From an uncultured Verrucomicrobiae bacterium (lineage in GTDB: Bacteria; Verrucomicrobiota; Verrucomicrobiia; Chthoniobacterales; UBA10450): DNA of 64,000 nt. The stretch spans positions 96,001 to 160,000 of the forward strand of contig CAVTMK010000002.1 of assembly GCA_963735805.1 (NCBI GenBank), written 5' to 3'. Below the pieces are notes generated by a model that did not search any database, was not told the origin of the DNA, and was given only the letters and a program-made list of their open reading frames with translations. This document shows positions 1 to 64,000 of this stretch, piece after piece. Position numbers and translations under genes: made by a program. Within the stretch, counting starts at the first letter, position 1, and every line of letters starts with the position of its first letter.

Positions 1-93
1 TTGTTTATCGACCCGCCACCACGGATTAAAGACCGCACCCGGTGGCGAGTGTTTCAACAACCCGATGAACTTCTCGATCGGCTCCATCGACAT
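1..93 (-). CDS. 5' end (runs off window) of a probable uracil-DNA glycosylase-like protein
   Basis: Manual translation MSMEPIEKFIGLLKHSPPGAVFNPWWRVDKQ. The VFNPW..D N-terminal motif resembles UDG-superfamily proteins. Divergent from fpg. Confidence 0.45.
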   Translation of the reverse strand, partial: MSMEPIEKFIGLLKHSPPGAVFNPWWRVDKQ

Positions 94-181
94 AAAATTC
101 CGAGAGCTCCAAATCCCATCATGCAATATCCACGTCCAGCACAAGGTCGCTGATTGCCGGAATTAGTCGTATCTAACGCCG

Positions 182-979
182 ATGCCCGAGTTGCCTGAGG
201 TTGAAATATTCAAACGGTACTTTGATGCTACCTCATTGCATCAGCGCATCGACGATGTCGATGTGCGAAAGACATATATTCTGAAGGGGACTTCAGCACG
301 AGAGCTTGCGCGCGAATTGAAAGGCCGCCGCTTTGAATCAAGTCGCCGCCATGGCAAACATCTATTTGTTCGCGCCGGTGGCGGGATCTGGTTACGCCTC
401 CACTTCGGAATGACCGGCTCGCTGCACTATTTTAAAAAAAACGAACAAGCGCCGCGACATACGCGTGTCCTCTTTGTTTTCGCTAACAACCATTGTCTGG
501 CGTTCGAAGATCAGCGCCAGTTCGGCCAGGTCGGATTGGTTAGAGATGTCGATAAATTTCTGAAAAGGCGCGTACCGGGCCCGGATGCACTTGAGATCGA
601 TCTCGGCGAATTCAAAAAAATAATGGGGAAACATCGCGGCGCTGTGAAGTCGATCTTGATGAACCAGCGCCTGATCGCGGGCATTGGCAATATTTACGCG
701 GACGAAATTCTTTTCCGCGTACGCATGCATCCGGCGACAGAAATATCTCGCCTGGGCGGCAAAGCTCTCACAAAACTCTTCCAGGCCACGCATTACATTT
801 TGGAGAGAGCGATCGCGGACAGGGCTGATGTGAACGAAGTGCCCAAATCGTGGCTTCTGCCGCATCGCGGAACACACGGAACATGTCCTCGGTGCGGACG
901 CGAGTTGAAATCGTCGAGGATCGGCGGCCGCACCGCGTGGTTTTGTCCGCATTGTCAGAAGCGCCTATCCAAAAGTTAG
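182..979 (+). CDS. mutM: Formamidopyrimidine-DNA glycosylase (Fpg/Nei family)
   Basis: N-terminal PELPEVE, HFGMTG, H2TH motif GIGNIYADE, C-terminal zinc finger CPRCG...CPHCQ. Confidence 0.93.
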   Translation: MPELPEVEIFKRYFDATSLHQRIDDVDVRKTYILKGTSARELARELKGRRFESSRRHGKHLFVRAGGGIWLRLHFGMTGSLHYFKKNEQAPRHTRVLFVFANNHCLAFEDQRQFGQVGLVRDVDKFLKRRVPGPDALEIDLGEFKKIMGKHRGAVKSILMNQRLIAGIGNIYADEILFRVRMHPATEISRLGGKALTKLFQATHYILERAIADRADVNEVPKSWLLPHRGTHGTCPRCGRELKSSRIGGRTAWFCPHCQKRLSKS

Positions 980-1139
980 GCTTGTAGTCTGTCGCCCGGC
1001 ACGCTCGCTGCCATGAGCCTGCCATGTAACGCCACCGTTACATCACTGCCATTTTCGTAACCGAATTATCACAAACGTCACGTTTACTTTGGTCGCGCGA
1101 GCGCGGAAAACATGAAAATCCACAACAGCTTAAAATACC

Positions 1140-2645
1140 ATGAACAAACAACTCCGTATCACTCGCCCAAACGACAATAATTACCTAAACAACGCAGCGG
1201 CATTCCCCGGTTTCGTGCTCGGAACAATCCGCCGACGAAGGGCCGCAATCCTCGCTAGCGTAGCAACCGCGGTTTTATTTGCCGCGCAAACGTCTCCAGC
1301 ACATCCGCCTCAAGGAATTGGAACTGTTTTCGTAATCGCGATGGAGAATCACAACTTCACGCAACCGCCCACGCAGATGAATCCGCAGCCGATCTTGGGC
1401 AATCCCGCCGCGCCGTTTATGAACAGCCTCATCACGCCGGGCAACCCGAACGCGGCGCAGGTTTCGTATGCCACGGCTTACTTCAACGCGGGCACTGGCG
1501 TTCATCCGTCCGAACCCAGTTACGTCTGGGCTGAAGCGGGGTCCGATTTCGGTGTTCACACCGACGCCGACCCCAATCCGGCCATCAATGTTTATGACGT
1601 TCCGCATTTGACCAGGCAGTTGAATGCTGCCGGTATTCCGTGGAAGAACTACCAGGAAGACGTTCAATTTGCGGCCAGCGCGATTCACAGCGCATCCGGG
1701 ACGAGCCCGACATTCATCAATCCTTATTACGGTACTGGCCAGTTCAATTACGCCGTGAAGCATAACCCGATGGCGTTCTTTGCCGACACGCAGCTCCAAA
1801 ATGTTTATCCGCTCGCGCAGTTATTCGACGACCTGGACAACAATGCAATCGGGCAATACAACTGGATCACTCCCAACCAATTTAACGATGCGCACAGCGC
1901 GCTGAGTGGTGGGTTTACTTATGGGGGCACGCATTACACCGGCGACCAGGCCGGCATCGCGCAAGGTGACAACTTCCTTTCAATCGTCGTTCCACAAATC
2001 ATGGCTTCGCCTGCATATCAAAACAACGGCGTGATCATCATTTGGTGGGACGAAACCGAAGGTGGCGACGACGCCAGCCGCACGATCCCTGAATTCGTCA
2101 TCTCGCCGTTGGCCAAGGGCAACGCTTATGCCAGCTCAGTGGTGTTCAGTCATTCTTCCGACCTCAAAACGATGGAAGAGATTTTCGGCCTGCCAAGCGT
2201 CAACAATCCCATTCCGACCGGCGAGACGAATAACTTCGGCGGTTTTAACAACGTCGCGACTGCAAATGACTTTAGCGACCTGTTTGTGCCTGGTGCGATC
2301 CCAGCTGCAGCAAGCGTATCGGTGACTGGCGAAGGGTTCGTGTTCCACCGTAACACCCAAACGTATTCCCAGGTGGTGCACATCAGGAACGACGGGACTT
2401 CGTCGATACCTGAGCCGTTGTGGCTGGCGCTGGATAATTTGGGCGCCAACGCCGCGCTATCCAATGCGGATGGAACGACCGCCGTGCTCGCGCCACTCGG
2501 CAGCCCTTATTTGAGCGTTCCAGTGGGTGGTGACGGCATTCTCCATCCTCACGAAGTCAAGACGGTGCACCTGGAGTTCTTCAACCCGAGCGGCGACCCA
2601 ATTACGTACGCCACGCGCGTCCTGGACGTCACGCCAGCGCCGTGA
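1140..2645 (+). CDS. Secreted phosphoesterase (acid phosphatase/phospholipase C-like) with extra C-terminal beta domain
   Basis: VFVIAMENH, HPSEPSY, YAVKHNP, WITPNQFNDAH, IIWWDE, SHSSDLKT motifs; RR-containing signal-like N-terminus. Confidence 0.8.
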   Translation: MNKQLRITRPNDNNYLNNAAAFPGFVLGTIRRRRAAILASVATAVLFAAQTSPAHPPQGIGTVFVIAMENHNFTQPPTQMNPQPILGNPAAPFMNSLITPGNPNAAQVSYATAYFNAGTGVHPSEPSYVWAEAGSDFGVHTDADPNPAINVYDVPHLTRQLNAAGIPWKNYQEDVQFAASAIHSASGTSPTFINPYYGTGQFNYAVKHNPMAFFADTQLQNVYPLAQLFDDLDNNAIGQYNWITPNQFNDAHSALSGGFTYGGTHYTGDQAGIAQGDNFLSIVVPQIMASPAYQNNGVIIIWWDETEGGDDASRTIPEFVISPLAKGNAYASSVVFSHSSDLKTMEEIFGLPSVNNPIPTGETNNFGGFNNVATANDFSDLFVPGAIPAAASVSVTGEGFVFHRNTQTYSQVVHIRNDGTSSIPEPLWLALDNLGANAALSNADGTTAVLAPLGSPYLSVPVGGDGILHPHEVKTVHLEFFNPSGDPITYATRVLDVTPAP

Positions 2646-2674
2646 TTTAGGACTCGACTTCAAATTGCCATCGG

Positions 2675-2708
2675 GACAAGCGGCCTTCGGGAACGGAGGC
2701 CGCTTGTC
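2675..2708. terminator. Strong hairpin between convergent genes, probable terminator
   Basis: gacaagcggccttc...ggaggccgcttgtc inverted repeat. Confidence 0.6.
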
Positions 2709-2894
2709 GTTTCGGAAATTTGAACCTTGGTTGTGTAGCGGCTGCTTGATCGTTAGACATTCGATCACTTCGGAAGCGGACCGCGATTTGTGACGAAACT
2801 CGATTTTGACGTATGCTGTTCCAACGGTTCAGGATGGAACTGACGACCCGGCACAATGGTGTTTTGCGTGTCAGCCAGGGCCGTCTGACATTCG

Positions 2895-4688
2895 TTACAC
2901 CATCGGTCGGAAACGACCGACCACTTCCTGCAGGCGGCCAGTGATTTGGCCTAACGAACAGACTTCCGCCGCTTCGAGCAACATTGGGAAACAATTCTCA
3001 CCGCGTTCGACAAATCTTGCCAGTCTGTCCAATGCGCCCTTGGCTTTCTCGGCATTTTTCTTTTTGAATTTCGCAAGTCGATCAACCTGCAGCTGCTGTT
3101 TTTTCCGTGGGGTGCGCACCAGTTTAACCTCTGGTATGCCTTCGTCGCCGTCGCGATAACGGTTGAGCCCGATGATCGGGCGCGTCCCATTGTAAATTTG
3201 CTGCTCGTAACGATGTGCAGCGTTCTGAATCTGGCTGCGTTGATAACGGTCTTCCACCGCCGCCAGCACGCCACCCAGGCGCTCGATCTCGCGGAATTCA
3301 TTGAGAATTGCCGCTTCTACCGAGCGCTCGACAGCTTTCATCCCGGGTGAACCGCTCAACATGTTCATGGTATGTTTGAAAATGCCGGATTCCTCTAGCA
3401 GGATCGCCTGCCCATGTGCGGCAAGGCGAATCCACTCTTCACTCGGCGTTGTAAACGGTTCGTCTGCGCTGTTGGAATGGGACGAATTCGTCGCGTTCAT
3501 GTAAGCGAGCATTAATTCCGCTGCAGTGCGGGTGAGATTATTTTTGAATTCCGCTGCGATAAGCGAGCGACCGCTGGTCTGAGTGTGCAATTTGAAAAGT
3601 TGCCCTCGTGATCCTGCGCCAAACACATCGCGCATTCCGATTGCCCAAATGCGCCGTGATACACGAGCCAGCGCGATATATTCGACGTCGAGACCGCAAT
3701 CGAGAAAGAACGAGAGGCGCGGCCCGAATTGATCGACCGGGATTCCCCGCGCTGCGAACATCTCCGCGTATGCGAAACCATTCGACAGCGTATAAGCGGC
3801 CTGTTGCACCGGCGTCGAACCCGCTTCGCCGATGTGGTAACCGCTGATAGAAATCGGATACCAGCGCGGCATTTCGCGCGTGGTGAACTCAACCATGTCG
3901 GTAAGAAAACGCAGGGAGGCCTCGATTGGGAATATCGTTTCGTTTTGCGCCTGGACTTCCTTAAAGATGTCAGCCTGGATTGTCCCGCGCAGTTGGGGAA
4001 CCACTTTCGGGCCGAACCTGCGCTTCGCCGCAGCGATGTACATTGCCATGATGATCGGCGCCGGACCGCTGATGGTCATCGACGCGGAAAAATTAGGAGA
4101 GCCCAGATTAAAACCATCGTAAAGCCGGACCATGTCTTCGACCGTGTCGATTGCCACGCCGCCCTCGCCGATTTTGCCGAAGACGCCATCAGCATCGCTG
4201 TCGATGCCGTAAAGGGTAGGCCCGTCGAACGCAGTGCTGAGTCGATGAGTGCGTTGATGCGCTGTGAGAAAATGGAATCGCTCGTTCGTATCCTCCGCGA
4301 GCATTAAACCGGAAAACAAGCGCGTCGGCTCCTCCGTTTGCGGCACTTTTTTGTCGATCTTGCCGTTCTTTTCTAGGCTCTCGACTTCACGGACCGGTTC
4401 GAGATACATTTCGCGATAGGCACCGTTGAGGTAAGGAAATTCGCCCGGCAATCCTTCGCCAAACAAATAGCGCGCGATTTCGCCGGGCTCATCGATTTCA
4501 GGCAACGCCAAACGTGGCAGCGCCAAGCCGGTCGGCGCGCGCGAGACCGGAATCTTGGCTTTGATGTCGTTCCAGCGACCCAGCAGGTCGCGCCCGAATC
4601 GTTCATCAGAGCGCGCGCGCTTTACCTGATCGAGAACGAATTTGTTGTACTTCTCAATCGACTCAACGACTTGTCCCAGTTTGCTCAT
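2895..4688 (-). CDS. Acyl-CoA mutase substrate-binding subunit, IcmF-like (isobutyryl-CoA mutase type)
   Basis: EEPTRLFSG, RLSTAFDGPTLYG, LRGTIQADIFKE, ISISGYHIGEAG, KLHTQTSGRSL. Confidence 0.88.
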   Translation of the reverse strand: MSKLGQVVESIEKYNKFVLDQVKRARSDERFGRDLLGRWNDIKAKIPVSRAPTGLALPRLALPEIDEPGEIARYLFGEGLPGEFPYLNGAYREMYLEPVREVESLEKNGKIDKKVPQTEEPTRLFSGLMLAEDTNERFHFLTAHQRTHRLSTAFDGPTLYGIDSDADGVFGKIGEGGVAIDTVEDMVRLYDGFNLGSPNFSASMTISGPAPIIMAMYIAAAKRRFGPKVVPQLRGTIQADIFKEVQAQNETIFPIEASLRFLTDMVEFTTREMPRWYPISISGYHIGEAGSTPVQQAAYTLSNGFAYAEMFAARGIPVDQFGPRLSFFLDCGLDVEYIALARVSRRIWAIGMRDVFGAGSRGQLFKLHTQTSGRSLIAAEFKNNLTRTAAELMLAYMNATNSSHSNSADEPFTTPSEEWIRLAAHGQAILLEESGIFKHTMNMLSGSPGMKAVERSVEAAILNEFREIERLGGVLAAVEDRYQRSQIQNAAHRYEQQIYNGTRPIIGLNRYRDGDEGIPEVKLVRTPRKKQQLQVDRLAKFKKKNAEKAKGALDRLARFVERGENCFPMLLEAAEVCSLGQITGRLQEVVGRFRPMV

Positions 4689-4707
4689 AATTCCACTTTT
4701 ACATTTC

Positions 4708-4794
4708 TGTCATTCCGAGCGAAGTCGAGGAATCTCTAATTGTGTCCTCACATTCGAATTATCAAGAGATGTCTCGACTTCGCTCGACACGACA
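4708..4794. repeat. REP/MITE-like palindromic element, family A
   Basis: tgtcattccgagcgaagtcgaggaatctct...agagatgtctcgacttcgctcgacacgaca; related copies at 12176, 34273 and 36784. Confidence 0.8.
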
Positions 4795-4801
4795 AGCCTG
4801 A

Positions 4802-5953
4802 TCATCCGCTGTTCGAAATTAGCTCGAATAATTCGTCCACGCCAGAGTCGCGATGCCGTTTTGCAACGGTATCGATCAGGCGCTGATTACGCCGGTTTTG
4901 TTCCAGTCGTTGTTCGATCTCGCTATGTGCGGTGCGGGCACGCTGAAGATCGCTTTTGTTGACCACCACGATGTCAGCAAGATCGAGCATCGCGATTTTT
5001 TGCAATTGCAGTCTGCTTCCGTAATCGGGATTCATCACCAATACAGTTTGATCGACGATGCCATTTTTTTGAAACGGCATTGCTTCCTGGCCGGTGCCGA
5101 CAGTTTCAATGATCACATAATCGAACGCCGATTGTGCGAGTAATGCCAAACAATCGTGCGTGGCGGGTGAAAGTCCCCCCGCCTGGCCGCGTGTCGCCAT
5201 GCTGCGCATGAAGACGCGATCATTTTGCGAATTGATCATGGTGGCCCGATCGCCGAGTAACGCTCCTTCGCCGACGACGCTCGGATCGTGCGACAAAATC
5301 GCGATCCGTCCCTTGGGATTTTGATTCAGAAAACGCAGAACTAGCTCGTCAATCAGCGTCGTCTTGCCAGCGCCACCGGGACCGGTGAAACCAATGACTT
5401 TTGCATTTCGGATTGTGGATTGCGAATTGCGCATTTTTGATTGGCGCTTGCGCGTTGAGCGTTTTCTTCCTGCCGTATAAGCGTCTTCAATCGCCGACAG
5501 CTTGTGGGCGAGCTCCTGGTCGGGCGATTTCGGACGCGACCTTTTTCCGCGCGGCTTTCCGTAGTGTTTCCGAACATAATCGATCATTTCTGCGAGTGAG
5601 GTCCCGGCAAAGAAAATGTTGTCCACGCCTTTGCGCTTCATTGCCACAGCGTCCTGGTGCGTGATTGTTCCGCCACCACCGCCAAAGACTTTGATGTCGT
5701 TGGCGCCACGCTTTCGCAAAAGAGCGATGACTTGCGCGAAGAATTCGATGTGCCCGCCATTGTAACTCGAGATGCCGATGGCGCGCACGTCCTCTTGGAT
5801 TGCGGCGCGCGCGATGTCGCCAACCGAACGATGATAGCCAAGATACACAACCTCGATGCCGTGCCGGATGAATTCCAGATTGATCGTGTTGATCGCGCTG
5901 TCGTGCCCGTCACAAATCGGGACCGCGGTTAGAATTCGTATGGGCGAAGCCAT
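4802..5953 (-). CDS. Cobalamin-binding domain fused to MeaB/ArgK-like GTPase chaperone (N-terminal half of IcmF)
   Basis: DGHDSAIN B12-binding motif, SSYNGGH, P-loop GPGGAGKTT, LLGDR, ETVGTGQ, NKSD. Confidence 0.88.
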   Translation of the reverse strand: MASPIRILTAVPICDGHDSAINTINLEFIRHGIEVVYLGYHRSVGDIARAAIQEDVRAIGISSYNGGHIEFFAQVIALLRKRGANDIKVFGGGGGTITHQDAVAMKRKGVDNIFFAGTSLAEMIDYVRKHYGKPRGKRSRPKSPDQELAHKLSAIEDAYTAGRKRSTRKRQSKMRNSQSTIRNAKVIGFTGPGGAGKTTLIDELVLRFLNQNPKGRIAILSHDPSVVGEGALLGDRATMINSQNDRVFMRSMATRGQAGGLSPATHDCLALLAQSAFDYVIIETVGTGQEAMPFQKNGIVDQTVLVMNPDYGSRLQLQKIAMLDLADIVVVNKSDLQRARTAHSEIEQRLEQNRRNQRLIDTVAKRHRDSGVDELFELISNSG

Positions 5954-6044
5954 TTCCAGTTTCTTAAGGGTAGGGTGCGATGGTCGCAAATCGGAAGAAC
6001 TTTAACGTTGAAGGGTTGAACCGTTGAAGCGTTAAATTGTTGGG

Positions 6045-6800
6045 ATGAGCGATCCATTGAATTTCACAGGCAAAGTAGTTCTTGTCACGGGTAGTTCGCG
6101 TGGAATAGGCGCGGAAATGATCGGGGCATTCGCAAAACGCGGTGCGCAATGCGTGGTGAATTATGTAGCTGATGCGCAGGGCCAAAATAAGGCCGACGCG
6201 ACGAATGTCGCGGCTGAACTCCATGAGCCGCTGGTCGTCGAATGCGATGTGACGCACCCGGCGCAGGTCGAGGCGATGATGAGGCAAATACAAGATCGGC
6301 ACGGCGGGCTCGACATTTTGGTAAACAATTCCGGGATCATTAATGATCGCACGATCAAGAAAATGTCGGTGGAGACCTTTGAGAGCGTGATCCGGGTAAA
6401 TCTCACCGGCACGTTTACGGTTACGCAAAAAGCCGGCGCGATTCTGCGGGACGGCGCCCGGATCATCAACATGTCGTCTGTCAGCGGCCAGCTTGGATTG
6501 TTCGGCCAGGCAAATTATTCGTCGAGCAAAGCGGCGATCATTGCATTTACGAAGGTTTCGGCACGGGAGTTTGCGCGTCAGAACATCACGGTGAATGCCA
6601 TCGCACCTGGCTTTATCGACGTCGGTATGAGCAAGGGCATGCCCGACGAAGTGACCCAGAACTTCATAAAGCAAATTCCGCTCGGTCGGCTTGGTGACGT
6701 AACTGAAATTGTAAACGCGGCGCTTTTTCTAGCCTCCCCGATGGCTTCATACATCACCGGACACGTCTTGAACGTGAACGGCGGCTTTTACATGGGCTGA
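6045..6800 (+). CDS. fabG: 3-oxoacyl-ACP reductase / SDR family
   Basis: TGSSRGIG, NNSG, YSSSK catalytic YxxxK, VNAIAPG. Confidence 0.8.
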   Translation: MSDPLNFTGKVVLVTGSSRGIGAEMIGAFAKRGAQCVVNYVADAQGQNKADATNVAAELHEPLVVECDVTHPAQVEAMMRQIQDRHGGLDILVNNSGIINDRTIKKMSVETFESVIRVNLTGTFTVTQKAGAILRDGARIINMSSVSGQLGLFGQANYSSSKAAIIAFTKVSAREFARQNITVNAIAPGFIDVGMSKGMPDEVTQNFIKQIPLGRLGDVTEIVNAALFLASPMASYITGHVLNVNGGFYMG

Positions 6801-6829
6801 TCCGCCTTTACCAAAATGACAGACAGGAA

Positions 6830-7069
6830 CTAGTCCAGCTTTTGCACGAGCAGCCAGACCAAGGCTGAGAGCATCGCCGCAAAAGTCGATAGCACGAATG
6901 TCGCGCGCTTCGTCTGGCGTATTTTGAAGGCCGGCTTGGGAATGTCGTCGTGAATATGACTGGCCTCGAACAGTTTCATCAGCGCAAACGCGACGATGAA
7001 ACCGACGGCAGCCCATTTCAGGCATCCCAAAAACAGGTCAAGCATCCCGGCCGATTGTAGCGCAGGCAC
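6830..7069 (-). CDS. Small two-TM hypothetical membrane protein
   Basis: Two hydrophobic segments; start uncertain. Confidence 0.4.
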   Translation of the reverse strand: MPALQSAGMLDLFLGCLKWAAVGFIVAFALMKLFEASHIHDDIPKPAFKIRQTKRATFVLSTFAAMLSALVWLLVQKLD

Positions 7070-7258
7070 CGCCTGCGCTCAACAGTGTTTAAATTTCCGC
7101 TCGGACGGTCAATGTCGATTCTTGGTGCCGACAAATTCCATCACATTTGTGATTGGGATTTGTCCGTCTAGGGCGATCCTTCTGCTTTTCCGTGTCGAAG
7201 ATGGGTAACCACTGGAAATGGTTGACTGTACTCCCGCAGTTTGGTTAGGCTCGCTCGC

Positions 7259-7867
7259 ATGACTAAAAGATTCTTTGCTCTTTTCCTCGCAATTATTCTC
7301 GCCACTGTTTGCGCTATCCAGGCTCAATCGCCCAGCCCGGCTGAATCGCCTGCAAAGCATCGCGGGCATAAGAAAGCTGAAGCCACAGCGTCAGCCAGCG
7401 AAACCGCTGCGTCACCTGCCCCTGGCGAGTCGCCTGCCGGTGCACCAAAAGCGAAGCGCAGTCACAAAAAGGCGGAGACTGGCACGGCAGCCAGCCCGGC
7501 TGAATCGCCTGCTGCGTCGCCCGCAGCTTCACCCAAGGCCAAAGGCGGTCGGAAAAAAGTGGCGGCAGCAACGAGCCCCTCACCGTCACCTGCCAAATTC
7601 TCCCTTGGTGATTTGTTTAAGCCGAAAAGTTCAGCGGCAGCGAGTCCGGCTGCAGTCAGCAGTGTCTCTACAAAGAAGGCAGGAGCGGCAGCGGCAGCTA
7701 ACCCGCCAGCACCTGGCGGAGGCCACGGTCTGGTGTGGGTTAACACAGACTCGCATGTTTTCCACAGGGAGGGATCGCGCTTTTACGGCACAACCAAGAA
7801 GGGCAAGTACATGACTGAGGCCGAGGCGCTCAAGGAAGGAGCCAGGGCTGCTGGCAAGGGCGAATAA
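7259..7867 (+). CDS. Secreted Ala/Pro/Ser/Lys-rich protein with small conserved C-terminal domain
   Basis: Signal peptide, low-complexity SPA repeats, C-terminal VWVNTDSHVFH...YGTTKKGKYMTEAEA..G. Confidence 0.75.
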   Translation: MTKRFFALFLAIILATVCAIQAQSPSPAESPAKHRGHKKAEATASASETAASPAPGESPAGAPKAKRSHKKAETGTAASPAESPAASPAASPKAKGGRKKVAAATSPSPSPAKFSLGDLFKPKSSAAASPAAVSSVSTKKAGAAAAANPPAPGGGHGLVWVNTDSHVFHREGSRFYGTTKKGKYMTEAEALKEGARAAGKGE

Positions 7868-7887
7868 ATCGGAGAAGTCAGCTGGAT

Positions 7888-7912
7888 CCGGCCCAACTCA
7901 GGCTTGGGCCGG
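7888..7912. terminator. Hairpin between convergent genes
   Basis: ccggcccaa-ctcaggc-ttgggccgg. Confidence 0.45.
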
Positions 7913-7954
7913 TGATAGTTGCGGTGCAAGCTATTCTCGCGCAGCCCTCGACGC

Positions 7955-8323
7955 TCATTGCTCCGTCAAACTTTGCAGAGCGTCAGCCAATGTTTCGAAG
8001 GTTGTGATTCCGACCTCGGGGCCATAATGGAATTGTGACAGAATGTTGAGACCAATATCTTTGTGTGGGTCAGGAATGACTCGGGTCACGGAGGCAACCC
8101 CTTTTTCAGTAAGCGCGTCCATGATCTCTGCAATGTAACGCGCTGCTGTCGAGTCCATTGATTCCAGCCAGCGAAAATCTGCGAGAACCTGGAAGCCCGG
8201 TGTAACGTCACCCAAAATGTCGCGCAATTGTTGCGCAGTCCGTTTTGCTTCTTCCGCGGTGACGTGTTGCACGGCACTAATCACCACCAGACGTTTCGAC
8301 CGATCGATCTCAACGGAATACAT
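7955..8323 (-). CDS. Hypothetical protein, possibly STAS/SpoIIAA-like fold
   Basis: Compact alpha/beta pattern, VLADFRWLESM; fold inferred. Confidence 0.55.
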   Translation of the reverse strand: MYSVEIDRSKRLVVISAVQHVTAEEAKRTAQQLRDILGDVTPGFQVLADFRWLESMDSTAARYIAEIMDALTEKGVASVTRVIPDPHKDIGLNILSQFHYGPEVGITTFETLADALQSLTEQ

Positions 8324-8410
8324 CCTTGGTGATCAATCTACGATCTACACCAGGAATGTCATTCGTAGAGATGGGGTTGCCTTCGCTCTTTTCGCTTCTT
8401 TATTTCTGTC

Positions 8411-8626
8411 GTGAGCGCGACAGATATCACTGTTTGGGTCGTTTCTGTCCTTCTCGCGCTTGGTATCGGCTGTGGCAAGTACGCGAAATGGAAAACGCGG
8501 AACAAACTCGTGCGCGAGTTAGCCGCCATGGAACCCGAACGCCGGGAAAAAGTTCTAAGCCGTATGAGTCCCGAACTCGCGATGGAAGCCCGGCAGGAAT
8601 TAATGCGGCGATTTCACATGAGCTGA
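8411..8626 (+). CDS. Small single-TM hypothetical protein
   Basis: N-terminal TM helix followed by charged helix; directly upstream of thioesterase. Confidence 0.5.
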   Translation: MSATDITVWVVSVLLALGIGCGKYAKWKTRNKLVRELAAMEPERREKVLSRMSPELAMEARQELMRRFHMS

Positions 8627-8648
8627 GTTTTCGCTCTTAGTTTCGCCT

Positions 8649-9047
8649 ATGTCCTCTGCGCGTTTCGAAATGATTACTACGGTCCAGTCAGATGATATCG
8701 ACGAGCAAAATCACGTGAACAACACCGTTTACCTTCGGTGGGTCCAGGAGGTTGCCACAGCCCATTGGCGAGCCCTGGCCAGCCCGGAAGCACAGGAGGC
8801 CATTGGCTGGGTGGTGTTGCGACATGAGATTGACTACAAAACACCAGCCACGCTCGGCGAAGAGATTGTGCTTCGAACCTGGGTCGGCAAAGCTACTCGT
8901 CTGACTTTTGAGCGATTTACAGAAATCCGATGCAATGGTGATGGCCGACTATTGTCAACGGCTCGGACTCTTTGGTGTCCGATCAGTGCACAAACCGGTC
9001 GACCGGTCCGCGTACCAGCGGATGTGCGCGTACGGTTCTCGACCTGA
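8649..9047 (+). CDS. Acyl-CoA thioesterase (4HBT/YbgC hotdog family)
   Basis: DIDEQNHVNNTVYLRW motif. Confidence 0.88.
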   Translation: MSSARFEMITTVQSDDIDEQNHVNNTVYLRWVQEVATAHWRALASPEAQEAIGWVVLRHEIDYKTPATLGEEIVLRTWVGKATRLTFERFTEIRCNGDGRLLSTARTLWCPISAQTGRPVRVPADVRVRFST

Positions 9048-9077
9048 ATTGGATTTGAAGGAGTTGATCCTTAAGCG

Positions 9078-10265
9078 TTGAGCGTTGAGCGTTGGACGTT
9101 GGAAGCTCGATCCCCTGATTCACGCCCGGTCGTCGCTTGTTATTGCGCGACATTTCTGAAGCCAGAGATGTTGCATATCTATCGGCAAATCACAGCCCTG
9201 GAGCGATGCATTCCTGTTGTGATCGCGCAGAAACGCGAACAAGACGATCGCTATCCATTTGAGCGAATCCACATCGTTCCCAAACCGGCGACGCATTTCT
9301 TGCGGCGTTTTTGGTTCAGGCAATTGCGTGACGCACCGTGGCAGATTTCGAATGGAGAACTGTGCGCATTGCAGCGCATTCTAAGCGAGATCAATGCTCG
9401 TCTGTTGCATATTTACTTTGGGCAGATTGCTGTCCATCTTCTGCCGCTGATTCGCTCTTGGAAGAAACCGTCCATCGTTTCATTTCATGGGGCCGATGTG
9501 ACAGTTGATATGCACAGGCCGGCGTATCGCGAAGCCACACAGCAAATGCTTAACGCGGTCAACCTGGTCCTGGTTCGTTCCGAATCGCTGCGGCGCGCAA
9601 TTATTGGACTTGGCTGCGACGAGAAAAAGATCGAGATCCAGCGAACCGGCATTCCGCTGGATAAGTTTCCCTTTCGCGAACGGCGCTTTCCACAAGACGG
9701 AAAATGGCGATTCGCCCAGGCCGGCCGGTTAATCGAAAAGAAAGGTTTGCCAGTTACGCTGCGCGCCTTCGCAGTTTTTCTGCGTCAATATCCCAATGCG
9801 AATCTTACGATCGCTGGGGAAGGACCGTTACTGGGCCACCTTCAAGAATTATCGCGCGAACTAAATATCGACGGTCATGTTTCGTTCACGGGTTTCATTT
9901 CGCAGGAACAACTCCGCGAAATCTATTATACGTCGCATGTTTTTTTACATCCCAGCCAGACTGGGCGTGACGGAAATCAGGAAGGCATTCCAAACTCGAT
10001 ATTGGAAGCAATGGCCAGCGGCCTTCCGGTGTTAGCTACCAGGCATGGAGGCATTCCCGAAGCAATCGAGGACCGCGTGTCTGGCCTACTCGTGCCCGAG
10101 GGTGACCATGAAAAATTGACTGCTGCGCTTCTTGATGCAGCGAAAAATCCCGAATTCCTTTCGCGGATCGCGCGCAATGGTGCCGAGACCGTTCGAAGAA
10201 ATTTCGATCTACGCGCGCAAGCACGGCGACTGGAAGAGATCTATCTGCGAATGATACAAATGTAG
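9078..10265 (+). CDS. Glycosyltransferase family 4 (WcaL-like); start uncertain
   Basis: SFHGAD, GRLIEKKG, EGIPNSILEAMASG, HGGIPE. Confidence 0.88.
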   Translation: MSVERWTLEARSPDSRPVVACYCATFLKPEMLHIYRQITALERCIPVVIAQKREQDDRYPFERIHIVPKPATHFLRRFWFRQLRDAPWQISNGELCALQRILSEINARLLHIYFGQIAVHLLPLIRSWKKPSIVSFHGADVTVDMHRPAYREATQQMLNAVNLVLVRSESLRRAIIGLGCDEKKIEIQRTGIPLDKFPFRERRFPQDGKWRFAQAGRLIEKKGLPVTLRAFAVFLRQYPNANLTIAGEGPLLGHLQELSRELNIDGHVSFTGFISQEQLREIYYTSHVFLHPSQTGRDGNQEGIPNSILEAMASGLPVLATRHGGIPEAIEDRVSGLLVPEGDHEKLTAALLDAAKNPEFLSRIARNGAETVRRNFDLRAQARRLEEIYLRMIQM

Positions 10266-10365
10266 GTCCGATTTGTCTGGAGTGCTGAGATCGCGCGCTC
10301 CTTGCAAAGGTTTTGGTGTATTGATGCGACTGGACTTATCCTGCCACGCGAAATAGAGATCTAAT

Positions 10366-10917
10366 ATGAACTCGTTCCAAACTTTATTGATTGCGCTGAT
10401 TTTCTTCCTGGTCGGCGGCTTCGCTGCGCGGGCTCAAACGCCGGAAGCAAAATCGTCCACCCCGTTGAAAGCCGTCGCGGTGCTTCAACCTACCGCAGGC
10501 AACAAGGTGAGCGGCACTGTTACATTCACCAAAGCAGCCGATGGGGTACAAGTTCGGGCGGAGATCACCGGCCTGACTCCTGGCAACCATGGTTTTCATG
10601 TTCACGAGTTCGGCGATTGCAGCGCAGCCGATGCGAGTTCGGCGGGCGCTCACTTCAATCCGACCCACAAACCGCATGCGGGACCTGAGGTACCTGAACG
10701 GCATGTGGGCGATATGGGAAACATCCAGGCGGATGCGTCGGGCAAGGCGAAGCTGGACTACGTGGATCATCAAATCTCGCTCACGAACGACGAACGCTCG
10801 GTGATTGGGCGTTCTGTCGTAGTTCACGCGAAGGCGGACGATCTCAAATCCCAGCCTTCTGGCGACTCCGGCGCCCGAGTTGCCTGTGGCGCGATTGGCT
10901 TGGCAAAAAGCCAATGA
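10366..10917 (+). CDS. sodC: Periplasmic Cu/Zn superoxide dismutase
   Basis: Signal peptide; HGFHVH, GAHFNP, RHVGDMGN, VVH, GARVACG. Confidence 0.95.
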   Translation: MNSFQTLLIALIFFLVGGFAARAQTPEAKSSTPLKAVAVLQPTAGNKVSGTVTFTKAADGVQVRAEITGLTPGNHGFHVHEFGDCSAADASSAGAHFNPTHKPHAGPEVPERHVGDMGNIQADASGKAKLDYVDHQISLTNDERSVIGRSVVVHAKADDLKSQPSGDSGARVACGAIGLAKSQ

Positions 10918-11049
10918 TCGCAGATCGAAGAGACTGTTCATCCCAAGCCGCTTAGCACACGCAATCCCGGTAATTTTTTGTGAAATCTCTTTGCTCGACA
11001 GCACGGATTTCATCTGATCAAATTGGAAAAATCACTGCTGTCCACGCCT

Positions 11050-11448
11050 ATGCCACGAATACCCAAAACTGAATTGTCGCCGGATAACGGCTGCGTCATC
11101 GACATGAAATGGCAAATTGGTCCGCTGAGTTATCACGCTTCTGCGGCCGGGAAAGAGCCCGTACCGCTCGTGACGCAATCGACTCGTCTGCCGGAAATCG
11201 TGCTTTACGATCACGTTGGATTCAAAGGTGCCTACGCCCGCACCAACTTGAGTTTCCATTACGTCGGCGACTTTTGGAACGACCGCATCAGTTGTCTGAT
11301 CGTGGTGAGCGGCGTATGGCGATTTTATCGCGACGATTATTACAAAGGTCCATATTGGGATCTCGGCCCAGGCTATTACGAAAGCTTCTTTGCCGCAAAA
11401 GGCCCTGACGACGTCGTCAGCTCCTTTCAGTGTATCGCGCTGACGTAG
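11050..11448 (+). CDS. Beta/gamma-crystallin domain protein
   Basis: Greek-key motifs LYDHVGFKG...WNDRISC and FYRDDYYKG...DDVVSSF. Confidence 0.75.
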   Translation: MPRIPKTELSPDNGCVIDMKWQIGPLSYHASAAGKEPVPLVTQSTRLPEIVLYDHVGFKGAYARTNLSFHYVGDFWNDRISCLIVVSGVWRFYRDDYYKGPYWDLGPGYYESFFAAKGPDDVVSSFQCIALT

Positions 11449-11568
11449 CCAGGGGCGGATTAGACCCGCTCTGTTCCGCTTGAAGTACATACGGTAAAGG
11501 TTTCGACTTGCAGCCATGCGCGCCTTCCGACGCAGACGCCGGTCTTGTGTCTCGCTAGAAGAAGAGAG

Positions 11569-12525
11569 CTAACCAGACGCTCTGCTGAGCCGAAGAATTT
11601 CTGCGGCACAGCCCCACGACAGCGTGAAGCCGGAACCGCCGTGACCGTAGTTATGGACGACAGCGCGGCCGTCGCGCAACCGAGCGCCCTCGACCCGCAC
11701 GCCTGATGTGCGAAATGGACGCAGCCCAACGCGCTCGACGAGCACATTCGGTTTCTCAATTTTCAACGCCCCGCTGCACTCCGCGACGATTCGAGCGGTT
11801 GCTTTGTAGTCAACCGCAAGATCGTCGCTGAGATCGTTTGTGCCTCCAAAGACGCAATCGTTCCTGCGCGGGATTGCGTACATGATCGGGGCGTCATCAC
11901 AAACGACGGCGTACGGAAGAGCTTTGATCCTCGGAACGATCGCGACCTGGCCGCGATGCGACTCAAGATCGGCATCGTGGACGAGTTCGCGAGCGCCGAT
12001 TCCGGCGCAGTTAATCACAAGATCGAATTTTGGATCGACGTCTTCGAGTTTTGCGAAATGTAAATTTTCCGTAATTGTGCCGCCTGCGCTGCGAAATCGG
12101 TTTGCGAGGTAATCGAGATAAATGGTTGTGTCCATCAGCGGAACGTTGATGGCAAAGCCGCTGATGAATTCGCGGGATTCCTCGACTTCGCTCGGAATGA
12201 CGGGATGCGCCCCCAACGGGCGCGCCCAATCTGGAATCTGAATTTCTTTAGTGCGCGAAAATTGGCGCAGCTCGATCATGGAAACGCCGCTCTCCGGACT
12301 GCCAGCAAGATCGATAGCTGCCTGGAAGGTCTTGAGCGCCCACGGGATAACTTTGTCCGCGGGTTCCACATCGTAAGGGAACCAGAGCGCCGCAGCGGCC
12401 GCCGAAGTTGTTTGCTGGCCAATTTCTTTGGCGAAGATCGCGACGCGATGCCCGCGCTCGACGAAAACGACGCCGCAGGTGAGACCGGAGACGCCCGCCC
12501 CGACGATTGCCACCTGATGAGTCAT
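11569..12525 (-). CDS. D-amino acid oxidase-like FAD oxidoreductase
   Basis: GAGVSG, TTSAAAAALW, INCAGIGA, RGQ, VGLRP, HNYGHGGSGFTLSWG. Confidence 0.88.
   Translation of the reverse strand: MTHQVAIVGAGVSGLTCGVVFVERGHRVAIFAKEIGQQTTSAAAAALWFPYDVEPADKVIPWALKTFQAAIDLAGSPESGVSMIELRQFSRTKEIQIPDWARPLGAHPVIPSEVEESREFISGFAINVPLMDTTIYLDYLANRFRSAGGTITENLHFAKLEDVDPKFDLVINCAGIGARELVHDADLESHRGQVAIVPRIKALPYAVVCDDAPIMYAIPRRNDCVFGGTNDLSDDLAVDYKATARIVAECSGALKIEKPNVLVERVGLRPFRTSGVRVEGARLRDGRAVVHNYGHGGSGFTLSWGCAAEILRLSRASG
12176..12201 (-). repeat. Half copy of family A palindrome inside the oxidase ORF, read in-frame as VIPSEVEES
   Basis: Reverse complement gtcattccgagcgaagtcgaggaatc matches 4709-4734. Confidence 0.8.
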
Positions 12526-12575
12526 CGGAATCATCTACGTGCAATGAGCCGCGGCGTCATATAAAATGCCGGGCA

Positions 12576-13667
12576 ATGGTTTCTTTAAACCGAGATGGAC
12601 TGACGGAGAAGGTGCTCGCGAGCGAACGAATTTCGATGGATGAAGCGCTCGAATTATACCGTCGCCCTCTGGAAGAATTGGGCGCGCTGGCGAATGCCAG
12701 GCGCGATTTGGCAAAGACGAAAAGCTACGACGGACACGGACACGAGATCGTCACCTACATTGTCGATCGAAACATCAATTACACGAATGTCTGCAATGTT
12801 TACTGCAAGTTCTGCGCGTTTTACCGAACGGAAAAAGAGGAAGATCATTACGTGCTTTCATTCGAGCAGATCGATCAGAAACTCGACGAACTTTCTTCCG
12901 TCGGGGGTGTTCAAATCCTGATGCAAGGCGGGCATCATCCGAAGTTGCCGTTCCAATGGTATATCGATCTCTTGCATCACATCCGCGAAAAATATCCGCA
13001 TATCAATATTCATGGATTCAGTCCCCCGGAGTTTCAGCATTTTGCGGAGACCTTCGGAATGCCGTTAAGCGAAGTAATTTCGGAATTCAGGAAGGCCGGG
13101 CTCGGATCAATTCCGGGCGGTGGCGGAGAAATTCTGGTGGACCGGGTGCGAAAGAAAATTTCGCCATTGAAGATTAACAGCGATCAATGGTTGGAGGTGA
13201 TGCAAACAGCGCACGAACTCGGATTGAAATCCAGCGCGACGATGATGTTTGGACATGTGGAAACCATTGAAGACCGGGTGGAGCATTTACGCCGCATCCG
13301 TGATCAACAGGACCGTAGCGGTGGATTTACTGCGTTCATCTGCTGGACATTTCAGCCGCAGCATACCGTCCTGAAGATCAAACATCCGACAGGCGTGGCG
13401 GAGTATTTGCGGATGCAGGCACTCGCCCGGATTTTTTTGGACAACATCGATAATGTGCAAAGCTCCTGGGTAACGCAGGGTCCGGAGATTGGCCAGATCG
13501 CGCTCAGATACGGCGCGAACGATTTTGGATCGGTGATGATGGAAGAGAACGTCGTCAGCAGCGCGGGAACAACATTTCGATTAGATGCCGGGCAAATTGA
13601 ATCGCTTATTCGTGAGGCAGGTTACGACCCCCGTCGGCGAAATAACTGGTATGAACTTTTGAATTGA
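12576..13667 (+). CDS. mqnC: Cyclic dehypoxanthinyl futalosine synthase (radical SAM)
   Basis: DRNINYTNVCNVYCKFCAF, QGGHHP, SIPGGGGEIL, QSSWVTQG, GANDFGSVMMEENVV. Confidence 0.88.
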   Translation: MVSLNRDGLTEKVLASERISMDEALELYRRPLEELGALANARRDLAKTKSYDGHGHEIVTYIVDRNINYTNVCNVYCKFCAFYRTEKEEDHYVLSFEQIDQKLDELSSVGGVQILMQGGHHPKLPFQWYIDLLHHIREKYPHINIHGFSPPEFQHFAETFGMPLSEVISEFRKAGLGSIPGGGGEILVDRVRKKISPLKINSDQWLEVMQTAHELGLKSSATMMFGHVETIEDRVEHLRRIRDQQDRSGGFTAFICWTFQPQHTVLKIKHPTGVAEYLRMQALARIFLDNIDNVQSSWVTQGPEIGQIALRYGANDFGSVMMEENVVSSAGTTFRLDAGQIESLIREAGYDPRRRNNWYELLN

Positions 13668-13796
13668 ACCAACCCGCGCCGATGTCTAAACCAATTGCTG
13701 CCGTGAAAACTCACCTTGACGACTGACGCCTTCTTTCCGATATAGCCGCCTGTCCTGCGTGGGCTCGCTTACGCGGGGCCGCGCGCTTCTTAACCT

Positions 13797-16133
13797 ATGA
13801 GATATTTTTCTGGATGGATGCGCCCCCCGCCATTTGTAATCTGGGCCGCTTCGATTTGCGCGCTGCTCGGCGCCACGATGGCCCGCGCGCAGGCACCTCA
13901 GGGGGCGCCCCCGGCACCTCCCATCATCCGCTCAATTGATGTCGAATACACGGGGCCCGGCACCGTTAGCAAGGAACGAATTCTTGCGCAAATGCGGACC
14001 AGGGTGGGCCAGCCATATTCCAATGAGATAGTCGAGGACGACATCGCAGCGCTCTACAAGACTGGCGCGATTCAAAACGTTCGCATTTTTGCCCAGCCGC
14101 AAGGGGACGGAGTGAAAGTGATCGTCGCGGTGCAGACCCGTTCGATCCTCCGCGAAATCGTGATTGATGGAGCCGAGCGGGTAAAACCGCAGAGGTTGCG
14201 CAAAGAAATTAAATTGAAACTCAATCAGCCGGTTGACGAACAGCAGCTAGAACAGGCACGCCAGAAAATCATCGAGGTCTATCAGGGACGCGGCTATAAC
14301 GACGTCAGCGTTCAATTTCGAATAGATCCAATCGATGAGAAACGCGGAACGGCACGCGTTGTTTACACTATCACCGAAGGAGCGAGAGGGGCGGTCAGCC
14401 GGATTGAGTTCGAGGGAAATCAGCACATCAGCGCAAAAGTGCTACGCAAACAGATGAAGACGCGCGGCAGAACCCTCATCTATTTCATGGATAAGTCAGG
14501 GCGCCTGGACGAGGCCCAGTTGCAACAGGATCTCGACAAAGTCCGCGAATATTACCAGGACCACGGCTACATCGATGTCGAAATCAAAGACGTGCGCAGG
14601 GAACGCAAAGAGAAGGGTCCAATGATTCTCACCGTCGTGATTGCTGAAGGGCCGCAGTATCACGTTCGCAACCTGACCGTTACAGGTTTCCACGTTGCAA
14701 GGGAGGATAAGATTCGCGGTCTGCTAAAAATGAAGCAAGGCAGCGTCTATTCGCCGAAACAGCTACGGGATGACGCGAAGGCGATAGCCGATGCTTACGG
14801 CAGCGGTGGTTATGTCGATCTCGTGGTCCAGCCGGAAGGCGCGCCAGCCGGCCCTGCTTTGATCGATGTCCATTATAATATCGAGGAGGGCGTTCGATCG
14901 TTCGTAAATCGGGTTAACATCGAAGGCAATACACGCACCAAGGATAAGGTCATCCGACGCGAAGTGCTCGTTGCGCCCGGGGACGTATTTAACACGGTAC
15001 GGGTGGACATCACCAAAAAACGCCTGGAGAACCTGGGTTATTTCGCGAAAGTTGAAACTTATCCGGAGGATACCGACATCCCCGGACGCAAGGACCTCAC
15101 CATCCTGGTCCAGGAAAAACGGACCGGGTCGCTTAGCTTTGGCGGGGGATACAGCACAGTCGATCAGTTGGTTGGGTTCGCCGAACTGACCCAGGGCAAT
15201 TTCGATATCTTTAACTGGCCTTCTTTCACCGGGGGAGGCCAGAAATTCAGGCTGCGCATTCAATACGGCACGGAGCGGAAAGACATGGTCCTTCAAATAA
15301 CTGAGCCGTACTTTCTCGATCGACGACTGTCGTTGAGCTTTCAGGCATTCTATACGGAGGCAAATTACTTGAGTGCCCAGTATGACCAGCGCAATTACGG
15401 GTTCTCGTTTGAGTTGCGCAAGCCGATCAATAGCTTCACGTATGCGAGCCTCGGGTACATGCTTCAGGACGTAGACATTTTCAATGTGGATCCCAGCGCC
15501 GGTGATTTTATTTTGTCACAACAAGGCTCGACTGTGGAGAGCAAGATCTTTAGCAGCGTGGTATATGATACACGCGACAATCCACTGCTCTCCCGCAAGG
15601 GACAGCGCATTACCTTTTCACCTATGATAGCGGGGGGTTTTCTTGGAGGCGATACCCAGATTTACGGCATCGACTTGGAGGGATCGCAATACTTTCATCT
15701 GCCCTGGGACACCATCCTGCTGATCAATGGTGAAGTCTCGACCGTAAGCCAATGGGGCAGTGAAGGCGACGTGCCGATTTTCGAACGTCTTTTTCTCGGC
15801 GGCGCAAATAATCTTCGCGGATTTCCGTTTCGCGAGGTTGGTCCGCAAGACGAGAACGGCGAACCGGTCGGCGGAAAATCAATGTGGCGCACGACGATTG
15901 AATGGACTTTCCCGATCATCGAAAAGGCCAGAGGCGCAGTTTTTTACGACACTGGTTTTGTTAACACCAGCGAATGGTCGTTCGGTTTCAATCATATCGC
16001 CTCCGACATTGGTGTCGGACTCCGGCTCGATTTGCCGATCGGCCCGCTACGGCTCGATTATGGCTATCCGATACAGCGTGACGGATACAACGGCGGTGGG
16101 CATTTCAACTTCAGCGTAGGCTATCAATTTTGA
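13797..16133 (+). CDS. bamA: Outer membrane protein assembly factor BamA
   Basis: POTRA repeats, GNTRTKDKVIRRE, LRGF, C-terminal FNFSVGYQF. Confidence 0.95.
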   Translation: MRYFSGWMRPPPFVIWAASICALLGATMARAQAPQGAPPAPPIIRSIDVEYTGPGTVSKERILAQMRTRVGQPYSNEIVEDDIAALYKTGAIQNVRIFAQPQGDGVKVIVAVQTRSILREIVIDGAERVKPQRLRKEIKLKLNQPVDEQQLEQARQKIIEVYQGRGYNDVSVQFRIDPIDEKRGTARVVYTITEGARGAVSRIEFEGNQHISAKVLRKQMKTRGRTLIYFMDKSGRLDEAQLQQDLDKVREYYQDHGYIDVEIKDVRRERKEKGPMILTVVIAEGPQYHVRNLTVTGFHVAREDKIRGLLKMKQGSVYSPKQLRDDAKAIADAYGSGGYVDLVVQPEGAPAGPALIDVHYNIEEGVRSFVNRVNIEGNTRTKDKVIRREVLVAPGDVFNTVRVDITKKRLENLGYFAKVETYPEDTDIPGRKDLTILVQEKRTGSLSFGGGYSTVDQLVGFAELTQGNFDIFNWPSFTGGGQKFRLRIQYGTERKDMVLQITEPYFLDRRLSLSFQAFYTEANYLSAQYDQRNYGFSFELRKPINSFTYASLGYMLQDVDIFNVDPSAGDFILSQQGSTVESKIFSSVVYDTRDNPLLSRKGQRITFSPMIAGGFLGGDTQIYGIDLEGSQYFHLPWDTILLINGEVSTVSQWGSEGDVPIFERLFLGGANNLRGFPFREVGPQDENGEPVGGKSMWRTTIEWTFPIIEKARGAVFYDTGFVNTSEWSFGFNHIASDIGVGLRLDLPIGPLRLDYGYPIQRDGYNGGGHFNFSVGYQF

Positions 16134-16188
16134 ACGAATATATGTGGTTGCAGTCTAACGCGATTCCAAGCACTGTATCCTCCATTTT

Positions 16189-16821
16189 ATGAAAAACTCT
16201 CTATCCATAATCTCTGCGCTGACGCTCCTATTTCCGATCGGTGCCTTCGCTCAAGGCACACTAAAAATCGGAACGGTTGATATGCAGCGCGCGTTTAAGG
16301 AATACAACAAGACCAAGGAAGCCGAATCAAAAATCAATGATGCTAAAAATTCCGCCAAGAAAGAGTACGATGATCGAGCGGAGGCATACAAAAAGGCGCT
16401 GGACGAAATCAATAATCTGAACAAGCAGCTCGAGTCAGCGGCCCTGAGCGCGGACAAGAAGACGCAAACCGCGAAGGAGCGGGACGACAAGATTGCCAAC
16501 ATCAAAAACATGGAGCGAGAGATCAGCGATTTCCGTCAAACCCGCGAGCGCCAATTACAAGAACAGTTGATGCGGATGCGAGAGGGAATCGTAAAGGAAA
16601 TCACCGATGTGGTGATGGAGAAAGTTAAAGCCAACAATCTGGATCTGGTTTTCGACAAGTCCGGTATGAGCATAAACGGTGTCCCCGTCCTGATGTACTC
16701 ACACGACAACATTGATTTTACGAACGACGTCATCGCAGTGCTCAACAGACCAGGCCGGGCTCCGAGCTCGACGGCGAAAGCAAATCCATCCGCCGCTCCG
16801 TCAAGACCCGCGAAGCCCTAA
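16189..16821 (+). CDS. skp: Periplasmic chaperone Skp/OmpH
   Basis: KIGTVDMQ, coiled coil, LDLVFDK, DFTNDVI; follows bamA. Confidence 0.9.
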   Translation: MKNSLSIISALTLLFPIGAFAQGTLKIGTVDMQRAFKEYNKTKEAESKINDAKNSAKKEYDDRAEAYKKALDEINNLNKQLESAALSADKKTQTAKERDDKIANIKNMEREISDFRQTRERQLQEQLMRMREGIVKEITDVVMEKVKANNLDLVFDKSGMSINGVPVLMYSHDNIDFTNDVIAVLNRPGRAPSSTAKANPSAAPSRPAKP

Positions 16822-16842
16822 TATTTACATTCGACAATTTGG

Positions 16843-16878
16843 AAATACACGCGAGCTAAACTCGCGTGTATTTTTTTT
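16843..16878 (+). terminator. Rho-independent terminator after skp
   Basis: aaatacacgcgag-ctaaa-ctcgcgtgtattt followed by T-run. Confidence 0.85.
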
Positions 16879-16918
16879 CGTACGAATGAAAAGCAGCGAT
16901 CGATACAAAACGGAAACA

Positions 16919-17758
16919 ATGGCCGGGCGGTTGCTGCCCGCGAAAATATCGATTCTAATCAGACCTCGAATTCTGCCCGCGATTTTTGCATTTCTCGCGT
17001 TCGCCTCAAGCTCACTTGCGGAGAATTGGCAGGCGACGCTTAGCAAAGATCCGGCAGGAAATTTCCCGGAGCTGCGCCCCTTGCATGCGTCCTACCGCTT
17101 TGGGTGGTCTGGCCTTACCGCAGCTACTGGTGACGTCCACTTCTCAAAGCCATCAGAAAACAGGTTTCAATTGGACGGAACGGGTCGAACCATTGGGTTT
17201 GTTCGGGCGTTGTGGAAATTCGATGTGAATTATCAGGCAGTCGCCACGGCAGTGACATTGCGGCCCATCAAAACCGAGCAAACCGAAAATTACCGTTCGA
17301 AAAAAATTGGCACGCATCTCATTTTCACAAATGCGGGGGTGACTCGCACAAGAACAGAGGATAAAGGGCAAGCCGAAACGAAAACCCGCCAGTTCAATTT
17401 CCCGAATCTCTTCGATCTTTTCTCAGCCATGCTTTATTTGCGCAGCCAGCCGCTTAAAGATCACAGCGTCTATCGTGTCGTGGCCTATCCGGCGACCAAT
17501 GCTTACCTTGCTACTGTCACGGTGATTGGCCGGGAAAAAATGTCAGTGCATGCCGGGAGCTACAATGCGATCAAACTTGATTTGCAGCTCAAACGGATTG
17601 GCAAGCATCTCGAATTAGAACCGCACCGGAAATTTCGGCGCGCTACGATCTGGGTGTCGGATGATGCCGAGCGACTTCTGCTTCGCATCGAAGCGCAAGT
17701 GTTCGTCGGCACAGTCTTTGCTGAACTGCAATCAGTACGCTTTGACAATGCTAAATAG
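16919..17758 (+). CDS. DUF3108-like exported beta-sheet protein
   Basis: YRFGWSG, DLFSAMLYLR, VHAGSYNA, IWVSDDAERLLLRI; start uncertain. Confidence 0.7.
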   Translation: MAGRLLPAKISILIRPRILPAIFAFLAFASSSLAENWQATLSKDPAGNFPELRPLHASYRFGWSGLTAATGDVHFSKPSENRFQLDGTGRTIGFVRALWKFDVNYQAVATAVTLRPIKTEQTENYRSKKIGTHLIFTNAGVTRTRTEDKGQAETKTRQFNFPNLFDLFSAMLYLRSQPLKDHSVYRVVAYPATNAYLATVTVIGREKMSVHAGSYNAIKLDLQLKRIGKHLELEPHRKFRRATIWVSDDAERLLLRIEAQVFVGTVFAELQSVRFDNAK

Positions 17759-17805
17759 CGGATGCGTCTCGTCCTTGGCGACGATGCAGAGAAATTCGCG
17801 CAATG

Positions 17806-18549
17806 TCATTCGGGAACCCATTCACCGCGAACGGGCGGGCCAGGCGGGTGACGCCACCTTCTGCGTGAAGGATCGTAAAATGGTTGGCGTGGCCGCGGCA
17901 ACAGGCGAAGCGCGGCGAGAGTCTCCAAATCAAGCCGGCCCGTTGTGGGAATTTTAGTGCGCGCTTGATATGCCCGGAGGGAAAGCTCCATCGCGGGACC
18001 ATACACTCCGTTGATCTCTTCGTGATAGAGGTCGCTTCGGGCCAGCGCGATTTGAGCAGAAGCGATCACATTGCGTTGCACGTCGGGCGGGGCAGTTTCA
18101 AAAGGCGTTCGAGCAAGGACTCCCGACGGCACAGTATCTGGGGCCACAGGGGCCGATGGATACACTTGTTGGTGTTGTGGCGTATCCGGAAGAGGCCGAA
18201 CCGCTGTGGGCGTCCTATTCGCTTCTTCGGCCGGAGATTGTTCGCCACTCGTTGCTACAGCGGGGCTGGGTGACGCAGACTTTGTGGCAGGTTGTGCAGA
18301 GCCAGAAGAATTAAGTCCAAGAGATTGAAGTGTCTCACCGTTGAGCTGACCATTCACCTGCAGTCCGTTCCGAATTTGATAGCGGCGAACGGCCGCAGTT
18401 AAATCCGAACTCATCTGACCGGTGACCTCGCCATAGTAAAAGCCCTGGTCTTTCAACGCTTGCTGGACGCTCTGAATCATCTGGTCCGCTCGCGTCAGCG
18501 TGAGCGATCCGATGAAGATGAAGATCAGCAAAGCGATCTTGGCCTTCAT
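17806..18549 (-). CDS. Secreted protein with two peptidoglycan-binding (PG_binding_1) domains
   Basis: VQQALKDQGFY...AVRRYQIRNGLQVNG and AQIAL...GVYGP..LRAYQ...TGRLD. Confidence 0.85.
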   Translation of the reverse strand: MKAKIALLIFIFIGSLTLTRADQMIQSVQQALKDQGFYYGEVTGQMSSDLTAAVRRYQIRNGLQVNGQLNGETLQSLGLNSSGSAQPATKSASPSPAVATSGEQSPAEEANRTPTAVRPLPDTPQHQQVYPSAPVAPDTVPSGVLARTPFETAPPDVQRNVIASAQIALARSDLYHEEINGVYGPAMELSLRAYQARTKIPTTGRLDLETLAALRLLPRPRQPFYDPSRRRWRHPPGPPVRGEWVPE

Positions 18550-18586
18550 TTTGGTGCTATTTGGACGCGTTCGGTTTTCTGCCTAT

Positions 18587-19378
18587 TCAGCGTTTTCCCG
18601 GATCTGTCACCGCTAATGTTGGCTTACGCTGTCTGGCGTCACGAAAATGCAAAATTCCGTCGGCCACGGCTGCCGCAATCTGATCGCGGTAATCTTGGCT
18701 GGTGAGTTTGGAAATATCCTCCTTGTTAGTGAGAAATCCTCCTTCGATCAAGACGGCGGGAGAACTCACGTTTGCGATCACGAAAAATTGTCCGGGTTGT
18801 GTGCCCCGATTGATGGCCCTGGTGCGGGCAACCAGCGCTTCCTGAACAAGTCCCGCAAGTCTTTGACTTTCAGGATTCGGCGAATCGGAAAGAGGCCTCC
18901 ATAAAAAAGGCAACCAGGAAGCGACAAACGAGCCTGCGGTGATTTGATGTGCAGCGTAGTAAGTTTCCACCCCACTGGCGACGGGCTTGTTGTCTTCGTT
19001 GAAATGAATACTGACGAAAATGCAATTTCTGATCCGGTTAGCGAATGCCGCGCGATCTGCCAATGAAACATAAGTATCTCCAAGGCGAGTCATCACAGTC
19101 GCAATTCCTTCCGAGTCGAGCAATCGATCGATTCGTCGCGCCACGTCCAAAGTCAGATCTTTTTCGAGTAACCCTCCGCACATTGCGCCGGAATCCTGTC
19201 CGCCATGGCCAGGATCGAGAATGACCACGGCGAATGGACCAGGTGCAGCCGAGGGCTGCGCTAGCCTCGGTTCCAGGGGCGGCTTAGTTCTTTCCGTCTG
19301 GCGCAACTGCATCCAGACGAAAGACGCCGTCATCAGCAACAAGCCCGAGAGAGCCAGGATATTCCGAAGCGATTTCAT
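18587..19378 (-). CDS. N-acetylmuramoyl-L-alanine amidase (Amidase_3)
   Basis: ILDPGHGG, EK, FVSIHFN, PAVLIEGGFLTN. Confidence 0.92.
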   Translation of the reverse strand: MKSLRNILALSGLLLMTASFVWMQLRQTERTKPPLEPRLAQPSAAPGPFAVVILDPGHGGQDSGAMCGGLLEKDLTLDVARRIDRLLDSEGIATVMTRLGDTYVSLADRAAFANRIRNCIFVSIHFNEDNKPVASGVETYYAAHQITAGSFVASWLPFLWRPLSDSPNPESQRLAGLVQEALVARTRAINRGTQPGQFFVIANVSSPAVLIEGGFLTNKEDISKLTSQDYRDQIAAAVADGILHFRDARQRKPTLAVTDPGKR

Positions 19379-19414
19379 TTATAATCTCCGGACAATAATT
19401 TTTCCTCATATATA

Positions 19415-20194
19415 TTAGTCGCGGATCAGGGGACGTAATTCTTTGTCTGATAACGAACGATAGCGGATTGCCCTACCGGCGTCACGCTCAAGCACTGCCG
19501 CCTCTATTCCCGCAATGGCAAGCTGTTCCTGTCGATGTTTGGTGACGGCAGCTCGCTCTGGTGGTTCCTTTGTATCGCTGGTCTGTAAAGTCATGTGCCC
19601 GATGCTCCACGCGTCGAGCGCCGAGTTCAATGCCGTCTCAAGGTTTGCGTCCGGCGCGTGCCGAGCGCCGAGAAATGTTTCCATTAACTCCCTTGATTGC
19701 TGTGTCCCGCTGAGCGCCGCGAAGTTCTGCCGCGCTTCCGCGAACGTTGCACCATTCGTCGCGATCTCACCGTCATACTCGACGCGTATAAATAAATCGT
19801 CTTCGGGTCGCTCTCCCACTTCAGCGAACAGCATCCGGGCGAGGTACGGCGCGCCGTAGATCTGTTCAAACGCGCTCTTCATCACCGGACTGAGCGAGTA
19901 ATGCACCAGCCGCCGCAGTGAAACATCTGTGGAAGATCGGGTGAATCCTTCGGTGCTGGCCAGTTCGATCGCCGCCATTCGCAAGCGCTCGATATCTCCT
20001 GGATGACCAATCGCGCCCATGGCGATTCGGTCGTAGATCTCAAAAATTTTCTGCCGCGTCTGACCGAGAGTGAGAAACAAAACACCGTCGCGGTAACCGA
20101 GCGCAGCAATCGGGCTGCCCGGAGCAAGTTGCGATTCGATGTACTCGCGGCGATTGGCGATCGCCTCGACCCAACGATACGGTTCTTCAATCAT
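19415..20194 (-). CDS. prcA: 20S proteasome alpha subunit
   Basis: GSPIAALGYRDG, KIFEIYDRI; ATGA overlap with the beta gene. Confidence 0.85.
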   Translation of the reverse strand: MIEEPYRWVEAIANRREYIESQLAPGSPIAALGYRDGVLFLTLGQTRQKIFEIYDRIAMGAIGHPGDIERLRMAAIELASTEGFTRSSTDVSLRRLVHYSLSPVMKSAFEQIYGAPYLARMLFAEVGERPEDDLFIRVEYDGEIATNGATFAEARQNFAALSGTQQSRELMETFLGARHAPDANLETALNSALDAWSIGHMTLQTSDTKEPPERAAVTKHRQEQLAIAGIEAAVLERDAGRAIRYRSLSDKELRPLIRD

Positions 20195-21015
20195 GCAACC
20201 GTTTCCTTGAACACCGCCGCGATTTTAGCTTCAGGCAAAGTCGTGATGCCTTCGCTCGATACAATCTTGATAAGCGGATAAATTTTGCCACTGCGATCTA
20301 CGCCGCCTGTCGATGTGTCGGATTCCGCTGCGGTATCCAATGCGCGCAACGCAACCGTTACCGCTTCTTCTTCGTTCAATTCGTGCAGCGGCTTCGCGCC
20401 CCAATTGTTTTCGTAATAGAGAATGCCGCGGACCGCTGGCGATCCGGACCCCGTGGCCGCGTAATCCGTCACTTCAAATTGCGCTCCCATCGCATCATAA
20501 AAATAAAGGCGCGCCTCCGGCCTCGGATGAGGATTGTAGGTCGCGAAAATTGGCACAACTATTCCCACGCCCTGCATGACGAACCCGAAATTGTCACGCA
20601 ACAATTTGGATAGAGCGCGTACTTTCCCATCGACGCTCATTTCCTGTAGCTGCGTTCGGCGAAAATATTGGAACGAGTGTTCGAGCACGCGCGCCATTTC
20701 CCACGCAGTGGCTGGCACACCAGCAATGGCCATGATCGAATTCCGATCGATTTCCAAAACTTTGTCCGCGCGATCATATACAACGGTATTCCCAGCCGTG
20801 GCGCGGCGGTCGCCTGCTACCAACACGCCTCCGGAAAATTTGAAGGCGAGAATTGTGGTTGCCTCGGTTGGTTGCCAGATTTTTTGCGGGGTTTCCGTTT
20901 GCGGTAGCGGATTCGCAGCAGCCGGGGTCAGCAAACCTCTGCGACGCAACAGCGCAGGAAAATCGCCGGATGCGCCAGAAAAATTCTGGTCAAACGCCAC
21001 CGGGGAGCGCTCCAT
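20191..21015 (-). CDS. prcB: 20S proteasome beta subunit with ~52-aa propeptide
   Basis: TTILAFKFSGGVLVAGDRRATAG, ATGSGS, DTSTGG; TAATG coupling with ubact. Confidence 0.9.
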   Translation of the reverse strand: MERSPVAFDQNFSGASGDFPALLRRRGLLTPAAANPLPQTETPQKIWQPTEATTILAFKFSGGVLVAGDRRATAGNTVVYDRADKVLEIDRNSIMAIAGVPATAWEMARVLEHSFQYFRRTQLQEMSVDGKVRALSKLLRDNFGFVMQGVGIVVPIFATYNPHPRPEARLYFYDAMGAQFEVTDYAATGSGSPAVRGILYYENNWGAKPLHELNEEEAVTVALRALDTAAESDTSTGGVDRSGKIYPLIKIVSSEGITTLPEAKIAAVFKETVA

Positions 21016-21191
21016 TATTGGCCGGTGCGCTGGCGATAGCGCTTGGATTGGTTGGGATCCACCTTGCGCATCTTTTTTAAAAGATCCTTCGTGTCCGGCC
21101 GCGAAATGTCCGGTGAACGTGGACCGCCACCATCGCCTTGTTTTGGACCCCACGGGGCCGGTTCCACCGGCTTCTGAATGCGCTCAGGCAT
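21015..21191 (-). CDS. ubact: Ubiquitin-like/Pup-analog protein UBact (58 aa)
   Basis: Disordered protein ending RYRQRTGQ directly upstream of prcB. Confidence 0.88.
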   Translation of the reverse strand: MPERIQKPVEPAPWGPKQGDGGGPRSPDISRPDTKDLLKKMRKVDPNQSKRYRQRTGQ

Positions 21192-21367
21192 AAAAAAATC
21201 TAAGAGCAAATATTGGAAAGGCAAGCGGCGCGCCGCGTCGTGATTCGTAAGTGGTTCGACGGTTACATCGGATTTCGAATTCAACGATGGAATGCTGGAA
21301 CGATTTAACGGTGGCGAAACCGATGAGGCTTGCCAGATAAATCTGCTGATGGCAAAGTTTTGCCCCG

Positions 21368-21844
21368 ATGAAGTTCGCAGTAATTTTTTGTGCGATGTTC
21401 CTTTTCGGATTGCTTTGCGATGCATCTGCTCAAACGTCTGCGCAGAAGTCAGGCAAATCAGATGATTCCGCCGCTCAACTCGAAGCGCTGGCAAAAAAGA
21501 TTGACGACCAGAACGCGAAGATTGATGCGCTTTCTCAGGAGATCCTCAAGCTGGAACAGCAAATCGCGCACATTCGCCCGGGCGTAATGGTTGGAGAAAG
21601 TACGCCCTCGGCGACGACGTCTGTCACCACAGCCGGATCTACACCACACCTCGCAGGCACGAACACTCATATTGTCGCACGTGGTGAGACACTCACTTCC
21701 ATCGCGAAAATGTACAAGGTGACTGTGGACGAACTGCAAAACGCTAACCATATCGAAGATGGCCGTAAACTGCAGGCCGGACAAAGCATTATTATCCCGG
21801 TTGCTTCGCCGGCGGCTTCCGGTTCGCCATCACCGACAGAGTGA
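21368..21844 (+). CDS. Secreted coiled-coil LysM protein
   Basis: Signal peptide; HIVARGETLTSIAKMY...LQAGQSIIIP. Confidence 0.9.
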   Translation: MKFAVIFCAMFLFGLLCDASAQTSAQKSGKSDDSAAQLEALAKKIDDQNAKIDALSQEILKLEQQIAHIRPGVMVGESTPSATTSVTTAGSTPHLAGTNTHIVARGETLTSIAKMYKVTVDELQNANHIEDGRKLQAGQSIIIPVASPAASGSPSPTE

Positions 21845-21854
21845 TACTGGGCTC

Positions 21855-22403
21855 GTGAATCAAAGCTGGTTTCTGCGCAAGCACGAAGATGGAAGCACCT
21901 TTGGGCCGGTGCGTTTTGATCAAATCGCACGCTGGGCAACTGCGGCGCAAATCGCACCGCACGATACGCTCTCCAATGACCGACACACCTGGGTGAAAGC
22001 GCCCATGCTGCCACAGCTCGGTATGGACTGGTTAGTCGAGATTACCAGCGAGCATTATTATGGCCCGACAACGCTCGGCGCCCTCCAGGAATTTATTCGG
22101 CTCGGGGAAATCGATGGTGAAACGCTCGTCATCAATACCCGGAACGGCGCTCGTTGCAAAATTCAGGAGATGCCGCAGTTGTGGGAAAGCGGCAAAGCCG
22201 ATGCCGGGGATGCCCAAACCGAAATTCAACTTGGCGATCCCGTAGGACCAGCGGTGGCGCGAATGTCGTTTCGCCTCCAGGAACAGATTCGTGGTCTCGA
22301 ACAAAGCTTGGAGGAAGAGAGGCGCGCACTAACGGAAGCCGAACGGCGATACGCTGATCTGAAAGAAAAGTACGATGCGGTCGTCCAGCGTGTCGACCCA
22401 TAA
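21855..22403 (+). CDS. GYF_2/DUF4339-like tandem-domain protein with C-terminal coiled coil
   Basis: WFLRKHEDGSTFGP and WLVE...YYGP repeats. Confidence 0.65.
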   Translation: MNQSWFLRKHEDGSTFGPVRFDQIARWATAAQIAPHDTLSNDRHTWVKAPMLPQLGMDWLVEITSEHYYGPTTLGALQEFIRLGEIDGETLVINTRNGARCKIQEMPQLWESGKADAGDAQTEIQLGDPVGPAVARMSFRLQEQIRGLEQSLEEERRALTEAERRYADLKEKYDAVVQRVDP

Positions 22404-22486
22404 GCGTGCGATCTGCGTGTCAACGGAGTTGCACTCCGCTAAATAACGAGCAGACGAAAAGAGCCCTCACCACGGAAGCCTCGATA

Positions 22487-24298
22487 TCAGCAAACCGGCA
22501 GTTGTTCCTCTGTCTCGGTCGTCTGTGAAGCGCCAATCTCCGACGGCTGCTCGGTTTCCCGTGGCGGCGATGTTTGGAGCAAACTTTGCTGACATAGCCG
22601 CGCATATTTACCACCGAGCGCCAGCAATTGATCGTGTGTGCCGCGCTCGATGATCCTGCCATGATCGATTACCAGAATTTGGTCCGCATGCACAATCGTG
22701 GAAAGGCGATGCGCGATGACAATCGACGTGCGGTTCGCCATCAAGCGCTCCAGCGCTTCCTGGATTAAGCGTTCAGTTGCCGTGTCTACACTTGCAGTCG
22801 CTTCGTCGAGAATCAAAATCGGAGGATCCTTCAAAAGCGCACGCGCAATAGAGAGCCGTTGTTTTTCGCCGACGCTCAGTTTCACTCCACGCTCGCCCAC
22901 GACGCTTTCCAGTCCATCGGGCAAACGTTGAATAAATTGCTGGGCGTTTGCCGCAACCACTGCACGCCATAATTCACCGTCGGTCGCCTGCGGTTTTCCC
23001 ATGAGCAGGTTTTCGCGAATCGATCCATTAAACAAAAAGCTTTCCTGTGTGACTACGCCGATTGCTTCTCGCAACACATGCAGGTCATATTCGCGAATCG
23101 GTTTCGCATCGATATAGATTTGCCCAGTGGTGAATTCATAAAAACGCACGAGCAAATTCACCAGTGTCGACTTACCGGCGCCGGTTGCGCCCACCAGAGC
23201 GATAGTCGCGCCGGGCGGCGCGTGAAACGAAACATTCCTCAGCGCGGGCAATCCCTCCGCGTAACTGAAGCTCACGTTTTCGTAGCGAATGTCGCCTAGA
23301 ACTCGCCTGCCACCGCGGTCAACGCCCACGACTGCAAATCCGGGCTCCGCCGGTTCGTCGAGAATTTCAAATACGCGCTCGCCCGCCGCGCGTCCGGCTT
23401 GCACGAGTTGATTGAGCTGATGCAATCTGCCCAGAGGATCGTAGAGGAACGCAGTCAGGATTAGAAACGCGACCAGATCGCCGATTTGCATTGCACCCGT
23501 AAGCACTGCGTGACTGCCAAAGCCGAGTACCAGCAACGCGCCAATCGCTTCAAACAGCGACATCGACGGGCTGTAAATCGCCCATACCCGCATCACTACG
23601 AGTGTAGCCCGTCGCAAATGGTCGCTTACCCGATTAAACCGCGCGTGCTCCTCGTTCTCGCGTACGAAACTTTTGATCTGCCGGACGCCGGACAGATTAT
23701 CGTGCAATAGCGCGTTCATGTCTGACGAGGCCCGACGTTGCAAACGATACCGCCGATGCGCGGTTAGCGTGTACGTGAGCGTGCCGGCGATAAGCAGCGG
23801 GAATGGCGCGAGGGCGAGCATGGCGAGCTTCGCATTCAAATAAAACATCATGCCCACGACAATCAGGACCTGCAGAATGGCGACGACGCCTTGCTCGATT
23901 CCGTCGATCAAGACGCGCTCGACGGAGTTAACGTCCTCAATCACGCGCGTCATCAGATCGCCAGTGGCGCGATTGTCGAACCACCGCAAAGGCAGCAGCT
24001 GAATGTGAGAATACAAATCGCTGCGCAAATCGAAGATCACTTTTTGTTCAAACGTGTTGTTTAGGATGATGCGCAGCGCATTGAACCCGTGCTGAAAAAT
24101 AAATGCGATCCCTGCAAGAACGAGTAACGGCAGTAATTTGTCCGGCCGGTGCGCGCGTACAACGTCGTTAATGATCCATTTCGCTGTCGCAGGGAAGACA
24201 ATGACCATCAGCGTGCTCAAGACCGCGCAGCTCAATGTCCCTGCAGCCATCCAGGGATATCGCTTCAAATAAGCAAAAACGCGCCAGACAGTTCTCAT
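22487..24298 (-). CDS. ABC exporter, fused permease/ATPase (MsbA-like)
   Basis: TM domain; GATGAGKST, LSVGEKQR, ILDEAT, IAHRLST. Confidence 0.93.
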   Translation of the reverse strand: MRTVWRVFAYLKRYPWMAAGTLSCAVLSTLMVIVFPATAKWIINDVVRAHRPDKLLPLLVLAGIAFIFQHGFNALRIILNNTFEQKVIFDLRSDLYSHIQLLPLRWFDNRATGDLMTRVIEDVNSVERVLIDGIEQGVVAILQVLIVVGMMFYLNAKLAMLALAPFPLLIAGTLTYTLTAHRRYRLQRRASSDMNALLHDNLSGVRQIKSFVRENEEHARFNRVSDHLRRATLVVMRVWAIYSPSMSLFEAIGALLVLGFGSHAVLTGAMQIGDLVAFLILTAFLYDPLGRLHQLNQLVQAGRAAGERVFEILDEPAEPGFAVVGVDRGGRRVLGDIRYENVSFSYAEGLPALRNVSFHAPPGATIALVGATGAGKSTLVNLLVRFYEFTTGQIYIDAKPIREYDLHVLREAIGVVTQESFLFNGSIRENLLMGKPQATDGELWRAVVAANAQQFIQRLPDGLESVVGERGVKLSVGEKQRLSIARALLKDPPILILDEATASVDTATERLIQEALERLMANRTSIVIAHRLSTIVHADQILVIDHGRIIERGTHDQLLALGGKYARLCQQSLLQTSPPRETEQPSEIGASQTTETEEQLPVC

Positions 24299-24502
24299 TG
24301 CGCACTCAACCTCAACGCCCGCGTCATCGCGTCAAGCTAAGTACCCAGCATGCTTTGTGTGCGTGTCCTTCGATGCGCTTCGTACTGCTACTTGATACTG
24401 CTTGACCGGGCCTCTGCCATCAATTTACCTTCCAATTGCCGTGACGCGGTCGTTTCCTCTCGACGCCGCAGCAGCACACACTTTGTTAGATTGTCGAAAA
24501 GG

Positions 24503-26926
24503 GTGAACGCCCAAAGCACGTCCGCGGAGACTGAACCAGATCTTCCGCTTGAGATCGCATACTTATTGCTAATCGACGTTGTTGGTTACTCGAAATTGTT
24601 GGTCAATGAGCAGGTCGAACTGCTGCAGCAACTGAACCGGATCGTGCGGAGCACCGAATGTTTTCGCGCGGCGGAAGCAGTCGGCAAGCTCATCCGGGTG
24701 CCAACGGGCGATGGGATGGCACTTCTTTTCTTTCACAGTCCGGAGGAACCGGTGCGGTGCGCCCTCGAGATCAGCAAAGCGTTAAAGGGTCATTCGCAGA
24801 TCCAGGTACGCATGGGAGTTCACAGTGGTCCAGTCAACCCGGTGAAGGATGTTAACGACCAAACGAATATTGCTGGATCGGGGATCAATGTGGGGCAGCG
24901 GGTGCTGGACTGCGGCGATGCTGGACACATCCTTGTATCGGGTCATGTCGCAGAGGATTTGTCTCAGTATCGACATTGGCAGCCGTATCTAAGCAATCTG
25001 GGCGAGTGCCAGGTAAAGCACGGACTGCGCCTGCACGTGTTTAATCTGTGTAAAGATGGTCTCGGTAATCCGGAGGTTCCTGAGAAACTCAAGCGGCGAA
25101 GATGGACGCAGCAATCCGCCGCGATTCACCCAGTCGGTCCGTCTCGGTGGCCAAAGTTTCTATTGCCAGTCGCTCTAGCTGTGTTCGCCGTCGGGTTGGC
25201 GCTCGCCATTTCAGTCTTTCTTCGTCAGGGAACACATACTGGTAATTACTCGGACGCTACAACATCCATTGCCGAGAAAAGCGTCGCCGTGTTGCCCTTC
25301 GAAAATCTAAGTACGGATCGGGAAAACGCCTTCTTCACCGATGGTGTACAGGATGAAATCCTTACCGACCTCTCCAAAGTCGCGGACCTGAAAGTAATCA
25401 GTCGCACGAGTGTGATGCAGTACAGGAACGCCGCAGCGCGCAACCTCAGGGAGATTGCCCAGCAACTCGGCGTCGCGCACGTGTTAGAAGGAAGTGTGCA
25501 GCGTGCGGGGAACCGTGTCCGCGTAACCGCACAGCTGATTGACGCCAGGACCGACACGCATCTTTGGGCGGAACGGTACGACCGCGATCTAGCGGATGTC
25601 TTCGCCATTCAGAGTGAGATTGCCAAGAAGATCGCGGACCAGCTTCAGGCTAAAATTTCTCCCAGTGAAAAGGCGGCGATCGAGAAGGCACCTACCACCG
25701 ATCTTCTCGCATACGATCTTTATCTGCGCGCCGAGCTACTTTTCGCCGATACAACCGATCCGATTCATGCCAGGGAAAAACTGCCTCAGGCGGCGCAATT
25801 GTTAGATGAAGCGGTAACACGCGACCCGCGCTTCTTACAGGCTTGGTGCCTGCTGTCCAGAGTACATTGCGCCGCTTATTTTAGAGGTCATGACCATAGC
25901 ACGGCCCGTCTCGAGCTGGCCAATGCGGCCGTCCAAACCGCGTTGCGCCTTCAACCGGATGCCGGTGAAGCCCATCTTGCTCTGGCCATTTATTACTACA
26001 ACGGTTTTCGCGATTACCGCCGGGCCCGCAGCGAGCTCGCCTTTGCCAGACGGACATTGCCGAACAACTCCGATGTGTTCTTTTACACCGGCTTGATTGA
26101 TCGCCGCGAAGGTCGTTGGGAAGAAGCGACGCGCGACATGGAGCGCGCTCTTGAGCTGGACCCACGCAACTTCTTTATTTTACAGCAACTGGCTTTGACC
26201 TATCAGCCGCAGCGTCGGTATACCGACGAAGCTCAAACGTATGATCGTGCACTGACGATCATGCCGGCCGATCCCTATACTCGTATATCCAGAGCGTTGG
26301 TTGCCTTGGATTGGCGTGCAGACATCCAACCGTTCCAGACGACGCTGGCTACATTGATCACTGAAAATCCCAACGCTGCGCCCGATTTAGATGCTCCTCT
26401 TTATGCTCTGTGCGAGCGTACTGCGGCCGCCACTGACAGGACGCTGTCAAACTATCCGCGGGTGGGGGTCGTATACAACGGAGTCAACTACCCCCATGCA
26501 TATTGGGAGGGGGTCGTTGCTCGCTGCCAAGGCGATTCAGCCAAAGCGCGCGCTGCCTTTACCGCGGCGCGCAGAGAAGTCGCAAACACAGTGGAACAGC
26601 AGCCTGACTTCGCGGCCGCTCTTAGTGTGCTGGGCATGATCGATGCGGGCCTCGATCGTAAAGAAGAAGCACTAAAGGAAGGTCGACGCGCGTGCGAATT
26701 GTTGCCGGTCTCCAAGGATGCTATCGACGGTGCATCCCTGGCCATTAATCTGGCGCAGATTTACGCCTGGACTGGCGAGAAAGACCGCGCCATCGAGCAG
26801 ATCGCCGCCGTGGAGCGCGTCCCGAACACTCTCAGCTATGGCCTTCTGAAGCTGCATCCTTACTGGGATTCGCTGCGCGGCGATCCCCGCTTCGAAAAAA
26901 TTATCGCTTCTCTCGCGCCGCAGTGA
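24503..26926 (+). CDS. Class III nucleotidyl cyclase-like domain + TM + TolB-like + TPR protein
   Basis: LIDVVGYS, TGDG, RMGVHSGPV; SVAVLPFENLS...LKVISRTS; TPRs; ends LRGDPRFEKII. Start uncertain. Confidence 0.85.
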   Translation: MNAQSTSAETEPDLPLEIAYLLLIDVVGYSKLLVNEQVELLQQLNRIVRSTECFRAAEAVGKLIRVPTGDGMALLFFHSPEEPVRCALEISKALKGHSQIQVRMGVHSGPVNPVKDVNDQTNIAGSGINVGQRVLDCGDAGHILVSGHVAEDLSQYRHWQPYLSNLGECQVKHGLRLHVFNLCKDGLGNPEVPEKLKRRRWTQQSAAIHPVGPSRWPKFLLPVALAVFAVGLALAISVFLRQGTHTGNYSDATTSIAEKSVAVLPFENLSTDRENAFFTDGVQDEILTDLSKVADLKVISRTSVMQYRNAAARNLREIAQQLGVAHVLEGSVQRAGNRVRVTAQLIDARTDTHLWAERYDRDLADVFAIQSEIAKKIADQLQAKISPSEKAAIEKAPTTDLLAYDLYLRAELLFADTTDPIHAREKLPQAAQLLDEAVTRDPRFLQAWCLLSRVHCAAYFRGHDHSTARLELANAAVQTALRLQPDAGEAHLALAIYYYNGFRDYRRARSELAFARRTLPNNSDVFFYTGLIDRREGRWEEATRDMERALELDPRNFFILQQLALTYQPQRRYTDEAQTYDRALTIMPADPYTRISRALVALDWRADIQPFQTTLATLITENPNAAPDLDAPLYALCERTAAATDRTLSNYPRVGVVYNGVNYPHAYWEGVVARCQGDSAKARAAFTAARREVANTVEQQPDFAAALSVLGMIDAGLDRKEEALKEGRRACELLPVSKDAIDGASLAINLAQIYAWTGEKDRAIEQIAAVERVPNTLSYGLLKLHPYWDSLRGDPRFEKIIASLAPQ

Positions 26927-27986
26927 CAGGGAGACCGACTCCGGCAACGTAAAGTACCGACTCGCGGATCCCATCTATCCCCAGGTCCTTTTCGATTTGT
27001 GTGTCCTGCAGCGCCGCCGTGCAAAATGGAGCAAGCCCCAACCAGGTTGCTACCAGACAGAACGTCTGGCACAGGTGCCCCGCATCTAGGAGCACGACGC
27101 GATAAGCCCGAGGGTGGTGATACTTCCACATGGTACGCGGAAACACTGCCGTCATTAAAAATAAAGCAGCCGCTTTTCTGACGAAGTGTTGGCGTGCACA
27201 GTACAGCCATGCCTTTTCGTGTGAGGCGTTCGTGCTGATCGTCTCCAGACGGTGCGCTAACGGATGGTAGTGGTACAGACCTGCTTTCAGACCGTTGACG
27301 CGCAACGCCATTAAATACACTTCGCCCGCGTGCCGGGCACCACCCGACGGGCTGGTTTTATGAAATAACCTCCCAAACCGGGGAGAGTCCCGATAACCGG
27401 TAACACCCCAAACCAGTGAGAGAAGTTGGGATACGGTTTCAAGTGGCACTTTTTTATTCGAGAATCGCCGATAAGTCTTTCTTGCCATCAATACTCGGAC
27501 AAACTCGGAGTCTGGAAAAACGCGCTGTGGTAGCGATTTTCTTTTGGCGCCTCTGACAGTCTGGGAAAATTTAGGCTGCGGTGTCTTCGGTGCGATCGAT
27601 TTCAGCCTGCTGAGACTCCAATTAGTCCGGTCCAGGTACGGTGTATTCTTTGTGGAGAAATGGAAACTTCCTTCAGGCAGCCACGAGGCCCATGCCTGTG
27701 CGATCCGACTGTCGTGCTCTGCTTGGGGGGAGCCTTTCCGAAGGATCAGCCCATATCGGAGCAACTGAGAAAGCGCGGAACGCACACTCGCCTGGGTGTA
27801 ATCGGCAAAATGAGCGAATGTTTCCCGGGACGTTCGCCAACTGTCAAAGAACGAAAGAACTTCGCACGTAATCGGCTTCCCTAAGACGGTCAGACGTTTG
27901 GCGAAATTGTGAAAATGCAGCTGACCGTTCTGCCAGTAAACGAACAAGCACCTGGCTCGTCGTAAGGGGATCGTTTGCTCCCGCAT
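26901..27986 (-). CDS. SagB/ThcOx-family FMN dehydrogenase with N-terminal winged-helix (RRE-like) domain
   Basis: RKTYRRF, KTSPSGGARH, GLYHY, RAYRVVLLDAGHLCQTFCLVAT. Confidence 0.85.
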   Translation of the reverse strand: MREQTIPLRRARCLFVYWQNGQLHFHNFAKRLTVLGKPITCEVLSFFDSWRTSRETFAHFADYTQASVRSALSQLLRYGLILRKGSPQAEHDSRIAQAWASWLPEGSFHFSTKNTPYLDRTNWSLSRLKSIAPKTPQPKFSQTVRGAKRKSLPQRVFPDSEFVRVLMARKTYRRFSNKKVPLETVSQLLSLVWGVTGYRDSPRFGRLFHKTSPSGGARHAGEVYLMALRVNGLKAGLYHYHPLAHRLETISTNASHEKAWLYCARQHFVRKAAALFLMTAVFPRTMWKYHHPRAYRVVLLDAGHLCQTFCLVATWLGLAPFCTAALQDTQIEKDLGIDGIRESVLYVAGVGLPVTAAREKR

Positions 27987-28041
27987 TCGTTTCGATTGAC
28001 GCAATAGAGCTACAGCAAAGCACTAAACTCGTCGTACAACT

Positions 28042-28218
28042 TCACTTCACATGATGCGGATCGCCAGCGATTTGACGAAGACACTCTTCAGCCTCGCACA
28101 CCAGCTTTGAAAGATCTTTTAATGGAGCTCGCTTAGCTTTCTCAAGATCCTTCAGAGCTTTTTTTGCGAGCGCGGTAATTTTCAACTTATTTTTACAAGA
28201 TTTTATATGCTTAGGCAC
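28042..28218 (-). CDS. 58-aa basic helical peptide, candidate RiPP precursor
   Basis: AGGAGGT 7 nt upstream of GTG; MPKHIKSCKNKLKITALAKKALKDLEKAKRAPLKDLSKLVCEAEECLRQIAGDPHHVK; same strand as and upstream of the dehydrogenase. Confidence 0.65.
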   Translation of the reverse strand: MPKHIKSCKNKLKITALAKKALKDLEKAKRAPLKDLSKLVCEAEECLRQIAGDPHHVK

Positions 28219-28413
28219 GGTTGTTACCTCCTGTCCGAGCAACGAAGCTACTCTGGATATCCAGTGCTTCAGAGCTATTCTTGCAGCGTAATCGGTGAGC
28301 TAATTGAATGTCAACATCCATGCTCTTTCACTCAACAATTAATCGCCGCTTTCCATGGATCGCGCCTAACGAAACGAGTCTTGCTCTCAACGACAGTGCG
28401 CTAACCTTGCCAG

Positions 28414-28794
28414 ATGCCTAACGAACCAAATCCACTTTCCGATCGGATTCATATCGAGCAGCTCGAGATTTCTACTCGGATCGGCGTTCCGGAGAAGGAA
28501 CGTTCCACCCCCCAACGAGTAACGGTCAGTATTTCTTTCTGGCCGTATCACGACCAGCGGGACATGGCCGATAAGATCGACAACGCAGTCAATTACTCGA
28601 TTGTTGCTGAAGAAACGAAGAATTTTGTGAGGGATCAAACGACCAGTCTGATCGAGACGCTGGCCGATCGATTGGCAACGCACTTGCTGAAAACTTTCCG
28701 CATTCAAATGGTCACAGTCGAGCTGCGAAAATTTCCTTTGGAAGACGCCAAACACGTCTCTGTAACTGTAACGCGAACTGCGTCGGTGGGTTGA
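28414..28794 (+). CDS. folB: Dihydroneopterin aldolase
   Basis: DRIHIEQL, IGVPEKER..PQ, VNYS, LIETLA, VELRK. Confidence 0.88.
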   Translation: MPNEPNPLSDRIHIEQLEISTRIGVPEKERSTPQRVTVSISFWPYHDQRDMADKIDNAVNYSIVAEETKNFVRDQTTSLIETLADRLATHLLKTFRIQMVTVELRKFPLEDAKHVSVTVTRTASVG

Positions 28795-28864
28795 CAGTGC
28801 GAAAAAGAGCGATTCGATAAATCCGGCAATTGCCGCTGAGGAGACCGGCCACTACACTTCTGTC

Positions 28865-29443
28865 GTGATACAAGACAGCTGGGAAACCGTGTCGAGCGAG
28901 CCGCATTTCGCCAATGCGCATCTTCAAGTTGTGACCGACCATGTGCGAACGCCCTTGCGTTCGCTCCCACGGACTTGGACCATTGTGCACCGTAAAGCCG
29001 CCGTGATCATTGCGCCGGTGACACGGGACGACAGAATCGTTCTCATTCGCCAGGAACGCATTCCCATTCGTGTAGCAATTTGGGAAATGCCGTCGGGCCA
29101 GATTGACCGCCCCGCTCAGGAAACCGCTGAGCAAGTCGCCCTGCGCGAGCTTCGCGAAGAAGCGGGTTACGAGCTTGCCAGGGATGGCCAACTTATCGCG
29201 CTGGGTTATTACTTTACCTCACCCGGCTTCACCGACGAACGCGGTCATTTCTTTTTGGCGCGCCCGGTGGAGCGGTGCTCGAACTATGTGCCAGACGAAT
29301 CGGAATCGATTTTGGATTGCCGTGCCTTCACTATTGATGAAATTCGCCGCATGATCGCCGAGAACGAGATTTGTGATGCCAACACGCTGAGTTTGTGGAC
29401 GCGACTGTCAGCGCGCGACCTGCTTCCAGTTAAAAAGCGCTGA
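28865..29443 (+). CDS. NUDIX hydrolase (ADP-ribose pyrophosphatase-like)
   Basis: EMPSGQID...ALRELREEAG, SPGFTDE. Confidence 0.88.
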   Translation: MIQDSWETVSSEPHFANAHLQVVTDHVRTPLRSLPRTWTIVHRKAAVIIAPVTRDDRIVLIRQERIPIRVAIWEMPSGQIDRPAQETAEQVALRELREEAGYELARDGQLIALGYYFTSPGFTDERGHFFLARPVERCSNYVPDESESILDCRAFTIDEIRRMIAENEICDANTLSLWTRLSARDLLPVKKR

Positions 29444-29509
29444 TCGCTCGTAATTTGATTATTGGCGGTCGCTTCGAATTTCGGTATTCGGATTTCGGAT
29501 TTTGATCTG

Positions 29510-30292
29510 ATGACCCTGCGAGACATTTTCAAATTTCGCGAAGCGCCGACGACCGAAACGTCCAAGCCGTTCCTGGAGCACCTGGAAGACTTGCGGTGGA
29601 CGATTGTGAAGATGGCAATCACGCTCGCTGCGGCGATGATTGTTTGCTTCGCATTTCGCTCGACTCTGGTGCGGATATTGCAGGCGCCGCTACGCGATGT
29701 CGGATCGCAAATCGGAACGCTGAAAGCGCTAGGCATTACAGATTCGATCGTGATCTCGTTTCATCTGGCGTTTTACGCCGGCATCGTTCTCTCTTTTCCG
29801 CTGCTGCTTTATTTCATTGCGGAATTTGTTCTTCCTGCGCTTACCGCCGTGGAAAAGCGCTTCTTGCTTCCAGCTATAATAGTCAGCTTCGCGCTATTTC
29901 TTCTTGGTGTATCCGTCTGCTATTTTTGGTTGCTGCCCAAAACGATTCTCTTTTTCTTCCGGGACACGGAGTCGCTCGGCTGGGCGCCCACCTGGACGGT
30001 GCAACAATATTATTCGTTCGTAACGCGCTTCACGATCGGCTTCGGGTTGGCTTTCGAATTGCCGGTGGTAGTCCTGGCGCTGGTTCGATTTGGATTGATC
30101 ACCTACCGCTTCATGGCGCGTACACGACCTTACGCCTTGGTCCTGATCTTTATCCTGGCGACGATCATCACGCCCACACCAGACATCCTGACCCTGATCG
30201 CAATGGCGCTCCCGATGTGCCTGCTGTACGAAAGCTGTATCTGGATTGCATGGTTAATGGAGCGCCGCAAGGCACGATCAATTGCCGAATAA
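29510..30292 (+). CDS. tatC: Twin-arginine translocase subunit TatC
   Basis: FLEHLEDLR, FVLPAL, FELP, IITPTPD, LYE. Confidence 0.93.
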   Translation: MTLRDIFKFREAPTTETSKPFLEHLEDLRWTIVKMAITLAAAMIVCFAFRSTLVRILQAPLRDVGSQIGTLKALGITDSIVISFHLAFYAGIVLSFPLLLYFIAEFVLPALTAVEKRFLLPAIIVSFALFLLGVSVCYFWLLPKTILFFFRDTESLGWAPTWTVQQYYSFVTRFTIGFGLAFELPVVVLALVRFGLITYRFMARTRPYALVLIFILATIITPTPDILTLIAMALPMCLLYESCIWIAWLMERRKARSIAE

Positions 30293-30297
30293 TCTGC

Positions 30298-31392
30298 GTG
30301 GATCATCCCGGTTACAAATTTCTCTTTAACGCGTTCGCCTTTGTGCTCGGTGCGGCGGTCGGATCGTTTTTGAACGTCTGCATTTATCGCTGGCCTGCCG
30401 ATCTTTCGATTAACAAGCCGCGCCGCTCTTTCTGTCCAGCCTGCAAACAGGCGATCCCATGGCACCAGAATCTGCCCTTGATCAGTTGGATTTTGCTCGG
30501 CGGTCGCTGCGCAAATTGCGGCGCGAAAATAGCCTTTCGCTATTTCGCGGTGGAACTGATCACCGCACTCCTTTTTCTTGCGATCTGGCAAAGCTTTCCG
30601 TGGCAGACCGCAATTTCGTACTGGATTTTCGTTTCGCTTCTGATCGTTGGAACGTTTATCGATCTCGAACATTTTATCATTCCAGATCGTGTTACCATTG
30701 GGGGAATTGTTGCGGGCGTGGTTTGCAGCGTAGCGGTGCCAGCTTTGATGGAGACGGATTCGCGGATCGCAGCATGCGTTCGCTCACTTCTTGCCGCGGC
30801 GCTTGGTTACGTAATCTTGTGGATTGTTCTTGAGGTGGGCAAAGTCGCCTTTGGAAGAAAGAGGATTCAATTCGACGCCCCAACAACGTTCACGTGGACG
30901 AAACGCGGAGACGACGCCGATTTTATCGTCGGCGCCGAGGAAAGCCTGTGGAGCGATTATTTTGCCCGGGAAAAAGATCGCTTATTGCTTGATTGTGATG
31001 AGGTCGTGGTCGACCACCGCCCTTATGGGAACGTGACCCTGGACTTCCGGTATGATCGCGTCACGGCTGAAGGACAGGTGACGATGCTGGACGATGTGAC
31101 GCAGATTTCCGGCGTGACGCGTGAACTTGTGATTCCTCGCGAGGCAATGGGCCGGGGCGACTTAAAGTTCCTCGCTGCGATTGGCGCGTTCCTTGGCTGG
31201 CGTGCGGTGCTGTTTAGTCTCTTCGCGGGATCGCTGGTTGGTTCGGTTGTCGGCCTGATCACGCTCCTCATCGGAAAACGGGTTTGGTCAGCCAAGCTGC
31301 CCTTTGGGCCTTACCTGGCGTTCGGTGCGCTAAGCTGGATGTTTTTTGGCGAAGTTTTTCTGAATTGGTACGCACGACTGCTGAGTCCCTAA
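30298..31392 (+). CDS. pilD: Prepilin peptidase / N-methyltransferase with large soluble insertion
   Basis: GSFLNVCIYR, two CxxC pairs, FIDLEH, AMGRGDLK, LPFGPYL. Confidence 0.88.
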   Translation: MDHPGYKFLFNAFAFVLGAAVGSFLNVCIYRWPADLSINKPRRSFCPACKQAIPWHQNLPLISWILLGGRCANCGAKIAFRYFAVELITALLFLAIWQSFPWQTAISYWIFVSLLIVGTFIDLEHFIIPDRVTIGGIVAGVVCSVAVPALMETDSRIAACVRSLLAAALGYVILWIVLEVGKVAFGRKRIQFDAPTTFTWTKRGDDADFIVGAEESLWSDYFAREKDRLLLDCDEVVVDHRPYGNVTLDFRYDRVTAEGQVTMLDDVTQISGVTRELVIPREAMGRGDLKFLAAIGAFLGWRAVLFSLFAGSLVGSVVGLITLLIGKRVWSAKLPFGPYLAFGALSWMFFGEVFLNWYARLLSP

Positions 31393-31422
31393 GTCATATG
31401 GAAGCGCACAGCGCGACCGCCA

Positions 31423-31452
31423 AATCCTACTCCTATTCCTAATCCTCTTCTT
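31423..31452 (+). repeat. Degenerate hexamer array, left flank of the four-helix-bundle gene
   Basis: aatcct actcct attcct aatcct cttctt; inverted counterpart at 31869-31898. Confidence 0.6.
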
Positions 31453-31455
31453 CCG

Positions 31456-31955
31456 ATGCACACGTTGCTTGATCACGAAAAGCTGGAAGTTTATCAAACC
31501 TCGCTTGAGTTCATCACATGGACCGTCCATTTGTTGGAAGACTTGCCCGGGAAGGCTGCCGTTCGCAACCAGCTTGATCGTGCCTCGACGTCGGTTCCCT
31601 TGAACATTGCTGAGGGAAACGGGAAGTTCACGTCTCTCGATCGCTGTCGATTCTTCGATAACGCGCGCGGTTCCGCGCTGGAATCAGCCGGGTGTCTCGA
31701 TGTGATAGTCGCAAAAAAGTTCGTTAGTGCGACTGAAGTGCAAGTGGTAAGGCAATGCTCGTGAAAATTGTGTTAATGCTATTCGGACTGATTCGGGCAA
31801 ATTCTGACGTGCGGATTTTCGAAGAGCCAAGTCGCTATCGCCGCGCAATGTCACAGAAAAAGGAAGGTAAGAGCAGGAATAAGAATACGAATAGGAGGTC
31901 GGATCCAATCACCACTGAATTGCGCGCGTGCGGGTTGCGCTTCAAAGGTTGGTAA
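31456..31955 (+). pseudogene. Four-helix-bundle (23S rRNA IVP/bAvd-like) protein, frameshifted near 31745
   Basis: HEKLEVYQ, QLDRASTSVPLNIAEGNG, ARGSALE; helix 4 GKAMLVKIVLML continues in another frame. Confidence 0.75.
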
Positions 31956-31966
31956 CCTCGTCGAAA

Positions 31967-33115
31967 ATGATCTTCATCAACACGCGCTTGATTTTTCCTG
32001 ACGGTATTCGTGATGGCCTTGAGCTCGTTGTTGAAAACGGAAAAATCTCCGCAATCGACAAGAAGACCCACAAACAAGGGAAAGAGACTGTCGATCTTCG
32101 CGGGAATTATCTCGCGCCCGGCTTCATTGATCTCCACGTCCACGGCGCGATGGGGCGCGACACTATGGAAGGCTGCACGGAGGCGTTTCAAACCATCTGC
32201 GAGTATCATGCCAGCGGCGGCACGACTTCGCTTTTGCTGACAACGGCGACCGCGCCGCTCGATAGCATAGCAGATGTTCTCAATGCCGTCGGTGACTGTC
32301 GCCGTTCGATCAAACGGATTGCGGGTGTCCATGTCGAGGGGCCGTTTATTTCGAAGGACAAATGTGGCGCGCAACGCGCTGAATTTATCCAAAATCCCTC
32401 GCAAGCTTCAGTCCAGCAACTACTCGACCACGCAGACGTGATAAAGCGAATTACCATCGCACCCGAGTTACAGGGAGCGCCTGGGGCAATTGAGAATTTC
32501 CACGCGCACCGCATCAGTGTCAGCGGAGGCCATAGTGATGCATGGGACGAGGAGGCACGAGAAGGTTTCGCCCGAGGTATGCGTAGCGTTACACACACTT
32601 TCAACTGCATGTCGAGCGCGCGTCACCGTGGCATTTATCGTGTTGGTGGTTTACTCGAGTTTGCATTAAGCGAGCCGCAGATCAGTTGCGAACTGATCGC
32701 CGACGGTCATCACGTTTCCGGGACGTTGATGAAAATGCTGTATCGCGCAAAAGGCGCTGGCGGGATTTGTCTGGTAACCGATGCCACCGCCGGGGCTGGA
32801 TTGCCGAGCGGATCGCGTTTCTCACTTTTCGGAAAGGATTGCCTCGTAGAAGATGGTGTTTGTTTGCTTGCCGACCGCTCAGCGCTTGCCGGTAGCGCTT
32901 CACGCATGATCGACCTTGTGCGCACGATGGTCGCGAAAGTAGACATTCCATTGCATGAAGCCGTTATGATGGCGACGCAAAGTCCTGCGCGTGCCGTGAA
33001 CCTAGAAGCAAAAGGCCGCCTCGAGATCGGCGCAGATGCAGATTTGGTTGTTCTCTCGCCGCAATTGGAGGTCGTGCAAACGTTCGCTTGTGGCGAGGAA
33101 ATCTGGACCGATTAA
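31967..33115 (+). CDS. nagA: N-acetylglucosamine-6-phosphate deacetylase
   Basis: PGFIDLHVHG, HVEGPF, THTFNCM, IADGHH, VTDA, LAGS. Confidence 0.93.
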   Translation: MIFINTRLIFPDGIRDGLELVVENGKISAIDKKTHKQGKETVDLRGNYLAPGFIDLHVHGAMGRDTMEGCTEAFQTICEYHASGGTTSLLLTTATAPLDSIADVLNAVGDCRRSIKRIAGVHVEGPFISKDKCGAQRAEFIQNPSQASVQQLLDHADVIKRITIAPELQGAPGAIENFHAHRISVSGGHSDAWDEEAREGFARGMRSVTHTFNCMSSARHRGIYRVGGLLEFALSEPQISCELIADGHHVSGTLMKMLYRAKGAGGICLVTDATAGAGLPSGSRFSLFGKDCLVEDGVCLLADRSALAGSASRMIDLVRTMVAKVDIPLHEAVMMATQSPARAVNLEAKGRLEIGADADLVVLSPQLEVVQTFACGEEIWTD

Positions 33116-33135
33116 CTCAGCGATCTAATACGAAG

Positions 33136-34236
33136 TTAGATCGATATTAGGAACTCCGCGATATCAAGCGAAGCACGCGGCCGGCTGAGCTTGCTGATAT
33201 TCGTGGACCATTCGTGCCATTGTCGTGCGCTGTCGGCAAACGTGCGTTGCACCTCTGCAATGACCTCTCGCGGCGAATTTGCGATGGCACCCGAATTTGT
33301 CTCGACGATCAGCCGGGCGTTGCCTTCCTCCTGCCCGGCGACGACATAATTGATGATCATCGGACAACCAGCAGCGATCGTTTCCTGCACCGTTGCGCCC
33401 CCGGCCTTTCCGATGAGCAAATGACTCTCATGAAGCATGCGGGCAAGGTCATCGGTCCAACCAACGACCTTTGCCCTGTCCCCGACAGCGGCTTGGATCT
33501 CCGGCAGGAGTGTGTCGGCACGGCCGATGGTCACGGTGAGATCGACTCCCAGATCGGAAAGTCGCTGCGCTAGTTCGGGTGCGCCGCGAGTGGCCGCATG
33601 TATCATGTATAAAACGCGGTGATTGGAGTTGGCTGGAGGCAATATCCGATTCAACTCCGCGGCGTCAGCAAATTTCGGACTTACTGGAAAACCGAACACC
33701 TTGATTTTTTGCGGTGCCACCCCCGTTTCTCTCAAGACGGAGGCGCTCTGTTCGTTCGCAACGATGAAATAGTCTGCGCCGCATCGATACCATACTGAGT
33801 TGATGGTGATTGAATCCGTGATTACGACAACGGTTTTGGAGGTGCGAAAGCAATCGGCGTTTCGTTCTTGAATTTGACGAAGCAGATTCGGATAGGCTGG
33901 AAAAGTACAAATCATCACGTCCGGTTGAAAACGCTCCAGCAATACGGCGAAGTGATCCTCGAGCCGCGAGAATCGCGCGAATTCTGCATCGAAATCCTTT
34001 TTGCGATCGAGCCAGCGGTAAACGGCGCCCCAGGCGCCAGGTGCGAAATTAACCAGCGCCAGATAGCTTTTTCGCACGAGCTCGTTCACCGGCCCGTAGG
34101 CTTCCGCAAACAAGTCGTGTAATTCGACCTCTGTCCCTTCTGGGGCAACGCGAGCCAGACCATCGCGAATTCCTCGCGCAGCGCTGTTGTGACCTTCCCC
34201 GAAACTCGCCGTGAGGATCAATATTCGTTTTTTCAC
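33136..34236 (-). CDS. MGDG synthase / UgtP-like glycosyltransferase (GT28)
   Basis: TASFGEGHNSAA, VVITD, KAGGATVQE, GQEEGN. Confidence 0.85.
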   Translation of the reverse strand: MKKRILILTASFGEGHNSAARGIRDGLARVAPEGTEVELHDLFAEAYGPVNELVRKSYLALVNFAPGAWGAVYRWLDRKKDFDAEFARFSRLEDHFAVLLERFQPDVMICTFPAYPNLLRQIQERNADCFRTSKTVVVITDSITINSVWYRCGADYFIVANEQSASVLRETGVAPQKIKVFGFPVSPKFADAAELNRILPPANSNHRVLYMIHAATRGAPELAQRLSDLGVDLTVTIGRADTLLPEIQAAVGDRAKVVGWTDDLARMLHESHLLIGKAGGATVQETIAAGCPMIINYVVAGQEEGNARLIVETNSGAIANSPREVIAEVQRTFADSARQWHEWSTNISKLSRPRASLDIAEFLISI

Positions 34237-34272
34237 GCAGCCTCAGGGTCGCACTGGCGAGCCATTTCGTAA

Positions 34273-34398
34273 TGTCATTCCGATCCCGCAGGCGCGGGAG
34301 AAGAATCCCGGATCATTGGTGAGAAGGTACGCCCAGTAGTCGTGCCTACGCGTGCAGTGGGAAATACTCGGAGAGGTTTCGCTTCGTTTAGCATGACA
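34273..34398. repeat. Diverged family A palindromic element
   Basis: tgtcattccga...gaagaatccc ... gagaggtttcgcttcgtttagcatgaca. Confidence 0.55.
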
Positions 34399-34451
34399 GT
34401 GGAGCGAGTTTAATGGATATTTGGATCGGGCAAAGTAAACTCTGGATGGAG

Positions 34452-35343
34452 ATGAAATATCTCGGGTTCATTTGGCGCGTACTTCGCCGTTTGGTCTGGG
34501 AAACGGCAACCGACACCACGACCGGGTTGGCCGCCCAGATGGCGTATCTGCTTCTTTTTGCGTTGGCACCGGGATCGCTGTTCCTCTGGCATCTGCTGGG
34601 TTTGTTCGGGTACTGACCCGACGAAGTTGCATCGGATGTTTCTTCTCTTGAAAAGCTTCATGCCGCCAGACCCGAAAGTGCAGGACATTCTGGATTCTGC
34701 GATGGCGAATGTGGTGGTGACAGGCTCGAGTGGACTGCTCGCGAACGCGGGCATTATCCTCGGAATTTATTGCGGCACGGTCTTCATTGCGACCACCTCA
34801 CGCGCCCTCAGCCACACCTACGGAATGCGGGAAGATCCCCATTGGTGGTCGAAGTATATCATCTCATTTTTCATGCTGTTTTGGTTTGGGATCGTCATTG
34901 TGTTCTCCTTCAACGCAATCGTCTTTGGCGAACGCCTGGCCGGTCTTGCAGAAGTCAATTTTCAGCTGGCCTTTCCGTTGCAAGCGTGGATCGCCACGCT
35001 GAATTTGCCTTTTACATTTGTGGCGCTGGTACTTCTCGCGCTGGTATTGTACCTGTTCACACCGGAAAATTATCTGACCTGGCGCCAGGCGTTGCCCGGC
35101 GCGATCTTCTTTTCGGTCGGCTGGATCATCGCGACGAAGCTTTTTCAGTTTTATGTAGCGAGATATGATCGCTATAACCCGACGTACCTCGCACTGGCGT
35201 CCATCATTGTGCTGCTCACCTGGATGTATCTGACTTGTCTGTTGCTTTTGCTGGGCGGCAAACTGAACGCCATTCTTCGGCGCGAACGCGAAAAAATGCG
35301 CCCGGCTGCGCCTGTTGCACCGGAACCAGTGGCGACGAGTTAA
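34452..35343 (+). pseudogene. YihY/BrkB family membrane protein with +1 frameshift at GGG 34608-34610
   Basis: GLAAQMAYLLLFALAP in one frame; LPGAIF, YNPTY..LASIIVLLTWMY in another; removing one G joins them. Confidence 0.75.
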
Positions 35344-35404
35344 AGAGTTACAAGGTTAAAAGGGAAGCGATGATCAACGTTTGTAACTTTTTTAAACGAA
35401 TCCA

Positions 35405-36763
35405 TTGATCGCGCCGCGCGCTCTGTTACGGTCCGTCGCAGTGGTGCGCTTTCGCATTTGGCTCACAACTGCGCTCGCCTCTGGCGCAATCGTTGCAGGT
35501 CTCCTTCGCGCGCAGGTCAGCGACGAAGAAAAAAGCCGACACGACGAATCCGAACAAACCGAGACGCATTCTTCGCCGGTCCCAAAATCCAAAAAATCTT
35601 CGAGCCCGGCGGCGAAAGCCTCGAAGGACAAATCGGAAAAGAAACACAGGATTCCTGCACGCAACGCTTCGCATAGCGATGCAGGTGGGTCTGCAACCCC
35701 GGAAAAAGCGCCAACGGCTATTCCTCACGCAAAATTAGCGAAAGAAGAGTCGACCGACGATAGCGCGTCGCAGGACGAACGGGAATCTCCACGACCTCGC
35801 AAAGCAAAACTGGCGCCAAAATCTGGCGACGACGAAAAGCCAACACCCCGGGAGACGCCTGAGCACGGCGCTTCATCAAAATCAAAGAGGCATCACACCC
35901 CTACGCCCAAACCGAAAACGGCGAAGAAAAAATCCCAAGAGAAAGATGCCTCAGGCAAATCGAAGAAGACGGGGAAAACCAAGACTGCACAACAAGAAGA
36001 GGAAACACCGAAGCCCAAAAAATCGCCAACACCCAGCGAGGAAGAGAGGGCGTCGTCAGAGAGCTCGCCACAAGCGCGGGCTATTGCCGTGCCCACGCCG
36101 GCGCCAACGCCGCAATCAAAAGCTGCAAGCACTGTCGGACGCGGCGAGCGAGCTCAGGTTGTGATCGAAAAGTCCGGTATTGAGGAAGATCAGGGCTTTG
36201 AGCCACCGCCATCACCTCCGCCGAGACGAGGTTTCTGGCCATGGTCCCACAGCTCGGGCAACTATCGTTATTTAACCCGATCCGTGATCGACGCGATCCG
36301 ACGCGCGCCAGTTAAACGGCGTCGCTGGCAATTCATCGTGGTGCATAATAGCGGCACGCGGCAGGGAAACGCCCGCGTCTTCGATTATTACCATCGGCAT
36401 GTCCGCCGGATGCAGAATGGTCTCGCCTATCATTTCGTCATTGGGAATGGAACATCCACGGGGAACGGCCAAATCGAAATAGGCGATCGCTGGCGCCGCC
36501 AGATCAATGGCGGGCATGTGCACAGCGATTATCTAAACAACATCTCACTCGGTATTTGTCTGGTAGGCGATTTCAATCGCGACCAGCCAACGCGCGCGCA
36601 GCTTGACTCATGTGAGGAACTCATCCGCTATCTGCGAGAACGTTGCGGCAAAACCGACAGAGGCACGATTCCTGTGCGGCCACACCGTGAAATGAATCCA
36701 CCCCGTTGGCCGACCGATTGCCCGGGAGACGATTTTCCGTACTCGTGGTTTCGCAGGTTTTAA
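35405..36763 (+). CDS. Amidase_2/PGRP-like N-acetylmuramoyl-L-alanine amidase with long charged disordered N-terminus
   Basis: IVVHNS, LAYHFVIGNG, GICLVGDF, HR...TDCPG; start uncertain. Confidence 0.85.
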   Translation: MIAPRALLRSVAVVRFRIWLTTALASGAIVAGLLRAQVSDEEKSRHDESEQTETHSSPVPKSKKSSSPAAKASKDKSEKKHRIPARNASHSDAGGSATPEKAPTAIPHAKLAKEESTDDSASQDERESPRPRKAKLAPKSGDDEKPTPRETPEHGASSKSKRHHTPTPKPKTAKKKSQEKDASGKSKKTGKTKTAQQEEETPKPKKSPTPSEEERASSESSPQARAIAVPTPAPTPQSKAASTVGRGERAQVVIEKSGIEEDQGFEPPPSPPPRRGFWPWSHSSGNYRYLTRSVIDAIRRAPVKRRRWQFIVVHNSGTRQGNARVFDYYHRHVRRMQNGLAYHFVIGNGTSTGNGQIEIGDRWRRQINGGHVHSDYLNNISLGICLVGDFNRDQPTRAQLDSCEELIRYLRERCGKTDRGTIPVRPHREMNPPRWPTDCPGDDFPYSWFRRF

Positions 36764-36783
36764 GGGTGAGGTTCGCGTTTCCT

Positions 36784-36859
36784 ATCATGTCGAGCGAACT
36801 CGAGATATCTCTAATTATTTCTGGAATAAAGAGATTCCTCGACTCCGCTCGGAATGACA
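36784..36859. repeat. Family A palindromic element between convergent genes
   Basis: tcatgtcgagcgaactcgagatatctct...agagattcctcgactccgctcggaatgaca (reverse orientation of the 4708 copy). Confidence 0.8.
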
Positions 36860-36869
36860 AAATCCATCG

Positions 36870-38024
36870 TCACTTCCGTTCCGCCAGGATTAAATTGGCT
36901 TCCTTGTAGTTCCAGCGATAACCGAATCCGAAGTCGAGCGGAGGAGGATTGCCTTGCCGAAAAATCTCCTGGAGCCTGGGCTGATAATGTTGTTTGAAGA
37001 TATCGAGTGGGCCGAGGTAAACGCCAAAAAGACGCAGGTTCCACTTGCTTGGATCGAAATAAGCAAGGGGAATTCCGGAATCGTCCTGCACGATCCGGTT
37101 GCTATGTTCGAGAATGAAATTCCGGATCGTCGCGAAACCCTGTTCGAACATGAGATACGACGAAGATTTCAGAAAACTCGAGCCGGTTCCAAGTCGTTGA
37201 CAAAATTTCAAGAACCCGGGCGCTGACTTGATACCGCCATCGGAAATATCGGTCGTGAAATAATACAATGTTTGTGAATTGCCCGATTGATTGTCGGTAT
37301 AACGGATTCGCACTCCGGGAGTGCTGCCGCCTTTTTTTCCGGGGGCGGCCTCTTCAAATGCCCCGTTGCTGTTGAGCGAGCCAAAGCTCACGTTCGTGAT
37401 CGATTTGTCGGCGCGCACGATAAAAACATAGAGAATCGGCAACACGCCATTCAGGTTTTGTTGTTGCAGATCAACCTTCATGTCTTTGGTGATGAAGTAG
37501 GTCGTGTTGAGCGAGGACCTCATCGCATTTTCGAGATTTCCCAGCGCCCCGGCGAGATTCGCAATGCGCAACGGATCGGGCGGCGGCCCCATTGATTCCT
37601 TCCCACAAAGCACGTACACCGAAGCGTTGGGGAAGAATTGATCGACGTACAAGAAATCCGGTCCACTGAACATATAAAATGCGACCGGAGTCGGCTGCTG
37701 CGCCAGCTCAGGAAGATAGGTGGCCTCCCACGCGTGCAGCTTTTGAAGTTGGCGGAGATTCAGCTTGGAGAACTCCTTTTCAAAAAACGCGGAGTGTTCC
37801 TGCCAAGCCGGATCGCGTGTGAGCGGTGCGAGCGGAGAATTCTCCGGAACGGGCATCCCGGCAAGGAAGCGCGCGATATCGTTGGGACCCGCCATGGCCG
37901 CCTGTGGTGGCGGTCTGACGGGAATCGCGCGAGGCGCAATTTGTGGATTTTCCTGCGCGGAAGCACCAATGGCTGCTGCGGCGGTCAGTCCGATGATCAA
38001 CAAGGTCAGGTTTCTTTTCATCAT
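36870..38024 (-). CDS. Conserved secreted hypothetical protein
   Basis: Signal peptide; FYMFSGPDFLY, FLKSSSYLM, VQDDSGIP; ATGA-coupled to the permease. Confidence 0.75.
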   Translation of the reverse strand: MMKRNLTLLIIGLTAAAAIGASAQENPQIAPRAIPVRPPPQAAMAGPNDIARFLAGMPVPENSPLAPLTRDPAWQEHSAFFEKEFSKLNLRQLQKLHAWEATYLPELAQQPTPVAFYMFSGPDFLYVDQFFPNASVYVLCGKESMGPPPDPLRIANLAGALGNLENAMRSSLNTTYFITKDMKVDLQQQNLNGVLPILYVFIVRADKSITNVSFGSLNSNGAFEEAAPGKKGGSTPGVRIRYTDNQSGNSQTLYYFTTDISDGGIKSAPGFLKFCQRLGTGSSFLKSSSYLMFEQGFATIRNFILEHSNRIVQDDSGIPLAYFDPSKWNLRLFGVYLGPLDIFKQHYQPRLQEIFRQGNPPPLDFGFGYRWNYKEANLILAERK

Positions 38025-39418
38025 GAGCGTTGTGGACGCCTTCGCGCGCAAAAATAGAGCAACAGACCAACGAATGCGGTTGCGAGTCCCGCGAGCGATT
38101 GAATGGTCTTCGAAAGTAACAGGTAAAACATCATCCAAAGGGTGATGGCGGAGAAGATAGCCGGGGGTATCGGATAAGCCCAAACCCGGTAAGGCCGTGC
38201 TATTTCCGGACGCGTCGCACGCAGCACCATCACGCCCACCACGGTAAACAGCGAGCAGAGCAACAAGCTAAACTGGGTGTATTGCACCACGCTCTCAAAA
38301 CTGCGCGTGAGCAAAAGCACATTGACGATGAGCAATTGGAGTACCATCGCGTTGGTGGGAATGCCGTGAGAATTCTTCCGGCCAAGCGTTCGCAACAACC
38401 AATGATCTTCGCCCATCGACATGCTGACGCGCGGTCCGATCCACGTCATCGAGCTGATTGCGGAAACCAGGCCGAGGCAAATTACCGCGCCGGCCACGCG
38501 TCCGCCGTTTGTTCCAAAAATATGTTTGCCCGCGATCAAGGCCACTTGAAGCTGGCCTTTCAGTTCCTGGACCGGCGTCGTGGCCAGGAAGACAGCGTTA
38601 AGTAGCACGTAGATCACGACCACAATGCCGGTTCCCATCAGCAATGAACGTGGCACATTTTTTTCCGGCTTCTTAATTTCGCCAGTGATATAGGCCGCTG
38701 CGTTCCAACCAGAGTATGAGTACATCACGTAAACCAGGGCCACTGCGAACGGCGCGCCGAAGATCGCGATCGTATCGCCGTGTGCGGGGAAGAAACTGAT
38801 GGGCTGCTTTGTGTTCGCAAACAATCCGGTGGTGATGAGGGCGCCAATCAGAAGCAATTTCACGAGCGTGGAGAGATTTTGAAACGCGCTGCCAATGCGG
38901 AGGTTTCCGAGATGAAAAGCCGTTACTACCCATACAACGACAAATGACAAAAGCACCGGCGAGCCGACTCCAAAGACGCCAACAAAATACTCCCCAAACG
39001 CCATCGCGGCGAGCGCGATAGGCGCAGCGAAACCAACTGTAGCGGAAATAAACCCCGCCATGAATCCGAACGCGGGATGATAGATTTGCGATAGAAAATT
39101 GTATTCCCCGCCAGAACGCGGGAGCGCGGCGCTGAGTTCGCCATAACAGAGGGCACCGCAAAGCGCCACGATTCCGCCAATGATCCAAAGCATGAGGAGC
39201 GGGAAGCCCGCCTGAATATCTACCAATTGAAAACCGAGACTGGTGAAGATGCCGGTGCCGATAATGTTGGCAATAACGATGGAAGATGCCGTGAGGAATC
39301 CAATAGTCCGCTTCGGAGGTCGGGACTTCACGGGTTCAGCGACTGTGGTCATCTCTGGATCGATAATCCCAAGATTATCGGGACTCGCGAATTCTTTCGA
39401 ATTGGTATTCAGGTTCAT
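38021..39418 (-). CDS. APC-family amino acid permease
   Basis: IIGTGIF, ELSAALPRSGGEY, YSYSGWN, RPYRV; about 12 TMs. Confidence 0.9.
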   Translation of the reverse strand: MNLNTNSKEFASPDNLGIIDPEMTTVAEPVKSRPPKRTIGFLTASSIVIANIIGTGIFTSLGFQLVDIQAGFPLLMLWIIGGIVALCGALCYGELSAALPRSGGEYNFLSQIYHPAFGFMAGFISATVGFAAPIALAAMAFGEYFVGVFGVGSPVLLSFVVVWVVTAFHLGNLRIGSAFQNLSTLVKLLLIGALITTGLFANTKQPISFFPAHGDTIAIFGAPFAVALVYVMYSYSGWNAAAYITGEIKKPEKNVPRSLLMGTGIVVVIYVLLNAVFLATTPVQELKGQLQVALIAGKHIFGTNGGRVAGAVICLGLVSAISSMTWIGPRVSMSMGEDHWLLRTLGRKNSHGIPTNAMVLQLLIVNVLLLTRSFESVVQYTQFSLLLCSLFTVVGVMVLRATRPEIARPYRVWAYPIPPAIFSAITLWMMFYLLLSKTIQSLAGLATAFVGLLLYFCARRRPQRS

Positions 39419-39562
39419 GATTGGTTCCGCGTCGGCGGAAACAAGTCGCGACATGCCGGTCGCGGTCGGAAAATTTGCTGATGGTTTAGAGTGAGGACGC
39501 AATCACGGCTTCGGATTTCCTGAGTTGTCAGAAACCATTCCCGGCATCACTTTGAACGTAAC

Positions 39563-39976
39563 ATGAACCCTTCGCTCTCCATCGAAACGGGCACCCAACT
39601 CGCGGTCTTTCTTGCAAATCGTCCGGGAGCGCTTGCGCGCGTGTGTGAAGCGCTGGCGAAAGCCGAAATTAATATCCACGCGCTGGCTACGTCCGACACA
39701 GTCGATCATACAGTGGTGCGCATGGTGGTAAGCGATCCAACGAAGGCGCTCATGCTCCTGGGCGAGGCGGGCACGCTCGCGCTGGAGACCGAAGTGTTGA
39801 TGATCGAAACCACGAGTCAACCAGGTGTCCTGGCGAAAATCGCCGAGCGCCTCGCAGAAGCCAAGGTCAATATCGAATACGCATATCTTGCCGGCGGCCG
39901 AGGTACTGAAAAGGGTCTGATGGTTTTGCGGCCGTCGGATGTCGAAAAAGCGATGCGTGTCCTTCAGGATTTGTAG
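39563..39976 (+). CDS. Tandem ACT domain protein
   Basis: QLAVFLANRPGAL and QPGVLAKI...NIEYAY. Confidence 0.85.
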   Translation: MNPSLSIETGTQLAVFLANRPGALARVCEALAKAEINIHALATSDTVDHTVVRMVVSDPTKALMLLGEAGTLALETEVLMIETTSQPGVLAKIAERLAEAKVNIEYAYLAGGRGTEKGLMVLRPSDVEKAMRVLQDL

Positions 39977-39978
39977 GG

Positions 39979-40332
39979 CTAGCTCTCATCAATTTGCCCG
40001 GACCTTGAACGCTGATCGTGGTCAGCTTCGTCGATGCCTTCCTGAATTAATTTCTCCGGGATGTTGTCCTCATCTTCGGGACGCACCGTCGGAGCTTTCT
40101 CGCCGGACGATACAAGTGGCGTGTACCAATCGCGATCCGGTTCCTCGCTCGTCGGCGTCTTTTCCGGGCCGCCGGTCAGGTCCCCGCGCGCACGCGTCCG
40201 GTCGACGTCATTTGCTTCCGTACGTCCATCAGCCCGCGCCAGCTCGTGCGCGCGCCCTTCGATCATTTGCGGCGTGACAGCTCCTAGTCCTTCAATTCCA
40301 CGAAGGATTTTTCTCTGTTGTGTTTTACCCAT
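39979..40332 (-). CDS. Small acidic hypothetical protein
   Basis: IEGRAHELARADGR, EGIDEADHDQR; fits between neighbours. Confidence 0.6.
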   Translation of the reverse strand: MGKTQQRKILRGIEGLGAVTPQMIEGRAHELARADGRTEANDVDRTRARGDLTGGPEKTPTSEEPDRDWYTPLVSSGEKAPTVRPEDEDNIPEKLIQEGIDEADHDQRSRSGQIDES

Positions 40333-40385
40333 AGTTCTATTGAAAGTTCGCGTCGGATGCGGCCCGCGGCTGGGTTCCGTCGATG

Positions 40386-40422
40386 TAAAAAAAGCGCCCC
40401 GCCTTTCGGCGGAGCGCTTTTA
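40386..40422 (-). terminator. Rho-independent terminator, possibly bidirectional
   Basis: aaaagcgctccgcc-gaaa-ggcggggcgcttttttt on the minus strand. Confidence 0.85.
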
Positions 40423-40440
40423 TGCCGCGCACAGGCTGCG

Positions 40441-40983
40441 CTAGTCAACTTCAATAAACTCTGGATCGCCTGCGCAGATCACCCGTTCCGTGTATACAAA
40501 GCCGTCCACGTCAACTGCGACCCAGCAGCCGTCCACGAAAGCGAAGTAGGTGTTGCCGATCAACCGGAAATGGTTCGCCCCGAATTTTTGGACGAAAAAC
40601 TCCTTCGGATGCCGTCCAAGACTGAACACTTCGCTGTGACGCGACTTGAATTCTTGCACGTTTACCTTTGTGGATTGATGCACGTTCGTCTGATTCGTGC
40701 TCCTCACGTTCGTTTCGTTCGTGCTGGAACGTGCTTCAGGTGCATTCTTTTTTATCTCCTGAGGGCGACCTTTAATGTTCGTCTGTGGTCCACGTACGTT
40801 TGTCCCCGTCTCAGGTTTTGCCTTTGTGTTGCCCGGCTCCTGCTCGGGAGCCATTTTCTTTCCTTTCACAGGCGCAGTAGTCTGCGGTTCGTTAGTCTGC
40901 CCCTGTGTCTGTTGTGGCTCCGCATTCTGGCCTAAGGCCATGAGCGGTAACCCCAATACCACTGTTAGTGTTAGTATCTTCAT
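40441..40983 (-). CDS. Secreted protein, polar low-complexity N-half plus small C-terminal domain
   Basis: RBS gaaagggg, signal peptide, TNV repeats. Confidence 0.7.
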   Translation of the reverse strand: MKILTLTVVLGLPLMALGQNAEPQQTQGQTNEPQTTAPVKGKKMAPEQEPGNTKAKPETGTNVRGPQTNIKGRPQEIKKNAPEARSSTNETNVRSTNQTNVHQSTKVNVQEFKSRHSEVFSLGRHPKEFFVQKFGANHFRLIGNTYFAFVDGCWVAVDVDGFVYTERVICAGDPEFIEVD

Positions 40984-41168
40984 TATTTCCCCTTTCATCC
41001 CTATAGTTCGTATCCCAAAAAGTTTTGGCCCTGTTCGTAAGCCAATCTCGTGCCGCTGCTGCTCTTGGACTTGGGAAATCATTTTTTCGATTAACGATTC
41101 AACGATTTGAAAGTTCCACCGTTCCGCTCAGCGCATTTCATTACCGAAAGGCGATTTAATTCGAGAAC

Positions 41169-41852
41169 ATGCTTTTACTCTCTGTGCTCGGTTTCATCTT
41201 CGACATTGACGGTACCCTGGTCGATTCCAATGAGCTGCACGTCGATTCCTGGGATCGCGCGTTTCGCCGGTTCGGCAAACAATTTTCTCGGGAAAAGTTA
41301 CGCGCCCAGATCGGGAAAGGCTCCGATCAATATTTACCTGAATTTCTTACACCGACCGAGATCAAACGTTTCGGTAAAGAGCTGGATGATTACCGATCCG
41401 TTTTGTTCAGAAAAGAATATCTCCCAAGAGTGCGACCGTTTCCCAAAGTGCATGAACTTTTTCAGCGGATTCGTGACGACAACAAACGGATCGTGCTCGC
41501 CAGCTCGGGCAAAAAGGCCGACACAAAATATTACGTCGATCTTCTAAAGATCGGCGATCTCATCGACGGTTATGTTTCGGGTGACGATGCCGACAGTTCC
41601 AAGCCTGCGCCGGATATCTTTGCGGCGTCATTAAAAAAGCTTGGCGATATTTCGCCTGGAGACGCTGTGACGGTCGGTGACACAAGATTCGACGTCGAAG
41701 CCGCTGGGAAAGCGGGTATCAAAACCATCGCATTTCTCTGTGGTGGAACACCCGAATCAGTGTTGCGCGAAGGCGGTGCAATCGCCATCTACAGTGATCC
41801 CGCCGATTTTCTCGCGCATTACGATGAGCTGGTGACATTGAATAGCCGCTGA
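41169..41852 (+). CDS. HAD-superfamily hydrolase
   Basis: FDIDGTLVDS, SSG, KPAPD, VGDTRFD. Confidence 0.9.
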   Translation: MLLLSVLGFIFDIDGTLVDSNELHVDSWDRAFRRFGKQFSREKLRAQIGKGSDQYLPEFLTPTEIKRFGKELDDYRSVLFRKEYLPRVRPFPKVHELFQRIRDDNKRIVLASSGKKADTKYYVDLLKIGDLIDGYVSGDDADSSKPAPDIFAASLKKLGDISPGDAVTVGDTRFDVEAAGKAGIKTIAFLCGGTPESVLREGGAIAIYSDPADFLAHYDELVTLNSR

Positions 41853-41907
41853 ACGTTGAGCGAAGCCTGGTTAACTTTTCAACTCTGCAACCCTTCAACG
41901 ATCCCCC

Positions 41908-42354
41908 GTGTCTCGCCGTCGTAAACACAGCTTTCTTTACCGCCATTCGCTTACCCTTGTCGCAGTCGGTCTCCTTATTGTCTGGATATTGGGTTACCGA
42001 ATGTTCGATCCGAAAACGCATTTGGGCGCATTTTTTGGAAACGCCATTGCTGACTGGAGCGGCTCGGTTGTCATTATTCTCGGCACAAAATTTCTCTATG
42101 AAGTGGGCTCATCAGAAAGTCGCCCTGTCAAAGGAAAGGAGCGTCCAGCCTGGTTAAACACGCTGCACCGGCATTCGCTCCTGATTTTCATAATCGTGAC
42201 CGGGATCGGCTGGACGATTTTGTTTATGCGAATGAACGCCGACAGCAAATGGGGCCAGGTGGTAGGCAACATCGTGTCGGAATGGGTTCAAATGGCCGGC
42301 CTCGTCTTCCTAACCAAACGATTAGTGGAGATCGGTTCCAAGGAAAGTAAGTGA
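41908..42354 (+). CDS. Membrane protein with internal duplication
   Basis: Two repeats RHSL...GN..(D/E)W...L.TK.L.E.GS.ES. Confidence 0.75.
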   Translation: MSRRRKHSFLYRHSLTLVAVGLLIVWILGYRMFDPKTHLGAFFGNAIADWSGSVVIILGTKFLYEVGSSESRPVKGKERPAWLNTLHRHSLLIFIIVTGIGWTILFMRMNADSKWGQVVGNIVSEWVQMAGLVFLTKRLVEIGSKESK

Positions 42355-42468
42355 CAAACTGTACCCAGCCTGCTCGCGAAGGATTTCGGAGCTGGCGATG
42401 ACTGCGGTGTCACGCGCGTGTTTGTTGTGCGTCAAACGCTGTGATCAGGGAGCCACTGCAATCCGCGA

Positions 42469-44940
42469 TCACTGACCCCAGTAAAGGTACCACTTACCCC
42501 AATATTGCCGGCCGGATTCGAACTTCATTTCGCCAGCATCCGTGATTTCGTTCTCGCGACGTGGCGAGCTGAACTTCAGATGAACGTGATTCGGAGCCCC
42601 CACCGGTTCCAGCGAGAACTGCATGGTCACATCTTCCGCGGCGGTATAGCCGCCAGGGCCGGAATCCACTGGCTTGACCACGTGAAGCACCGCATCGGGA
42701 GAAGGTCGCGGCGGAGGAAAAGCGTCAAACTGGATCTCATTGGTTTGGCCGCCCGGATACCATCCGTTGACCCAGATCGCGACTCGAGTAGCAGGTATTC
42801 CTCCGAAGAGATCTTCTTCCAGGCCGGTGAACGAATTTGTCTCGGAAGTTACCGTCCGCATCGTGGCGTAACTGAAGATCGGATGCAGCTCGGACTTGTA
42901 CGAACTGTGGCCACAATCGATGATCCATCGGCCTGTGACGTGGACCAGGTCGCCCGTGCGTGGCGCACCCAGGAAATTATGGGCCGCTGACGCGTAATAT
43001 TCCTCGTGCTCGATTTTCATGTAATCGAGATTCCCCTGACCGAACAGGCTAGGTCGCGGGAACGAGCCGGGTTGCGGTCCTATTGGGCGAATCTTGAATT
43101 CATAGTCGGAAGGACAAGTAGGACAGAGTCCTCCAATCGGAGTAGTGGCTCCGCCAATACTGTCCGGACAGTACGGGCATCCGCCAAAGGTGTGCTCATG
43201 CGTGAAGATGTTATCGATGTCCGCCATGAAATTGCTTATGACCGCACCGAAACAGGGAGTCGCTACCCAGTCACCTTGGAACGATTGAATAGCAACCCAC
43301 TCGGGTGGGCCACCGGGATGCCCGGGCCAATAGGTGCTACCGTGACAAAAGAGAGCGCCCGCGTTTGAAATGTTCTCCGGCGGAAATGGCGGCTCATCCT
43401 CGACGGTGCATGGACCCAGGTTATCGTTGCAGGGAAAACTCTCCCACAGAGTGGCCGGGGTTTTGTTTATGGCTTTGTCGGCAGCAGAAGGTTCAAGCTG
43501 TGCCACCAACCAGTCTCCTCCCTGGCGTTCCATCCACAACGTGGGAGGCGTTCCCCGTATTTCCAGCGTGGACAACATCTGGTCCGTGCGGTCCGGCCGG
43601 AAGAAACGTTGAAACAGCCAGGTCTGACTCGGCCCGATGGAGTCGGTGGGGTCACCGCGCGGCAGACCGTTGACTGGTTCCCCGCCGCGTTTATTGAGCG
43701 CATCCACAAACACAAGTGGCACGTAAGCGGTGTGCGGCGGTGCGGTACCGAGCAGGCTACCGTAGATGCGTCCACGTTCGAAATCCTGGACACGCGCGCC
43801 GCCGATTACTTCCGTGTCGCGCTCTTCTCCTAGTGGACAACCGAAGTAGCCGGTCTCCGAGTTGAATGGCCCTTTCAGTGAGAGCCACTTGATGAAGATC
43901 TGACCGCGAATCACGAACGTGGCTGAGCCGTTCGTGCTAATGGCTCCTTGTTCGTATACTGCGATCTTGCATCCGCCACGGGTAAGACCGAAACGGAAAG
44001 CCCCGTAGGTGGCCGCGCCCCCATCTGCGTTGAATCGATCACGAATAGCAGCGGGCAGATTGTTGAAGATGCTCGTAGCGGTTCCCGTCAGGTTGGCTGT
44101 GTTCGTTGCCGAGGCTGTGATCGTGATCGGACCCATCGGGACGCCGGTAAAACCGCCAGGCAATTGGAACTGGCGCGTCGTGCCGGACCCGGTCAGGTCG
44201 AAAGCCAGGTTAATCGGCGGAGCGCTGGATTCCGGTGGCAATAGATATGCGAATGTCGAAGTAACAGGCGAAAGCAGACCGTCACCGGTGACCGTCCCAT
44301 TAATGTCGATGGTGTCGACGTCCAACTCCGCGCCATTCGCAGGCGAGATAATTTGAACGATCGGCGGTGCCGTCGGAGTCGGTGCCGGCGCTTCACCCTC
44401 GAACTCAAGGTCATCGATCGCCTGGTGAGCGCTATCCTGAACCTGCAACTCCACCCTTGCGATGTTAGGGGTTGTTACCTTAACCTCGAACACCGTGGTA
44501 AACACATCCTGTGTAACTAACCTGGGTCCATCCGTAGCTACGACGGCTCCGTTGGAATCAAAAGCCGTCAGCGTACCGTTGGCGCTGGCACCTGGGTTAC
44601 TGGCAAACATCTTCACGCGCGCCTGCGGGCTGGTGAATTTTACGACTAACGGAATCGGGGTGAAGATCTCAGCGGACGGATCAACGGTCCGCAAAACACG
44701 TGTCCCTGAATGTGCGTTTGGGTCGGTCCCAAGATAAGCCTGTTGGAAGATCGCGCCGCGCGGCGCGTACTGTGCGTTAATCGTGGCCGGGGCGGCAATA
44801 TCTTCGAAATCCAATATCGTGGTTGCAGCCGTCGCAAAGTTCGCAGAGGAAATCGCAGCAAGCGCGGCCATCCACATCCATCGCTTTGGTGCCCACGCTT
44901 TCAGTAGTCGAATCCTGGTTGTGTGCATTGTCGAGTTCAC
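42469..44940 (-). CDS. Large secreted modular protein: beta-sandwich, Ig-like domain, LGFP-like repeats, Cys/His-rich C-terminal domain
   Basis: Signal peptide; VQIISPANG; IRGQIFIKW..L.G...YFGCPLGEE, QDFERGRIY; GRWIIDCGH...SELHP. Confidence 0.75.
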   Translation of the reverse strand: MNSTMHTTRIRLLKAWAPKRWMWMAALAAISSANFATAATTILDFEDIAAPATINAQYAPRGAIFQQAYLGTDPNAHSGTRVLRTVDPSAEIFTPIPLVVKFTSPQARVKMFASNPGASANGTLTAFDSNGAVVATDGPRLVTQDVFTTVFEVKVTTPNIARVELQVQDSAHQAIDDLEFEGEAPAPTPTAPPIVQIISPANGAELDVDTIDINGTVTGDGLLSPVTSTFAYLLPPESSAPPINLAFDLTGSGTTRQFQLPGGFTGVPMGPITITASATNTANLTGTATSIFNNLPAAIRDRFNADGGAATYGAFRFGLTRGGCKIAVYEQGAISTNGSATFVIRGQIFIKWLSLKGPFNSETGYFGCPLGEERDTEVIGGARVQDFERGRIYGSLLGTAPPHTAYVPLVFVDALNKRGGEPVNGLPRGDPTDSIGPSQTWLFQRFFRPDRTDQMLSTLEIRGTPPTLWMERQGGDWLVAQLEPSAADKAINKTPATLWESFPCNDNLGPCTVEDEPPFPPENISNAGALFCHGSTYWPGHPGGPPEWVAIQSFQGDWVATPCFGAVISNFMADIDNIFTHEHTFGGCPYCPDSIGGATTPIGGLCPTCPSDYEFKIRPIGPQPGSFPRPSLFGQGNLDYMKIEHEEYYASAAHNFLGAPRTGDLVHVTGRWIIDCGHSSYKSELHPIFSYATMRTVTSETNSFTGLEEDLFGGIPATRVAIWVNGWYPGGQTNEIQFDAFPPPRPSPDAVLHVVKPVDSGPGGYTAAEDVTMQFSLEPVGAPNHVHLKFSSPRRENEITDAGEMKFESGRQYWGKWYLYWGQ

Positions 44941-45527
44941 AAGGCGGAAGACGCGAAAACAATTCTCAGCTTTACCGGCACACCTGAGGTATTAGTGACT
45001 GATATTGTGGCGAGCCCACTGGCTGTCGTCTTTGCGTTTACCGAGGCCCCGCCTCGATCACGCCCAATATGGTAAGTGCTTCCGGTTGTCGCCAGCGGCG
45101 AACCACCCAATGAAACCGTGACCTTCAACGGGTTGATCGTTCCTATCCAGCGCACCACCCCGTTCAACCCCGACGGACCGGCAAGTGGAAGGTCGACCTT
45201 ACGCGTGGCTCCCGGAGCCAGGTCCTCCAGGACTAACGGAGCTATTTGTATCTTTGCCAGTCGCTCCTGGAATTCGTCGATCTCGCTTTCTCCGGGAGGA
45301 ATTGGTGGCGCACTGGGTTTCTCGAGTTGCCAGTTATTCGGGAAATTGCCCATTACGGCCGGGTCTTCGGTGACCGAGCGTTGGCGCATTTCGGTCACCT
45401 GAGCAAACGGTTCACCCTTTGTCGGGGGCGGCGCCTTGTGACACCCCAAGAGGGACGTGAGTAACACGCCCAAACACACAAGGCCACCGGGAGAGAGTGC
45501 AGAAGCCTGCATACGTGGAGCTGACAC
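44937..45527 (-). CDS. Putative lipoprotein
   Basis: Lipobox LLGC; stop overlaps the start of the next gene; start uncertain. Confidence 0.6.
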   Translation of the reverse strand: MSAPRMQASALSPGGLVCLGVLLTSLLGCHKAPPPTKGEPFAQVTEMRQRSVTEDPAVMGNFPNNWQLEKPSAPPIPPGESEIDEFQERLAKIQIAPLVLEDLAPGATRKVDLPLAGPSGLNGVVRWIGTINPLKVTVSLGGSPLATTGSTYHIGRDRGGASVNAKTTASGLATISVTNTSGVPVKLRIVFASSAL

Positions 45528-45679
45528 TAGAATTATCTTCCGCGAAATCGCTTGGCAAGATCAGACTGCAAGGAACGTGCGAGATCGCGACGAATGATTT
45601 TTACTGTAGCCGCTGGCGCCGACTGCGGTATTACCAATGAACGCACCTGACGCTGAACCCAAGACGCGGTCGGCTTTTT

Positions 45680-47434
45680 TTATCGCGGCTGAGGTGGACG
45701 ACTTGGACGAGGCAGCGGAGTGGGATGCCGAACCGGTGTTGTTGGACGGCAGTCCGTGAACCTGAACGAGCCTATTCGAGTATGCCAATGGGTCGCGTCG
45801 CCAGTCGTGGGATAATAAGTGCCCGTGTACCAAAAAGTGCAGTCATCACTCGGATCGATCGTCATTTGGCTATAATCTCCAAAAAAGTTGTCGTTCAACT
45901 GAGCGCCATTGCCGTCCATCAGCGTTAGCTCGCCGAACGGCAACGTGCCCAGTGGGTCGCTCGGCTGCCGGCCCGAATAATGCAGCGACGGAAACACATC
46001 CGCGCCCGACACGTGAAAACCGAGCACGATGTTTCCGTTCTTGTCCATGGCGATACTCCCAAGCCAACGGTTATCGGCATCGGGCGCGTATGTCTCTTGC
46101 TGATAAATTTCCCAGGGCCCCGATGTCCCCATGCGCAGCTCGTACCAACGGATGCCCGCATGATTCTGCGCAGGGTCGCCGTCGGCGGCCACAGTGTGAT
46201 TTAATAACAGCATCTGATGATCGCTAAAATTGCGGTACGTCAGGCGCTGCATCATGTAGCCGTAGGAAAGCGAATCGAGTTTCGTTGGAATGCCCGGCTG
46301 CTCGATACAGAACTGGTCCACGCACGCATTTGAGTTGAACGGCTCGGGGACCAGGCTGTCGGTCGGCACGAGCGTGGAAGTGGAAGGATCGTCCCAGTCC
46401 ACGTGGAATTCGTACACTTGCAGCCGGTCTGCGGGAAAACCGAGCGTGTCGTCCTGCACCTGCACGATGTACTCGGGCGTATTAGTTTGCGGCAATCTGC
46501 TACCCTCGAGATCCGCCGCCAGCATATGGCTGCGAGTGAATGGAGTTTGCGGAGCCGGCACAAAGAAGGTCACGAACTGCGGCGCCGGATCTCCGGCCAG
46601 CATGGCTGATCGCTCGAAAGCTGTGATCGTGTTGCCGAGTCCGCTGAAAATTTTGTTCGGATCAGCGGTCGCATAGTAAGCGTCGGAAAACACAGCGATC
46701 TTCGAGTAATCATTGAAATACCTTGCCAGGTGATTGCTGGTATTGTTGACCTCAAACGCGTACTGATCCCACGACCCTGTCGGATCGGACGTCTGCGACA
46801 CGGCTACGCACGAGTCCTGCCCGTTCGGGCGTCCGCCCGGACGACTGATGATCCATCGATTGGCATATCGATCGAACCGCACAACCGCATCGCTCCAATT
46901 CTGTCCGCCTCCACAATCAGGCTGGTTATGCCAGAAGGTGTTGCCGCTGATGGGACCGGCGAGGATATTGCCGGACTTGTCGTAAACCATCATCGCCGTG
47001 TTGGCCACTTGCACGTAGTGATCGAACCCCACAGCTCCGCTGTCATCGGAGGCGAAATCTGCAATCGAGCAATCGTCGCCGAGCAGTTCGTCAACATGAA
47101 GCCCTTCGAAGCTCACGATTGGATTTGTCAAAAAATTCCCGCCCGACTCGTTCTTGGTAGCGGTCGTTGCCACGGCTCTCTGTCGCCGTGTTTCCGGACT
47201 GACCGCCGCCGGACAAAGGGCCATCTGGCTGAGCGGTATCGATACCGAATGCGAGTGCGCATTTCCCACCACCAACACCCAGCCAGGCGGAAGCTGAGCG
47301 TTAACAACGCGGATAAAAGTTTCGACAACAGCGACGAGAAGCAAAGCAACAAGAAATATTTTCACGGGAAGATGGAGCCGTTTTTTTCTTACCCGTTCAG
47401 TTTCACAAAACTCTCGTGGACTTGTCGAGCCCAA
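45680..47434 (-). CDS. Secreted beta-propeller-like hypothetical protein
   Basis: GAVGFDHYVQVAN, AVSQTSDPTGSW, GIRWYEL, GDYSQMTIDPSDDCTFWY; true start probably near 47365. Confidence 0.75.
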   Translation of the reverse strand: MGSTSPREFCETERVRKKRLHLPVKIFLVALLLVAVVETFIRVVNAQLPPGWVLVVGNAHSHSVSIPLSQMALCPAAVSPETRRQRAVATTATKNESGGNFLTNPIVSFEGLHVDELLGDDCSIADFASDDSGAVGFDHYVQVANTAMMVYDKSGNILAGPISGNTFWHNQPDCGGGQNWSDAVVRFDRYANRWIISRPGGRPNGQDSCVAVSQTSDPTGSWDQYAFEVNNTSNHLARYFNDYSKIAVFSDAYYATADPNKIFSGLGNTITAFERSAMLAGDPAPQFVTFFVPAPQTPFTRSHMLAADLEGSRLPQTNTPEYIVQVQDDTLGFPADRLQVYEFHVDWDDPSTSTLVPTDSLVPEPFNSNACVDQFCIEQPGIPTKLDSLSYGYMMQRLTYRNFSDHQMLLLNHTVAADGDPAQNHAGIRWYELRMGTSGPWEIYQQETYAPDADNRWLGSIAMDKNGNIVLGFHVSGADVFPSLHYSGRQPSDPLGTLPFGELTLMDGNGAQLNDNFFGDYSQMTIDPSDDCTFWYTGTYYPTTGDATHWHTRIGSFRFTDCRPTTPVRHPTPLPRPSRPPQPR

Positions 47435-47518
47435 CGCTCGAATAACCGCGCTATTAGCGAAACCGCCTGATGCTTACGGATCCGACCGCGCAAACATCAT
47501 CGCGGTGCGAAGCAGAGT

Positions 47519-48109
47519 TCATGGATTGGCGCCCGGGCACCATTTAACGGGAGACTGGTCCATGTTAAGTGCCTTTACCATAAAAGCGCTCGCTTCGTTG
47601 AAGTCCTTTACCGTTGCGCCCGACCAATATCCTGTCGTGCAAGTGGCGGTGTCGCAATTGCCGCCCAGCGTAATCCACTCTTCAGTTCGTAACACGTCGC
47701 AGACACAGATTGCTTTCTTGGGGTCAGACGGATCGACCGTGCAACGCTTATTGAGGCACCATGTCCACGGAGTTCCGTTAGGGCACTTGAGGACTTTCTT
47801 ACCCTTTTTGAATTGTTCCAGCGAAAACGAGGAGTACACCGTGCGAATCCCATTTACGTCGGTGCTGGGTTCGTTTGTGTTGCACGGCACCGAGGACATG
47901 CTCGCGCCCTCTTCCACAGCGCAGAAGCAAATTGCTTTAGTTGGATCACCGGGCTGCGGTATGCACAAAGCCGATGTACACAGCGCATATTGATGTTTGC
48001 ACAGCTCCATACCTGGCTTGGCTGTCTGTTGATTGCCGAAAGCAATGGTGAAAATGGCGGCCGCAGCAGTAAGCAGGAAACAGGCGAAAGTCAGTTTGAT
48101 AATACTCAT
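47519..48109 (-). CDS. Secreted Cys-rich protein (14 Cys in mature part, two repeats)
   Basis: Signal peptide; C..C....C......DP.KAIC.C twice. Confidence 0.75.
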   Translation of the reverse strand: MSIIKLTFACFLLTAAAAIFTIAFGNQQTAKPGMELCKHQYALCTSALCIPQPGDPTKAICFCAVEEGASMSSVPCNTNEPSTDVNGIRTVYSSFSLEQFKKGKKVLKCPNGTPWTWCLNKRCTVDPSDPKKAICVCDVLRTEEWITLGGNCDTATCTTGYWSGATVKDFNEASAFMVKALNMDQSPVKWCPGANP

Positions 48110-48207
48110 GGTTTTTCCTTCTTTTCCCCGCTACTTGACTGTGCGATTGGCGGGGGCTGGAAAAGGCGAAGAACCTAGCGGTGAAAATCCTCCGCCCGAT
48201 TCAGACC
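48110..48207 (-). promoter_or_regulatory. Conserved upstream leader/promoter element, copy 1
   Basis: Homologous to 56702-56797. Confidence 0.6.
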
Positions 48208-48308
48208 GCGTCTAACGAGTCGGAGTTTCAAGAACGTCTCACCAACTGGTCAAGCACAATCGCCGCAAGGATGGATCTGCGCCCTCCGATCTCGTGATTT
48301 CCTGTTTC

Positions 48309-49088
48309 CTACTTCTTAATTCTTCCTTCGTAACTCTTCGTTATCCTTCGCTTGAGATAGTAGTCGTGTAACGGCACCAGGATAATCATCGAGAAATAAA
48401 CCCAGCCGCTCCATTGGATTTGTTCTGCCGGCAAAGTAAGCGCAAAGGCCAGCGACACGATTCCGACGAGTACCGGGACGCTCCAGCCCGACAACTCGCC
48501 GCGCGTCACCAGGCTTTCCCGTTCATTCAATCGCAACGGCTCGCGCAATTGCCAGGCACGAAGATTCAGCAGCAGGATTTCAGCGGAAATGGCAATCAAG
48601 CCGAGCGCGTAAATTGCAAAAATCGTTCTCGCCTGTGATTCGGTGGTATGAAGCGAGAACCGCTGGCCGATCTGGCCACTACTCAGAAAGTACCACATCG
48701 CCCCGAAAATTGCCTTCAACGGATAGATAAAGATCAGGATCGTAACAATCATTGCCCAGCTGATCAAAATCGAGGCGCCGTCTTCGAGACCGTAACGCCG
48801 GCTCCACAACCAATGGCCCCGCCAAAAGATGCCCAGCACCGCGATGCTGCAGATAAAAGTCGGTACATTCTTGAATGCCGCCAACAGTGTCTGGATGTTA
48901 TCGGGGATCTGTTGAGCAGCGATCACCAGCATCGAAATGGCGAACGCAAAAGCGGCGTCGATGAAAGTTTCCAACCGCGTCATCTCCATCCCACGCAACC
49001 GAAACCCTTTCAGTCGAGGAAGGGAATCGAGGTCTGCGGACAACGTCGACGCGATGTCACCATGGAGCGGATTCATTTCTGTCATCAT
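48309..49088 (-). CDS. TMEM175/DUF1211 family membrane protein (putative K+ channel)
   Basis: RLETFIDAAFAFAISMLV, FW..H. Confidence 0.8.
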   Translation of the reverse strand: MMTEMNPLHGDIASTLSADLDSLPRLKGFRLRGMEMTRLETFIDAAFAFAISMLVIAAQQIPDNIQTLLAAFKNVPTFICSIAVLGIFWRGHWLWSRRYGLEDGASILISWAMIVTILIFIYPLKAIFGAMWYFLSSGQIGQRFSLHTTESQARTIFAIYALGLIAISAEILLLNLRAWQLREPLRLNERESLVTRGELSGWSVPVLVGIVSLAFALTLPAEQIQWSGWVYFSMIILVPLHDYYLKRRITKSYEGRIKK

Positions 49089-49212
49089 GCCGGCCCGCCA
49101 TGAACTTGTGAATCTCGATTACACCATAAAGATTTCCCCTCGGCACGCCGCCGCGAATAAATCGCGAAGGCGGCTTTTCATTGAGACGAGTCTTTAATAA
49201 TTTTGTCGCTCA

Positions 49213-49809
49213 ATGCCAAAACCTTCGGACAAGCTAACTACTGATCAGCTTGGTGAACTAATCTACGAAATTCGCGGCGAACGCGTAATGCTGGACTCCG
49301 ATCTGGCCTCGATCTACGGCGTTGAAACAAAGGCGCTGAATCGCGCAGTGAAACGCAATCGGGATCGCTTCCCGAAAGATTTCGTGTTCCAACTGTCCGA
49401 GGATGAATGGAAGAAGTTGAGGTACCAAATTGGCACTTCAACTTCGCCCGGGGAACATCCATCTTTGAAGTACCAAATTGGTACCTCAAGTTTGGGCCAC
49501 GGGGGACGCCGCAGCCGTCCATATGTTTTCACCGAGCACGGGGCAATCATGGCTGCAAATGTGCTCAATAGCGCACGCGCGGTTCAGATGAGCGTGTTTG
49601 TCGTACGCGCGTTTCTTAAAATGCGCGCGTTGCTTGGCGACAAGCGCGAGTTGGCTCATAGACTTGCTGCGTTGGAAAAAGAGCTGAAAAAGCGCCTGGA
49701 TGTCCACGACGCAGTGATCATCACAATCTTGCAGCGTGTAATGGACATTATCGACCCACCCGCCTTGCCGCCTGAGCCACCCCCAAAACAGATTGGCTTC
49801 CATGCGTAG
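49213..49809 (+). CDS. ORF6N domain DNA-binding protein
   Basis: IRGERVMLDSDLASIYGV, VKRNRDRFPKDF, PYVFTEHG, C-terminal IGF. Confidence 0.9.
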   Translation: MPKPSDKLTTDQLGELIYEIRGERVMLDSDLASIYGVETKALNRAVKRNRDRFPKDFVFQLSEDEWKKLRYQIGTSTSPGEHPSLKYQIGTSSLGHGGRRSRPYVFTEHGAIMAANVLNSARAVQMSVFVVRAFLKMRALLGDKRELAHRLAALEKELKKRLDVHDAVIITILQRVMDIIDPPALPPEPPPKQIGFHA

Positions 49810-49848
49810 GTTCGATTCGACAGTGGCGAAAGCACGCGATTATGCCGG

Positions 49849-49873
49849 CCGCAGTCATCGCCAGCGGCTACAG
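49849..49873 (+). repeat. Short dispersed repeat family B (ccgcagtcatcgccagcggctacag)
   Basis: Copies at 59382 and 62408, inverted at 42391 and 45604, diverged at 23313. Confidence 0.7.
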
Positions 49874-50875
49874 CTCGATTGTGAATCCGATCGCTTCGAG
49901 TTCTGATTTAAGCAATTTTGCCTGATCAGGCGTGAACTCAACCAGCGGCGGCCGCACCCTGGTCCAAGCAGGATCGTCCGCGTAGATCGCGATGGCCTGT
50001 TTCAACGCCGCGATCATCGACGGAAATTTTCTGCTACTGAACACTCCGCGCACGACATTCAACCGCGCCTGCTGATCCTCCAATTTCGATTCTCGATTCT
50101 CGAATTTCGATTCTTCGGTGCAGGCAGCATACAGCTTGTGAATCGCAGCCGGGTTAACATTGGCTGTCGCGGAAATGGTACCCACCCCGCCGTTCCGCAT
50201 ATTAGCGAGAAGAAACGATTCGCTGCCAACGAATACCTCGAAGGTGCGAGCCGCACCGGCAATTGAAGCTGCCCGTCCGGCTCGGACAAACGCGTCGAGA
50301 AAAGTCTTGGTATTATTCCAATCGCCCGAGCTATCTTTCATCCCGGCGATTGCACTCGGATAAGCGCCCAGGAGGCGTTCGACCAATCTTGGTGTGATGC
50401 CAACCACCGCTACCGGCGGAATGTGGTAGAGATAAATTTTCAGTCGCGCATCACCGACGCGCTGCACGACTTCGCTGAAAAAGCGGTAGAGGCCTTCTTC
50501 GCCGACATCCTTGTAATAGAAAGGCGGCAACATCAGCACGCCCGCGCAACCGTTTTCCCCAGCCTGCTTGGTGAGCATGACCGTTTCCATGATCGAACAA
50601 CAACCGGTTCCCGGCATCATGCGCAACGGATCGACCCCGGCCGCGACCAGCTCGTCGAGCAGATTTAAACGCTCTTCCATCGACAACGAGTTCGCCTCGC
50701 TGTTGGTGCCGAACACGGCAAGTCCGCAGTTCTGTGACAGCAACCACTTACAATGCGCGATGAAACGTTTACTATCAGGCGCGAGATCGGCCTTGAACGG
50801 AGTAACGACCGGCGCGAGAACACCCCGGATACGTTGGCCCGCGGGAAGACCGTTGATTTCGGCGTTATCCGACAT
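49868..50875 (-). CDS. Dihydrodipicolinate synthase/NAL family aldolase
   Basis: VVTPF, GTNSE, LPPFYY, YHIP, GMKDSSG. Confidence 0.88.
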   Translation of the reverse strand: MSDNAEINGLPAGQRIRGVLAPVVTPFKADLAPDSKRFIAHCKWLLSQNCGLAVFGTNSEANSLSMEERLNLLDELVAAGVDPLRMMPGTGCCSIMETVMLTKQAGENGCAGVLMLPPFYYKDVGEEGLYRFFSEVVQRVGDARLKIYLYHIPPVAVVGITPRLVERLLGAYPSAIAGMKDSSGDWNNTKTFLDAFVRAGRAASIAGAARTFEVFVGSESFLLANMRNGGVGTISATANVNPAAIHKLYAACTEESKFENRESKLEDQQARLNVVRGVFSSRKFPSMIAALKQAIAIYADDPAWTRVRPPLVEFTPDQAKLLKSELEAIGFTIEL

Positions 50876-50898
50876 TTCCTAATTTTTCCTTCAACCTT

Positions 50899-52455
50899 CT
50901 AACTTTTCGAGCGACTGCGAAACCACCCCGTTTTTGCTTCCTTACTTCTTAGAGTTATGGCCACCAAAATTGCGATCGCAATGGGCCAGATCAGATTCAG
51001 ACGCAACGTGTCGGCGAACGCCGCCGCGAATGACTGGTGAAACGCCTGGCGGACCAGTTCGACCTGACTTGTGATCAGGCCGGCATCGATGTTTCCGATT
51101 CGTTCGACCGCGCCGGGCTGTTCCAGGAGTTTCTGTTGAGCGAATGACAATGGCGTTTCGGCTAATCGGAAAGCGAGATGGCGTTGGAAAAAGGCACCGT
51201 GAAGTTCGGTCGCGGCCGCGACGCCAATAGCACCTCCGCCGAACCGAAACATGTAGATCATTCCCGTTGCCAGACCGGCGCGTTCCGGCGAAACCGCGGT
51301 GAGACCAACGGTGTTTAGCAATGTAAATCCAGGCCCGGCCCCGGCGGCAATCAGGAGAAATGGAATCACCATCCCACTGTATCCGTACGATACCGGGACA
51401 AATGACAGGATCGCCAGTCCCAGCGCCATCGAAACGCAAGCGACGATTAGCAGAGTCGGCATTTGAAAGCGGCTCGTCAGGCGTCCGGACATGACTCCAG
51501 TTACGGCAAGAACAAGGCTGAACGGAACCAGGCCGATTCCCGCAGTCAACGCGCTGTAACCAAATTCCTCCTGCAAATAAACCGCGACCATGAACAGGAA
51601 AAGGAAGAAGACAAATCCAAGGAAACAACTGGCCACGCAGGAACAGAAAAAGGCCGGTAATTGAAGGAGTTTGCCGTCAACGATGGCATTGGTCGCGCGG
51701 CGCTCGATGATTACGAAAACCACCAGCAAGACGAGCGACAGAACAATCAGTCCGAGAGCCAGCGGCGGGTTGCGATCGCCTCCCTGAAGGAGATCCAGAC
51801 CGACAAGGAAACTCGTTAACGCTGTCCCGAGAACAAGTACGCCCGCGATATCGATTCGGTGCGAAGCATTCTCGTCGCGCGAATCCTGAATGGCGCGCAA
51901 TGCGATGATCATGATCACGGCGATGAGCGGCAGATTAATCAAAAAAACCAATCGCCAGCTCACCTCTGCGGTTAGAAATCCACCTACCAATGGCCCGATC
52001 GATTGCGCTACACCCGCGATACCCACCAATGTCCCGAGAGCGACCGCGCGCTCCTCGGCGTTGTAAACACTCGAGATGATGGCCATACCCGCCGGCAACA
52101 TGAGCGATCCGCCCGCGCCCTGTAATACGCGTCCGATAACCAGCACCGAAAGCGTCGGGGCGATTCCGCACAGGAGCGACGCCAGCGCAAATACAATTGC
52201 GCCTGCCAGCAGACAACGGCGTCGGCCAAAAACATCAGCGATCCGCCCGGCCGCTACGATCAGCGCGGCGAACGCCAGCATGTAACTGTTGAGTCCCCAC
52301 TGAAGATCTTCCAAATCCGCGTGCAGATCTTTGCCCAGCGTAACCAGCGCCACGTTGACCGTCGTGATATCGAGGTTCAGAATCGCAAACACCGCCGCGA
52401 TCGCTATCAAAGCCAGCCGCGGGTTTGTCGGGGGTGAGGATGAGACAGGCGTCAC
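50899..52455 (-). CDS. MFS efflux transporter (DHA2/EmrB-like, 14 TM)
   Basis: LDITTVNVAL, GRIADVFGRRR, GRVLQG, WRLVFLINLP. Confidence 0.9.
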   Translation of the reverse strand: MTPVSSSPPTNPRLALIAIAAVFAILNLDITTVNVALVTLGKDLHADLEDLQWGLNSYMLAFAALIVAAGRIADVFGRRRCLLAGAIVFALASLLCGIAPTLSVLVIGRVLQGAGGSLMLPAGMAIISSVYNAEERAVALGTLVGIAGVAQSIGPLVGGFLTAEVSWRLVFLINLPLIAVIMIIALRAIQDSRDENASHRIDIAGVLVLGTALTSFLVGLDLLQGGDRNPPLALGLIVLSLVLLVVFVIIERRATNAIVDGKLLQLPAFFCSCVASCFLGFVFFLFLFMVAVYLQEEFGYSALTAGIGLVPFSLVLAVTGVMSGRLTSRFQMPTLLIVACVSMALGLAILSFVPVSYGYSGMVIPFLLIAAGAGPGFTLLNTVGLTAVSPERAGLATGMIYMFRFGGGAIGVAAATELHGAFFQRHLAFRLAETPLSFAQQKLLEQPGAVERIGNIDAGLITSQVELVRQAFHQSFAAAFADTLRLNLIWPIAIAILVAITLRSKEAKTGWFRSRSKS

Positions 52456-52611
52456 CGGTTCCGCATACTAACGATGGCTGCCGTCTTGCCCAGCCTTTAG
52501 CCGCGCTCGTGCCCCCGATCTCTGACCTCCTTGACACGCCGTAGTCCCGCGACTGCGGGACAAAGGCGCCTTCTCGTCAAAAAAAGCTTTGGATAATGTT
52601 GCGCCTCGATA

Positions 52612-52660
52612 ATGCATGTCATTACACGGAAACGCTTGAACGAGTTCGCGCACAAACGCT
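52612..52660 (+). pseudogene. 5' relic of a HigB-type toxin gene
   Basis: ATG-start MHVITRKRLNEFAHK, then runs into repeat DNA. Confidence 0.5.
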
Positions 52661-52832
52661 ACTCTGGTCTGCCGACCGGACGGACTCGTTCCGTGGCGAG
52701 CTCGGACCCTTCTATGTCGCTCATCCCACTCGGTGGGTTCCTGACTTCGTGACTGCCTTTTCCGCTTTCCGAAATCCAGAACGTCGATGTTGAGCGTTGG
52801 ACGTTTGTTTCTCTGTCGATTACACTTTCAGC

Positions 52833-53063
52833 GTGAGCACGGTTGAGGAAATTCGAACAGCCATTCCAAAGCTAAGCGTTGAAGAGAAACTCCAAACGAT
52901 GGAAGCCCTTTGGCAGAGCTTATCGTCGAAACCTGATTCAGTTGAGTCGCCAGCCTGGCACGAAAAAGAGCTGCGTGACCGCGAACGCGATATCCAATCA
53001 GGGGAATCGAATTTCATCGACTGGGAAAAAGCTAAAACGAATATCCGTCGTCAAACTTCGTGA
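52833..53063 (+). CDS. Addiction-module antitoxin component
   Basis: LSVEEKLQTMEALWQSL...SPAWHEKEL..R...FIDWEKAK; GTGA-coupled to the toxin. Confidence 0.8.
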   Translation: MSTVEEIRTAIPKLSVEEKLQTMEALWQSLSSKPDSVESPAWHEKELRDRERDIQSGESNFIDWEKAKTNIRRQTS

Positions 53064-53150
53064 GGATCGAAATCCTCCCGGCGGCGCGGGAAGACTTAAT
53101 CGCTGGATATCACTTTTACGAGAGCCAAGCCGCCGGTTCAGGCCGCTTTT
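53060..53150 (+). pseudogene. Truncated RelE/ParE toxin
   Basis: MRIEILPAAREDLIAGYHFYESQAAG, then antisense of the rpoZ-like gene. Confidence 0.7.
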
Positions 53151-53428
53151 TTCTTCGCCACCGCTTTTTTCTTGGCGACGATGGCATCGGGGAACTGCAC
53201 GACGTGGGGGACAGGCTCGGTTCCATTCTGACCGAAGGTCGACTCGAACGTCAGTTTTCCATTAGCGATCTCGGTTAACGCGATATCGGCTTCACGAAGT
53301 CCCGGAGCACATTGCACCAGGGGTCGATGCCCGATCGAAAGCTGTCGCACACGGCGTGAGACCATGTTGACCAGGATTTGCTGGTTAGTGATTACTTCGG
53401 AGGCGGCTGTAATGAGATCGGCATTCAT
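53138..53428 (-). CDS. rpoZ: RNA polymerase omega subunit-like protein
   Basis: ILVNMVSRRVRQL..GHRPLV...ADIALTEIANGKL; Lys/Ala tail. Confidence 0.75.
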   Translation of the reverse strand: MNADLITAASEVITNQQILVNMVSRRVRQLSIGHRPLVQCAPGLREADIALTEIANGKLTFESTFGQNGTEPVPHVVQFPDAIVAKKKAVAKKKAA

Positions 53429-53587
53429 AATAATTTGATTGATTCTGACTTTCTACCCGACACCAACGTCGCGCCGGCTTGGGCGCGCACGGGAGGCCGA
53501 CTTGCCTCCTTCGTACTTCTCGACCTGCCACTATCGTCCAGAAAACGCGGACCACAACCGCTAATCGCGGACCCGCACCGCTGGGAT

Positions 53588-53624
53588 TTGACTACTTGAG
53601 AAGTGTGTAGTAAATACTACACAC
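53588..53624 (+). promoter_or_regulatory. Probable promoter with perfect operator palindrome abutting the ATG
   Basis: ttgact at 53588; GTGTGTAGTA-AA-TACTACACAC at 53603-53624. Confidence 0.65.
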
Positions 53625-53987
53625 ATGGCTCAAAACCATTCGTTTGGAGAGTTCCTGCGTGAGCGTCGGACGACCAGGGCGGTCAAGAATCGCGCTTTCT
53701 CGGTCCGTCAAGTCGCAGGCCGCGTAGGCATCGAGCCTTCCTACCTGAGCAAAATCGAACGCGACGAGCAGCCCCCTCCCGGGGAGGAAACAATTCGCCG
53801 CATCGCGGCAGAACTTGGCGAGGATCCTGATGTGCTTCTAGCTCTAGCAGGCAAAGTGTCCAGCGACCTTCTGCAAATTATCCGGGAGCGCCCGACGCAC
53901 GTTGGCGAGTTACTTCGTTCGATCCGCCGGGTTCCCGCAAAGCGCGTTGCCGAAATGACGCGGCAGGTCCGGGACGGCAACTGGTGA
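53625..53987 (+). CDS. XRE-family HTH transcriptional regulator
   Basis: FGEFLRERR, SVRQVAGRVGIEPSYLSKIERD. Confidence 0.88.
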   Translation: MAQNHSFGEFLRERRTTRAVKNRAFSVRQVAGRVGIEPSYLSKIERDEQPPPGEETIRRIAAELGEDPDVLLALAGKVSSDLLQIIRERPTHVGELLRSIRRVPAKRVAEMTRQVRDGNW

Positions 53988-54024
53988 ACTATGCAATCCG
54001 AAAAATTAAAAACCCATACAATCT

Positions 54025-55308
54025 ATGATTACACTGAAAAACGACAGCCTCTGTTTTAGCTTCCCCGAAATTGACGAAGTTATTCGTCGCTTTATCGAGC
54101 GACATATAAATTCCACATTGCCGGCGATCATCGCGGCTGACCGGAGTTCTGCTGCACGGGCGCTTCAGTCGTATTGGGGATTTCGGGAAGCGACCCCCGA
54201 AGTACGCCGGAAAGCCGAGAACCAGGTCATCCGTGCTACTCCGGAGAAAATAGCAACGGCACTCCGGCGGAAATCCATGAGCGTCGTTAATCGCGGCGAT
54301 GCTTCCATCACGACACTCCAAATCGAGTTTCAACGCACGCTGCGCATTCCAGACGACGGCAAGATTTATCCGTTACCCGCCGGCTTCGGTCGTTTCCCGG
54401 TTCGACACGTGGACGATCACAAGGACACTGTTCCGGCACCGTGGATCGAGCGCGGCGGGGTGCTGATGCCGATGTATCAAAGTGAGGCGCTTTGGATCCG
54501 ATTCAGCACGCCTTACCCGTTCGCATTGAAGGTTGCCGCTGGCAAAATTGATGCTGTGACGGGCGAGTTGTGGCGGGCAGATTTGCGGCCGGACCCACAA
54601 AATTATCTCGTCCTGCCCGAGCAGCCTTGGCTGGATGGGTTCGCAGTGCGAAAGGGCGTGATCCGCCAATTTGTCGCGATGCCGCTGGGCGCAGGATATT
54701 CGGCCGAGGAACAGATAACCGGGAAGGCGGACTCGGGCGGCATCCAACTCCAGGTTTTCCCGTTACGCGCAGAAGCATATTTTCGCACAGAAGTTGCGAA
54801 ACATCTCCCAAAGTCGCTAGAGGATTTGCTTGATGAACTCGTGGACGCGGAACTGCTCGACTCCCGCGTTCAATTTTGCCGGCAGGCTCCGAGTATGGTG
54901 ATGGAGAGTACAGCGATGGGGCTTGGCGCGGGTGGAACTATGCGTCAGGAGATTTTTAAAGATTCTCACGATTTCTCGGACTGGGATTTGTCGTTAAGTA
55001 GTCGCTGTTTTGTGCACCTCTGCAATTCCCTGGTGTGGCGACAGGTGACCAAGAGCAACCCACCGCATCCACCGTTCACCGCGAAGGAGTACAAAAGGGC
55101 TGGAGTTCCCTGGTTCGATTATTATCGCGACGACCTCTCTGCGTTATCAGGCTCGACGGTTCTCGATAAAATCAAGAGCGTGTTTGTTTTTGGGCAAGCG
55201 AAGGGAGAAAAACCTCTCGTCGACAATTCGCCAATGGAGCCAGAACTCGTCGTGCAATATGGCAACGCCAGGCGCCGGGATGAAGTTCGGGAATTCGTCG
55301 AGCAGTAA
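54025..55308 (+). CDS. Conserved hypothetical protein
   Basis: FQRTLRIPDD..YPLP.G.G.FP, PMYQSEALW, QPWLDG, RQFVAMPLG, MGLGAGG.MRQ.I, G.PWF. Confidence 0.8.
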   Translation: MITLKNDSLCFSFPEIDEVIRRFIERHINSTLPAIIAADRSSAARALQSYWGFREATPEVRRKAENQVIRATPEKIATALRRKSMSVVNRGDASITTLQIEFQRTLRIPDDGKIYPLPAGFGRFPVRHVDDHKDTVPAPWIERGGVLMPMYQSEALWIRFSTPYPFALKVAAGKIDAVTGELWRADLRPDPQNYLVLPEQPWLDGFAVRKGVIRQFVAMPLGAGYSAEEQITGKADSGGIQLQVFPLRAEAYFRTEVAKHLPKSLEDLLDELVDAELLDSRVQFCRQAPSMVMESTAMGLGAGGTMRQEIFKDSHDFSDWDLSLSSRCFVHLCNSLVWRQVTKSNPPHPPFTAKEYKRAGVPWFDYYRDDLSALSGSTVLDKIKSVFVFGQAKGEKPLVDNSPMEPELVVQYGNARRRDEVREFVEQ

Positions 55309-55343
55309 CTTGCGACTACACCCGATCTTCAACCCAAAAGCGT

Positions 55344-55727
55344 ATGAAATTTACTATCCGCATCGACGAACTTGAAAGCTTGCTGAAAGCAGTCGTTTCA
55401 CGTCCTCGAAAGAAGGACACGGTCAGAATTTCTGCGTGTGCGGCTCGCGTCTTTGTCGAGTGCAGAGACGCGGTGGCCGGTGTCGAGGCACTTGTCTTTA
55501 GCGACGGTGCGGTAACGTTGCCAGCGGCGAAATTCCGAGAACTTGTTGAAACTTACAAGGGACGCACTTCCTTAACTTTTGAGGGAAGTACTGATGGATT
55601 GCGCATCGAAAATCTCGTCATGCCAGCGCGTGGTTATGATCCCAGCCCGAAGCCGCCGGCAGCCTTCCAAGTTTTTCCAGCGCGTTCCACAACGGCAATG
55701 GAGAGCGGCCCCGGCAGAATGGAGTAA
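55344..55727 (+). CDS. Hypothetical protein resembling one domain of the beta sliding clamp
   Basis: MKFTI...LLKAV...GAVTLPAAKFRELV...PAAF, similar to DnaN domain I. Confidence 0.55.
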   Translation: MKFTIRIDELESLLKAVVSRPRKKDTVRISACAARVFVECRDAVAGVEALVFSDGAVTLPAAKFRELVETYKGRTSLTFEGSTDGLRIENLVMPARGYDPSPKPPAAFQVFPARSTTAMESGPGRME

Positions 55728-55790
55728 AACTGCGCAACGAATGCAATGCTTAAAGCGAAGCCGACGCGTTCCGCCTTTGGTCTGCCACTG

Positions 55791-55850
55791 CCCGCGGCTC
55801 GCCGGTGGAACAAGCAAAGGACGAAGTAAGAAGGAAAAATTAAGAAGTCG
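55791..55850. repeat. 60-bp direct repeat (second copy 58458-58517): DinB-like 3' end plus heptamer array
   Basis: cccgcggct(c/t)gccggtggaacaagc...gaagtaagaagga..aattaagaagtcg. Confidence 0.75.
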
Positions 55851-55909
55851 CATCATCGCCGGCGGGTTGAAACTCACTCACTGCTCCCCTCGCAACTAAT
55901 GCACGTCCG

Positions 55910-56030
55910 GCTCGGACCCTTCTATGTCGCTCATCCCAAGAGCTCCATTGAAACTCACTCGCGTCCCCGCGCGTTCGCTCCTACCCTCGTCACTTTACCT
56001 TCTATGTCGCTCATCCCAAGAGCTCCATTG
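55910..56030 (+). repeat. Repeat family C (ttgaaactc... / cttctatgtcgctcatccc...gctccatt), tandem copies
   Basis: 33-bp identity 55918-55950 vs 55998-56030; relatives at 52701, 56987-57300, 58542, 59298 (inverted), 59448 and 62870. Confidence 0.8.
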
Positions 56031-56152
56031 TTTGGTTTTGAGCGTCAATTCGCAACTGCCATCCTGGCTTGCCTTCGAAGGAAAGCGTTGCGCAGAGTTT
56101 GTCTCCTTCTTGAGCGTCTCTGGACCGAGCTTAGCTCTGGGACAATCGGTGC

Positions 56153-56701
56153 TTATCGTCCGTGCCGATGGAAATTGATCACCCCTTCCCAGGGAAGAAC
56201 AAAGGAGGGCGGATTCGTAGTAAAATCCAGTTGCCCGCCCAACTCAAAATGGCCGGTCGCGTTGGTGAAGCGCCCTGTGCCGCCTGTCACCTCCGCAGTT
56301 TCATGGTTGTCGAATACCCCAGGTGTTTCCGTCGGACACAGGTACCCTTCGAAAGTGCCGGAGATTTCGTCGCCGTTGGCCGCAAACCAGTCAAAGGTGC
56401 CGGTGTAAGGAATATTATTTTCACAAACATCGGGGGCGGGTTCGCATGGCCGCGGGAAGAATTCCGCGGTTCCAGTGAAAGCTCCCAGGTGGTTTGCGTG
56501 TCCGAAGTTGACCACGTGTATTGAAGGCTCGCACTCCGTACCGGACTGAGAATCAACGTACCCCGAGACCGTGCCGTTGAACGGCACTTCGTCGCGGGCT
56601 AATGCGGGAGTGGTCGCGAAGAACAATGCCGCAAGGCAGGGGAGGAGCGGCGGGATGAGAAGTGGCAGAATTGCTGTTTTGGGCTGAATCAATGGATTCA
56701 T
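56153..56701 (-). CDS. Secreted small beta-barrel hypothetical protein
   Basis: Signal peptide; VPFNG, GHANHLG, AANGD, VTGGTGRFTNATG. Confidence 0.75.
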   Translation of the reverse strand: MNPLIQPKTAILPLLIPPLLPCLAALFFATTPALARDEVPFNGTVSGYVDSQSGTECEPSIHVVNFGHANHLGAFTGTAEFFPRPCEPAPDVCENNIPYTGTFDWFAANGDEISGTFEGYLCPTETPGVFDNHETAEVTGGTGRFTNATGHFELGGQLDFTTNPPSFVLPWEGVINFHRHGR

Positions 56702-56797
56702 GGTTTCCTTTCTTTTACCCCGCTGATTTGATTAGGGATTGCGGGTCAGGAAGAGGCGCAGAACCTAGCGGGGGAATGTCCTCCGTCTGATTCAGAT
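56702..56797 (-). promoter_or_regulatory. Conserved upstream leader/promoter element, copy 2
   Basis: Homologous to 48110-48207. Confidence 0.6.
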
Positions 56798-56986
56798 CCG
56801 TTGTGTGGGATTTTGCTGCGTTCCGCGGTTTTTTGAAATACGCAGAATTGCGTACGATACGCTGTTGCCCCGACTCACTTATTGCTCCCCGCGCAACTTT
56901 ACCTTGATCACTCGGTCGCCGCGGCGACCTCGCGCCAGGTCGAGCCGACTTGCATTCCCTAGCTGCGTTGCCGTCTACCCGCGCGC

Positions 56987-57305
56987 TTGAAACTCGTTCG
57001 CTTCCCAGCTCGCTCGCCGCTACCCGTTGCGGCTTTGCCTTCTATGTCGCTTTCCCCAAAAGCTCCATTCCCTCGATCGCGCGTGTTCTATGTCGCTTTC
57101 CCAAACGCTCCATTGTATCTCGCTTGCTCCCGCTCGCTCGACCGTTACCTCACGGCTTTACCGGCCATGTCGCTCGCCCTAAACGCTCCATTGTATCTCG
57201 CTTGCTCCCGCTCTCTCGACCGTTACCTCACGGTCCGGCGGCTGCCGGATCGTTCGCCCCAGTCGCTCCATTCCCTCATTCGCGACGTGTTCTATGTCTC
57301 TGAAC
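56987..57305 (+). repeat. Cluster of family C repeats including a 53-bp tandem duplication (57103-57155 / 57181-57233)
   Basis: aaacgctccattgtatctcgcttgctcccgctc(g/t)ctcgaccgttacctcacgg twice, 78-nt period. Confidence 0.75.
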
Positions 57306-57433
57306 CCACCGCTAATACTGGTGTCGATCTTATCCATCGTAAGCGGCTTACGATCGACCAGCGGTAGTGCACAGAAACAGATCGATGTTTTCGGCGCTCG
57401 CATCTTAAAGATGCGGTGAGCAACGCGACTCGT

Positions 57434-57664
57434 TTACAGGAACGAGATTGTCTTTTCGGTGCCCGTTGAGCCACACTGCAGTTGGACGTCGCGGCTATGC
57501 GTCACTCCATCAACAGAAAGAACAACCTGTGCTGGGCCTTCGAAATCATCAGCTTCGTCCAGCAAGAGAAAATCGGGGCCGAGCTGCGAAACTTGCAATT
57601 CCGAGCCATCGCGCACGACATGGATTTTTACTTCTGCTGAATGGCCGGTGTGATTGTCTGTCAT
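57434..57664 (-). CDS. Small beta-rich hypothetical protein
   Basis: GHSAEVKIHV...VSQLGPDFLLL...VLSVDG. Confidence 0.6.
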   Translation of the reverse strand: MTDNHTGHSAEVKIHVVRDGSELQVSQLGPDFLLLDEADDFEGPAQVVLSVDGVTHSRDVQLQCGSTGTEKTISFL

Positions 57665-58166
57665 GGATGAGGAGCTAGATCGTCGCGTTCAGCGATACGC
57701 GTCCAAACGCAATATCAAACTCGGCGAGTCGTTGGGTTCTGGCGTCCATGGTAATGTTTTCGCTGCCGAATACAATACAAAACCAGGGTTTCTCGCGGTA
57801 AAGTTCCACCGTGAAGATCGACCGTTCGAGCGAGAGTGCCACGTGTATCAGCGTCTGCGCGAAGAGCAAACTACGCGAATTCGCGGCTTCAATGTGCCTC
57901 GGTTGTTGCGCATTGATGAGGAGTTTCGCGCGATAGAGATGACGATTGTCCGCCCGCCATTTCTTCTCGACTTTGCCGGCGCTTATCTGGATGAAGCGCC
58001 TGACTTCGGTGAGGACGTTCTTCGACAGTGGCAGGAAGAAAAAGCGGAAATCTTCGGTGAAAGATGGCCAGAGGTTACTCGGATTCTCGCAGTGCTAGAG
58101 GCGCTCGGCATTTATCTGCGCGATATCAATCCAGGTAATATTTTCTTTCGTGAAGAGACTCGATGA
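57663..58166 (+). CDS. Minimal protein kinase-like protein
   Basis: LGSGVHGNVF Gly-loop, AVK, helix-C E, LLDFAG, C-terminal LRDINPGNI. Confidence 0.7.
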   Translation: MDEELDRRVQRYASKRNIKLGESLGSGVHGNVFAAEYNTKPGFLAVKFHREDRPFERECHVYQRLREEQTTRIRGFNVPRLLRIDEEFRAIEMTIVRPPFLLDFAGAYLDEAPDFGEDVLRQWQEEKAEIFGERWPEVTRILAVLEALGIYLRDINPGNIFFREETR

Positions 58167-58591
58167 AAACGAAAAAAGCGAGATTGTATGTGAACACTGC
58201 TAGCTGTGCTCGCCTTCACGTCTAAACACCGCGAAACGCCAAGCCTAGTTGGTTGATTTGGGCGTCAAGTCGCAAAACAGCGGAAGTGATCCGACGCCAG
58301 ACGCGCGAGCGCGCGTATCGGCTTTTCAGCTCCGGTCATAGAATTTTCAATGATGCATCGTAGGCGGCTTATGATGCAAACCTAAAACGGAATGTTCGTT
58401 CAACCAGTATTCGCCTTCCGGCATTGGTTCTCCGTCATCTGCGCTCTGTCCCTATTTCCCGCGGCTTGCCGGTGGAACAAGCGAAGGATGAAGTAAGAAG
58501 GAAGAATTAAGAAGTCGGATCTTCGGCTCCCAGTGAGCTAATTGAAACTCGTTTGCTTCCCAGCACTCACGGCTACCGACCGCGGCTACAA

Positions 58592-59206
58592 TTATTTTCC
58601 GCGGCTTGCGGGTGGGACGATGCCGTTCATACGGAGATATTCGATCATCTGGCCGTAGTGGTCGAAGCAATGAGCTGGGGCGAACGTTGCCAGGAAGAGG
58701 CGCGTGGTGGGTTTGCCACTACCCGAGGTAATCGGTTCGACGAGGTTCGAGCTCGTCAGGGTCGCCACCGATTTGTGGCCGAATGCGAAGGAATCTTTTA
58801 AATACTTAATGATGTCGGCCTTGGCTTTCATGGTGTCCGGGCCTTTGCCGCCGTTGACCGTGTCCGGTGGTTTCTCGCCCGTAATCGGCGACCAGATCAA
58901 GTAGTTGGATGCGGCGATGTGTTTCAGTTGCTGGCCAAAGGTGCGTACACCTTTGTAGTCGCTGCCGGGAAGGTTCAGTTTCTCCGGAGAAAAATCGAAC
59001 TTGTCCTCCGGCATCGCCTCGGCCGCTTCGACGACTTCCTTCTCAACAATGCTAATCTCGCGATCGATCGCTGACGCGATGGTGGGTGGAGTTGCGGGTG
59101 AGGCCAACGCGCCGGCCGCAGCAGGAGAGCTTTTGGTATTCTGCGCATAAGCTGAAGCCGCAGCGAGGCACAATGCTGCTGTTAGTACTAGAGAAGGATG
59201 TTTCAT
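58592..59206 (-). CDS. Secreted DinB-family protein
   Basis: Signal peptide; AEAMPEDKFDFSP, RTFGQQLKHIA, HCFDHYGQMIEYLRMNGIVPP. Confidence 0.88.
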   Translation of the reverse strand: MKHPSLVLTAALCLAAASAYAQNTKSSPAAAGALASPATPPTIASAIDREISIVEKEVVEAAEAMPEDKFDFSPEKLNLPGSDYKGVRTFGQQLKHIAASNYLIWSPITGEKPPDTVNGGKGPDTMKAKADIIKYLKDSFAFGHKSVATLTSSNLVEPITSGSGKPTTRLFLATFAPAHCFDHYGQMIEYLRMNGIVPPASRGK

Positions 59207-59269
59207 AGAGCATGAAAGAACTTCTTGTTCGCGTGATTGGCAAGAAGAGAGATGGGCAGTGGAAGGATA

Positions 59270-59297
59270 AAGTAAGAAGTAAGAAGTAAGAAGTAAG
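59270..59297 (+). repeat. Perfect heptamer tandem (aagtaag)x4
   Basis: Direct reading; abuts the inverted family C copy at 59298-59380. Confidence 0.85.
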
Positions 59298-59592
59298 AAT
59301 GGAGCTGATGGGATCAGCGACATAGAAGGTAAAGCGACGTGGGTAGGAGCGAGTGAGCGTGGGTAGCGAGCGAGTTTCAAGCCGCAGTCATCGCCAGCGA
59401 CTACAGCTCTCTTTGCTGCTCACGTTGACTCATGTGCTCCAGCCCATTTGAAACTCGCTCGCGTCCCTACAGCTCGGTTCGCCGCCGTAACTGAGGCCCA
59501 GCACTCGTCACGTCGAGCAAGCTTTGGGTAAACTGAGCAACGGTCGGGCTTTCCAATCGCAGTTGATCTGCGTAAGACAGCGAAGGATCTCG

Positions 59593-59772
59593 TTAGCGAA
59601 AGAAGATCAAGTAAACGAGAACGCTTAACGCTCCCACCGCAGCCATAATTATTTGCTGCAGGTGTTTCGTGGGCTGCGACGGAATTGCAGGCGATGCGGT
59701 AGCACAATGACGGCAATGATGATCGACGGTAGAAAGCGCGTAACCGCAGGTGGGACAAGCCTCCAGTGACAT
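59593..59772 (-). CDS. Small zinc-ribbon protein with C-terminal TM helix
   Basis: CPTCG...CRHC followed by hydrophobic tail. Confidence 0.55.
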   Translation of the reverse strand: MSLEACPTCGYALSTVDHHCRHCATASPAIPSQPTKHLQQIIMAAVGALSVLVYLIFFR

Positions 59773-60009
59773 ATGATACAATCGCAGACATTGGCCTAAT
59801 AGCGAGGAATCGCTTCGCGGACGTTAAAGCGTTAAATCGTTGAGCGGGACGAAAGAAGACGTGAAGAACGTGCAGAACTCCGAAGTGAAGTTTCGTTCTG
59901 AGAAGCGTCAATATGAAAGACGAACAAAACGCTCTCCTGATTTCGTGTTTGTTCGCGTCGGCATTTAACATTTAACCTTCGGGAACGTGAACTGTTGAAC
60001 GGGATCAAT

Positions 60010-61269
60010 ATGAAAGACGAGTCAAGAACAATTCAAGCCGTCGGGAGCTTCCTGTTCGGTGTTGCTTTGCTGATCACAGCGTGCTCGCGGCCTGGCTCCA
60101 CGGCTGACTCGTCGGCGCTCAAGCCGATCGACAAGGCTGCGTTGCAGAACATGGTGGACACCACCGCCAAGGAACTCCTGGTGCCCGGCGCCGTACTCCT
60201 CCTGCGCACACCGCAGGGCGAGTTCAAGGTCACATACGGCACCACACAACTTGGCACGACGAGCCCGCCCCACGCCGACACCCACTTCCGGATCGCCTCG
60301 AACACGAAGTCGATGACGGCCGCGGTAATCGTGCAACTGGCGCAGGAAGGCAAGCTCAGTCTCGATGATCCGGTCTCGAAGTACGTCTCGAGCGTCCCCA
60401 ATGGCGACAACATCACGATCGACGAACTGCTAAAGATGCGCAGCGGACTCTACAACTACACTGATGCTCCCGAGCTCGCGGCCACCGTGGATCGTGACCC
60501 GACCAAGGTCTGGACCACAGAGGAGTTGCTAGCCATCGCGTTCGCGCGGCCGCCCAACTTTCCGCCTGGTACCGCCTACGAATACAACAACACCAACTAC
60601 ACGCTTCTCGGCCTCATCGCCGAGAAGGTCGATGGCAAACCACTGGATCGGGCGATGCAGGACCGGTTGTTCGGGCCGCTGGGGATGCACGACACTCTCC
60701 TCCCTCCTCGCACTTCGAACACCATCCCCGATCCCTACTCCCACGGCTACTTGTACGGCAGTTCCTTATTTGTCCTGACGGACACGCCGTACCCGCCCGA
60801 AATCCAAGCCGCGGCACGGGCCGAGACGCTCCTGCCCACTGACTACACGAACCTGAACCCCTCTTTTGCTTATTTTCCCGGGGGCGTCATCTCCACCGCC
60901 AACGATCTGGCCATCTGGATCGAGGCACTGGTTGCCGGGCGCGTCTTCAATGCCGCATATCAGCGCCGCTGGCTCGACAGCCTGCAGGCCAAGGACCCGA
61001 GCATGCCCAACGGTCAGCAGTACGGGTACGGCATGGAGCGACTGCGCTGGGGCCCGAACGCGGTATATTTTCACGGCGGCGAGACTCCTGGCTACAATTC
61101 GCACATGGGTTACGACCCCAACAGCCGGGTGACGTTTGTGACGTGGACCAACCTGCCCATATCGGTCGAAGGCAAGTGGACGTCTCTGGCCCTGATGCAA
61201 AAAATATGGGATCAGATCTACGTGGTATCACCACTGACCGCTTTTCCATCGCCGACCGCCACCCCTTAG
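60010..61269 (+). CDS. Serine hydrolase lipoprotein (beta-lactamase class C / D-Ala-D-Ala peptidase family)
   Basis: Lipobox LITAC; FRIASNTKS (SxxK), YNN, HGGETPGY. Confidence 0.9.
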   Translation: MKDESRTIQAVGSFLFGVALLITACSRPGSTADSSALKPIDKAALQNMVDTTAKELLVPGAVLLLRTPQGEFKVTYGTTQLGTTSPPHADTHFRIASNTKSMTAAVIVQLAQEGKLSLDDPVSKYVSSVPNGDNITIDELLKMRSGLYNYTDAPELAATVDRDPTKVWTTEELLAIAFARPPNFPPGTAYEYNNTNYTLLGLIAEKVDGKPLDRAMQDRLFGPLGMHDTLLPPRTSNTIPDPYSHGYLYGSSLFVLTDTPYPPEIQAAARAETLLPTDYTNLNPSFAYFPGGVISTANDLAIWIEALVAGRVFNAAYQRRWLDSLQAKDPSMPNGQQYGYGMERLRWGPNAVYFHGGETPGYNSHMGYDPNSRVTFVTWTNLPISVEGKWTSLALMQKIWDQIYVVSPLTAFPSPTATP

Positions 61270-61379
61270 CGACGGCGAGCCGACGCTCGATGTTGTTCGA
61301 GCCGTAGATGTACACGCATCATGAGGGTTATCTGTCAGTAATACCGATATATCCTCCGTCGATTTCGGTAATCGCCTGG

Positions 61380-62177
61380 TTACTCGCTCGCGTGGACGAT
61401 GTAGCTGCCGACTTGTTTGTCGCGCTCCAGCTTTAGCAGCCCACGCTTTTGCGCTTCGAGGAGCAGTTCGTTGAAGGCACGGAACCCATGCGCTCGCTCG
61501 TTGAAACCGGGGTTCTGACGTTTCATCGCCTGTTTCATCAGTGAGCCGCGGATCGGATAATCCTCGCCTCGTTCTGCGCGCAGCGCTTCCAGGGTTTTCC
61601 TCAGAAGATCGAGCGCTCCGTCGATTGAGGGTCGATGATCTTTACCAGTTTTCGCTGTTGGCGCGGACGCGGCAACGCTCGGACGTTTCTTTGCCGGCTC
61701 CACGCGCACGAGATCGTCGTAATAGATGAATTCGTCGCAGTTGCTGATGAACAGATCGGACGTGGACCTTTTAACGCCGACGCCGATGACCGTCTTGTCG
61801 TTCTCGCGCAATTTGCTGACGAGCGGCGAAAAGTCCGAATCGCCGCTAATGATGACGAAGGTGTCGACGTGACTCTTGGTGTAACAGAGATCGAGCGCAT
61901 CAACGACCATGCGGATGTCGGCGGAGTTTTTGCCGGACTGGCGCACATGCGGGATCTCGATGAGCTCGAAGGCCGCTTCGTGCAGCCCACGCTTAAACGT
62001 CTTGTAGCGCTCAAAATCGCAGTAGGCTTTCTTGACCACGATTTGGCCCTTGAGCAGCAGACGCTCGAGGACCTTGCGGATGTCGAACGCGGGAAAGTCC
62101 GCGTCGTGCGCGCCCAGCGCGATGTTTTCCAGGTCGAGGAACACAGCCATCGTGGCGTCAGAATCTTGCACACTCAT
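61380..62177 (-). CDS. NYN domain protein with C-terminal OST-HTH/LOTUS domain
   Basis: VFLDLEN, GKNSADI, SGDSDF, PGFNERAHGFRAFNELL. Confidence 0.9.
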   Translation of the reverse strand: MSVQDSDATMAVFLDLENIALGAHDADFPAFDIRKVLERLLLKGQIVVKKAYCDFERYKTFKRGLHEAAFELIEIPHVRQSGKNSADIRMVVDALDLCYTKSHVDTFVIISGDSDFSPLVSKLRENDKTVIGVGVKRSTSDLFISNCDEFIYYDDLVRVEPAKKRPSVAASAPTAKTGKDHRPSIDGALDLLRKTLEALRAERGEDYPIRGSLMKQAMKRQNPGFNERAHGFRAFNELLLEAQKRGLLKLERDKQVGSYIVHASE

Positions 62178-62460
62178 CAGGCTATGATGTTAGCGACATC
62201 GGGGTCTTGAGACAGCGAAAATTGAGCCAGCAACATCAATTGGCGATTGTTTCGGGGGGAGCCGCAGTCCGTGACAGCTCCGAAAGCGTTCGCGAGCAGG
62301 CGGGCCACAAAGGATTCCGCAGTCGTGACAGCTCCGAAAACGTTCGCCCACCGCTCTCCACGTCGAGCAAGCTTTGGGTAAACTGAACAGGCGGGCTACA
62401 AACGATTCCGCAGTCATCGACAGCGGCTACAGTATTTTGCGGTCGCTGCGGCGACTGCCA

Positions 62461-62781
62461 CTACAAGTGATCCGAGGTGAGCAGGAGTCGTTTAACTGGT
62501 TGGCTTTTAACAAGTCCATCCACAATTTCCGGGACGTCGGCGACCGTGACGCGCCCGTAAAAAAAGTGGTCGGGCTCGACTAAAACCGTCACGCCGGTGT
62601 CGCATTGGTCGAGACAGCTCGATGTGCAGACGCGCGCCTCCAGCTTTGCGAGTCCGCGCGCGGCAACTTCTGCTTTCAACGCTGCATACACTTCTTCGGA
62701 GTCTTTCAGCGCGCAGCATCCTTTCGGGTTGTCATCAGCCCGACGATTGATGCAGACAAAGAGGTAACGCTTGCGTTGCAT
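62461..62781 (-). CDS. Thioredoxin-like [2Fe-2S] ferredoxin
   Basis: LFVCIN...GCC, SSCLDQCDTG...Y..VT..DVPEI. Confidence 0.88.
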   Translation of the reverse strand: MQRKRYLFVCINRRADDNPKGCCALKDSEEVYAALKAEVAARGLAKLEARVCTSSCLDQCDTGVTVLVEPDHFFYGRVTVADVPEIVDGLVKSQPVKRLLLTSDHL

Positions 62782-63069
62782 GGAAGGTGAGAGTCGAAGA
62801 AATCGAGCAAGAGGTCAAAGGCCAAAGTACCTCAAAGTAAGAGGTAAGAATGCAAAAGGAAGAACCGGACTTTGCCATCTATGTCGCTCGCGTCGCCCGC
62901 GGCTTCGTTCGCGAGGGGAGCTTTTGGCCGCAACGACGCGCAGGATGAGCAACGTATTCAACTTTGAATTGGCTATTATCGCGCGGCTCTCACGCTTGTG
63001 ACTACTGGCTCTATGCAGATTCATTTTGTTGCTGCGATGCTGTTTTGATTTTGGTAAACGATTTCGTAA

Positions 63070-64000
63070 GTGACGTTCCCCATTTGGTTCTCAGCTGCCT
63101 TGATCACAGCGAGTGTTGCAACCGCAGCTGCCAAAGCTCAGAACGCTGCGCAGTGGCTGAGCCCGGCGGAAGAATGGGTCGTCACGCAGACGAAGGCTGG
63201 TGAAATCGCTGATCTAACCAAGCAATTCCCAGAGAAAGACAAACGAAAGCTCAGCGCGCATTTTTTAGAGGAGTTACTCACGGGCGTGCTACCGGGTATC
63301 AAGCTGCATCGACATGGTGTCCGAATCATTGGCGCAACCATTGACGAGCCAATCGACCTCGAAAATGCGCAGATCCCTTGTGAGGCCTGGTTGGAGCATT
63401 GCCAATTCAATGCCAGCGCGAATTTCAACGGTACGAGTTCCGCGGGGACCATCTCATTCGAGAACAGCACGTTTAAGACAGAGGCGCACTTCAACAGCAT
63501 GAAAGTCCGAGGCGACGCCTTTTTCAACGGTGCCGCCTTCGAGGGACAGATAGACTTCATCCTGGCAGACGTCACCCGTAATTTAGAAGCGAATGGGGCA
63601 AAGTTTCAGAACAAGGAAAGGGAAGCCAACTTCAACAGTATGAAAGTCGGAGGCTATGCCTCTTTTAAGAGTGCAGTCTTCGAAGGAGCGGCGGACTTTG
63701 GCTCGGCAGATATCGCCGGCAATTTGCAAGCGCAGGGCACCAGGTTTCAGAACAAAGAAGCGGAAGCCAACTTCAGCAGCATGAAAATCGGAGGCGACGC
63801 CTCGTTCAATGATGTGGTTTTCGAAGGGCCGGTAACCTTCATGCTGGCAGACATCGCCGGTAATTTTAGTGGACACGGCGCAAGGTTTCAGAACAAGGAA
63901 AAGGGAGCCAGCTTCAACAGTTTAAAAGTCCGAGGCTACGCCTTTTTCTTGAGCAGTGCGGTCTTCGAAGGGGCGGCGGACTTCGGCTCAGCAAACATCG
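63070..64000 (+). CDS. Secreted pentapeptide-like/beta-solenoid repeat protein, runs off window (absent from ORF track)
   Basis: Open frame from GTG 63070; signal-like start; 47-aa repeats FQNKE.EANF.SMK.GG.A.F...VFEG..DF..ADIAGN. Confidence 0.8.
   Translation, partial: MTFPIWFSAALITASVATAAAKAQNAAQWLSPAEEWVVTQTKAGEIADLTKQFPEKDKRKLSAHFLEELLTGVLPGIKLHRHGVRIIGATIDEPIDLENAQIPCEAWLEHCQFNASANFNGTSSAGTISFENSTFKTEAHFNSMKVRGDAFFNGAAFEGQIDFILADVTRNLEANGAKFQNKEREANFNSMKVGGYASFKSAVFEGAADFGSADIAGNLQAQGTRFQNKEAEANFSSMKIGGDASFNDVVFEGPVTFMLADIAGNFSGHGARFQNKEKGASFNSLKVRGYAFFLSSAVFEGAADFGSANI

Follow-up and report, generated by a model that had tools for sequence, protein, structure and literature searches.

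A small peptide gene and the gene of a single flavin enzyme that follows it form a conserved pair in soil bacteria, and one such pair lies in the 64,000-nt stretch of DNA analysed here (the window). The two are very probably a real substrate and its enzyme, acting without a YcaO protein. For the locus as a whole, we lean slightly toward a YcaO-independent RiPP cassette that combines desaturation of a His-bearing tail with a sensor ligand. With a little more assurance, we expect that the enzyme desaturates an aromatic residue of the peptide. The likeliest product would be alpha,beta-dehydroHis, and desaturation leads among the possible chemistries, because the closest characterised relative found was a near-copy of PflD, an MNIO-nitroreductase fusion that makes Z-dehydroPhe on a linear peptide without YcaO (PMC12636437).

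In the proposed mechanism, the RRE of the enzyme (a predicted fold) would bind the amphipathic leader helix, in keeping with the known role of RREs, and the C-terminal tail would enter the FMN site. As in McbC, Lys288/Tyr289 would abstract the proton from C-alpha, and FMN would receive the hydride from C-beta. The substrate would be an unmodified aromatic residue, as in PflD; desaturation would turn it into an alpha,beta-dehydro residue (-2 Da). In the present peptide this would be dehydroHis55 of D-P-H, and Arg120 would recognise Asp53; other clades would yield dehydroPhe, dehydroTyr, dehydroTrp, or dehydroHis. The modified peptide, or a proteolytic fragment of it, would then be the ligand of the tail-to-tail TolB_N-TPR sensor, whose output would come from its cyclase or, in some relatives, from a Ser/Thr kinase. 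This last step is the least certain, because no exporter or protease is linked to the cassette, and we hold it to be possible but a little short of probable.

The peptide gene and the flavin enzyme

We took the 58-aa ORF (28042..28218, minus strand; GTG start at 28218, stop at 28044-28042) to be a real gene because of its homology and selection rather than its position. Profile searches returned 94 homologues, so that the conserved upstream peptide anticipated for the loci of dehydrogenase homologues was found, and dN/dS was 0.35 (18 disjoint pairs), which indicates purifying selection. In the peptide alignment of the D-x-H clade (A3, 33 sequences), M1, A21, L36, D53, and H55 were invariant. 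The peptide-family HMM matched only this ORF among the 41,358 ORFs of the genome, and a single-sequence search with the peptide gave 2 matches among 1.84 billion representatives; Atlas matches to the peptide scored below 0.9 and are a lead at most. The presence of a short upstream ORF was rejected as evidence, since the loose rule used was positive in 98 of 103 cassette loci and also in 819 of 1537 control ORFs (53%), which is too permissive.

Residues 11-50, approximately, form the amphipathic helical leader, followed by the core tail G52-D53-P54-H55-H56-V57-K58. The sequence-only reading had described an AGGAGGT 7 nt before the GTG of an ORF ending in IAGDPHHVK, and the minus strand indeed has this Shine-Dalgarno sequence (28226..28232); the heptamer has just 4 occurrences on the two strands of the 64 kb. 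The peptide region was also AT-richer than its neighbours, as had been noted: its GC content (0.424) was equalled or undercut by 1 of 361 tiles of 177 nt. A conserved sigma70-like element (TTGACA, 18 nt, TACGCT; 28285..28314, minus strand), 96 nt before the peptide start, is a putative promoter. Of 80 loci, 67 carried TTGAC no more than 130 nt ahead of the peptide, compared with 12 of 328 control windows placed within the enzyme genes; a simple promoter scanner did not list the TTGACA/TACGCT element upstream of the peptide gene. Judging from the layout, one promoter probably drives precursor and enzyme. The spacer between the peptide stop and the dehydrogenase ATG at 27986 measured 55 nt, as described earlier (27987..28041, minus strand), and its sequence was conserved in the D-x-H clade. 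A weak possible hairpin in 28 aligned spacers (consensus energy -0.37 kcal/mol) was rejected, with 0 of 6 pairs compensatory, and the spacer region had no match in Rfam. RNA runs contributed small shares only, and the enzyme body and most of the sensor were without cover in contigs.

The second gene (26901..27986, minus strand; ATG at 27986) encodes a 361-aa RRE-fused FMN dehydrogenase. Its earlier assignment to the SagB/ThcOx type stood, with 122.7 bits against TIGR03605 (cut-off 78.4) and a passing match to PF00881. The N-terminus had been read as RRE-like, and its predicted fold agrees: residues 4-95 (27702..27977, minus strand) comprise 3-4 strands and 3 helices (pLDDT 74-94), as in PqqD-like three-strand, three-helix RREs, and superpose on the RREs of TigE, MccB, and MibB (Z 11.2, 10.2, and 9.9; rmsd 2.7, 2.5, and 1.7; 81-88 residues). 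The fold of the dehydrogenase matched BmdC, ThcOx, and McbC. The catalytic pair K288-Y289 (27120..27125, minus strand) aligned to Lys201/Tyr202 of McbC (6gos_C; positions counted by hand), for which the Lys-Tyr mechanism has been described (PMC6395948), and the KY and FMN motifs were invariant in all 91 enzymes. A co-fold of the enzyme dimer with FMN and peptide scored 0.14 against a mark of 0.32.

The enzyme family is large: among 8000 candidates, 5417 or more proteins reached E ≤ 1e-20, although these need not all belong to such cassettes. Among 17 longer homologues, 14 were MNIO-nitroreductase fusions and none carried a YcaO domain. In the rest of the phylum 6 of 400 genomes matched, at least 5 of them with different nitroreductases of 240-290 aa that aligned to the C-terminal part only. 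Viral contigs gave no relative.

The adjoining membrane sensor

The neighbours of the dehydrogenase gene are folB and a cyclase-TPR gene; the latter, absent from the earlier reading, encodes a membrane sensor (24503..26926, plus strand; Pfam) with a class III cyclase, one TM helix, TolB_N, and TPR. It is convergent with the dehydrogenase gene and overlaps its 3′ end by 26 nt. The start used, GTG 24503, was inferred from relatives; the longest ORF starts at 24350, and a hydrophobic helix lies near residues 270-290 of this long ORF. A sensor homologue was directly downstream, tail-to-tail, in 88 of 97 loci, and the remaining 9 had a cyclase/kinase-TPR gene upstream or further down. The output domain is a cyclase in the sensor of the window, and some relatives have a Ser/Thr kinase instead. 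Within the genus, the close sensor clade was present in 6 of 6 genomes with the cassette vs. 3 of 17 without it. Because the cassette adjoins a membrane sensor, a peptide-signalling system is suggested.

Desaturation could also proceed as proposed beside a sensor that is merely a co-inherited paralogue, the product having another role (antimicrobial, metal binding); we consider this unlikely, though worth weighing. The genome holds 34 sensor paralogues, and adjacency can therefore be inherited; the close sensor is kept without a cassette in three genomes (G077, G091, and G109) and, in G182, as an additional copy. There is no encoded export route, and the partner of related Bacillus/Priestia cassettes is an MFS exporter rather than a sensor. 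However, sensors flank the cassette in three separate lineages at differing positions. In loci where a distant paralogue has taken over from the sensor (L080, L098/L100/L102/L105/L106; 32-48% identity), the position is still occupied by a TolB_N-TPR gene, and the core has changed as well. Over the same 50 loci, the sensor tree required 6 changes of core type and the enzyme tree 9, which is a hint only; three D-x-H loci clustered with other core types on the sensor tree (all trees were quick trees).

No conserved transporter or protease was found across the cassette loci. The ABC transporter of the window was rejected as exporter because none of the oriented loci matched it, including the 32 with 3.5 kb or more of downstream sequence. 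The genome also has one ThiF/MoeB-type gene and one weak C39-like match, both at sites unlinked to the cassette. The statement that the 64 kb lacks a protease was not strictly correct: 20S proteasome alpha/beta-like genes lie with UBact at 19415-21200, and nothing ties them to the cassette.

Bacteria of the Udaeobacter group count among the most abundant in soil. Should the sensor prove to belong to the cassette, the result would be a peptide-signalling system, and the dozens of orphan cyclase/kinase-TPR sensors in this group would gain a ligand. A wider proposal, which we put forward as speculative and rather improbable, is a one-enzyme RiPP class whose products, dehydroHis peptides and, in sister clades, other dehydro-aromatic ones, carry signals between cells of soil Verrucomicrobia and of other bacteria in soil, with core, pocket, and periplasmic TolB_N-TPR sensor co-diverging into dialects and with interchangeable cyclase and kinase outputs. 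If this is true, the sensor family, which is greatly expanded in these genomes, would have its first ligand.

The core tail and the chemistry

Tail composition was compared between the last 8 aa and the leaders of 82 distinct precursors. His, Phe, Tyr, and Trp accounted for 19.5% of tail residues (128/656) vs. 4.1% of leader residues (158/3899; OR 5.7). Cys, Ser, and Thr made up 8.1% of the last 8 aa vs. 10.6% of leaders, so that the tails are not Cys/Ser/Thr-rich, and 44 of the 82 precursors had none of the three there. An aromatic residue was found within the last 10 aa in 78 of 82 precursors, and His in 59; three of the 4 exceptions were G-V-L-G types, whose enzymes look intact. A fixed register of the aromatic after the leader was rejected (offsets of +2, +3, +5, and +6 in non-DxH tails).

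For the peptide of the window, tail composition, D/H invariance, and covariation with the enzyme point to a predicted core at 28045..28065 (minus strand), with the codon of His55 (28056-28054) as the proposed site of alpha,beta-desaturation. This core has no Cys, Ser, or Thr, in line with the earlier remark that the tail lacks such a run. The enzyme residues D119-R120 (27627..27632, minus strand) are candidate specificity residues for the D-x-H core: all 36 enzymes paired with D[PNHR]H cores carry them and none of the 43 others does, an association that represents about 3 changes on the tree. D-P-H-H had been named as a possible site in the tail; D-x-H proved conserved, and Pro did not, with x being Pro in just 20 of 39 D-x-H tails.

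The peptide could also be the substrate of a different oxidation, either a desaturation at Asp53 or Pro54 or an oxidative cross-link in which His takes part, but this seems improbable. Asp53 was as invariant as His55 in the D-x-H clade and tracks Arg120, x-P-aromatic tails were common (17/79), and the G-V-L-G tails lack aromatics altogether. The variable Pro, by contrast, argues against it, most tails of the non-DxH kind contain aromatics and lack Asp, 55 of 82 precursors lack Cys, and the characterised relative PflD desaturates Phe. The CEAEEC motif, suggested earlier as a possible site of Cys modification, turned out to be confined to this peptide (1 of 82 precursors and 3 of 94 profile hits have CxxxxC), and Cys is not conserved. 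Thus, the idea of non-azole chemistry gained support, with desaturation in front, and a Cys site or dependence on Pro did not.

Still less likely, in our judgment, the small protein is a helical partner subunit or regulator (AlbB-like) of an enzyme that oxidises a small molecule. Cyclodipeptide oxidases have the nitroreductase fold and require a small B subunit (PMC11760959), AlbA is itself a fold match (Z 12.0), and the peptide is mostly helix. However, the enzyme carries both an RRE and a Lys-Tyr pair of its own, and the tails are hypervariable, as RiPP cores are, with approximately 10 of them carrying tandem repeats of short aromatic units (MPF, VPF, TPF, IPY, and SH).

The absence of YcaO (PF02624) from the 64 kb extended to the whole genome (94.4% complete) and to the further cassette carriers searched (0/17, 0/5, and 0/3 genomes; control positive in 5/14). 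An ordinary azole pathway with YcaO supplied in trans is very improbable: the enzyme exceeds the TIGR03605 cut-off, its fold resembles ThcOx and McbC, and genomes are incomplete, but YcaO was found in 0 of 26 genome searches (11 genomes at least 90% complete), and 32 of 36 D[PNHR]H cores, like the one here, have no Cys, Ser, or Thr from Asp onward.

With desaturation as the preferred reading, the family offers a natural series of substrates (His, Phe, Tyr, and Trp cores) with candidate specificity residues. The unannotated 177-nt gene also permits a cheap and decisive experiment, with two short genes and one expected mass shift.

Comparison with known systems

A literature search returned no dehydroHis in a RiPP and no paper on the peptide/dehydrogenase/sensor cassette; most subscription journals lay outside the search. 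The uncharacterised RiPP class claimed from the sequence holds for the cassette. However, PflD already provides a published case in which a nitroreductase desaturates an aromatic RiPP residue without YcaO (PMC12636437), and NCBIfam already has curated models for a parallel trio of peptide, dehydrogenase, and cyclase.

Azol(in)e RiPPs (LAP/TOMM, cyanobactin) have the same SagB-type FMN dehydrogenase with a Lys-Tyr pair, whereas their YcaO and their Cys/Ser/Thr-rich core are both absent here. The azoline oxidases ThcOx/CyaGox, McbC, BmdC, and SagB have the fold, FMN site, and Lys-Tyr base in common with the cassette enzyme, and ThcOx also has an RRE; structural identity is 16-22%, and the cassette differs in having no YcaO or NRPS cyclisation partner and cores without Cys, Ser, or Thr. 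OxzB and the cyclodipeptide oxidases are nitroreductase-fold enzymes that carry out alpha,beta-dehydrogenation of amino-acid residues. The substrates of AlbAB/NdasCDO and OxzB are diketopiperazines or N-acyl amino acids, not leader-bearing peptides as here, and AlbAB/NdasCDO need the B subunit and covalent FMN, unlike the cassette.

The layout is paralleled by TIGR04509 (NHLP-related peptide), TIGR04510 (putative modification-system cyclase), and TIGR04511 (putative peptide maturation dehydrogenase): both trios consist of a peptide, a YcaO-less SagB-like enzyme, and a cyclase-TPR protein. We found no paper testing the NCBIfam trio. TIGR04511 was the best family match of the dehydrogenase (189.2 bits, under the cut-off of 240). 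The E-value of this enzyme was 1.2e-55 and the best among 91 family members 2.2e-59, compared with at most 4e-82 for true members; the true TIGR04511 enzymes at L121-L123 scored 276-323 bits and formed a separate clade. The tree of cassette-family, PflD-like, and TIGR04511 enzymes held no azole-forming oxidase. Against TIGR04510 (cut-off 400 bits) the neighbouring sensor scored 28.9 bits and the best protein of the genome 61.9, and the cyclase and TPR architecture was present. TIGR04509 precursors are NHLP-related, whereas those of the cassette family are helical peptides of 37-77 aa that are not; 0 of 33 D-x-H precursors matched TIGR04509 at E ≤ 0.1, and the L121 precursor matched weakly.

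The closest characterised relative found, the PflD orthologue P0137, is nearly letter-for-letter the PflD sequence printed in the supplement of PMC12636437, over the part shown there. It matched with 146 bits (36% identity, 71% of the query), and residues 43-351 of the dehydrogenase aligned with it at 33% identity; McbC reached 57 bits (29% identity, 45% covered) in a different program. The same study calls YcaO-free nitroreductases rare in RiPP clusters and uncharacterised, and it holds that they may form other dehydroamino acids (PMC12636437). The cassette has, like PflD, a homologous RRE-nitroreductase with intact FMN and KY motifs and no YcaO. In PflD/PosD (Pseudomonas pfl/pos RiPP), the RRE-like region and the nitroreductase align with the cassette enzyme, the WKY motif is kept, and the target is aromatic and lies close to the C-terminus of a precursor with a long leader, as proposed here. 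PflD/PosD have an N-terminal MNIO fusion, a HEXXH partner, GNAT, and a transporter, whereas the cassette has none of these and its 361-aa protein has PF00881 only. Their target is Phe rather than the His proposed here, the leader of the cassette is not of the NHLP type, and a membrane sensor adjoins the cassette.

The precursor peptide gene

On the minus strand, a perfect Shine-Dalgarno sequence (AGGAGGT, 28232-28226) preceded a GTG (28218) opening a 58-aa ORF, whose stop was 55 nt upstream of the same-strand SagB-type gene (361 aa, 27986-26901), all as the sequence-only reading had described. Its impression of AT-richness also held, the peptide ORF being the most AT-rich region when 361 tiles were compared. 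The closest named relatives (72-78% identity) were Verrucomicrobia or Candidatus Udaeobacter, which suggests a Chthoniobacteraceae host. The enzyme matched 110 loci, including duplicates of one genome. Where at least 300 nt were available upstream, a same-strand ORF of 30-100 aa ended near the enzyme start in 102 of 103 loci, the exception (L109) having a frameshifted peptide. With a 4/6 Shine-Dalgarno match, this upstream-ORF rule held in 98/103 cassette loci vs. 819/1537 control ORFs, and with a 5/6 match in 50/103 vs. 168/1537; because it fires on so many control ORFs, it is weak alone.

The peptide is a genuine gene, for which homology, selection and an upstream TTGAC were stronger evidence. 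The upstream ORFs aligned as homologs of one another; the peptide profile retrieved 94 proteins, 92 with the D-x-H tail (D53-P54-H55 in the window), and the family HMM matched only the window's ORF among the genome's 41,358 ORFs. Variability was greatest at third positions (dN/dS = 0.35, 18 disjoint pairs), and TTGAC was found upstream of the peptide in 67/80 loci vs. 12/328 control windows. Near-identical RNA-library contigs (four runs, two studies) spanned 27914-28124, 28041-28238, 27970-28199 and 28261-28435, a weak hint of cassette transcription, because DNA can occur in such libraries.

Two copies in one genome (L029 and L031, G041) were decaying, with internal stops in the enzyme and a frameshifted precursor. 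Frameshifts in L006, L059 and L109 possibly reflect sequencing error. L014 and L030 (G008:C2:273133 and C3:11459), located on different contigs of a single genome, had identical precursors and their enzymes scored equally; they represent duplication or assembly overlap.

Core tails and the enzyme

After removal of seven rows (frameshifted precursors L006, L029, L031 and L059; duplicates L012, L013 and L030), collapsing on the last 10 residues left 82 precursors. Aromatic residues and His (F/Y/W/H) occupied 128/656 positions in the last eight residues vs. 158/3899 in leaders, although counts on these tails were taken across kin and overstate independence. Cys, Ser and Thr showed no enrichment there, and 44/82 precursors had none of them in those eight residues; only 4/82 had no aromatic in the last 10 residues. 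D-x-H was present in 39 of the 82 tails (x = P 20, N 11, H 3, G 3, R 2). The expected conservation of a DPH-type tail held for D and H, invariant in the window's clade, but not for P, which varies. Tails of other clades had M/T/V/I-P-F/Y/H units, often repeated, and further types included WYF, YYH, FHY and SF-type tails. The proposed CEAEEC motif did not generalize (CxxxxC in 1/82 precursors). A fixed distance from aromatic to leader helix was rejected, spacing differing among tails. Six loci (L025, L117, L100, L102, L105 and L106) had a Lys/Arg-rich leader without an amphipathic helix and either GDPHK or repeated (P)MGVLGKG cores, the latter paired with a different sensor paralog.

Enzyme residues 4-95 fold as an RRE, as predicted, and the peptide leader would bind there. 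The FMN motifs and K288-Y289 were invariant in 91/91 aligned homologs. This pair aligned with McbC Lys201/Tyr202, which, in the available part of PMC6395948, takes the alpha proton while FMN receives the beta hydride; this is the chemistry that alpha,beta-desaturation requires. D119-R120 was found in 36/36 enzymes with a D[PNHR]H peptide, including the distant pair L025 and L117, vs. 0/43 others. L080, inside the D-x-H clade, had an altered core and lacked D119-R120; the link rests on about three independent changes. Residues 267-268 tracked x (HF with P, 16/20; NF with N, 9/11). Of all the evidence, this covariation points most strongly to a tail placed in the active site. Aromatic desaturation is the moderately probable reaction, by which His55 would become dehydroHis.

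The absence of YcaO noted for the window extended to the whole genome (94.4% complete). Nor was YcaO found in 17 genomes of the family that carry the cassette, 10 of which were at least 90% complete, or in two other sets (5 and 3 genomes) for which no completeness was given. The cassette was patchy, occurring in 18/201 family genomes and in 4/251 genomes of the family of genome G201.

The convergent sensor gene

A third gene, overlooked in the sequence-only reading, encodes a sensor (cyclase, TM helix, TolB_N, TPR; 24503-26926) convergent to the enzyme. Where at least 400 nt were available, a sensor homolog was directly downstream in 88/97 loci. Among the nine exceptions, four Gammaproteobacterial loci had a TolB_N-TPR homolog upstream (kinase-TPR in L007, which additionally had wHTH-kinase-TPR downstream), three had cyclase-TPR upstream, and two represented a single locus in which the enzyme was broken and the sensor lay further down. 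Three additional Steroidobacteraceae-family loci showed the same pattern, with His in the tails. The genome's 34 sensor paralogs count against adjacency as a functional link. In genomes of the genus, sensors of the close clade, defined by at least 65% identity across the final 198 aa, occurred in 6/6 that carry the cassette, where they adjoined the enzyme, and in 3/17 that lack it. A distant paralog occupied the sensor position in L080 and L098/L100/L102/L105/L106, where the core differed as well; its output was a kinase in L080 and L102. Across 50 shared loci, core type required 6 changes on the sensor tree vs. 9 on the enzyme tree, with three D-x-H loci outside the D-x-H sensor clade. The peptide product may serve as the sensor's ligand, which we rate slightly below an even chance. 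No conserved exporter or protease was found across cassette loci.

The window's genome carried tandem TolB_N-TPR paralog arrays (G000:C2:449000-455000 and 562000-580000), and the window contained genes resembling the alpha and beta subunits of the 20S proteasome, together with the ubiquitin-like UBact (19415-21200, minus strand).

Comparison with known systems

A search for longer enzyme homologs returned 17 proteins, most of which (14) were MNIO-nitroreductase fusions; none had a YcaO domain, which is weak evidence of absence. Compared by eye, one fusion, P0137, was almost identical to PflD across the portion of its sequence printed in the PMC12636437 supplement, and the enzyme-family profile aligned to it over residues 43-351 (33% identity). 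In the part of that paper available, the PflD nitroreductase domain converts a linear precursor to Z-dehydroPhe without YcaO. OxzB (PMC12596934) and cyclodipeptide oxidases (PMC11760959) are further precedents in the portions available. A quick tree grouped the window's enzyme family, PflD-like fusions, TIGR04511 enzymes and Bacillus SagB+MFS enzymes (support 95), the first three on separate branches; its branches were long and its sequences did not include azole-forming oxidases.

Other loci were also observed. In Priestia and Bacillus pseudomycoides plasmids (L164:5830-5919, L165:5738-5890), a second YcaO-less type comprised an unannotated peptide of ~29 aa with the C-terminal sequence EHGETSP(S/T)K, followed by an RRE-SagB enzyme at 33% identity and by an MFS exporter. 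P0125 (786 aa, 40% identity to the window's enzyme) fused an RRE-SagB enzyme to an MFS transporter. L121, L122 and L123, from the order of G201, carried true TIGR04511 enzymes, L121 with an NHLP-like precursor upstream. Distant SagB-type genes followed a 113-aa hypothetical gene, with MFS, on a Rhizobium plasmid (L167:5531-9390) and lay in an AMP-binding/B12 radical-SAM-like cluster on a Sinorhizobium plasmid (L166), no YcaO being annotated in either region shown.

In the literature searched, which covered few subscription journals, we found no papers on the cassette and no dehydroHis in a RiPP; the available parts of PMC8939145, PMC10783134, PMC13060819 and PMC10880069 held nothing specific to it. 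The cassette is real, uncharacterized and directly testable. By their membership tests, it falls outside the azole RiPPs. It also falls outside the TIGR04509/10/11 peptide/cyclase/dehydrogenase trio, despite a similar layout, and outside the PflD type, whose nitroreductase domain works as proposed for the window's enzyme.
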